From IMG/VR virus record IMGVR_UViG_2698536369_000007, positions 1 through 6,779 of that record: a DNA stretch of 6,779 bases. One strand, written 5' to 3'. A program made the translations under genes and the position numbers. Positions within the stretch are counted from its first letter, which is position 1. The number at the start of each line of letters is the position of its first letter. Shown here in pieces: positions 1 through 6,779 of this stretch. Under the pieces are notes generated by a model. That model had not been told where the DNA came from. It worked only from the letters and a program-made list of their open reading frames with translations, and did not search any database. The stretch is from a virus. Its lineage: Duplodnaviria; Heunggongvirae; Uroviricota; Caudoviricetes.

Positions 1-110
1 GTACTTAGGATAGCCAACCATCAGATGCTGCATTTGCATAGTGCAATCTCCCCTTACTTATCCGGAGGCAATTGCAATATCTCTGTGAACTTACACAGGA
101 GAAGCAGGTT

Positions 111-266
111 ATGAAGCAGCAAAAGGCGATGTTAATCGCCCTGATCGTCATCTGTTTAACCGTCATAGTGACGGCACTGGTAACGAGGAAAGACCTCTGC
201 GAGGTACGAATCCGAACCGGCCAGACGGAGGTCGCTGTCTTCACAGCTTACGAACCTGAGGAGTAA
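111..266 (+). CDS. hokD: Hok/Gef-family type I toxin, 51 aa (HokD/RelF-like)
   Basis: ATG at 111 preceded by GGAG (98-101). Product MKQQKAMLIALIVICLTVIVTALVTRKDLCEVRIRTGQTEVAVFTAYEPEE has one N-terminal TM helix and the conserved Cys-containing tail of Hok proteins. ORF-track ORF 72..266 is the same frame with an upstream extension. Stop TAA 264-266. Confidence 0.85.
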   Translation: MKQQKAMLIALIVICLTVIVTALVTRKDLCEVRIRTGQTEVAVFTAYEPEE

Positions 267-334
267 GAGACCAGGCGGGGGAGAAATCCCTCGCCACCGC
301 TGATGTGTCAGGCATCCTCAACGCACCCGCACTT

Positions 335-361
335 AACCCGCTTCGGCGGGTTTTGTTTTTT
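335..361 (+). terminator. Rho-independent terminator downstream of hok (5-bp GC stem with UUCG tetraloop, then T-run)
   Basis: ccCGC(337-341) ttcg GCGgg(346-350), flanked by A335-A336 and T351-T352, followed by TTTTgTTTTTT (351-361). Confidence 0.7.
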
Positions 362-433
362 CTGGTCGTTCTGGTTTACAATCCATCCGTCAGCCTGAAC
401 AACTGGCACCTGCTGCGCCAGCAGAGAAAACAG

Positions 434-712
434 ATGGCGCACGATACCAAATTTTACAATTCGGATAACTCTGCCGCCCCTGCCAGCAGGCACGGGCGGC
501 GTTCTCATGCATTCAAATCTGACTGGTATCAGCACGACCCCTGCACCGAAGAACAGGCTGAATGGCTGATTCAGTGTTACCGCAGGCGCGGATACGAGGT
601 TAAGAAAGCCCTCAGTCTCGATTATCGTCACTGGATAATCTCCGTCAGGCTTCCTTACTCCGAACGCCCACCGCGTCCGTCCCGCACATTCCAGCAACGC
701 ATCTGGAGGTAA
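434..712 (+). CDS. small hypothetical protein, 92 aa from ATG 434 (alternative in-frame ATG at 305 would overlap the hok terminator)
   Basis: Open frame ending TAA 710-712, which sits 1 nt before the GTG start of the next gene with a GGAGG SD (705-709) inside its last codons, implying translational coupling. Occupies the position of rem in the Qin prophage hokD-rem-ydfU order, but I cannot confirm identity. No recognisable motif. Confidence 0.45.
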   Translation: MAHDTKFYNSDNSAAPASRHGRRSHAFKSDWYQHDPCTEEQAEWLIQCYRRRGYEVKKALSLDYRHWIISVRLPYSERPPRPSRTFQQRIWR

Positions 713-713
713 C

Positions 714-1763
714 GTGCGGGTATTACTTCGACCTGTTCTGGTACCGGAACTCGGGCTGGTGATCGTTAAGCCGGGCCGTGAATCCATGCCGGTATTCCAC
801 AATACCCGGGTACTGGTGGAGCCGGAACCGAAAAGCATGCGTAATCTGCCGTCCGGGGTCGTTCCTGCCGTTCGCCAGCCGCTGGCGGAGGATAAATCAT
901 TACTGCCATTTTTCAGCGACGAACGAGTGATTCGTGCTGCTGGTGGCGCTGGCGCATTGTCTGACTGGTTACTGCGCCATGTTAAATCCTGCCAGTGGCC
1001 ACACGGCGATTATCACCACAGTGAAACCGTCATTCACCGTTATGGTACCGGCGCAATGGTGTTGTGCTGGCACTGCGACAACCAGTTGCGTGACCAGACC
1101 TCCGAATCACTTGAGCAACTTGCTCACCAAAACTTGTCAGCATGGATGATTGACGTCATTCGTCACGCAATGAATGGCACACAGGAGCGTGAATTATCGC
1201 TGGCTGAATTATCCTGGTGGGCGGCCTGCAATCAGGTGGTGGATGCACTACCTGAGGCAGTAGCGCGTCGTTCGCTGGGATTACCAGCGGAAAAAATCCG
1301 CTCCGTATACCGTGAGAGTGACATCGTACCGGGAGAACAGACAGCCATCAGCATACTGAAGCAGCGCACAAAAAATATTGCGCTGCCACTTCACGTCCAC
1401 CAGCAACAAAATCCACCACAGAAAAAAACGGTTGTCAGTATCGCCGTTGATCCGGAGTCTCCTGAATCGTTCATGAGGCGGCCTAAACGTTGCCGTTGGG
1501 TTAATGAGAAATACACGCGCTGGGTAAAGACACAGCCGTGTGCGTGTTGTGGTAAGCCTGCTGACGATCCGCATCACCTGATTGGTCATGGTCAGGGGGG
1601 AATGGGGACAAAGGCCCACGATATTTTCACGCTACCGTTGTGCCGGGAGCACCACAACGAACTTCATGCAGACCCGCTGGAGTTTGAGAAAAAGTACGGC
1701 TCTCAGATTGAGTTAATTTTTCGTTTTCTTGATCACGCCTTTGCGACTGGCGTGCTCGGGTAA
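714..1763 (+). CDS. ydfU: DUF968-family protein (YdfU-like) with C-terminal HNH-like Cys/His cluster, 349 aa
   Basis: GTG 714 with GGAGG at 705-709 (5-nt spacing). C-terminal motif CACCGKPADDPHHLIGHGQGG...LPLCREHHNELH is a zinc-binding/HNH-like signature. Length and position match the nin-region DUF968 protein of lambdoid prophages. Stop TAA 1761-1763. Confidence 0.7.
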   Translation: MRVLLRPVLVPELGLVIVKPGRESMPVFHNTRVLVEPEPKSMRNLPSGVVPAVRQPLAEDKSLLPFFSDERVIRAAGGAGALSDWLLRHVKSCQWPHGDYHHSETVIHRYGTGAMVLCWHCDNQLRDQTSESLEQLAHQNLSAWMIDVIRHAMNGTQERELSLAELSWWAACNQVVDALPEAVARRSLGLPAEKIRSVYRESDIVPGEQTAISILKQRTKNIALPLHVHQQQNPPQKKTVVSIAVDPESPESFMRRPKRCRWVNEKYTRWVKTQPCACCGKPADDPHHLIGHGQGGMGTKAHDIFTLPLCREHHNELHADPLEFEKKYGSQIELIFRFLDHAFATGVLG

Positions 1764-1775
1764 AAGAGGTGACTG

Positions 1776-2135
1776 ATGCTCATAGATTTGGTTTTACCTT
1801 ACCCGCCGACGGTGAACACCTACTGGCGACGTCGTGGCAGCACATATTTTGTATCAAAAGCCGGTGAGCGTTATCGCCGGGCTGTGGCGCTTATTGTTCG
1901 CCAGCAGCGGCTGAAATTAAGCCTGTCCGGAAGGCTGGCGATAAAGATTATTGCCGAGCCACCGGATAAGCGCCGCCGTGACCTGGACAATATTCTGAAA
2001 GCGCCGCTGGATGCGCTGACGCATGCGGGGTTGCTAATGGACGATGAGCAGTTTGATGAAATCAATATTGTGCGCGGTCAGCTCGTTCCTGGTGAGCGGC
2101 TGGGGATAAAAATCACAGAACTGGAGTGCGCATGA
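1776..2135 (+). CDS. rusA: RusA-family Holliday junction resolvase, 119 aa
   Basis: ATG 1776 with AAGAGGTG SD (1763-1770). Product shares the RusA blocks LPYPPTVNTYW / PDKRRRDLDNILKAPLDALTHAGLLMDDEQ / LGIKITEL with E. coli RusA ([30 protein letters not shown]). Stop TGA 2133-2135. Confidence 0.9.
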   Translation: MLIDLVLPYPPTVNTYWRRRGSTYFVSKAGERYRRAVALIVRQQRLKLSLSGRLAIKIIAEPPDKRRRDLDNILKAPLDALTHAGLLMDDEQFDEINIVRGQLVPGERLGIKITELECA

Positions 2136-2821
2136 ATAACCACTATTTACAGTTTGTGCGTGAGCTGCTCATTATCGCTACCGCCGATTTGATTGGGGCA
2201 ACAAAAGGTCAGCTTGAAGCCTGGCAGGAGAATGCCATGTTCGATACAGGGCGTTACAGGCGAAAAAAAATCCGGTACCGCGATGAAGTGACTGGAAAAA
2301 TGATAACGCGGGATAATCCACCAATCCCGGGAAAGCAATCGCTGGCGAAGGTGACGTCAATTCCTCTGGTCAGTCCGATTGAGTTTTCGACATCATCGTG
2401 GCGGCGGGCTGTTCTGTCTCTTGAAGAACATCATAAAGCCTGGTTGTTGTGGTGTTACAGCGGGAGTATTTGTTGGGAATATCAGATCGCGATAACACAG
2501 TGGGCGTGGAATGAATTTAATACTCAATCCGGTACCAGAAAAATTGCAGGGAAAACGCAGGAACGCCTGAAAAAATTAATCTGGCTGGCGGCGCAGGCAG
2601 TAAAAGCAGAACTTTTTGGTGGGGAAGGTTATGAATACAAGGAGCTGGCATTACTGGTGGGAGTGACAACTAAAAACTGGTCCAAAACATTTACTCGTCA
2701 CTGGGTTGCAATGAAACACATTTTTCACCGACTGGATAGTGAGGCTTTATTGTTTGTAATGAGAACGCGTTCAAAACAAAAGGCGGCATTTTCAAAGCAA
2801 AGTGTTGCAAAAGTAGATTGA
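2132..2821 (+). CDS. putative late-gene antiterminator Q (Qin QuuQ / phage 82-type family), 229 aa
   Basis: ATG 2132 overlaps the rusA stop in an ATGA arrangement, with GGAG at 2123-2126 (ORF track gives a GTG start at 2126). Call rests mainly on synteny: immediately after rusA and immediately before a consensus-like promoter and short-transcript terminator. No motif verified by eye. Stop TGA 2819-2821. Confidence 0.6.
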   Translation: MNNHYLQFVRELLIIATADLIGATKGQLEAWQENAMFDTGRYRRKKIRYRDEVTGKMITRDNPPIPGKQSLAKVTSIPLVSPIEFSTSSWRRAVLSLEEHHKAWLLWCYSGSICWEYQIAITQWAWNEFNTQSGTRKIAGKTQERLKKLIWLAAQAVKAELFGGEGYEYKELALLVGVTTKNWSKTFTRHWVAMKHIFHRLDSEALLFVMRTRSKQKAAFSKQSVAKVD

Positions 2822-2833
2822 AAGGCATATATT
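2805..2833 (+). promoter_or_regulatory. sigma70 promoter, candidate late promoter pR' (Q engagement site expected just downstream)
   Basis: -35 TTGCAA (2805-2810), 17-bp spacer, -10 TATATT (2828-2833). The -35 lies in the last codons of Q and the -10 just after its stop. Predicted start near 2840, about 50-70 nt before the terminator at 2885-2913. Confidence 0.5.
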
Positions 2834-2884
2834 TCATGCAAATCTGATATTTTGCCGATTTTGTACGTGATGGCAAAAGCAAAC

Positions 2885-2913
2885 AAAACCCGCCCACAAG
2901 CGGGTTTTTTTGT
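2885..2913 (+). terminator. Rho-independent terminator (tR'-like, ends the short pR' transcript)
   Basis: aaaACCCGC(2888-2893) ccacaa GCGGGT(2900-2905) followed by TTTTTTT (2905-2911). Confidence 0.75.
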
Positions 2914-2993
2914 GCCACTTATCTCGGATAGACATGGTGAATGCGCTGGTGGAGGAAGCAAGGGTAATTTTTAACCAGGTGATTCTTGAATGC

Positions 2994-3022
2994 TTGCAAC
3001 ATTGATTTCGTAACGTTATTAT
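2994..3022 (+). promoter_or_regulatory. sigma70 promoter for the tRNA cluster
   Basis: -35 TTGCAA (2994-2999), 17-bp spacer, -10 TATTAT (3017-3022), then a GC-rich discriminator CCTGCGCC. First tRNA 5' end is at 3032. Confidence 0.5.
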
Positions 3023-3031
3023 CCTGCGCCC

Positions 3032-3107
3032 GGCCCTTTAGCTCAGTGGTGAGAGCGAGCGACTCATAATCGCCAGGCCGCTGGTTCAAATCCAGCAAGG
3101 GCCACCA
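3032..3107 (+). tRNA. ileZ: tRNA, anticodon CAT (Ile2-type that reads AUA after lysidine modification, or Met); ileZ-like phage tRNA
   Basis: 76 nt cloverleaf folded by hand: acceptor GGCCCTT/AAGGGCC, D-arm GCTCAGTGGTGAGAGC, anticodon loop CTCATAA (CAT at 3065-3067), T-arm GCTGG TTCAAAT CCAGC, discriminator A, encoded CCA. Close to my recollection of E. coli ileX. Confidence 0.85.
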
Positions 3108-3114
3108 TCACATA

Positions 3115-3191
3115 CCGCCATTAGCTCATCGGGATAGAACGCCAGCCTTCGAAGCTGGTTTCGCGGGGTTCGAGTCTCCGATGGCGGTCCA
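3115..3191 (+). tRNA. tRNA-Arg, anticodon TCG (reads CGA)
   Basis: 77 nt: acceptor CCGCCAT/ATGGCGG, anticodon stem CCAGC/GCTGG, loop CTTCGAA (TCG at 3149-3151), T-arm CGGGG TTCGAGT CTCCG, encoded CCA. One C:A mismatch in the D-stem. Confidence 0.75.
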
Positions 3192-3204
3192 TTATCGGTA
3201 TTCT

Positions 3205-3281
3205 GCGTTTTTAGCTCAGCCGGACAGAGCAATTGCCTTCTAAGCAATCGGTCACTGGTTCGAACCCAGTACAACGCACCA
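3205..3281 (+). tRNA. tRNA-Arg, anticodon TCT (reads AGA)
   Basis: 77 nt: D-arm GCTCAGCCGGACAGAGC, anticodon stem ATTGC/GCAAT, loop CTTCTAA (TCT at 3239-3241), T-arm ACTGG TTCGAAC CCAGT, encoded CCA. One T:C mismatch in the acceptor stem (3210:3272). Confidence 0.75.
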
Positions 3282-3450
3282 CACTTATTTTCCCTCGCTC
3301 GCTTTTGCGGACCTTTTTTGTATCCGCACCACGCCCGGCGCATACCAACCACAGAGCCTTTCGGGGGGAGCTTATGGAGTGGTCAGTGTGACTTTCTCTG
3401 TGGGCAGATCGCTCCCGGGCGTTGGCTCACCCACCCAAAGGAACGTCACG

Positions 3451-3883
3451 ATGTTTGGTATTTTTGGTAAAAAAAGCCCGCAGAGCGGCAACGGAAATTA
3501 AAAAGTTTGAAAAACGCGATCTGGCACAGGTGGTGATTAACGCCGCATACCTGGTGGCCTGTGCAGATGGTGAATGTGAGGCTTCCTAGAAAGCGAAGAT
3601 CGAACAGGTACTGCGTAATCAGCCTGCGCTGTACGCGTTTACGTCAGAAATTAATGCGATTAGCGCAACCATTATCGGTCAGCTGGATACGAACTTTAAA
3701 ACTGGTCGTCGTGCGGCGTTACGTGAGATCGAGGATGTGAAACACGATACGCGTGAAGCGGAAGATGTGCTGGATGTGGCGGTGGCCATTGCGGAGGCAG
3801 ACGGCGAAATTGAGCCGGAAGAGCGCAAGGTGCTGGAAGAGATTGCCGGTGTTCTGGGTCTTCGTCTGGAGAATTACCTGTGA
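3451..3883 (+). pseudogene. TerB-family (tellurite-resistance TerB-like) gene disrupted by a frameshift in an A7 tract and an in-frame TAG
   Basis: ATG 3451 with AAAGGA SD (3437-3442) gives MFGIFGKK then runs into a TAA at 3499. The +1-shifted frame from the A7 run (3469-3475) reads ARRAATEIKKFEKRDLAQVVINAAYLVACADGECEAS, hits TAG at 3587-3589, then continues KAKIEQVLRNQ...VLDVAVAIAEADGEIEPEERKVLEEIAGVLGLRLENYL to TGA 3881-3883. The two [AV]xxxAxADG...E blocks are the TerB-domain signature. The ORF track shows no intact + ORF here. Confidence 0.6.
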
Positions 3884-4047
3884 CGGTAAAACTGCGCCTG
3901 ACTGTGGCTGCACTCCTGCTGTTTCTGGTGGTGATGGTGGATTTCACCAGCAGAATCATGTCGGTGCTGGCGGATGGGGTGCTGGTCTGCGGCATTATGG
4001 TATTGCTGTGGCCGGTGATAAAAAGAAACAGCCTGCATAATGCTTGA
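3880..4047 (+). CDS. possible small hydrophobic (two-TM) membrane protein, about 55 aa from GTG 3880 (37 aa if ATG 3934)
   Basis: GTG overlaps the TerB stop (GTGA) with GGAG at 3868-3871. Product VTVKLRLTVAALLLFLVVMVDFTSRIMSVLADGVLVCGIMVLLWPVIKRNSLHNA is strongly hydrophobic. Stop TGA 4045-4047. Below the ORF-track size cut-off; no homology recognised. Confidence 0.25.
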   Translation: MTVKLRLTVAALLLFLVVMVDFTSRIMSVLADGVLVCGIMVLLWPVIKRNSLHNA

Positions 4048-4248
4048 TTTTTTTGTTTGCTGTTTATTAAAAACACTTCTGCATGGTGAATCCCCCTGTG
4101 CGGTGGGGCAATCAGCAAGAAGGAATATGGGGTAATCGCGGATTCAGGTGCTGATACTGAATTCACCGGGAGGCACCCGGCACCATGCTTTGCCACAAAA
4201 GTGTTATTTCTGTTTTTCTCAAACTATCATCGTTATCCCTTTATTTTC

Positions 4249-4275
4249 GGCTGCGCATGGCGCGGCCTTTTTTTT
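4249..4275 (+). terminator. Rho-independent terminator upstream of the esterase gene
   Basis: GGCTGCGC(4249-4256) atg GCGCGGCC(4260-4267), 8-bp stem with one G:U, followed by TTTTTTTT (4268-4275). Confidence 0.65.
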
Positions 4276-4361
4276 ACGACCAGCCACTGGCAGATGGTCA
4301 TCCTGTGATTTGATTCCGCTTCCGGCTTTTTAACTCTGTTCCTCTACACGGGAGAAATTCG

Positions 4362-6212
4362 ATGTCGATTAAACATTATGATGTTGTCAGGGCGGCGTCG
4401 CCGTCAGACCTTGCGGAAAAGCTGACACACAAACTGAAAGAGGGCTGGCAGCCATACGGCGGACCGGTTGCCATTACGCCGTACACACTGATGCAGGCGG
4501 TGGCTATTGAAGGAGAGCCACAGGTCGGCCCTTCATCTGAGCCGGATTGGTACTACGTCATCGTACTGGCCGGGCAGTCCAATGCTATGGCTTACGGTGA
4601 AGGGCTTCCGCTGCCGGATTCATACGATGCTCCGGATCCGCGCATTAAACAGCTGGCGCGCCGCAGTACAGTGACGCCGGGCGGGGCTGCCTGCAGATAT
4701 AACGATATTATTCCGGCTGACCACTGTCTGCATGATGTGCAGGATATGAGTACGCTGAATCATCCGAGGGCTGACCTGAGCAAAGGGCAGTACGGCTGTG
4801 TCGGCCAGGGTTTACATATTGCCAAAAAACTGCTCCCGTATATCCCGAATAACGCGGGGATCCTGCTGGTACCATGCTGTCGTGGTGGTTCGGCATTTAC
4901 CCAGGGCGCGGAGGGGACATTCAGCGAGTCCACGGGGGCCAGTCAGGATTCGGCACGCTGGGGGGTGGGCAAGCCGTTATATCAGGATCTGATTTCCCGC
5001 ACAAAAGCGGCATTGCAGAAAAATCCCAAAAACGTTCTGCTGGCCGTCTGCTGGATGCAGGGTGAGTTTGACATGAGCGCCGCCACCCACGCACAGCAAC
5101 CTGCGCTGTTTACAGCCATGCTGACACAGTTTCGTGCTGACCTCTCCGTGTTTAACGCGCAGTGCCATGGTGGCAGCGCTGCAGATGTGCCGTGGGTTTG
5201 TGGTGACACGACGTATTACTGGAAAAATACATACGCTACCCAATACGACACCGTGTACGGCGGGTATAAAAACAGGGAGAGTGAGGGCGTTTATTTTGTG
5301 CCCTTCATGACAGACGGTAACGGCGTCAATACCGCCACTAACGCGCCGGCAGAAGATCCGGATATTCCGGCATCAGGATATTACGGTGCGGCATCGAGAA
5401 CGAATGGAAACCAGGTATCATCAAACCGCCCGACACATTTCAGTTCATGGGCGCGCAGGAGCATTATTCCGGATCGTCTGGCAACCGCTATTCTGAACGC
5501 AGCCGGGCGCACCTCAGCCTTCATCAGTGGTAAGGCACCGGAAATCAAACCCTCGCCCGGCGGCAACACGCCATCGGGTCCGTCTGCAGATACGTCCGTT
5601 CGCACAATCTCCCTGCTGCCGGCAGCCGGAGAGGCTGCTGCGCAGGGCTGGAGCATTAAGGATGGCGGAATTCAGTTGTCAGATGGTGTATTTAAGATCA
5701 CCAAGCAGAGCAATAAAACCTGGTCCCTGACGCATCCGGTGGATGACGCAATTACCCTGCTGACACAGGGCGGCAGACTGACCTGTAAGTTCCGCCTGTC
5801 AGGCGCACTGACCAACAATCAGTTCGGGCTGGGGATTTATCTGTATACGGATGCTCCCGTTCCTGATGGTGTGGCGATGACGGGTACCGGTAATCCGTTC
5901 CTGATGTCGTACTTCACTCAGACCACTGACGGCAGAGTGAATCTGATGCATCACAGGAAAGCCGGAAACACGAAGCTGGGGGAGTTCGGCGATTACGGTA
6001 ACGACTGGCAGACGCTGGAGCTGGTGTTCACCGCCGGCAGTGCCACGGTTACTCCGAAACTGAATGGAGTGGCTGGCCCGGCATTCCAGGTTATAAAAGA
6101 CGGTCTGACACTGGGACTGAATGCGCTGACGCTGACGGATGTTACAAAAAATGCAGCGTATGGCGTTGAGATAGAAAGTCTGGTGCTGGAGATAAATGCA
6201 CCGGCAGCATAA
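4362..6212 (+). CDS. nanS: prophage DUF1737 + SGNH/SASA-family esterase (NanS-p-like 9-O-acetyl sialate esterase), 616 aa
   Basis: ATG 4362 with GGAG at 4351-4354. N-terminal MSIKHYDVVRAASPSDLAEKL...GWQPYGG matches the DUF1737 start. VIVLAGQSNAMAYGEG carries the GQSN catalytic-serine motif (nt 4572-4583) of sialate O-acetylesterases. Size and position (after the tRNA trio and cargo slot, before the lysis region) match nanS-p of Stx-type phages. Stops TAA TAA 6210-6215. Confidence 0.8.
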   Translation: MSIKHYDVVRAASPSDLAEKLTHKLKEGWQPYGGPVAITPYTLMQAVAIEGEPQVGPSSEPDWYYVIVLAGQSNAMAYGEGLPLPDSYDAPDPRIKQLARRSTVTPGGAACRYNDIIPADHCLHDVQDMSTLNHPRADLSKGQYGCVGQGLHIAKKLLPYIPNNAGILLVPCCRGGSAFTQGAEGTFSESTGASQDSARWGVGKPLYQDLISRTKAALQKNPKNVLLAVCWMQGEFDMSAATHAQQPALFTAMLTQFRADLSVFNAQCHGGSAADVPWVCGDTTYYWKNTYATQYDTVYGGYKNRESEGVYFVPFMTDGNGVNTATNAPAEDPDIPASGYYGAASRTNGNQVSSNRPTHFSSWARRSIIPDRLATAILNAAGRTSAFISGKAPEIKPSPGGNTPSGPSADTSVRTISLLPAAGEAAAQGWSIKDGGIQLSDGVFKITKQSNKTWSLTHPVDDAITLLTQGGRLTCKFRLSGALTNNQFGLGIYLYTDAPVPDGVAMTGTGNPFLMSYFTQTTDGRVNLMHHRKAGNTKLGEFGDYGNDWQTLELVFTAGSATVTPKLNGVAGPAFQVIKDGLTLGLNALTLTDVTKNAAYGVEIESLVLEINAPAA

Positions 6213-6213
6213 T

Positions 6214-6521
6214 AAAAAAAGAGCCAGCGACTGACCTGAAAGAAGACGCTGGCTAAAAGGCCTTATATGTTTGTAGAGACTTATTTTTCACAGACAGCAA
6301 TGATGCCTGTCAATATATTATCAATATGCGGATTGTTTCAGTTACAGATGCTTTATTAAGGAAAAAAACAGCCAGCACTGACTTTCGGTGGAGAGGTGCT
6401 GGCTCAGAAGGATAGTTGGATTTCACATGATACTTATGCCTGGCGGTATATTTTCTGACAGACAGTGACGGGTGTTGTCAAGATATTGTGTCATTTATAA
6501 CCTGAATCAGGGGAGGCCGGA
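6214..6521. repeat. two diverged tandem repeat units (about 6214-6360 and 6362-6521), each starting with an A7 run and an 8-9 bp inverted repeat (AGCCAGCG/CGCTGGCT; AGCCAGCAC/GTGCTGGCT)
   Basis: Unit 1: A-run 6214-6220, hairpin 6222-6254, then ...TTATTTTTCACAGACAGCAATGATGCCTGTCAATATATT. Unit 2: A-run 6362-6368, hairpin 6370-6404, then ...TATATTTTCTGACAGACAGTGACGGGTGTTGTCAAGATATT. Stems are conserved with a compensatory G:C to A:T change while the loops differ. On the - strand each hairpin is followed by T7, so they look like intrinsic terminators for minus-strand transcription. Confidence 0.55.
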
Positions 6522-6579
6522 ATGTTATCTGGCATTTTTAGCAGAGCCTGAATGCCATAATCACGGCTCCCGGAGTTGG

Positions 6580-6779: not shown

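Follow-up and report, generated by a model that had tools for sequence, protein, structure and literature searches.

Two genes occupy positions 434-1763 of the window (the whole stretch of DNA that was analysed, 6,779 nt), and they probably encode a recombination nuclease of the YdfU type, possibly guided by RecA, and a small protein whose coding ORF is coupled to the nuclease gene. Both are part of a lambdoid prophage's early-right ('nin') operon, in which rusA and Q then follow without real gaps. The best explanation we can offer is that YdfU most likely acts as an HNH nickase or endonuclease that is stabilised by zinc and depends on a divalent metal. It would nick or cut DNA at recombination or replication intermediates of the phage or the host during lytic growth, alongside RusA, and RecA might target or stimulate it, as with Ref and Gp16. 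That a nuclease of the HNH type lies next to RusA in the nin region is already known from the literature and PHROGs. What is added here is that Ref and Gp16 are its nearest structural and sequence relatives, that it carries an orphan N-terminal domain with a second predicted zinc site, that the small ORF is real, is unannotated in MG1655 and leads alternative nuclease cassettes, and that an antisense ORF can be rejected. Genes like ydfU are very common in E. coli, and the result refines a known classification by a small step, leaving the view of these phages unchanged.

Gene order and the junction of the two genes

The window belongs to a lambdoid prophage of E. coli O157:H7, in which hokD, ORF92, a ydfU-like gene, rusA and Q follow one another. 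In a search of complete genomes, positions 300-2200 matched a lambdoid prophage of E. coli O157:H7 strain 493/89 with 100% identity. Of 5426 complete E. coli genomes, 4609 contain DNA similar to this segment, with at least 80% query cover in 2986. In the identical record of strain 493/89, both genes are annotated by PGAP at exactly the coordinates listed in Table 1, in the order replication genes, several hypotheticals, hokD, a 279-nt hypothetical, DUF968, RusA, Q, three tRNAs, a TerB pseudogene and a DUF1737 esterase. The window ORFs were also scanned with Pfam and PHROGs, and the matches (Hok, DUF968, RusA, Phage_antiter_Q and SASA/DUF1737) were consistent with this order; an Rfam scan of the window detected the three tRNAs and STnc100.

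Table 1. Features in and around positions 434-1763 of the window
Feature	Position	Strand	Remarks
Antisense ORF	308-838	-	Matches PHROGs 2734 and 2947; rejected as a gene (see text)
Terminator-like hairpin and T run	335..361	+	Between hokD and the small ORF; consensus scan
Small ORF, 92 aa, PHROG 1212 family	434..712	+	ATG 434, TAA 710-712; PGAP WP_001310296
Small ORF, residues 1-26			Variable N-extension, predicted disordered
Small ORF, residues 28-75			Beta-alpha-beta-beta core
Small ORF, residues 76-92			Conserved tail
Shine-Dalgarno GGAGG for the DUF968 gene	705..709	+	Inside the final two sense codons of the small ORF (TGG AGG)
YdfU-like DUF968 protein, 349 aa	714..1763	+	GTG start, TAA 1761-1763; PGAP WP_001265075
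N-terminal domain, residues 1-225	714..1388	+	AF2 pLDDT mostly 84-96; without known-fold match
N-domain tetrad C93, H101, C118, C121	990-992, 1014-1016, 1065-1067, 1074-1076		Candidate structural zinc site
Linker, residues 226-242	1389..1439	+	Predicted disordered; pLDDT <50; indel-rich, length varies across the family
C-terminal HNH (His-Me finger) nuclease domain, residues 243-349	1440..1760	+	Predicted fold
Cys/His cluster C276-C279, H287-H288, C310-H314, H318	1539-1550, 1572-1577, 1641-1655, 1665-1667		Predicted zinc ligands and catalytic residues
RusA Holliday-junction resolvase	1776..2135	+	Pfam RusA E 3e-16; phrog_34
Antiterminator Q	2132..2821	+	Pfam Phage_antiter_Q E 3.6e-90; start per PGAP

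On the upstream side, the hairpin found in the consensus scan has a 7-pair stem with 5 G-C pairs, followed by TTGTTTTTTC. Because it lies inside the frame extensions that would begin at the upstream GTG305 or TTG353, ATG 434 is favoured as the start of the small ORF. A strong Rho-dependent terminator has been described upstream of K-12 ydfU (PMC9160355). On the downstream side, the 12-nt gap before rusA contains the SD-like AAGAGGTGA at 1764-1772, and the stop of rusA and the start of Q can be read from the sequence to overlap as ATGA at 2132-2135; this tight packing fits a single antitermination-dependent early-right transcript.

At the junction itself, C713 is the sole spacer base between the stop codon of the small ORF and the GTG of the DUF968 gene, and the form TGGAGGTAA[C/T][G/A]TG is kept in 76 of the 77 IMG/VR loci with downstream room. 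The start at GTG 714 is supported by one IMG/VR locus that has ATG at that position. Both the gene structure and the coupling geometry were thus read directly, and the tight coupling proposed in the earlier note, with its 1-nt gap and shared SD, was confirmed by the sequence and is conserved within Escherichia. With the ribosome-binding site carried by the last codons of the small ORF, translation of YdfU from its weak GTG start would be coupled to that of the small ORF. Also in other genera, the TGG-AGG/GGG ending of the small ORF serves as SD for the following gene, which is either YdfU or RusA.

The Qin prophage of K-12 has an orthologue, YdfU (b1560), which is 85% identical to the window protein over all 349 residues and is preceded by the same 1-nt junction, and the small ORFs of the two prophages share 80% identity, the unannotated one of K-12 lying at 1644306-1644584. 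The two loci have in common the order hokD .. 92-aa ORF - ydfU - Q, whereas rusA lies between ydfU and Q in the window and rem is absent from it. The order in K-12 Qin is hokD, rem, 92-aa ORF, ydfU, ydfT. Identity of the small ORF with Rem was ruled out, as rem is a distinct gene located farther upstream in that prophage.

The C-terminal domain of YdfU and its relatives

Membership of the protein in DUF968 is clear, with the Pfam model (PF06147) matching residues 160-346 over profile positions 1-171 of 171 at E 7.4e-77 (257.6 bits against a cutoff of 27.8), and phrog_96, which is labelled 'HNH endonuclease', matches it in full length (E 7e-176). HNHc_6 (PF16784) reached 22.8 bits against a gathering threshold of 26.6, for residues 271-320 only, so that the protein falls outside this family, and Pfam RecA_dep_nuc gave no match to YdfU at E up to 0.1, which leaves it outside the Ref family at the sequence level. 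NCBIfam has no model for either YdfU or the small protein, and phmmer searches of both against PDB sequences returned chance zinc-finger and kinesin matches only. At E up to 1e-3, an exhaustive HMMER search collected 3052 cluster representatives, and the full-length relatives among them reach down to 28% identity. An alignment of 31 diverse relatives was used both for the conservation counts given below and as the input of AF2, whose model (mean pLDDT 87) has two folded parts, ~1-225 and 243-349, on either side of the predicted linker. Apparent 'fusions' of the YdfU N-terminal part with tail-fibre or J domains were judged to be prophage-deletion or assembly chimeras and were left out of the consideration of function; a PF27659 match on 607-aa fusion proteins was traced to their Q antiterminator part.

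The earlier note had pointed to a C-terminal CxxC..HH..C..HH cluster resembling HNH motifs, and its residues are present as described, in the fuller form CxxC..HH..CxxHH..H: C276-A-C278-C279, H287-H288, C310-R-E-H313-H314 and H318. Conservation was counted directly in the 31 relatives, and C276 and D303 are found in all 31, H288 in 28, H287, H314 and H318 in 27 each, C310 in 26 and C279 in 25, while position 313 is C or H in 25. The domain shows a predicted beta-beta-alpha-metal (His-Me finger) fold with H287/H288 and H314/H318 present and in register with H157, H185 and H189 of Gp16, and it belongs to the zinc-finger subclass of HNH proteins (CxxC...CxxH/C), with C276, C279, C310 and H313 as predicted zinc ligands. 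From these observations on family membership and predicted fold, which are direct results of the searches and the model, we conclude with high confidence that the C-terminal domain has an HNH nuclease-type fold. In the mechanism that we propose, C276, C279, C310 and H313 would hold a structural zinc, H288, with H287, would act as general base, and D303, H314 and H318 would organise the catalytic metal.

The class assignment is in accordance with published work. Jablonska et al. (2017, PMC5714182) placed DUF968 and DUF1364 in His-Me finger group 7, naming YdfU and YbcO (3G27), and listed RusA, Q and antirepressors as neighbours. Curtis et al. (2014, PMC4118853) described a zinc-finger HNH motif at the DUF968 C-terminus and proposed that the N-terminal part of Gram-positive members is Orf-like, and Gp16 of phiNM1 has been characterised as a RecA-interacting nickase with a NinB-like N-domain and an HNH domain carrying CxxC, CREH, H157, H185 and H189 (NAR 2026, PMC12817073). 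In view of these papers and of the PHROG 96 label, the description of DUF968 as uncharacterised is outdated and holds only for the YdfU-type proteins themselves. The DNA-processing role suggested from the position of the gene was right as to the HNH class, which had however already been published, and the activity is a predicted one.

Homologues of the C-terminal domain are the core of Ref from phage P1, the prophage protein YbcO and Gp16 of a staphylococcal phage. Gp16 matches HNHc_6 in full length and scores above the DUF968 cutoff as well. It is the closest experimentally studied relative by sequence (41% identity over 59 aa of the HNH core, E 6e-10 in BLASTP); its CxxC-9-H...CREHH-3-H spacing is identical to that of YdfU, and its gene lies, like that of YdfU, in an early/recombination region with RusA nearby, whereas its NinB-like N-domain is absent from YdfU. 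Ref (PDB 3PLW), a RecA-dependent HNH endonuclease, is homologous in its core at the profile level (probability 89.6%, E 1.9e-6, 37% identity over 57 columns). The part that precedes this core is a 76-residue disordered basic tail in Ref and a 225-residue folded, predicted zinc-binding domain in YdfU, where only a short basic RRPKRCRW before the core recalls the Ref-type tail, and the Ref insertion that holds the mutationally defined H153 is missing from YdfU by residue count on the alignment. YbcO of DLP12 (DUF1364, PDB 3G27) is a single-domain protein of 96 aa without the YdfU-type N-domain, and its sequence similarity to YdfU is marginal (E 0.36).

Homology to NinG was rejected, as an 18-column motif match with a probability of 6.5% was all that was found and the two proteins differ in architecture and Pfam family. 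Lambda NinG (Rap), a branch-specific endonuclease, nevertheless occupies the same slot before Q and shares a CxxC..D/H-H knuckle with YdfU; we take NinG to be a member of the His-Me finger superfamily.

That YdfU is an active recombination nuclease we hold with moderate confidence, inferring both its activity and its substrate from the domain and its setting. Another reading would make it a non-catalytic zinc-finger protein for DNA binding or regulation that keeps an HNH-like scaffold. In its favour, a member of the family carries the annotation phage transcriptional regulator, the catalytic His pair is missing from some relatives, the zinc site of the N-domain described below is conserved more strictly than the catalytic residues, and in Gp16 the zinc-finger mutants lost growth inhibition while H157A did not (PMC12817073). 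The window protein, however, keeps every predicted catalytic residue and 27-31 of the 31 relatives retain them, which argues for selection on catalysis, and we regard a non-catalytic YdfU as highly improbable. Catalysis is not universal in the family, because some members (P0338, P0366 and P0318) have lost the HH and Cys residues.

Many phage HNH genes are either selfish free-standing homing endonucleases or terminase-associated packaging factors, and the slot of ydfU is mosaic, being filled by YdfU, YbcO or NinG in different phages, so that it can be asked whether YdfU belongs to one of these two classes rather than to the recombination enzymes. The gene, however, has a fixed place, with the replication genes on one side, Q on the other and any terminase far away, and is co-linear and embedded in an operon in dozens of genera; its product is nearest to Ref, YbcO and Gp16 rather than to homing enzymes or those of the HK97 gp74 type, and no sequence-specific DNA-binding module of the homing enzymes can be recognised in its AF2 model. 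A homing or packaging role thus seems extremely unlikely to us, and a recombination nuclease is the reading we prefer.

Among phage HNH enzymes, two are known to work with RecA, namely Ref and Gp16, and the nuclease core of YdfU is closest to these; by this analogy YdfU may depend on RecA, a suggestion to which we attach low confidence. In several genera, genes for DinI, a phage RecA and a protein with the LexA DNA-binding domain are located just upstream; these fit a RecA-linked function without being proof of it, and they could be ordinary cargo of the nin region. The RecA link is drawn by analogy only, because YdfU has a folded N-domain and possesses neither the basic tail of Ref nor the NinB-like domain of Gp16.

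The N-terminal domain

Searches with the N-terminal part pointed to no known family or fold. Residues 1-159 matched no Pfam family, a search of Pfam to E 10 giving DUF968 positions 1-60 and a non-significant YnfU; a profile search of PDB gave a spurious coiled-coil match only, to V-ATPase subunit E; and in the viral-structure library (BFVD) the C-terminal domain alone was matched. For Gram-positive DUF968 proteins an N-domain like lambda Orf/NinB has been published; for YdfU it was rejected, since the comparisons revealed no relation and YdfU falls outside that group.

The Cys/His tetrad of this domain surrounds a predicted beta-hairpin (105-118) and the helix after it (119-125), and the motif reads CQ...Y[C/H]...LCWH[H/C]DN. 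C93 and C118 are found in all 31 relatives, whereas position 101 is C in 18 and H in 12, and position 121 is H in 23 and C in 8. Such Cys-to-His swaps are typical of a structural zinc site, which on the pattern of the alignment the tetrad would form, and it is kept more strictly than the C-terminal site. Residues 80-125 aligned with the HNH module in the same register in three comparisons, each of which is weak: hhalign of the N- against the C-terminal part (P 0.055), BLASTP against Gp16 (E 0.098) and hhalign against Gp16 (P 0.031). The stronger score of the A9-versus-A7 comparison is inflated, as some rows of A7 contain N-terminal fragments. We put forward as a hypothesis that the N-domain contains a degenerate internal duplication of the HNH module, and the domain most likely supplies specificity for a DNA structure or a partner protein.

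The small ORF and its neighbours

The small ORF is a genuine protein-coding gene. Positions 1-66 of 66 of the phrog_1212 profile match its residues 27-92 (E 7.6e-37), which is a full-length family match. Its frame is the sole one of the six that is open in all 45 distinct 279-nt alleles, each of the other five having stops in at least some of them, and pN/pS calculated from these alleles is 0.23 overall, with 0.52 for the N-extension, 0.15 for the core and 0.10 for the tail. The family was found in Enterobacteriaceae only (~160 clusters from Escherichia/Shigella and ~150 from elsewhere). Homologues outside Escherichia have 66-68 aa and the form MKKSWFQH..LTEEQAEELVERY..., and the 26-residue N-extension is a feature of the Escherichia form. 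This real gene is missing from the MG1655 reference record. Searches of Pfam, NCBIfam and, by phmmer, PDB sequences gave no functional match for the small protein, and its predicted fold is uninformative as to function.

The small ORF might be regarded as a mere translational leader, in which the act of translation and the 3' SD matter and the protein is functionless. The TGG-AGG/GGG ending does supply the SD of the next gene in every genus examined, and the N-extension is weakly constrained and the protein without functional match, as given above. Against this, the core and the tail are under purifying selection at the amino-acid level and all four synonymous CGN codons are present among the alleles at R89; moreover the core is predicted to fold confidently (AF2 pLDDT >90), and the family is conserved across genera down to ~30% identity. 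A functionless leader is therefore unlikely, and we continue to treat the small ORF as coding for a functional protein.

The co-occurrence analysis proposed in the earlier note was carried out with 80 species-level loci carrying a YdfU homologue, in which neighbours within 4 kb were scored, so that synteny was observed directly. RusA was found within this distance in 48 of the 80, which upholds the suggested tie of DUF968 to recombination genes. The small ORF was present in 15, comprising 7 of the Escherichia/Shigella type with the 1-nt gap, 2 from Klebsiella with a TGATG overlap, and 6 with the order small ORF, divergent RusA, YdfU. It was absent from the other 65, where the common genes directly upstream of YdfU are Rha/ANT antirepressor-like genes (30 loci, with an ATGA overlap), a KilA-N gene (17 loci) and DNA methyltransferases. 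The supposed pairing of the small ORF with DUF968 therefore stood as far as adjacency in Escherichia is concerned, but did not extend to the family at the species level.

The reverse view, starting from the small ORF, was obtained by seven locus look-ups. The order small ORF, RusA, DUF968 was seen in three of them (P0485, P0492 and P0454), RusA and then a contig-truncated gene followed in P0477, and DUF968 came directly after the small ORF in P0508 and P0459. In the Salmonella locus P0480, NinG directly follows the small ORF and no DUF968 was called within 3 kb; Salmonella prophages have the small-ORF family directly before NinG in place of YdfU. The small ORF abuts its next gene in all seven, and wherever the downstream sequence suffices, a DUF968 or NinG gene starts within ~400 nt of it. 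Because the small ORF is absent from most of the 80 loci and precedes NinG in Salmonella, it is not a dedicated partner of DUF968; it is a conserved leader for alternative nin-region junction nucleases, neither a specific nor an obligate partner. The small protein may be an accessory factor for these nin-region nucleases, a role that we infer from its neighbours and that would not be specific to YdfU.

The same neighbourhoods bear on the view that the small ORF and YdfU form an inhibitor/nuclease pair of the toxin-antitoxin or immunity type, in which the small protein neutralises the nuclease. A small gene tightly coupled upstream of a nuclease resembles antitoxin-toxin operons, and Gp16, a relative of YdfU, is growth-inhibitory on overexpression (PMC12817073). 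Nevertheless an intact YdfU homologue is encoded without the small ORF within 4 kb in 65/80 loci, which is at odds with obligate pairing, the small ORF directly precedes RusA or NinG in other genera, PADLOC found no match to toxin-antitoxin or defence systems, and the fold of the small protein is uninformative; we consider such a pair very unlikely.

More speculatively, the observations on both genes can be read jointly: the PHROG-1212 protein would be a dedicated accessory factor that targets or controls the His-Me finger nucleases of the nin region (YdfU or NinG, whether or not RusA intervenes), YdfU would be directed by RecA, and its N-domain would be an internally duplicated, catalytically dead HNH zinc module for reading DNA structure or binding RecA. 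We judge this combination quite unlikely as a whole. If true, most E. coli genomes would contain a recombination module of three parts, and both a K-12 y-gene and an ORF that the MG1655 annotation lacks would gain functions.

Lastly, the antisense ORF that overlaps the small ORF was rejected as a shadow ORF in spite of its PHROGs matches, as it contains stops in 26 of the 45 alleles and has a pN/pS of 1.28. Its annotation as a gene in some phage genomes is spurious.

Small ORF in K-12 and in other genera

An intact 92-aa ORF is present also in E. coli K-12 MG1655 (Table), where the gap between it and the downstream ydfU gene is 1 nt. In the MG1655 reference record, the interval between rem and ydfU is left without any annotation, and in other K-12-like assemblies the 92-aa ORF is annotated by PGAP. 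In the Citrobacter loci, the gene order leading to the small ORF begins with a phage-encoded RecA homologue of 369 aa, and in other genera DinI precedes the small ORF at a distance of a few hundred bases. In the Salmonella loci, the small-ORF family takes the slot that ninF occupies in lambda, yet this family is not known to resemble NinF.

Table. Locations of the features in the window and in the retrieved loci
Feature	Location	Strand	Remarks
Intact 92-aa ORF, K-12 MG1655	NC_000913.3 1644306-1644584 (= L167:2307-2585, retrieved MG1655 locus)	-	80% identity to window 434-712
Antisense ORF, 176 aa	window 308-838	-	overlaps small ORF and ydfU start
Second Cys/His tetrad C93, C/H101, C118, H/C121	window 990-1076 (YdfU residues 93-121)		kept in 30-31 of 31 relatives
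Three tRNA genes and STnc100 sRNA	window 3032-3278 and 4052-4224		downstream of Q
DUF1737/SASA esterase ORF, 616 aa	window 4362-6212
Citrobacter prophages	L178-L180, 678-3739		RecA homologue, 77-aa ORF, LexA-DNA-binding-domain protein, small ORF, DUF968
Salmonella prophages	L168-L171, 2400-4700		DUF1367, small-ORF family member, NinG, then YlcG, Q

Antisense ORF and the N-terminal part of YdfU

The antisense ORF that runs over the small ORF has matches to two protein families, phrog_2734 and phrog_2947. Because this reading frame is interrupted by stops in 26 of the 45 distinct small-ORF alleles and its pN/pS is 1.28, both families were probably built on gene calls made on the wrong strand.

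The N-domain of YdfU bears a second Cys/His tetrad, which is located on a beta-hairpin plus helix. Three alignments, each of them weak, place this tetrad in register with the HNH module, and on this basis the region may possibly represent a degenerate duplication of the module. In five library proteins (P0307, P0308, P0265, P0361 and P0304), the first ~150-270 residues of YdfU continue into a tail-fibre, Collar or J-protein domain of phage origin; rather than being real architectures, these joins probably arose by deletion within a prophage or as chimeras of the assembly.

Flanks and packing of the operon

At the start of the query, the ~55 bases of window 300-354, which extend into the first part of the terminator-like hairpin 3' of hokD, gave 95-100% matches in otherwise unrelated records, including Stx phages, a Rac fragment and an Actinobacillus phage, and this suggests that they belong to a widely shared 3' element of the hok locus. 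The operon is packed all along window 1761-2135: a 12-nt gap, within which AAGAGGTGA lies, separates the ydfU stop from the rusA ATG (1776), and the rusA stop overlaps the Q start in the ATGA at 2132-2135.

The tRNA/STnc100 layout downstream of Q is similar to that of the late region in Stx phages, but no toxin gene lies inside the window. According to the annotation of the record that is identical over window 300-2200 (strain 493/89), the three tRNAs are Ile, Arg and Arg; the STnc100 sRNA match scored 100.8 bits (Rfam). In strain 493/89, the CDS whose start corresponds to that of the esterase ORF is 1485 nt long and encodes ~494 aa, as against 616 aa in the window, and thus the two sequences differ downstream of the compared region.

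Follow-up and report, generated by a model that had tools for sequence, protein, structure and literature searches.

The cargo slot of an Stx-phage-type late operon very probably holds an ordinary tciA(null)-tciB cassette and a backbone STnc100-family small RNA gene

The DNA analysed here (the window) is a stretch of 6779 nt corresponding to positions 1-6779 of the IMG/VR virus record IMGVR_UViG_2698536369_000007. All the features described below lie on the + strand. The antiterminator Q gene (2132-2821) was identified with the PF06323 profile (Phage_antiter_Q, 302 bits) and is labelled 'bacteriophage antitermination protein Q' by PGAP in identical loci. A pR'-like promoter (2805-2833, TTGCAA-17-TATATT) was detected with a consensus scan. 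It is followed by a tR'-like hairpin with a T-run (approximately 2885-2914, hairpin 2885-2908), which the scan called on the minus strand; the hairpin is symmetric, with a T7 run after it on the + strand. The position of these two elements suggests their function, which remains putative. Weak isrK/isrJ-like Rfam matches in the pR'/tR' region scored below the gathering threshold. Three tRNA genes were found with ARAGORN and Rfam and in the PGAP annotation of identical loci: a tRNA-CAU (3032-3107, tRNA-Ile according to PGAP), a tRNA-Arg(TCG) (3115-3191) and a tRNA-Arg(TCT) (3205-3281). The right border of the slot is a NanS-p-like sialate O-acetylesterase gene (4362-6212) containing DUF1737, SASA and DUF6645 domains and named 'SASA family carbohydrate esterase' by PGAP. 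Lysis genes are annotated downstream by PGAP in identical loci. The order Q, pR'/tR', tRNA(CAU)-Arg-Arg, cargo, sRNA, nanS-p esterase is that of an Stx-phage-type late operon, as the initial annotation had proposed.

The slot lies between the last tRNA and the esterase gene (3282-4361). In an alignment of seven loci, the left edge of the tciAB cassette is a terminator-like hairpin followed by T6 (3296-3319), and conservation begins at this hairpin regardless of the upstream sequence. A C.A mismatch weakens the copy present in the window, at a place where PPyecE has a compensating U-A pair, and the hairpin of the window was not called by the consensus scan. The same scan, a crude one that can miss promoters, detected no promoter-like site between the tRNA genes and tciA. 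RNAalifold analysis of the seven loci gave no support for a conserved structure of the 170-nt RNA leader (3282-3450; covariation term +0.27; only one pair changed on both sides).

The first gene of the slot is a tciA pseudogene of the TerB family (3451-3883), with an ancestral ATG at 3451, a frame switch at an A7 tract and a TGA at 3881-3883. The family proposed for it initially was borne out. The repaired 143-aa TciA protein matches Pfam TerB (PF05099) with 45.7 bits (cut-off 24.4) and PHROG 632 'tellurite resistance' over its full length (positions 1-143/143, 2e-68). By phmmer, thus at the level of sequence, residues 14-137 match the TerB protein of PDB entry 2JXU_A (E=4.1e-8). A tblastn search with P1 TciA gave 49.6% identity over 137 aa in the window (E=2e-38), and an intact TciA allele is 52% identical to P1 TciA. 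PGAP annotates the gene in identical loci as 'TerB family protein (pseudo, internal stop)'. An NCBIfam search returned only a sub-threshold match to DjlA, which reflects the TerB-like N-domain of that protein. Searches for defence-system proteins in PADLOC-DB 2.0 gave only a partial 13.7-bit match to PDC-S48 for TciA and no match for TciB. An intact ORF with both acidic DGx5E motifs is absent from tciA of the window, since Glu46 of motif 1 is replaced by TAG and the frame is shifted; the locus was therefore classified as a pseudogene member of the TerB family. In the literature searched, no experimental work on the function of TciA, TciB or DUF3927 was found, and the names rest on homology.

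Both lesions reported initially were recovered as differences from intact homologues carrying A6 and GAG. The A7 tract (3469-3475) has one A more than the A6 of intact alleles, a +1 insertion that shifts the frame after codon 8. The TAG nonsense codon (3587-3589) replaces, in the alignment with intact alleles, the GAG codon of Glu46, which is the conserved Glu in the first of the DGx5E TerB motifs and aligns with a Glu of 2JXU. This TAG lies in the same frame as the TGA at 3881-3883. At the aligned positions, tciA of phage JLK-2012 has A6 and GAG, and the tciA alleles L003-L006 and L008 have A6. The tblastn match of P1 TciA is broken in two, with 3451-3474 in frame 1 and 3470-3880 in frame 2. 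Diverged tciA alleles still encode the MFGIF N-terminus although its codons differ synonymously, and the N-terminus of P1 TciA is MFGKLFGKK. Because an ATG-initiated MFGIF(G/K)KK sequence is conserved in all A6 alleles and in P1, A6 was considered ancestral and A7 a derived frameshift. The exact A7 context occurs in 554 records and A6 on the same haplotype in eight records; the exact 32-nt TAG context was found at 961 places, spread over 576 complete genomes. Such recurrence shows that the lesions are not assembly errors. Given A7 and TAG, translation from the ATG would give no more than 16 aa, and translation from a TTG at 3455 no more than 44 aa. Judged on its sequence, tciA of the window is a null allele, since the TAG removes everything from Glu46 onward. 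No more disabling lesions were found 3' of the TAG.

The second gene, tciB (3880-4047), is an intact 55-aa ORF encoding a DUF3927 protein. The hydrophobic ORF with a GTGA coupling noted initially was thus confirmed: the GTG start codon (3880-3882) overlaps the TGA stop codon of tciA (3881-3883) in the GTGA at 3880-3883. The gene has its own Shine-Dalgarno sequence (GGAG, 8 nt upstream of the GTG). TciB matches PF13064 with 60.4 bits (cut-off 25) over positions 2-50 of the 53-position profile, and PHROG 1470 'TciB-like' over its full length. P1 TciB is 50% identical to TciB of the window over 48 aa (tblastn, E=4e-12; 49% in a separate comparison). Hydropathy maxima at approximately residues 5-20 and 26-45 indicate two hydrophobic segments. 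The tciA and tciB families are both filed as 'moron' in PHROGs. In phage 2B8 this slot has a tciB-like ORF but no tciA, and a 'putative membrane protein' is annotated in the phage 434 record at the spot matching tciB. TciB may therefore not require TciA.

The remainder of the slot is largely occupied by an STnc100-type (EcOnc27/PasD-related) sRNA gene (4052-4275), composed of a body (4052-4224) and a terminator. The body matches Rfam RF02076 with 100.8 bits (gathering score 47, E ~1e-22, model positions 1-206). The terminator reported initially is present as a hairpin (4249-4267) followed by T8 (whole element 4249-4275) and probably belongs to the sRNA gene. It stands approximately 25 nt beyond the sRNA body, and the PasD-bearing phage 2B8 has the same hairpin. 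The alignment of the window to the STnc100 model has a deletion where the model has its own 3' terminator hairpin. Fold stability of the sRNA region did not differ significantly from that of shuffled sequences (z = -1.33), and it is the covariance model and synteny that support the sRNA call. In Stx2 phages, a distance of 75 nt separates stx2B from STnc100 downstream of it (PMC12370729). STnc100 and the Hfq-bound sRNA EcOnc27 overlap, and the Stx2-phage copy is reported to be expressed and Hfq-bound (PMC12711010). An STnc100 element was found after stx1B in phage 75/02 Stx (141 bits) and after tciB in JLK-2012 (107 bits). The STnc100-type gene is a backbone element that also stands 3' of stxB in Stx phages. 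The sRNA gene had been overlooked in the initial annotation. No match to the AgvB or AsxR sRNAs was found in the window with Rfam at E<1; AgvB adjoins STnc100 in the Stx1 phage. According to a 2026 preprint, prophage sRNAs have TerB as one of their conserved neighbours. The view of the whole slot as cargo was thus retained for tciA and tciB only, as approximately 225 nt of it are the backbone sRNA gene.

The stx genes occupy the same position as the cargo of the window, downstream of Q, pR'/tR' and the tRNA genes and upstream of an STnc100-type sRNA gene and nanS-p (PMC12370729). In Shigella phage 75/02 Stx the order is Q, stx1A-stx1B, STnc100-like segment, esterase, and the record annotates no tRNAs. 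The equivalence of the slot with the stx position, put forward initially, is supported by this phage. The cargo of the window is, however, unrelated to Shiga toxin in sequence and function, its products being predicted to be cytoplasmic and membrane proteins whereas the toxin is secreted. The sRNA gene of the window lies directly before the esterase gene, like EcOnc27 in Stx2 phages and PasD in 2B8 (PMC12711010; bioRxiv 10.64898/2026.05.13.724894).

Comparison with other prophages yielded intact TerB plus membrane-ORF pairs. JLK-2012, phage Evi and PPyecE_EH1910 have the same cassette and flanks as the window (hairpin leader, STnc100-type sRNA, esterase) with 88-93% DNA identity. Their copies are intact (A6, GAG), whereas that of the window has A7, TAG and private substitutions. 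Such genes are named 'tellurite resistance TerB family protein' and 'DUF3927 family protein' by PGAP, and tciA/tciB in phage records. The tciA-tciB module received its name in phage P1, and the P1 pair resembles that of the window in gene order, common strand and a conserved stop/start overlap (TAATG in P1, GTGA in the window), and both pairs lie beside phage tRNA genes. P1 has a third small gene, tciC, without homologue in the window (best tblastn match E=0.11 over 13 aa). Unlike that of P1, the pair of the window lies in a presumably Q-dependent lambdoid late operon and its tciA is inactivated. The P1 genes tciA, tciB and tciC were non-essential for lytic growth in a CRISPRi screen (PMC10695390), which fits the tolerance of prophages for a null tciA. 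TciA shares with TerB of terZABCDE (2JXU) the PF05099 domain and a repeated acidic motif of the DGx5E type. Identity between the two is low, however, no terC, terD or terZ neighbours are present in the window, and the partner of TciA is a 55-aa DUF3927 peptide, not TerC.

The tciA-tciB pair was counted at approximately 1840-1940 places in 648-741 of 5426 complete E. coli genomes. The TAG allele makes up about half of all tciA copies, with up to five per genome. No complete genome matched the full 6779 nt of the window, the best match covering 97% of it at 99.0% identity. It spans many serotypes and hosts (O157:H7, O157:H16, O145, O121, O111; panda, pig, chicken and seawater isolates), and many of the null-allele copies are 100% identical over 1080 nt. 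In the three TAG-allele copies inspected, tciB was in each case annotated as an intact CDS. Intact alleles differ mainly by synonymous changes (synonymous:non-synonymous 41:3, 27:2 and 42:4), a pattern indicating that intact tciA is under purifying selection. This constraint is not uniform across E. coli prophage alleles, since two alleles classed as 'intact' (L006 and L007) show a non-synonymous excess (1 synonymous to 6 non-synonymous). Compared with six intact alleles only, all six private substitutions of the window allele are non-synonymous: A27V, E46*, S61Y and H142Y in TciA, A8T and V40M in TciB. This fits relaxed constraint on the null allele. The initial description of the gene as currently in decay was therefore kept in part: the private non-synonymous changes agree with it, but the allele is stable, widespread, carried by about half of the copies and already recorded as a PGAP pseudogene.

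Taken together, the slot very probably contains an ordinary non-toxin moron cassette, tciA(null)-tciB, together with a backbone STnc100-family sRNA gene; in its intact form the cassette would encode a late, membrane-docked TerB module. The starting idea of an unusual variant of the slot did not hold, as tciA-tciB is its standard occupant, already named, annotated and present in PHROGs. A rare TerB plus membrane-ORF moron decaying in this one prophage would agree with real lesions and with private substitutions that are all non-synonymous; it is very unlikely given roughly 1900 places in some 650-740 genomes, copies that are not duplicates of one strain and the same null allele at 961 places. 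Homopolymer length errors are common on some platforms, but the chance that a miscalled homopolymer or another artefact of sequencing or assembly produced the lesions is negligible: A7 and TAG recur in the records and independently assembled complete genomes counted above, and A6 and GAG alleles were also recovered cleanly. Decoding of the TAG by read-through or suppression, which would make tciA a dosage-reduced or conditional gene and not a pseudogene, was considered highly improbable. The high frequency of the allele and the lack of more disabling lesions downstream would suit it. Against it, none of the encoded tRNAs is a suppressor (the codons read by the three are of AUA/AUG type, CGA and AGA), the A7 shift is on the same allele and private non-synonymous changes, S61Y and H142Y, lie beyond the TAG. 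Because many copies are 100% identical, the frequency of the TAG allele is more simply explained by recent horizontal spread.

Two other readings concern what remains active in the cassette and deserve more weight. The A7 tract may be no lesion at all if the gene begins at TTG 3455, as in the PGAP model, the TAG then being the sole defect; we regard this as quite possible, though not as the favoured reading. This TTG is 4 nt past the ATG, opens the downstream frame and lies 12 nt from an AGGA Shine-Dalgarno sequence. PGAP flags the 'internal stop' alone and calls the A7+GAG allele of strain 2013C-4991 intact, with a 142-aa protein, and A7 is the majority state of the 5' haplotype (554 records versus 8). 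The A7 frameshift alone might thus not inactivate tciA. The conserved ATG-initiated N-terminus of the A6 alleles and P1 argues against a TTG start, the product of which is an MVFLV- variant; because this TTG masks A7, the PGAP label hides the frameshift. It is also possible, if somewhat doubtful, that TciB is the retained functional unit and works by itself, with membrane integrity or lysis timing as examples of what it might affect, the loss of TciA being tolerated or favoured. An intact tciB with its own GGAG in the window and in the TAG-allele copies inspected, a null tciA that is the commonest allele, and the 2B8 and 434 arrangements all point in this direction. However, tciB has two private non-synonymous changes and no synonymous one, as expected from relaxed constraint on both genes, and both the pairing and the stop/start overlap have been conserved between P1 and lambdoid phages. 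A further proposal, that the double-lesion allele is favoured because loss of TciA with TciB and the sRNA kept benefits the lysogen or the prophage, was judged improbable. If it were true, leaky TciA might for instance be costly or interfere with co-resident prophages, and TciB would be a stand-alone effector, as in 2B8 and 434.

For the preferred reading, an ordinary tciA(null)-tciB cassette, the following mechanism is proposed. From its position, tciAB would be transcribed mainly during lytic growth, by Q-antiterminated polymerase starting at pR', because the cassette has no recognisable promoter and begins with a terminator-like hairpin. The stop/start overlap would allow TciA and TciB to be made at a fixed ratio. 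By analogy, TciB may form a two-helix hairpin in the inner membrane and dock the soluble TciA there. This would parallel the partnership of TerB with the integral membrane protein TerC (Turkovicova et al. 2016, cited in PMC11003894). The pair could then buffer envelope or ion stress late in infection, an accessory role dispensable to the phage. Recombination among prophages has probably spread the null allele, which now accounts for about half of the E. coli copies. In the copy of the window, we infer that the membrane-docked TerB module is non-functional.

The pair tciAB can thus be regarded as the default non-toxin cargo between the late-promoter tRNAs and nanS-p, and finding it does not point to a new moron. 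The final ~300 nt ahead of the esterase gene are not cargo and belong mostly to the sRNA gene; in comparisons of Stx with non-Stx prophages, the right limit of the cargo slot should be placed accordingly. Finally, a null allele carried by about half of the copies, despite the constraint on the intact gene, could offer a handle on the role of TciA and TciB, including in P1.

The window was a lambdoid prophage late-regulatory region. It contained, in order, hokD (72-266), a DUF968 gene (714-1763), rusA (1776-2135), the antiterminator Q gene (2132-2821; PF06323, 302 bits), a promoter-like site and hairpin with a T-run (about 2805-2914), genes for tRNA-CAU (3032-3107), tRNA Arg-TCG (3115-3191) and tRNA Arg-TCT (3205-3281) and, from 4362 to 6212, a gene encoding a 616-aa esterase with DUF1737, SASA and DUF6645 domains. 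Where the locus recurs identically in complete genomes, it is followed by holin, endolysin and spanin genes. On this feature order and the downstream lysis genes, the late-operon layout proposed in the initial annotation was correct. The slot is positionally equivalent to the stxAB site, stx1B of Shigella phage 75/02 Stx preceding an STnc100 element. Because an STnc100-type gene and a terminator follow tciB, the true cargo is restricted to about 3282-4050 and the remainder of the slot is mostly backbone. A promoter-like TTGCAA-17-TATTAT site was present at 2994-3022 (+), 10 nt 5' of the first tRNA gene, so transcription of the tRNA cluster may be driven from there, independently of pR'. Two sites, 2837-2910 (+) and 275-356 (+), weakly resembled the Salmonella prophage sRNAs isrK/isrJ, at scores below threshold, one site being the region of the short pR'-tR' transcript and the other the terminator region after hokD.

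The cargo consists of tciA (3451-3883, +) and tciB (3880-4047, +). The TerB identity claimed for the first gene was checked on the repaired protein, which scored 45.7 bits against Pfam TerB (cut-off 24.4), matched PHROG 632 over its full length and aligned at residues 14-137 with TerB of known structure (2JXU, E=4e-8). The coupled small hydrophobic ORF was also found as described, its GTG (3880-3882) overlapping the TGA of tciA (3881-3883). Its 55-aa product contains two hydrophobic segments and matched DUF3927 (60.4 bits) and PHROG 1470 ('TciB-like'). Family membership of both genes is thus established. In phage P1, TciA and TciB are about 50% and 49% identical to the window pair, the genes have the same order with overlapping stop and start, and they sit among the P1 tRNA genes. 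P1 differs by a third gene, tciC, for which tblastn of P1 TciC found no counterpart in the window. In all, 131 phage records encode TciA-like proteins of ~143 aa, virulent Erwinia, Vibrio, Pseudomonas and N4-like phages being among them.

The seven-A run was present at 3469-3475 and the TAG at 3587-3589, in the frame reaching TGA 3881-3883. Both lesions were upheld against intact homologues. In phage JLK-2012, the aligned positions of tciA read A6 and GAG, and the gene encodes 143 aa from the same ATG. The tblastn match of P1 TciA to the window changes frame, running in frame 1 over 3451-3474 and in frame 2 over 3470-3880. The initial annotation had asked whether the lesions were assembly errors. 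This is very unlikely and was ruled out by exact recurrence: the 62-nt A7 context occurred in 554 records (A7 being the majority of this 5' haplotype, against 8 with A6), the 61-nt TAG context in 521 (against 50 with GAG in the local haplotype near codon 46), and a 32-nt TAG-context probe, which can seed only where the TAG is present, in 961 places in 576 of the 5,426 complete E. coli genomes. The nonsense codon falls at Glu46, a conserved glutamate in the first of two DGx5E-type motifs, and its decoding by amber read-through is very unlikely. Translation can yield only 16 aa if it starts at the ATG, or 44 aa if it starts at a TTG. The window tciA is a null allele.

Three allelic states of tciA were found. 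The intact A6+GAG form starts at ATG with the N-terminus MFGIFGKK, A7+GAG occurs in strain 2013C-4991, and A7+TAG is the window allele. The ATG-initiated N-terminus persists in P1 and also in diverged alleles whose codons there have changed synonymously, which argues that A6 is ancestral and A7 a true frameshift. Translation could enter the frame that follows the frameshift at the TTG (3455-3457), 4 nt past the ancestral ATG, and this TTG may partly rescue A7. That A7 is harmless through this start is a tentative reading, somewhat doubtful. The TTG also masks the frameshift in PGAP: because it can open the A7 frame, A7 alleles are given as 'internal stop' only or, in strain 2013C-4991, as an intact 142-aa protein from TTG 3455 (WP_106912615.1). 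For tciB, a GGAG of its own lies 8 nt upstream of the start, and the gene may still be translated in the window. TciB acting alone is unlikely. In its favour, phage 2B8 has a tciB-like ORF (361-519 of locus L011; 52 aa, TTG start) without tciA in the same slot, and a 'putative membrane protein' is annotated at the matching spot in the phage 434 record. The order in phage 2B8 is tciB-like ORF, PasD-type sRNA, esterase gene.

Differences between intact tciA alleles were overwhelmingly synonymous (synonymous:non-synonymous e.g. 41:3, 27:2 and 42:4), which points to purifying selection when the gene is intact. Against six reference alleles, the window-private substitutions were all non-synonymous in TciA (A27V, E46*, S61Y, H142Y) and TciB (A8T, V40M), with no private synonymous change; this small comparison fits relaxed constraint on both genes in the window lineage. 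The nominally intact alleles of O145 RM9872 (locus L006, 1395-1826) and 2013C-4991 (locus L007, 1398-1826) showed 1 synonymous and 6 non-synonymous differences, including R125C in the former and changes in the second ADG motif (D117E and A116T, respectively). Given this excess, decay may extend beyond the TAG lineage. It is mildly notable that about half of the copies share both lesions in a gene otherwise under purifying selection. The lesioned allele often occurs in several prophages of the same genome.

Directly 3' of tciB lies an STnc100-type sRNA gene (4052-4275, + strand, including its terminator), overlooked initially. Positions 4052-4224 matched Rfam STnc100 over the whole model (100.8 bits; gathering score 47). 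The element was also detected after stx1B of Shigella phage 75/02 Stx (141 bits) and after tciB of JLK-2012 (107 bits). STnc100 was reported 75 nt downstream of stx2B (PMC12370729), was equated with the Hfq-bound sRNA EcOnc27 (PMC12711010) and is related to PasD, which lies directly upstream of the phage 2B8 esterase gene (bioRxiv 10.64898/2026.05.13.724894). Comparison with the Rfam model showed that its own terminator hairpin is missing from the window. The terminator noted earlier, an 8-pair hairpin followed by T8 (4249-4275), was present; hairpin 4249-4267 and T8 are common to the window and the PasD-type locus of phage 2B8. The anti-GcvB sRNA AgvB matched Shigella phage 75/02 Stx just at the gathering score (56.6 vs 56), at 4679-4738 (-) of locus L009. 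This match is on the opposite strand, directly behind STnc100, and is flanked by stx1B and the esterase gene; the Rfam search gave no such match in the window. Beyond the esterase gene, a ~148-nt module is present twice within 6214-6613 (copies 6214-6360 and 6362-6500). A strong terminator on the + strand (6578-6604), plus a T-run, precedes the off-window holin gene. No Rfam family matched 6214-6613. PasA/PasC sRNAs were placed between esterase and holin genes in the same preprint.

Among complete E. coli genomes, 648-741 carried the central part of tciA, at 1,842-1,936 places in total (median 3 copies per genome). Existing GenBank/PGAP labels are 'tciA/tciB', 'TciA/TerB-like protein', or 'tellurite resistance TerB family protein' with 'DUF3927 family protein'; the TerB label is flagged pseudo (internal stop) in the 2 identical copies inspected. 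TerB (PF05099) and RusA are listed as conserved neighbours of PasA/PasC (bioRxiv 10.64898/2026.05.13.724894). The pair is therefore a standard occupant, and the claim of an unusual variant of the slot did not hold. PGAP also places an incomplete 'hypothetical protein' pseudogene with an internal stop at 4242-4385 (-) (4961-5104 in locus L001), a stretch that takes in the terminator of the sRNA and the start codon of the esterase gene; it is probably an annotation artefact. The observation was thus confirmed and its interpretation partly supported: the locus was already known, as a very common cassette with a very common null allele adjoining a known sRNA family.

A scan of the window found no promoter-like site between the tRNA genes and tciA. 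The conserved tciAB cassette opens on its left with a hairpin and T6 (3296-3319), irrespective of whether a tRNA, IS3 or a regulator gene precedes it. The hairpin has a C.A mismatch in the window and a compensating U-A pair in the diverged PPyecE, and may end the tRNA transcripts in lysogens. The cassette would be transcribed by Q-modified polymerase starting at pR', and TciA and TciB would be co-translated through the stop/start overlap. TerB has an integral-membrane partner, TerC (PMC11003894); by analogy, TciB could form a two-helix membrane hairpin docking TciA on the inner membrane. The pair might buffer envelope or ion stress late in infection. Its function would be accessory, as a CRISPRi screen scored P1 tciA, tciB and tciC as non-essential (PMC10695390) and the null allele spreads freely.

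Follow-up and report, generated by a model that had tools for sequence, protein, structure and literature searches.

The window, by which we mean the whole analysed stretch of 6,779 nucleotides, carries two hairpins in the spacer between an esterase gene and a holin gene, and these hairpins are the terminators of tandem related small-RNA genes of the published PasA/PasC family (EcOnc51/EcOnc52). The spacer, 448 bp in length, holds two tandem diverged small-RNA units, both of which are encoded on the minus strand and run antisense to the phage late transcript; unit 2 would give rise to an Hfq-dependent RNA of the PasA family, and transcription that reads through its terminator would stop at unit 1. 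We assign a probability of about 0.9 to this reading. The RNA ends, the Hfq dependence and the RNA partners were shown elsewhere on identical or near-identical sequence, and judged by its sequence the copy in the window is presumably expressed as well.

The window comes from a lambdoid E. coli prophage, of which it covers the late-regulatory and lysis end. Its 5′ part contains DUF968 and RusA genes, followed by the antiterminator Q gene (2126-2821) and a trio of tRNA genes (Met-CAT, Arg-TCG and Arg-TCT, 3032-3281). An STnc100-type small RNA (4052-4224, plus strand, 100.8 bits) lies directly 5′ of the esterase gene (4362-6212, plus strand), which by its Pfam matches (SASA, DUF1737, DUF6645) and the annotation of homologues encodes a SASA-family sialic-acid acetylesterase of the nanS-p type. 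The class II holin gene S starts with MEKITT at 6660-6677 (plus strand) and is truncated past codon 6, between ATGGAAAAAATCACAAC and the following G; the inverted end of an IS629/IS1203 element begins at 6678. Since gene S is cut by this element the prophage copy should be lysis-defective. The spacer is 96-99% identical to the Stx1 phages H-19B and YYZ-2008 and to phage 434. The closest phage matches are Stx1 phages, yet the window is stx-negative at the usual site: the stretch 3282-4051, between the tRNA trio and the STnc100/esterase pair, is without an stx operon. Weak matches to isrK/isrJ and leader-peptide models occur at 2830-2914 and 275-356 (both plus strand), below the gathering scores; where they lie next to Q they probably correspond to the short terminated transcript of the late promoter.

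Both repeat units carry a run of seven A residues (6214-6220 in unit 1, 6362-6368 in unit 2; 148 bp apart) followed by an inverted repeat of 8-9 bp, as described in the earlier note. The hairpin of unit 1 (6222-6254, minus strand) has an 8-bp stem (6222-6229/6247-6254; on the DNA AGCCAGCG with CGCTGGCT, also AGCCAGCG/CGCUGGCU), and that of unit 2 (6370-6404, minus strand) a 9-bp stem with fully (100%) complementary arms (6370-6378/6396-6404; on the DNA AGCCAGCAC with GTGCTGGCT, also AGCCAGCAC/GUGCUGGCU). The single compensatory difference noticed before is found at stem pair 8, which is G:C in unit 1 versus A:T in unit 2, and the loops are unlike. Folded as minus-strand RNA the terminator of unit 1 reaches −16.0 kcal/mol (z = −5.8, with 0 of 200 shuffles as good) and the terminator of unit 2 −16.3 kcal/mol (z = −2.8, 4 of 200 shuffles as good). 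The relationship between the units extends beyond the hairpins. Aligned as whole units they score z of approximately 11 with 0 of 2000 dinucleotide shuffles as good, and the alignment still beats the shuffles if the terminators are left out (z 4.1-4.6, 4-6 of 2000 shuffles). They are therefore homologous beyond the hairpins, and the description as a tandem diverged repeat is correct.

In both units a G+C-rich stem is followed by a U-run on the minus strand, and transcript 3′ ends in enteropathogenic E. coli (EPEC) lie there. The outer stems enclose loops of 17 nt, which is long for intrinsic terminators, and inner pairs shorten these loops in the predicted folds. A generic terminator scan, the loop limit of which is shorter than the loops of the outer stems, missed unit 2 and gave only an alternative small hairpin for unit 1. 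A covariance model of the terminator module found units 1 and 2 and nothing else within the window. A plus-strand terminator at 6578-6614, directly before the holin gene and also present in the annotation of phage 434, resembles the 3′ arm of PasA and was considered as a third, inverted copy, but was rejected at 7.7 bits and E = 1.5. An Rfam search of the whole window with E values up to 1 gave no match in 6200-6520, including the AsxR/AgvB families (RF02703, RF02702); the Pas family is absent from Rfam.

The identification of unit 2 builds on the work of Pearl Mizrahi et al (2021, PMC8550237), who combined Hfq RIL-seq with RNA-seq and northern blots and reported five prophage small RNAs in EPEC E2348/69. 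According to their Table S6, PasA is encoded on the minus strand in the gap separating the esterase gene E2348C_0688 from the holin gene and extends from 743499 to 743415 as the major form (85 nt) or to 743264 as a minor form (236 nt), and its level dropped in an hfq deletion under activating conditions (log2FC −2.8). If the E2348/69 locus is aligned to the window, the 5′ end of PasA corresponds to position 6446, the major 3′ end to the last U of the unit-2 U-run (U7, 6362..6368, minus strand), and the minor 3′ end to a position 3 nt beyond the unit-1 U-run. The proposal that both sites are intrinsic terminators on the minus strand thus agrees with mapped transcript ends, and the phage 434 record independently annotates both as minus-strand terminators. 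We accordingly place a PasA-family gene of 85 nt at 6362..6446 (minus strand), its length being taken by homology from the mapped EPEC ends.

Unit 2 lies, like PasA, on the opposite strand between the genes of a SASA esterase and a class II holin. The published PasA northern probe GCCAGCACTGACTTTCGGTGGAGAG matches 6371-6395 in 25 of 25 positions, and the unit 2 RNA is identical to E2348/69 PasA in 74 of 85 positions (87%). The final 45 nt are identical and all 11 substitutions fall within the first 40 nt, so that the homology includes the probe region and the proposed seed GCCAGCACCU (Fig. S5 of PMC8550237), which overlaps the 5′ arm of the unit 2 stem. The unit agrees with the account that Zhu, Shabalina and Storz (2026 preprint) give of the common variant "PasA-2", matched here by description and not by alignment. 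Complementary to the seed is GGUGCUGG (CCAGCACC in the RNA) at 6182..6189 (plus strand) in the 3′ end of the esterase mRNA, and the RIL-seq target motif list has a GGUGCUGG site in both esterase genes of E2348/69 (PMC8550237). In O157:H7 Sakai, the stretch of prophage Sp12 that is identical to unit 2 lies beneath the Hfq peak EcOnc51. Together with EcOnc52 on the Sp4 sequence identical to unit 1, and with the 85-nt Hfq-dependent PasA itself, this bears out the expectation that the locus gives rise to small minus-strand RNAs. The gene order was also reported by Zhu, Shabalina and Storz (2026 preprint), who describe pasA as flanked by the esterase and holin genes, with pasD/STnc100 ahead of the esterase gene, relate STnc100 to PasD and use YYZ-2008 as their reference PasA phage; the order PasD-like/esterase/PasA is reproduced in the window. 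We further note that in the EPEC RIL-seq data a plus-strand fragment (743494-743512) pairs with PasB, another prophage small RNA; it corresponds to 6441-6459 of the window, directly facing the 5′ end and −10 region of PasA on the other strand.

Next to each unit a block is repeated, with CAGACAG at 6291 and 6459, TGTCAA.ATATT at 6308 and 6476, and whole blocks spanning 6291-6319 and 6459-6487. The earlier note had regarded it as a conserved block with promoter-like elements. The block is indeed present twice and is promoter-like, but for the minus strand and not the plus strand: read in reverse complement, TGTCAA gives TTGACA, a perfect −35 element, and the plus-strand alternative (CAGACA-17-TATATT or GATATT) yields 2 sites where 1.1 ± 1.0 are expected, which is chance level. 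On the minus strand both blocks read TTGACA-N15-TGT-hexamer, a pattern made up of a perfect −35, a spacer of 18 nt with the TG motif of an extended −10, and a weak −10. The inferred PasA promoter (6452..6481, minus strand) has its −35 at 6481-6476, then 15 nt, TGT at 6460-6458 and the −10 CAGAAA at 6457-6452; the corresponding block of unit 1 (6284..6313, minus strand) has TTGACA at 6313-6308, 15 nt, TGT at 6292-6290 and the hexamer GAAAAA at 6289-6284. Both hexamers are weak and miss the final T. By RNA-seq, PasA and PasC have their 5′ ends at one and the same C, 6 nt after the hexamer, and in E2348/69 they share identical upstream sequence over 61 nt. From this coincidence of both 5′ ends below the same 61 nt we read the repeated block as the probable promoter of the minus-strand small RNAs. 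A simple σ70 scan of the window called neither minus-strand promoter, and Zhu et al (2026 preprint) report that the PasA 5′ end arises by cleavage of a longer transcript, in which case the promoter would lie further upstream. Given this claim, the result of the scan and the missing final T, we can only infer the promoter assignment.

The following course of transcription is suggested by these data. Transcription of unit 2 would start at approximately 6446, most likely from TTGACA-N15-TGT-CAGAAA, and would end at the 9-bp hairpin with U7 (6404 to 6362). Hfq typically binds a hairpin with a U-run and a U-rich stretch ahead of it (PMC4104026). Both units end in this way, and the unit 2 terminator, with its 9-bp stem, U7 and a U-rich stretch just upstream, forms such a standard 3′ module. 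Polymerases reading through unit 2 would be halted at the hairpin and U7 of unit 1 (6254 to 6214), which would produce the long isoform. Unit 1 retains the same promoter geometry together with a PasC-type terminator and would probably also give rise to an RNA of its own of approximately 65 nt.

Unit 1 (6214..6278, minus strand; its body includes CUCUACAAACAUAUAAGGCC) is a diverged tandem paralogue, for which an RNA of this length is predicted if its own promoter fires. The U7 tail of its terminator (6214..6220, minus strand) begins 2 nt past the esterase stop codon. Unit 1 is used in vivo, as three observations show. The 236-nt isoform of EPEC PasA ends at its terminator, unit 1 being the 3′ part of this isoform; EPEC RIL-seq chimeras, for example with escD, map at 743267-743294(−), which is the unit-1 hairpin, and in all of these chimeras the unit-1 RNA is the small-RNA-like second partner; and the stretch of Sakai Sp4 that is identical to unit 1 lies beneath the Hfq peak EcOnc52. 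In Sp4 an IS629 beside unit 1 removes or displaces unit 2. As identical copies are present in other Sakai prophages, the EcOnc52 reads do not prove independent transcription of unit 1. The 5′ boundary of EcOnc52 is 1 nt from the predicted start of unit 1; this was dropped as start-site evidence, as EcOnc51 shows that CRAC edges differ from transcript ends and offsets between genome versions are possible.

The resemblance of unit 1 to PasC is confined to one part of the RNA. The first 12 nt of the PasC probe are found at 6247-6258, and unit 1 has the PasC stem AGCCAGCG/CGCUGGCU, followed by a U-run that adjoins the esterase stop codon. Homology over the full length of PasC is absent: the match is limited to the terminator and its flanks, and the two are unlike in 5′ body and spacing. 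With this different and shorter body, unit 1 is by its sequence a paralogue and not the orthologue of PasC.

To compare the locus across prophages we scanned IMG/VR with two anchors free of hairpins, the 3′ end of the esterase gene and the block upstream of PasA, which led to approximately 130 loci; the spacing between both anchors defines the architecture of a locus. The two-unit architecture was found in 71 loci, a one-unit architecture of PasC type in 27 loci, and a one-unit PasA-like type with the stem AGCCAGUAC/GUACUGGCU in at least 6 loci. In this last stem pair 7 has switched from C-G to U-A, a clean compensatory change. Some alleles are mosaics; in one two-unit locus, for instance, the PasC loop is found in unit 1. 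The comparison of homologous prophages that had been suggested as a check showed that the stems are kept: only 2 of 215 copies have a broken stem, both of them singleton variants of unit 1, and 4 further copies end before the U-run, at least 2 of them by insertion sequences. Among 15 distinct terminator variants 94% of the stem cells are paired and 3 of 9 pairs have changed on both sides, compared to 23-48% paired cells in controls with the partner slid by 1-3 columns, and none of the column shuffles attains the observed pairing or covariation score. The covariation counts on these 15 variants comprise few independent events, all in the same direction. Selection on the stem, as had been supposed from the two units of the window, is supported by the change at pair 7 together with the switch between G-C and A-U at pair 8.

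Of 5426 complete E. coli genomes 677 contain unit 1 and 692 contain unit 2, mostly as several copies, and approximately 100 copies of unit 1 are located on plasmids as remnants without unit 2. These remnants, on plasmids of 82-95 kb, comprise the last 87 nt of the esterase gene and unit 1, are flanked by IS elements and adjoin a uilS lactonase gene (for example pO26_10153_2, 2490-2650). In 4 IMG/VR loci PasA unit 2 has neither unit 1 nor the esterase gene beside it; at GTTACAGATGC it passes into other upstream sequence, which resembles the late promoter region of the phage 82/21 type. The PasA unit therefore moves as a module. The spacer is also a recurrent target of IS3-family elements, whose ends (TGAACCGCCCCGG...) lie at no fewer than 4 distinct sites: past the esterase stop codon and A-run, after ATATGCGGAT in Sakai Sp4, in the A-run of unit 2, and in gene S as in the window.

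The reading of unit 1 as a gene of its own has to be weighed against the possibility that it is a decayed duplicate whose hairpin acts as a back-up terminator, halting PasA read-through before it enters the esterase gene as antisense, with all signals at unit 1 stemming from the 236-nt isoform. The EPEC authors treated this region as part of PasA, in a minor isoform sharing the 5′ end of the major form, the −10 of unit 1 is weak, and the EcOnc52 reads may be multi-mapped. Set against this, unit 1 keeps the perfect −35, the TG motif and the spacing of unit 2; an Hfq peak was assigned in Sakai Sp4 even though an IS629 immediately precedes the unit-1 promoter block there; and the RIL-seq partners of the unit-1 3′ end, escD among them, are unlike those of PasA. 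A plasmid remnant without unit 2 (93% identical) points in the same direction, as its promoter-like block is unchanged despite 4 changes in the transcribed 5′ body, with 7 of 8 stem pairs kept. The geometry of the promoter-like block is conserved, and the Hfq and RIL-seq signals of unit 1 could stem from read-through. We regard the back-up role as a serious possibility, although we stop short of calling it probable. That unit 1 is transcribed on its own, as a predicted RNA of approximately 65 nt, is the probable reading we draw from its promoter-like block. The more extensive proposal is tentative and falls somewhat short of an even chance: PasA loci would be two-gene arrays, unit 1 an independently transcribed third member of the PasA/PasC group (approximately 65 nt, EcOnc52) with its own seed and targets, and the PasC and one-unit alleles products of unequal recombination.

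The hairpins could instead act on the plus strand, stabilizing or processing the 3′ end of the esterase mRNA or of the late transcript, while the repeated blocks would be promoters directed toward the holin gene. The unit-1 hairpin lies 9 nt past the esterase stop codon, a scan calls a promoter-like site with 9 of 12 matches at 6291-6319 (plus strand), the terminator at 6578-6614 could end such a transcript, and a plus-strand RNA fragment of the spacer is present in RIL-seq. On this strand the hairpins are followed by AAAAGG and CAGAAGG, however, and not by U-runs; the number of promoter-like sites is the one expected by chance; the RIL-seq fragment 743494-743512 lies upstream of any start from such a promoter; and every small RNA mapped here is from the minus strand. 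We therefore consider plus-strand action quite improbable. That the inverted repeats arose by chance, or are generic REP/MITE-like elements without a role at the transcript level, has in its favor their short length only; it is refuted by the published RNA ends, and the folding z-scores, the covariation and a position kept in hundreds of genomes speak against it along with this direct RNA evidence, which leaves it practically negligible. The preferred reading remains that of two minus-strand units with intrinsic terminators.

The most conserved stretch of the spacer is 6490-6620 (plus strand), which contains a G-run of variable length (6513-6519) and a mini-ORF (MLSGIFSRA) at 6523; the G-run, inside a putative ribosome-binding site of this mini-ORF, differs in length among homologues. 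The stretch could be a divergent small RNA of the plus strand or a barrier that shields the holin gene from read-through in the lysogen. A minus-strand ORF of 53 amino acids at 6491-6652 was considered as coding sequence or parent mRNA of PasA and rejected: it is without a Pfam match, and its frame is disrupted in homologues by length changes of the G-run and a 1-nt indel.

Compared to EPEC PasA, unit 2 shares the position, the strand, the terminator, the seed, the 3′ half of 45 nt and the upstream block, and differs by the 11 substitutions in the first 40 nt and by a neighboring holin gene that is broken by IS629. PasC of the E2348/69 prophage PP5 shares with unit 1 the 8-bp stem, the U-run abutting the esterase stop codon and the UUUU before the stem, whereas it has another loop and agrees with unit 2, not unit 1, in its 5′ body and promoter; the PasC loop does occur in one allele of unit 1. 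The PasC locus in PP5 is a single unit, with a PasA-like promoter and 5′ body and a terminator of unit-1 type, where the locus of the window has two units. By its composition PasC looks like a recombinant of unit 2 and unit 1. The peaks EcOnc51 and EcOnc52 of O157:H7 Sakai (Tree et al 2014, PMC4104026) are identical to unit 2 (Sp12) and unit 1 (Sp4), but are orphan Hfq peaks known from CRAC alone, with approximate boundaries. The anti-sRNAs AsxR and AgvB of lambdoid prophages are likewise short, Hfq-bound, located in a moron region, convergent to the late transcript, and composed of conserved 3′ and variable 5′ parts; in contrast to the Pas units they are found beside stx or ahead of the esterase gene, and no sequence or Rfam match connects them to the window. 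OmrA/OmrB and PrrF1/PrrF2 are also adjacent paralogous small-RNA units with their own terminators and read-through between them, with the difference that independent expression of unit 1 of the window is only predicted. A literature search on EcOnc51/52 or PasA-2 returned no further work beyond PMC8550237, PMC4104026 and the 2026 preprint.

The feature itself is already known as PasA/PasC and EcOnc51/52, and its observation and interpretation from the sequence were correct. As a modest addition we propose that PasA loci are two-unit tandem arrays with a diverged paralogue, which interconvert with one-unit loci of the PasC type; unequal recombination between the units seems to have produced the one-unit alleles. 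According to the 2026 preprint (Zhu, Shabalina and Storz), pasA copies are not tandem duplicates; the BLAST filter used there, which required at least 75% coverage, probably missed unit 1. If the two-gene arrays are real, they would contradict the preprint, which gives tandem duplication no part in Pas diversification.

A speculative function follows from the location of both RNAs: as both run antisense to the late transcript a short way ahead of the holin gene, they might damp leaky expression of lysis genes in lysogens. The Pas small RNAs are abundant partners of Hfq in EPEC and EHEC and pair with virulence (bfp, LEE) as well as core transcripts, and for this reason their annotation matters for the regulatory maps of pathogenic E. 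coli; in RefSeq records they are not annotated. A tandem pair that interconverts with one-unit alleles bears on how accessory small RNAs diversify, and unit 1 may be an overlooked regulator, while the general picture is left unchanged by either point.
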